A DNA stretch of 24,000 nt, taken from assembly GCF_018219455.1 (NCBI RefSeq), contig NZ_CP056122.1, positions 3,814,065-3,838,064 of the forward strand, given 5' to 3'. A model generated the notes under the pieces. The model had not been told where the DNA came from. It saw only the letters and a program-made list of their open reading frames with translations, and made no database searches. The stretch comes from Moritella sp. 5. GTDB taxonomy: Bacteria; Pseudomonadota; Gammaproteobacteria; Enterobacterales; Moritellaceae. Positions 1-24,000 of this stretch are shown here, piece by piece (positions within the stretch are counted from its first letter, which is position 1; each line of letters begins with the position of its first letter). Made by a program: the position numbers and the translations under genes.

Positions 1-15441: not shown

Positions 15442-17997
15442 TTAAGCTGGCTGTAACGCTTCGCTAATTTCTACCTTTTCAGTTGCAGTGAGTCCATCAC
15501 TTGGTAAAAACTCTTTACCCCAACCCAAACCTGCAATTTCTTCTTCGATCATAGCTGCAATCTCAGCTTTATCATAACCAACGCCAGCTAAAACCTCTTG
15601 TGTAGAATGACCAAACCTCTCAGTTGGAGTAACAGATTTAATAAATGCTTCTACTGGTCGAATAGCATAATGATCAACTTGTGTTAATTTGTGGCCACTA
15701 GGGTGATTTGGATAGATAGAAAAAGCATAGCTTCCCCTGTCTATCCCTGCTGTCCCATTAATTTCACGACTGTATTGTTTACGTAAATCTTCAATGTTAC
15801 GGGGGATGACGGCTGCAATATCAATCTGGTGTAGCGCATCGATCCATGTTTGAGATTTTTTGGTTACCAAAATGCTTGTTAAAAATACTTTTTTATCTTG
15901 AGCATCAGTCAGTTTTTCTAAACCTGAGATAGTGGCTAATTTATCTTGCTCTTGCATGTTAGAGTCAATGAAAATCCAACCGTCTAGGGTCTTATAGAAG
16001 TGTGACAAAGCATTATTCCCAAGTGCATCACGACCAGACGGTTCATTAAATGGTGCTCGGCCTTCATAATCAAAAGCAAATGGGAGTTGCGCTAAATTTG
16101 TTACAGCTGAAAGCGATGTTCTTGCACGGCTTACTTCACCAGTACGTTGTAAATGGAATAACGATGTTGCCATCGCTAAACCGCCAGCGAAACCACAATT
16201 AACATCGAGAGTACCCAGATGAGCATGTTCTTCTGGCGTTGCTATTCCACCAAATCTGCTCATGATGCCACTGTTAGCTTGGATAATATCATCGTAACCA
16301 ATATAGTTTGTTTTAGGGCCTTCCAATGGACCACCTAAACAATCTAAACGGCAGAACAATATTTTTGGGTTAATAGCTAATAGGCTTTCTGAATCTAGGC
16401 CTAAATGTACCATTTGTCTGCTTGGCGCATTAATTAAAACAATATCACTTTCTTGTACTAAACGATTGAATACTTCACGACCTTTATTTGACATTATATC
16501 TATTAACGCGCTCTTTTTACCCATATTAGTTAGGAAAGTAAAAAACGTACCGATCAGTGGGTCATACATAGGAGAGACAGTATCAATTTTTGTTACTTCT
16601 GCGCCAAAACGTGTGAGTAATGCCGCAGCATGTGGTCCTGCAATAACGTTTGTTAAATCAAGGATTTTAATACCGTCTAACCAACCTTTATGACTAACAA
16701 TTGTTGAAGCTTCGGGTAAGTTACGCGCAGCTTCGTTGACTGATAATAAACCTAAAGCACGTGCAACGGTCACATTCATACGTGCTGTCGGTGTGACCAT
16801 ATCTGTTGCACATTCTTCTAACCATGCAATTGGGCCTGGCTGTTTCATTAAACCATACTGTGAGTCTTCAACTTTAACAATAAGACCTGATTTTTCACAA
16901 TGTTCACTGTTTACCCATTCTTGCGTGGTACGATGTGGTGCACCTGGAATCTTTCCTTCACCAAAAATCCCCCCCCATTCTTCGGATGTCTTTGTAAGGA
17001 ATGCCACTTTCATTTTTGTTGATATAATATCGGCCCATTTTTTAGGGAGTGGATAAACACCGATTGATGTTTCTCCATCCCATTCATTTGTTGGTAAATG
17101 TAGATTTTCAACTTCAGGTAAACCATCACTAATAAGTTCTTCATAAATGCCTAATGCCTTTAATGCACGTTTTGCATGATTTCGATGTGATGGGCAAACG
17201 CAATAAAACATGCGGCCATCTGCACATAAATATGTACGGTAAAATGGGTCTAAGTACTCTTGAAGGTCCTCGTAACTTAAATCCATTTCGATATTGTTTG
17301 CTTGACGATATTCAATTTCATGATCACGCATTGTTTTATAACGATTTGGTAAATTTTCAACAACATAAGAATTATATGATAAGCCTTCCATTAGCGCTGC
17401 AACAATTGGCACCTCTATATGATCTCCTCGGCCGCTTTTTTCTCTGGCATAAAGCGCCAAAATAACAGCGCTTGCGGCAAGTACGGTTGCGTATGAAGAA
17501 CCTAATGGCAATGGAGAAAAACTTGGATTTAAACCCATCAAGACTCGGTTATACCCCATATCACTAAACGCACCGGATGCAGCTGAAACGATTGCTTCCG
17601 TTGCTTTCCAACCACGACGCAGTTCATCATTACTTGCAAATCCAGGTATCGATAATGTAACCAACGCAGGGTTTTCCTGACGTAGAATTTCAAAATCAAT
17701 TCCTAACTTCTTCATTACACCTGGACGAAAGCTTTCGAGTACAACATCTGCTTTGGCGATTAGAGCCAGTGCTTCTTTACGTTGAGTTGGATCTTTCAAG
17801 TCTAAACGAAGACAACTCTTATTACGGTTCAATATGGCGTTAGCAGGGTGGTCCCAAAGTGGACCTGTCGGTGGGTCAATGTGAATAACAGTTGCGCCTA
17901 AGTCGGCAAGAATCATTGCTGCACCGGGGCCAGCTATTTGCTGACCAAAATCGATAATAGAAATACCTTTAAGTGGTAATTGAATTTGAGTTGTCAT
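15442..17997 (-). CDS. dddD: DMSP CoA-transferase/lyase DddD: two tandem class III (CaiB/BaiF) CoA-transferase domains in one 851-aa polypeptide
   Basis: The N-domain begins LKGISIIDFGQQIAGPGAAMILADLGATVIHID. The second domain begins at about residue 440, LDGIKILDLTNVIAGPHAAALLTRFGAEVTKID. Both are canonical family III N-terminal motifs. The size, two-domain architecture and synteny match the characterised Marinomonas dddD locus: divergent BCCT, Fe-ADH and MMSDH-like genes plus a LysR gene. Confidence 0.85.
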   Translation of the reverse strand: MTTQIQLPLKGISIIDFGQQIAGPGAAMILADLGATVIHIDPPTGPLWDHPANAILNRNKSCLRLDLKDPTQRKEALALIAKADVVLESFRPGVMKKLGIDFEILRQENPALVTLSIPGFASNDELRRGWKATEAIVSAASGAFSDMGYNRVLMGLNPSFSPLPLGSSYATVLAASAVILALYAREKSGRGDHIEVPIVAALMEGLSYNSYVVENLPNRYKTMRDHEIEYRQANNIEMDLSYEDLQEYLDPFYRTYLCADGRMFYCVCPSHRNHAKRALKALGIYEELISDGLPEVENLHLPTNEWDGETSIGVYPLPKKWADIISTKMKVAFLTKTSEEWGGIFGEGKIPGAPHRTTQEWVNSEHCEKSGLIVKVEDSQYGLMKQPGPIAWLEECATDMVTPTARMNVTVARALGLLSVNEAARNLPEASTIVSHKGWLDGIKILDLTNVIAGPHAAALLTRFGAEVTKIDTVSPMYDPLIGTFFTFLTNMGKKSALIDIMSNKGREVFNRLVQESDIVLINAPSRQMVHLGLDSESLLAINPKILFCRLDCLGGPLEGPKTNYIGYDDIIQANSGIMSRFGGIATPEEHAHLGTLDVNCGFAGGLAMATSLFHLQRTGEVSRARTSLSAVTNLAQLPFAFDYEGRAPFNEPSGRDALGNNALSHFYKTLDGWIFIDSNMQEQDKLATISGLEKLTDAQDKKVFLTSILVTKKSQTWIDALHQIDIAAVIPRNIEDLRKQYSREINGTAGIDRGSYAFSIYPNHPSGHKLTQVDHYAIRPVEAFIKSVTPTERFGHSTQEVLAGVGYDKAEIAAMIEEEIAGLGWGKEFLPSDGLTATEKVEISEALQPA

Positions 17998-18477
17998 GAT
18001 TAGATTCCAATTATATGAATTTCGATTTTATGATGTAAATTATTAATATCGTGTTCTTTCAAACGGATACTATTAGCAAAATAAAAATCAGACCAGCAAC
18101 AAAAATTTAACCTTAGATGTGTTTTTTTTTATGGCTAAAAATAAAGTGACAAGTCTCATATTCTTACTTGTAAATCTTTGACATTTTTCTTAAAACAATA
18201 AAGTACCACCTACGAGGTATCATTAAGTGTCTGTTTTATAACTATAAAAAAACTATGGCCATAGAGGTGATTTAAATTACTTTTCAATCACAGGTAACTG
18301 CTTAACAATGCAAACACTGAATTTATGACCTGCAATTAAGTTTCAGCATCACTTTATTAACATTTATGACAGGGGTTTCATTGTTGTAAATTACGTATTA
18401 AAAGCCGAAATACAATACGGTGATATATGACATTGTTGGTAGGTAATAATATTGATACATAATCTAAGGAGCTGTTT
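17998..18477. promoter_or_regulatory. 480-bp AT-rich divergent control region between dddD and dddT
   Basis: No credible ORF is present. Repeated elements: ATTTATGAC at 18321-18329 and 18362-18370, with the related ATATATGAC at 18423-18431 and TTTTATGAT at 18026-18034; GTAAATTA at about 18035 and about 18386; and the perfect palindrome CTATGGCCATAG at 18253-18264. It is the expected location of the DddR-dependent promoters. Confidence 0.5.
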
Positions 18478-20037
18478 GTGAGTCATCAAAATATGATCGC
18501 GAAGGAAGGATTTTTTAAAGGTTCAAATCCAGTCATGATGATTGGATCAGGGCTATTAATTTTATTTTTTATTATTTTTACAATTGTTGGTGGAGATTTT
18601 GCCAATACCATTTATAACAATTCAAAACAATTTATTACAGATAATTTAAGCTGGTATTACATTGGTTTAATGAGCATATTTTTATTTATCTCAATCTGGT
18701 TGATTTTCAGTCGCTTTGGTAAAGTACGCTTAGGCAAAGAGACTGATAGACCTGAATACAGTGATTTCGCTTGGTTTTCGATGCTATTCAGTGCTGGTAT
18801 CGCCATTGGTATTCTATTCTGGAGTATCGCAGAACCTATATATCACTACCAATCAAACCCCTTTGTCAGTGCCGCGATAGACCCTGAAGGTGCAAAACAA
18901 GTTGCGATGCGAGTGACGATTTTCCATTGGGGATTACATGGCTGGGCTATATTCGCTCTTATTGGCTTAGCCTTATCTTATTTTTCGTATAATAAAGGAC
19001 TACCACTGACGATACGTTCAGCATTGTATCCGATATTTGGTGAAAAAATTTATGGCCCAATAGGCCACACAGCAGATTATCTAGCCGTGTTTGGCACTGT
19101 ATTTGGTATTGCAACATCGCTTGGCCTTGGCGCTCAACAAATAAATGCGGGTATGAGCTATTTACTTGGTTTTGAAGTATCGACAGTCAATCAAATCATC
19201 ATTATCGCCATTGTGTCAGTAGTCGCTATCGGCTCGGTATTACTCGGTGTTGATAAAGGTATTAAAGTCATTAGTACCATCAACATGAAGCTGACGATTG
19301 TCATCCTGGTATTATTTTTGATACTCGGACCGACGGTTTATATTTTAAGTGAATTTGTACTTAATTTTGGTGATTATTTAACAAATGTTGTCGGACTTGG
19401 TTTTTGGGTTAACACTAATCCAGATGACTCTTGGCAAGGTGATTGGACAATTTTCTATTGGGGTTGGTGGTTATCTTGGGCACCATTTGTTGGTGTATTT
19501 ATCGCTCGTATCTCAAAAGGACGTACGATTAGGGAGTTTGTGGCGGGAGTTTTAGTTGCACCAACAATAATGGGCGCGTTCTGGATCACCACATTTGGCT
19601 CTACTGCATTTTATTTAGAACAAGCAGGTGCTGGCATTATCGATGCGGTAAACACTGACATGACGATGGCCTTGTTTAAAACAATTGAAGCCATGGATGC
19701 AGGCTCAATAATTACCATCTTAATGGCTGTCATTTGTGTCGTCATGCTTGTGACCTATTTTGTCACTTCAGCAGACTCTGCGACATTAGTTATTTGTTCA
19801 CTGGTGTGCATGGGTGAAAAAAATCCATTACCAAGATACCGCATTTTCTGGGGCTGTGCGATAGGCGCATCTGCAGCAGTGCTGCTACTTGCTGGAGGCT
19901 TAAAGACATTGCAAACCGCATCAGTATTGGCCGCACTACCATTTTCGTTCGTTATTATACTTTCTGTTATAGGCTTAATCCGTGCATTACATGAGGATTA
20001 TCCAACTGAATCAGCAACACTTGCCGAGCTAAAGTAA
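18478..20037 (+). CDS. dddT: BCCT-family (betaine/carnitine/choline-type) transporter, DMSP importer DddT-like
   Basis: BCCT signature WTIFYWGWWLSWAPFVGVFIARISKGRTIREF within a polytopic membrane protein. GTG start with AAGGAG 6 nt upstream. It is the first gene of the unit divergent from dddD. Confidence 0.85.
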   Translation: MSHQNMIAKEGFFKGSNPVMMIGSGLLILFFIIFTIVGGDFANTIYNNSKQFITDNLSWYYIGLMSIFLFISIWLIFSRFGKVRLGKETDRPEYSDFAWFSMLFSAGIAIGILFWSIAEPIYHYQSNPFVSAAIDPEGAKQVAMRVTIFHWGLHGWAIFALIGLALSYFSYNKGLPLTIRSALYPIFGEKIYGPIGHTADYLAVFGTVFGIATSLGLGAQQINAGMSYLLGFEVSTVNQIIIIAIVSVVAIGSVLLGVDKGIKVISTINMKLTIVILVLFLILGPTVYILSEFVLNFGDYLTNVVGLGFWVNTNPDDSWQGDWTIFYWGWWLSWAPFVGVFIARISKGRTIREFVAGVLVAPTIMGAFWITTFGSTAFYLEQAGAGIIDAVNTDMTMALFKTIEAMDAGSIITILMAVICVVMLVTYFVTSADSATLVICSLVCMGEKNPLPRYRIFWGCAIGASAAVLLLAGGLKTLQTASVLAALPFSFVIILSVIGLIRALHEDYPTESATLAELK

Positions 20038-20052
20038 TAACAATCAAATAGC

Positions 20053-20073
20053 GAGGGGTTATTGGTTCCCCTC
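20053..20073 (+). other. Short intercistronic hairpin GAGGGG-n9-CCCCTC between dddT and dddB
   Basis: A 6-bp G/C stem was read directly. It sits 15 nt after the dddT stop and is followed by tatattataaat. Confidence 0.35.
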
Positions 20074-20097
20074 TATATTATAAATAGGAAGATAGTC

Positions 20098-21261
20098 ATG
20101 TCATCACAAGTAATATTACCACGCATAATGCAAATTGGCGCTGGTGCAAGTAAAGATATAGTGAACGTTTTAAATAACTTGGGCGTATCGAAACCCTTGA
20201 TAATTACAGATAAAATGATGGTCAAATTAGGTTATGCAGCTCAAATCCAAAATGCATTAGCATTATCAAATTTAGCCGCTGAAATCTTTGATGATACAGT
20301 CCCAGAACCGACTGTCGCTTCGATTCAAAATGGTATCAATAAAGCTAAAAGTGGTGATTTTGATTGCTTAATCGCACTGGGTGGTGGCAGTCCGATTGAT
20401 AGCGCGAAAGCAATCTCTGTTTTGTCACAATTTGGTGGTGAAATGCGTGATTATAAAGTACCGAGGGTTGTTAGCGAGCAAGGATTACCCCTAATTGCAA
20501 TTCCAACGACCGCTGGCACTGGTACTGAATGTACATGTTTCACGATTATAACCGATGAAAAGAATGATGAAAAAATGTTATGCGCAGGCGTTGGTTTCAT
20601 GCCTGTTGCAGCATTGGTTGATTTTGAGTTAACCCTCTCATTACCAGCCCGAATTACCGCGGATACCGGCATTGACGCATTAACGCATGCGATCGAAGCT
20701 TATGTAAGTAGAAAATCGAATACGTTTAGTGACTCACAAGCTATCTCAGCGATGAAGCTCATCGCGCCAAATTTACGTAAAACATATCATGACGGTAATG
20801 ATAAAACGGCACGTGAAAACATTATGTTAGGCTCTACACTTGCAGGTATGGCATTTTCAAACGCTTCAGTTGCACTTGTACATGGCATGAGTCGACCCAT
20901 TGGTGCCGCATTTCATGTGCCGCACGGTTTATCCAACGCGATGTTATTACCGGCAGTTACTGCTTTTTCTATTCCAGCAGCACCTGAACGTTATGCTGAT
21001 TGCGCTAAAGCCATCGGGATTGCAAATGAAAGTGATTCAACTGATGTAGCCAATGGCAAGTTGATTGTAGAACTTAAGGCTCTAAATGTTGAGCTTAACG
21101 TACCAACACCAGCTGAGTTTGGTATTGAGGGCGCTAAGTACTTTGATTTACTGCCTACAATGGCAAAACAAGCATTAGCGTCAGGCTCACCAAATAACAA
21201 TCCTCGGGTTCCAAGCATTGACGAAATGATTGCGATATATAAAGAGATTTGGGTTGATTAA
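20098..21261 (+). CDS. dddB: Iron-containing (group III) alcohol dehydrogenase, DddB-like (3-hydroxypropionate to malonate semialdehyde)
   Basis: Fe-ADH motifs are present: GGGSPIDSAKA, IPTTAGTGTE, DALTHAIEAY, HGMSRPIG...HVPHG. The start was re-placed on the ATG at 20098 (MSSQVILP...), with AGGAAG 6 nt upstream. The track's TTG at 20062 adds 12 residues. The gene's position matches that in the ddd operon. Confidence 0.85.
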   Translation: MSSQVILPRIMQIGAGASKDIVNVLNNLGVSKPLIITDKMMVKLGYAAQIQNALALSNLAAEIFDDTVPEPTVASIQNGINKAKSGDFDCLIALGGGSPIDSAKAISVLSQFGGEMRDYKVPRVVSEQGLPLIAIPTTAGTGTECTCFTIITDEKNDEKMLCAGVGFMPVAALVDFELTLSLPARITADTGIDALTHAIEAYVSRKSNTFSDSQAISAMKLIAPNLRKTYHDGNDKTARENIMLGSTLAGMAFSNASVALVHGMSRPIGAAFHVPHGLSNAMLLPAVTAFSIPAAPERYADCAKAIGIANESDSTDVANGKLIVELKALNVELNVPTPAEFGIEGAKYFDLLPTMAKQALASGSPNNNPRVPSIDEMIAIYKEIWVD

Positions 21262-21304
21262 CTACCCAACTTTTACATGTAGCATTTTATATTAATTTAA
21301 ATAT

Positions 21305-21318
21305 AGCGAATATTCGCT
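21305..21318. repeat. Perfect 14-bp palindrome AGCGAATATTCGCT in the dddB-dddC spacer, 21 nt upstream of the dddC ATG
   Basis: Read directly. It could be a small RNA hairpin or a dimeric-regulator site. Confidence 0.8.
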
Positions 21319-21339
21319 TATCAAAAGGGAAGATCTCTC

Positions 21340-22881
21340 ATGAGTGAAGTAGTAATGGATAAATCTCAAGCGACAATCACAGAATTAACAACTATTGGTC
21401 AGCTGATTGACGGTGAAATGATTATTGATGGTGAACGTAGTCAGCCTATCTTCAACCCATCGACAGGTAAGTCAGAAAAGAATATTGATCTTGCCAGTGT
21501 TGCAACTGTTGAAGCTGCGATTACAAGTGCTCAAGCGGCATTCCCTGCATGGCGTAATACGGCACCTATTAAGCGTGCTCGTGTTATGTTTAAATTTAAA
21601 GAATTATTGGAACAGAATGCAGAAAAAATCTGCGAACTTATCGGCCAAGAACACGGTAAGATCTCTCATGATGCGATGGGTGAATTACAACGTGGTATTG
21701 AGAATGTGGAATACGCATGTGGTGCGCCAGAACTACTAAAAGGTGAATTTAGTAAAAATGTAGGACCAAGTATCGATTCCTGGAGCGAATTTCAACCACT
21801 TGGTGTGGTAACGGGTATTACACCATTTAACTTTCCTGTGATGGTACCTTGCTGGATGTTTCCAATGGCGATCGTGTGTGGTAACACATTCATTCTTAAG
21901 CCATCTGAACGCGACCCGAGCGCAACACTATTCATTGCTCAGTTACTACAAGACGCGGGTTTACCAAAAGGCGTACTTAACGTCATTAATGGTGATAAAA
22001 CCGCGGTTAATACACTATTAACAGATAAGCGTGTTCAAGCCGTTAGCTTTGTAGGCTCAACACCGATTGCGGAATATATTTATTCTACAGCAGCTGCTAA
22101 TGGTAAACGTTGTCAAGCACTTGGTGGTGCTAAAAACCACGCCATCATTATGCCAGATGCTGACATGGACAACGCTGTAAATCAGCTTGTTGGCGCTGCA
22201 TTTGGTTCATCTGGCGAACGCTGTATGGCATTATCTGTTGCTGTTGCTGTGGGCGACACAGCTGGTGACTTGTTGGTTGAAAAAATGACGATTGCAATGC
22301 AAGACTTAAAGGTAGGTCCATATAGCAATCCAAAAAATGATTTTGGTCCTGTTATTACAAAAGCACATCAAGAAAAAGTAAATGCGTATATTGATAGTGC
22401 AGAAAAAGATGGCGCCACGATTGTTGTTGATGGTCGTAATCCTGAAGTGGTTGGATATGAAGACGGCTTTTATGTTGGCGGTACATTAATTGATAACGTA
22501 ACAACAGATATGTTGAGCTACAGAGACGAGATATTTGGCCCTGTACTACAAGTTATTCGTGTTAATACAATGCAAGAAGCAATGGCGTTAATCGATGCAC
22601 ATGAATATGGTAATGGTACCTGTATCTTCACGCGTGATGGCGAAGCTGCACGTTACTTCTCTGATCATATTCAAGTTGGAATGGTCGGTATAAACGTACC
22701 GTTACCAGTGCCTGTTGCATATCACAGCTTTGGTGGTTGGAAACGTTCATTGTTTGGCGATTTACATGCCTATGGTCCAGATGGCGTTCGTTTTTATACA
22801 AAACGTAAAACAATTACCCAACGCTGGCCCTCTGCAAGTCTGCGTGAAAATGTTGAATTTGCAATGCCTACATTAAAATAA
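21340..22881 (+). CDS. dddC: CoA-acylating methylmalonate/malonate-semialdehyde dehydrogenase, DddC/MmsA-like
   Basis: ALDH superfamily member with MMSDH hallmarks: FNFPVMVPCWMFPMAIVCGNTFILKPSE, ALGGAKNH (in place of the usual ELGGK), and the catalytic Cys in GERCMA. An alternative start at Met6 (21355) is possible. Confidence 0.88.
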   Translation: MSEVVMDKSQATITELTTIGQLIDGEMIIDGERSQPIFNPSTGKSEKNIDLASVATVEAAITSAQAAFPAWRNTAPIKRARVMFKFKELLEQNAEKICELIGQEHGKISHDAMGELQRGIENVEYACGAPELLKGEFSKNVGPSIDSWSEFQPLGVVTGITPFNFPVMVPCWMFPMAIVCGNTFILKPSERDPSATLFIAQLLQDAGLPKGVLNVINGDKTAVNTLLTDKRVQAVSFVGSTPIAEYIYSTAAANGKRCQALGGAKNHAIIMPDADMDNAVNQLVGAAFGSSGERCMALSVAVAVGDTAGDLLVEKMTIAMQDLKVGPYSNPKNDFGPVITKAHQEKVNAYIDSAEKDGATIVVDGRNPEVVGYEDGFYVGGTLIDNVTTDMLSYRDEIFGPVLQVIRVNTMQEAMALIDAHEYGNGTCIFTRDGEAARYFSDHIQVGMVGINVPLPVPVAYHSFGGWKRSLFGDLHAYGPDGVRFYTKRKTITQRWPSASLRENVEFAMPTLK

Positions 22882-22911
22882 AGAAAATAATAAGCTAGAG
22901 TGTATTTATTT

Positions 22912-22949
22912 TTGTCTGTAGCCGCAAAAAAGTTTAGCGCTACAGACAA
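22912..22949 (+). terminator. Hairpin TTGTCTGTAGC...GCTACAGACAA downstream of dddC; probable terminator
   Basis: An 11-bp stem (plus 2 bp after a bulge) sits 31 nt after the stop. It is followed by cttatttg, a weak U-tract. Confidence 0.55.
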
Positions 22950-23056
22950 CTTATTTGAACAATAAAGATATATCTTAACCCATTAACATATATAACTTTT
23001 TATTTTTACTCCGAATTTAATTAAGTATAAGCATGCTCTTAATATAAGTTTTTTAT

Positions 23057-23068
23057 CTTAGATCTAAG
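23057..23068. promoter_or_regulatory. Perfect 12-bp palindrome CTTAGATCTAAG upstream of dddR; possible autoregulatory site
   Basis: Read directly. It lies 65-76 bp upstream of the dddR ATG. LysR regulators commonly autoregulate through dyads in this position. No direct evidence supports this here. Confidence 0.3.
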
Positions 23069-23132
23069 TCTAATAAAAGTTAATTTTAGCATGATAACAT
23101 TCACGACAATGTGTCTCATACATGGTTCTAAA

Positions 23133-24000
23133 ATGAAAAAAAATCTCCCCCCTTTAAACTGGTTGCGTTCCTTTGAAGCATCAGCTCGCCATTTGAATTT
23201 TACCCAAGCGGCAAATGAACTGAATTTGACCCAAGCGGCAATTAGTACTCAAATAAAATGTTTAGAAGCTAATTTAGGTATGCCTCTATTTACCCGTTTA
23301 CCACGTGGTTTAACATTGACTGATTCTGGACAATCATACTTACCACCCGTTAGCGAAGCCATTAATAAACTTGCAGCCACAACCAATGAGATTTTTGGTG
23401 ATAGCAAAAAAATAAAAATTACAGTGTGCTCTAACCTCGTATTTTTTTGCCAATGGTTAGCGCCTAGAATGGCCTCCTTTTACGAGCAACACCCTGACAT
23501 TTTGATTCGTTTTACGAGTAATATTTGGGCCGATGACCTGGATAAAAATTCAGATGTTAATGTAGGATATGGTCATGGTAATTGGGACGGTTTTCGCTCC
23601 GACAGACTGACTTGGGATGAATTAATACCTGTATGTAGCCCCACATTATTAAGTTGTATGCCAACCCCTAAATGCCCGAGTGAACTTAATGAGTATGCTT
23701 TATTGCACGTGATTGGTTATGAAGAAGGCTGGGGACATTGGCTTAACGCAACTGGATTTCATGATATTAATACTGATAAAGGAATGACATTTGATACATT
23801 AGTATCCGCATTTGAAATGGCTAAACATGGACACGGTATTGCGCTAGGACGTAGCTCTTTGGTTAAAAAATCAATACTCAAAGGTGAGTTGATAGCTCCA
23901 TTTTCGCAAACAATACCAACCACCGAAGGTTTTTATTTAAAAACACCAACAAGTCAAATTGATAATAAAAAAATTGAAACGTTTAGACAATGGATTCTAA
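23133..24000 (+). CDS. dddR: LysR-family (GcvA-type) transcriptional regulator, DddR-like; 3' end outside the window (absent from the supplied ORF track)
   Basis: My own translation from the ATG at 23133 is open to nt 24000 (289 codons). It reads MKKNLPPLNWLRSFEASARHLNFTQAANELNLTQAAISTQIKCLEANLGMPLFTRLPRGLTLTDSG..., the classic GcvA-like LysR wHTH, followed by a substrate-binding-domain-like sequence. Its position after dddC matches the Marinomonas dddTBCR arrangement. Confidence 0.85.
   Translation, partial: MKKNLPPLNWLRSFEASARHLNFTQAANELNLTQAAISTQIKCLEANLGMPLFTRLPRGLTLTDSGQSYLPPVSEAINKLAATTNEIFGDSKKIKITVCSNLVFFCQWLAPRMASFYEQHPDILIRFTSNIWADDLDKNSDVNVGYGHGNWDGFRSDRLTWDELIPVCSPTLLSCMPTPKCPSELNEYALLHVIGYEEGWGHWLNATGFHDINTDKGMTFDTLVSAFEMAKHGHGIALGRSSLVKKSILKGELIAPFSQTIPTTEGFYLKTPTSQIDNKKIETFRQWIL

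What the first reader, a model, noticed from the sequence alone, without database searches (positions are those of the whole stretch)
15442..24000. Complete DddD-type DMSP-catabolism / dimethyl-sulfide-production cluster (dddD | dddT-dddB-dddC, dddR)
Seen in the sequence:
- an 851-aa protein made of two tandem class III CoA-transferase domains;
- divergent from it, a BCCT transporter, an iron-type alcohol dehydrogenase and a CoA-acylating (methyl)malonate-semialdehyde dehydrogenase;
- after those, a GcvA-like LysR regulator.

Established knowledge: this gene content and order is that of the Marinomonas sp. MWYL1 ddd locus. There, DddD releases DMS from the algal osmolyte DMSP and yields 3-hydroxypropionate(-CoA). 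DddT imports DMSP. DddB and DddC convert 3-HP via malonate semialdehyde to acetyl-CoA. DddR activates transcription in response to DMSP.

Automated annotation would probably label these genes only as 'CoA transferase', 'BCCT transporter' and 'aldehyde dehydrogenase', hiding a climate-relevant trait. No dddA, acuN/acuK or dmdA is present in this window.
Basis: partly seen in the sequence, partly recalled or inferred. Interest (0 to 1): 0.75.

Follow-up and report, generated by a model that had tools for sequence, protein, structure and literature searches.

The report
DMSP-to-DMS gene cluster in Moritella

Summary
The observation and the interpretation both hold. Window 15442-24000 holds dddD (851 aa, two class III CoA-transferase domains). 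Divergent from it are dddT (BCCT), dddB (Fe-ADH), dddC (MMSDH) and dddR (GcvA-like LysR, 289 of 293 codons before the window ends).

The window is from Moritella: the 851-aa protein is 100% identical to 'CoA transferase [Moritella sp. 5]'. It is 66% identical over its full length to Swiss-Prot DddD of Marinomonas MWYL1, 69% to Oceanimonas doudoroffii DddD and 67% to the recombinantly verified SAR92 H921 DddD. It sits inside the DddD clade and keeps the C-domain catalytic Asp (D598, equivalent to D602). It has Ser at the matching N-domain position, like all DddDs aligned. Most of the 80 DddD loci fetched from other genomes show the same order and orientation.

Between two Moritella strains the genes differ mostly by synonymous changes. 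The cluster is accessory in the genus. The Moritella sp. JT01 copy is already labelled DddD in GenBank.

By-product: a conserved 45-bp element and a fixed-distance -10 box lie upstream of dddD in nearly every locus tested. A weaker copy faces dddT. This is probably the DddR operator and promoter, which I did not find described.

Activity is untested. Verdict: known system, new host genus, modest interest.

The parts
15442..17997 (-). dddD: DMSP CoA-transferase/lyase, 851 aa. It has two tandem class III CoA-transferase domains. The catalytic Asp is D598 in the C-terminal domain, with S167 at the equivalent N-terminal position. There is an 18-aa C-terminal tail (834-851) that the other nine DddDs aligned in A1 lack; SAR92 DddDs carry an unrelated ~35-aa C-terminal extension.
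   Evidence: Placement in the clade.
15397..15431 (-). Perfect 16-bp AT-rich hairpin just after the dddD stop. It lies inside the block shared with strain JT01. It may be a transcript-end or stabilising structure, but no U-run follows it.
   Evidence: region z-score -6. The block shared with JT01 starts at 15368.
18067..18072 (-). Predicted -10 box of the dddD promoter (TAGTAT). It sits at the one offset, 20 nt past the conserved TTGCTGG block, where 85% of 48 loci carry a TAnnAT-like hexamer.
   Evidence: Unchanged between the two Moritella strains.
18092..18136 (.). Conserved 45-bp ungapped element upstream of dddD. Consensus: AACCAGCAATAAAAAA-N3-CCCTnAGGC-nTnA-TTTTTTTTATGGCT. Candidate DddR operator, spanning about -33 to -76 of the predicted dddD promoter.
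   Evidence: Sequence-only model hit at 18089-18141, 46 bits, E 4e-12. No difference between strains.
18234..18283 (.). Second, weaker copy of the same element in the opposite orientation, facing dddT. A possible -10 (AACAAT) lies at 18304-18309.
   Evidence: 18234-18278, minus strand, 18.1 bits, E 0.002. Second copies with the same orientation occur in about 40 other loci, also when dddR lies between dddT and dddD.
18478..20037 (+). dddT: BCCT-family transporter, the presumed DMSP importer. GTG start 6 nt after an AAGGAG ribosome-binding site.
   Evidence: Identity to the DddT of other ddd loci is 56-66% (65% to the Marinomonas proxy L062).
20098..21261 (+). dddB: iron-type alcohol dehydrogenase, presumed to oxidise 3-hydroxypropionate to malonate semialdehyde. 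The ORF is open from a TTG at 20062, but the probable start is the ATG at 20098.
   Evidence: Identity to syntenic DddB is mostly 65-74%.
21340..22881 (+). dddC: CoA-acylating (methyl)malonate-semialdehyde dehydrogenase, presumed to convert malonate semialdehyde to acetyl-CoA.
   Evidence: TIGR01722, 662 bits against a cutoff of 448. Identity to syntenic DddC is 75-82%.
22914..22947 (+). Stem-loop between dddC and dddR. No clear U-run follows it, so dddR may have its own promoter or may be read through from dddC.
   Evidence: (z -2.6) and sequence.
23133..24000 (+). dddR: GcvA-like LysR-type regulator. The window holds 289 of 293 codons and cuts off the last four codons and the stop.
   Evidence: Identity to the syntenic LysR of other ddd loci is 50-61%.

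Best explanation
[quoted passage not shown] The proposed mechanism has five steps.

1. DddT, a BCCT transporter, imports DMSP. This is inferred from orthology.
2. DddD is one polypeptide that mimics the two-subunit class III CoA-transferase, with a single live active site at D598 in the C-terminal domain. The N-terminal domain has Ser at the equivalent position. DddD transfers CoA from acetyl-CoA to DMSP and eliminates DMS, leaving 3-hydroxypropionate or its CoA ester. That chemistry has been shown for orthologues. Here only the residues and the orthology are shown.
3. DddB oxidises 3-hydroxypropionate to malonate semialdehyde, and DddC converts that to acetyl-CoA plus CO2. Both steps are inferred from family membership and conserved linkage.
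4. DddR, a LysR-type activator, switches on the two divergent promoters when DMSP or a product is present. Activation by DddR is reported for Marinomonas. Here I infer that DddR acts through the conserved 45-bp element that sits over the -35 region of dddD, and through a weaker inverted copy before dddT.
5. The cluster is an accessory trait in Moritella, kept under purifying selection.
For: Domain content and family scores.

Sequence identity:
- 100% to a Moritella sp. 5 protein and 99% to Moritella sp. JT01.
- 66% full-length to Swiss-Prot DddD of Marinomonas MWYL1 and 69% to O. doudoroffii DddD.
- 67% to SAR92 H921 DddD, whose recombinant protein makes DMS from DMSP plus acetyl-CoA.
- 70% to the DddD of Endozoicomonas acroporae, a strain shown to make DMS and to induce dddD.

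Placement inside the DddD clade.

Catalytic residues:
- D598 aligns with the catalytic Asp of YfdW/Frc-type transferases and with D602 of MWYL1.
- S167 replaces it in the N-terminal domain and is invariant in 10 DddDs.

Synteny: most of the 80 genome loci show the same divergent dddD | dddT-dddB-dddC-dddR layout, with DddT 56-66%, DddB mostly 65-74%, DddC 75-82% and DddR 50-61% identical.

Purifying selection between two Moritella strains, as synonymous/nonsynonymous codon differences: dddD 46/11, dddT 10/0, dddB 31/7, dddC 30/1, dddR 58/13.

Promoter and operator: the conserved operator plus fixed-distance -10 is present and unchanged in both strains.

Published background: DddD needs acetyl-CoA and yields DMS plus 3HP or 3HP-CoA, and dddD clusters carry transport, 3HP-metabolism and regulator genes (PMC10746254). 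DddR is the DMSP-responsive activator in Marinomonas (PMC13104084).
Against: - No experiment on any Moritella strain was found: no paper in the searchable library links Moritella with DddD or DMSP catabolism.
- The Moritella DddD lies on a rather long branch near the base of the clade and carries an unusual 18-aa tail.
- The tree is neighbour-joining without bootstrap support.
- DddB and DddC functions are not established biochemically even in the model organisms (PMC7174347).
- The link between DddR and the 45-bp element rests on co-occurrence and position only.
- My statement that D602 is the experimentally proven catalytic residue of MWYL1 DddD comes from memory of Alcolombri et al. 2014, which I could not open.
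Confidence: 0.88

Rival explanations
1. The cluster is a true DddD-family cluster, but in Moritella its physiological substrate is another zwitterionic osmolyte (a different sulfonium or quaternary ammonium compound). DMSP would then be at best a side substrate.
For: - The Moritella DddD sits on a long branch and has a lineage-specific tail.
- Close DddD homologues occur in non-marine bacteria such as Rhizobium rhizogenes and Leclercia, where DMSP is scarce.
- DddD's reported Km for DMSP is very high, above 40 mM (PMC5395565).
- Strain JT01 comes from 6957 m depth.
Against: - Identity to enzymes with shown DMSP lyase activity is 66-70% over the full length, and the active-site Asp and its surrounding motif are conserved.
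- The full downstream 3-hydroxypropionate route and the conserved promoter/operator are the same as in DMSP degraders.
Confidence: 0.07
2. The cluster is a silent or decaying horizontally acquired remnant in Moritella and confers no phenotype.
For: - It is patchy in the genus. Only one Moritella species representative among GTDB genomes carries it, and the 90% protein cluster holds only a few strains.
- It lies next to a strain-variable region.
Against: - All five reading frames are intact.
- Synonymous changes strongly outnumber nonsynonymous ones between two strains.
- The operator copy 1 and the -10 box are identical in both strains.
- G+C content is like the rest of the window.
Confidence: 0.04
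3. The 851-aa protein is a carnitine/crotonobetaine-type (CaiB) or other generic CoA-transferase, and the cluster degrades carnitine-like compounds.
For: Public names such as 'carnitine dehydratase' and 'CaiB-like acyl-CoA transferase' are attached to many homologues.
Against: - The CaiB equivalog model scores 120 bits against a cutoff of 413, and every other named class III transferase model also falls far below its cutoff.
- CaiB is a single-domain protein of about 400 aa, and no caiA, caiC, caiD or caiE genes are nearby.
- The protein is orthologous to verified DddDs.
Confidence: 0.01

Closest known systems
Marinomonas sp. MWYL1 ddd locus (dddD | dddT-dddB-dddC-dddR; Todd et al. 2007), with DddD = Swiss-Prot A6W2K8
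   Same: - Same five genes, in the same order and with the same divergent orientation.
- DddD is 66% identical over 837 aa and keeps D602 (D598 here).
- A Marinomonas locus whose DddD is in the same 90% cluster (L062) gives DddT 65%, DddB 72%, DddC 80% and DddR 57% identity.
- The same 45-bp upstream element and -10 spacing are present.
   Different: - The host is Moritella (Alteromonadales, psychrophilic), not Oceanospirillales.
- DddD carries an 18-aa C-terminal tail.
- The second operator copy is weaker than in Marinomonas.
- No experimental data exist for Moritella.
SAR92-clade ddd clusters (strains H921, H231, H455, HTCC2207; PMC10746254)
   Same: - DddD is 67% identical, and the SAR92 enzymes are verified as recombinant DMSP lyases.
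- dddD is divergent from dddT-dddB-dddC.
- DddD carries a C-terminal extension.
- The lineage is enriched in polar and cold water.
   Different: - SAR92 clusters have an extra iclR gene between dddC and lysR, which the 251-bp dddC-dddR gap here has no room for.
- The SAR92 tail is about 35 aa and unrelated in sequence.
Halomonas HTNK1 / D47 ddd-acu cluster (dddTD, dddCA-acuNK, acuZ, acuR, acuI; PMC13104084)
   Same: - DddD-based DMSP cleavage to 3-hydroxypropionate.
- A BCCT DddT, a DddC, and a LysR-type regulator.
   Different: - The operon layout differs.
- DddA (a different oxidoreductase family) takes the place of DddB, and acrylate genes acuN, acuK and acuI and the TetR regulator AcuR are present there but absent here.
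- The reported AcuZ sites (AATTGATT, TATA-N8-GATA) do not resemble the element found here.
Single-domain class III CoA-transferases (Frc, YfdW, CaiB)
   Same: Each half of DddD matches this fold family, and the C-terminal half keeps the nucleophilic Asp.
   Different: - Those enzymes are interlocked homodimers of about 400-aa chains with two active sites.
- DddD fuses two diverged copies in one chain, and only one keeps the Asp.
- All equivalog models score far below their cutoffs.

Membership tests
DddD (DMSP CoA-transferase/lyase) | One polypeptide of about 830-850 aa with two tandem class III CoA-transferase domains | tested here: met
   851 aa. PF02515 matches twice, E 7e-108. The alignment with nine DddDs has gaps only in the inter-domain linker (columns 428-437) and at the C-terminal tail.
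DddD (DMSP CoA-transferase/lyase) | Full-length orthology to experimentally characterised DddD enzymes | tested here: met
   66% to Marinomonas MWYL1 A6W2K8. 69% to O. doudoroffii. 67% to SAR92 H921 (with activity in PMC10746254).
DddD (DMSP CoA-transferase/lyase) | Placement inside the DddD clade rather than among other two-domain CaiB-like proteins | tested here: met
   Neighbour-joining tree of 115 proteins: the protein is nested with Marinomonas, SAR92, Endozoicomonas and others. The next representatives are only 53-54% identical. No bootstrap was run.
DddD (DMSP CoA-transferase/lyase) | Nucleophilic Asp retained in the C-terminal domain (D602 in MWYL1 numbering) and lost in the N-terminal domain | tested here: met
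   D598 aligns with D602 and with the catalytic Asp of YfdW. The N-terminal domain has S167 opposite the Asp of 3ubm and Rv3272, and S167 is invariant in A1. That D602 is proven catalytic rests on my memory of Alcolombri 2014.
DddD (DMSP CoA-transferase/lyase) | Acetyl-CoA-dependent release of DMS from DMSP | not testable with these tools
   Needs an enzyme or whole-cell assay with gas chromatography.
Marinomonas-type ddd cluster | dddD divergent from dddT-dddB-dddC, with a DddR-type LysR gene | tested here: met
   the window and most of the 80 loci show the identical layout. L062 serves as the proxy for MWYL1.
Marinomonas-type ddd cluster | DMSP-inducible transcription through DddR | not testable with these tools
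   Indirect support only: the conserved operator-like element and -10 box at both promoters.
BCCT transporters (DddT) | BCCT family membership | tested here: met
   PF02028 608 bits. TIGR00842 498 bits against a cutoff of 408. The glycine-betaine equivalog scores 563 bits, below its cutoff of 650. DMSP transport itself is not testable.
CoA-acylating (methyl)malonate-semialdehyde dehydrogenase (DddC) | Score above the TIGR01722 cutoff | tested here: met
   661.9 bits against a cutoff of 448.5.
Iron-type alcohol dehydrogenase (DddB) | Fe-ADH N- and C-terminal domains; 3-hydroxypropionate specificity | tested here: inconclusive
   Both Pfam domains are present, but no NCBIfam equivalog reaches its cutoff. 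Substrate is inferred only from conserved linkage.
CaiB (carnitine CoA-transferase) | Score above the NF002914 equivalog cutoff | tested here: not met
   119.9 bits against a cutoff of 413.

The most novel reading that the evidence does not exclude
The 45-bp element (AACCAGCAATAAAAAA-N3-CCCTnAGGC-nTnA-TTTTTTTTATGGCT) and the -10 box exactly 20 nt beyond it form the shared, so far undescribed, DddR-dependent promoter of DddD clusters, from Moritella to SAR92, Marinomonas, Pseudomonas and Colwellia. A weaker inverted copy drives dddT. If so, DMSP-inducible promoters could be recognised from sequence alone. The Moritella copies, one of them from a hadal piezophile, would mark regulated DMSP catabolism in cold and deep water.
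Probability: 0.45. Interest if true: 0.45.

Novelty: new member of a known kind. Interest (0 to 1): 0.3.

Why it matters
DddD clusters are among the main routes by which marine bacteria turn DMSP into DMS, a gas relevant to the sulfur cycle and to cloud formation. Finding an intact copy under selection in Moritella adds a psychrophilic genus, partly from the deep sea, to the list of likely DMS producers. One carrier, JT01, was isolated at 6957 m. The finding also shows that standard annotation ('CoA transferase') hides the trait. It does not change what is known about the pathway. The more useful by-product is a sequence signature for the promoter and operator of these clusters. It could guide regulator studies and help read metagenomes.

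Tried and rejected
- **RNA or DNA hairpin reading of the 45-bp element.** RNAalifold found no consensus structure. An explicit 15-pair dyad helix showed no covariation: 497 of 500 shuffles paired as well. Rejected in favour of a protein-binding site.
- **Sigma-54 promoter reading of the element.** The GG and GC blocks are 1-3 nt off the required spacing when read by eye from the alignment. Rejected.
- **TTGCTG as a standard -35 box.** The conserved -10 lies 21 nt away, which is too far. The true -35 region is poor, as expected for an activator-dependent promoter.
- **The consensus promoter scan's best hit** (18039-18010, 11 of 12 matches). It is not the conserved one, and the scan as a whole found no more sites than shuffled sequence.
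- **A solved DddD structure.** None is in the PDB copy.
- **Alcolombri et al. 2014.** Not held in the library.
- **Literature on Moritella plus DddD or DMSP.** Nothing relevant. A search for 'DddR' alone returned pacemaker papers.
- **Island boundaries in other Moritella.** Exact look-ups of window proteins (the second APC permease, EbgC and DddD) were not on record. The empty site in ddd-less Moritella could therefore not be shown.
- **Known RNA families and tRNAs in the window.** None found. No integrase or IS gene was seen next to the cluster.
- **The two APC permeases next to dddD as part of the cluster.** Rejected, because they lie in the 12.8-kb block that strain JT01 lacks.

Full report
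**What is in the sequence**

The region 15442-24000 holds five intact or nearly intact genes.
- An 851-aa ORF on the minus strand (15442-17997) matches Pfam CoA_transf_3 twice.
- Across a 480-bp gap, on the plus strand, lie three genes. The first is a 519-aa BCCT transporter (18478-20037). The second is an iron-type alcohol dehydrogenase, whose ORF opens at 20062 but probably starts at the ATG at 20098 behind an AGGAAG site, and ends at 21261. The third is a 513-aa aldehyde dehydrogenase that passes the curated cutoff of the CoA-acylating methylmalonate-semialdehyde dehydrogenase model (662 against 448 bits).
- After a 251-bp gap comes a GcvA-like LysR regulator (23133 onward). The window cuts it four codons before its stop, judged from the 293-aa copy in a sister strain.

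The rest of the window holds a serine/threonine permease, galM-galK-galT-galE, ebgR-ebgA-ebgC and two paralogous APC permeases. There is no dddA, acuN, acuK or dmdA.

**Where the window comes from**

The 851-aa protein is 100% identical to 'CoA transferase [Moritella sp. 5]'. A locus in Moritella sp. JT01 is 99% identical in protein and 96.9% identical in DNA over the whole ddd block.

**Is the big protein a DddD?**

I recovered the Swiss-Prot DddD of Marinomonas sp. MWYL1 (A6W2K8) and the Oceanimonas doudoroffii DddD from the cluster tables.
- The window protein is 66% and 69% identical to them over the full length, with only a 4-6 residue gap in the inter-domain linker.
- It is 67% identical to the DddD of SAR92 strain H921. 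The H921 recombinant protein releases DMS from DMSP plus acetyl-CoA (PMC10746254).
- It is 70% identical to the DddD of Endozoicomonas acroporae. That strain makes DMS and induces dddD (PMC7174347).

A scan of 1.84 billion representative proteins shows a continuum of two-domain CaiB-like proteins, from 54% down to about 30% identity. In a neighbour-joining tree with 82 of these and 33 DddD-clade proteins, the Moritella protein sits inside the DddD clade. A long stem separates that clade from the nearest outsiders. Its own branch is rather long.

**Active site**

- The Asp of the motif LGTLDVNCGF (D598) aligns with D602 of the MWYL1 enzyme.
- It also aligns with the nucleophilic Asp of YfdW/Frc-type class III transferases.
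- In the N-terminal domain the same position is Ser167, and this residue is invariant in ten DddDs.

The protein therefore looks like a fused pseudo-dimer with one live active site, as in the family. That D602 is experimentally essential is my recollection of Alcolombri et al. 2014, which I could not open. Every curated model of a named class III transferase, CaiB included, scores far below its cutoff. No DddD structure is in the PDB copy.

**Context**

tblastn of the window's proteins against 80 DddD loci from other genomes shows the same divergent dddD | dddT-dddB-dddC-dddR layout in most of them. Identities are DddT 56-66%, DddB mostly 65-74%, DddC 75-82% and DddR 50-61%. L062 is a Marinomonas locus whose DddD is in the same 90% cluster as the MWYL1 protein. 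It has the same order, with 65, 72, 80 and 57% identity.

The Moritella cluster lacks the iclR gene of SAR92 and Pseudomonas clusters. It also lacks the acu genes of Halomonas.

**Is it functional in Moritella?**

Between strains sp. 5 and JT01, codon differences are mostly synonymous (synonymous/nonsynonymous):

| Gene | Synonymous | Nonsynonymous |
|---|---|---|
| dddD | 46 | 11 |
| dddT | 10 | 0 |
| dddB | 31 | 7 |
| dddC | 30 | 1 |
| dddR | 58 | 13 |

 Four of the eleven DddD changes fall in an 18-aa C-terminal tail that the other nine DddDs aligned in A1 lack. SAR92 DddDs have an unrelated tail of about 35 aa.

**Distribution in the genus**

- Among GTDB species representatives, only one Moritella genome carried a close DddD.
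- The 90% protein cluster holds only sp. 5, two further unclassified Moritella accessions, JT01 and four metagenome sequences. The trait is therefore accessory.
- Next to dddD, a 12.8-kb block (2545-15367: the gal genes, the ebg genes and two permeases) is present in this strain. In JT01 about 1.7 kb with an MFS gene takes its place.
- Two other Moritella contigs have the gal-ebg block next to the same permease gene, so JT01 probably lost it.
- I could not show the empty site in a ddd-less Moritella.
- No tRNA, integrase or compositional break marks the cluster.

**A conserved promoter and operator, found in passing**

I compared the dddD-proximal intergenic regions of 63 loci and found an ungapped 45-bp element: AACCAGCAATAAAAAA-N3-CCCTnAGGC-nTnA-TTTTTTTTATGGCT. 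It always has the same orientation relative to dddD.

I built a sequence-only model of it and scanned 1.34 Mb.
- Nearly every locus scanned gave one strong hit (most E values 1e-17 to 1e-8), always upstream of dddD. These include loci not used to build the model. The alphaproteobacterial loci (Pseudovibrio, Cohaesibacter, Limimaricola) gave weak hits or none.
- About 40 loci gave a weaker second copy in the opposite orientation, nearer dddT or dddB. This also holds in loci where dddR lies between dddT and dddD.
- Almost nothing else in the scanned sequence matched.

In the window, the first copy is at 18092-18136 (46 bits). The second copy is at 18234-18283 (18 bits, E 0.002).

On the dddD-sense strand, a TAnnAT hexamer follows the element at exactly one offset, 20 nt past TTGCTGG. 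At that offset 85% of 48 loci match TATAAT at 4 of 6 positions or better, against at most 31% at any other offset. In the window this hexamer is TAGTAT at 18072-18067. It puts the element at about -33 to -76 of a promoter with a poor -35 region, which is the classic layout of a LysR-activated promoter. The element and the -10 box are identical in both Moritella strains, whereas the spacer between the two copies has accumulated changes.

A hairpin reading was tested and rejected. Rfam has no match.

The one recent paper on ddd regulation I could read says the mechanism of DddR-type regulation was unclear. It reports different sites for the Halomonas regulator AcuZ. I therefore propose, without proof, that this element is the DddR operator.

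**Verdict**

The system is a member of a well-known kind in a genus where I found no published report. One Moritella copy (JT01, KXO07111.1) is already labelled DddD in GenBank.

Activity, induction and the regulator-operator link remain untested. Interest is modest, at about 0.3. The ecological angle is a psychrophilic genus, with one carrier isolated from 6957 m. That angle and the promoter signature are the parts worth following up.

Noticed in passing
window 18067-18136 and 18234-18309; also L002-L080 just upstream of dddD: A conserved 45-bp ungapped element and a -10-like hexamer at a fixed 20-nt distance lie upstream of dddD in nearly every DddD locus tested. A weaker inverted copy faces dddT. 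This is a candidate DddR operator and promoter. I did not find it described in the papers I could read.
   Followed up: yes
window 2545-15367 versus L001 12636-14350: A 12.8-kb block (galM-galK-galT-galE, ebgR-ebgA-ebgC and two APC permeases) abuts dddD in this strain. In Moritella sp. JT01 about 1.7 kb with an MFS transporter gene takes its place. Other Moritella contigs (L081, L082) keep gal-ebg next to the same permease gene, so JT01 probably lost it.
   Followed up: partly
window 15442-15495 (DddD residues 834-851): The Moritella DddD has an 18-aa C-terminal tail after the usual ...EFLPS end. Four of the eleven amino-acid differences between the two strains fall in it. SAR92 DddDs carry an unrelated tail of about 35 aa.
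   Followed up: partly
window 12198-13655 and 13867-15300: Two tandem paralogous APC-family (YjeM-like) permease genes, 56% identical to each other, lie directly after ebgC. Their substrate is unknown. They are convergent with dddD and are not part of the ddd block shared with JT01.
   Followed up: partly
window 7182-12062: A complete ebgR-ebgA-ebgC (second beta-galactosidase) set passes the NCBIfam equivalog cutoffs that were built on enterobacterial proteins. It sits beside the Leloir-pathway genes galM, galK, galT and galE, which run in the opposite direction.
   Followed up: no
window 15397-15431 and 15329-15355: Two strong hairpins lie between dddD and the APC permease gene. One is a perfect 16-bp AT-rich palindrome just after the dddD stop, inside the block shared with JT01. 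The other is a GC-rich terminator-like stem just outside that block. The break in homology with JT01 (15368) falls between them.
   Followed up: partly
window 20052-20075: A small GAGGGG...CCCCTC stem-loop lies between dddT and dddB. It is not significantly more stable than shuffled sequence (z -1.4).
   Followed up: partly
L060 (Leclercia tamurae), L065 (Rhizobium rhizogenes): Close DddD homologues (68-69% identical) with dddB, dddC and/or a LysR gene occur in non-marine Enterobacteriaceae and Rhizobium genomes. The upstream element is still recognisable there (E 4e-11 and 4e-5).
   Followed up: no
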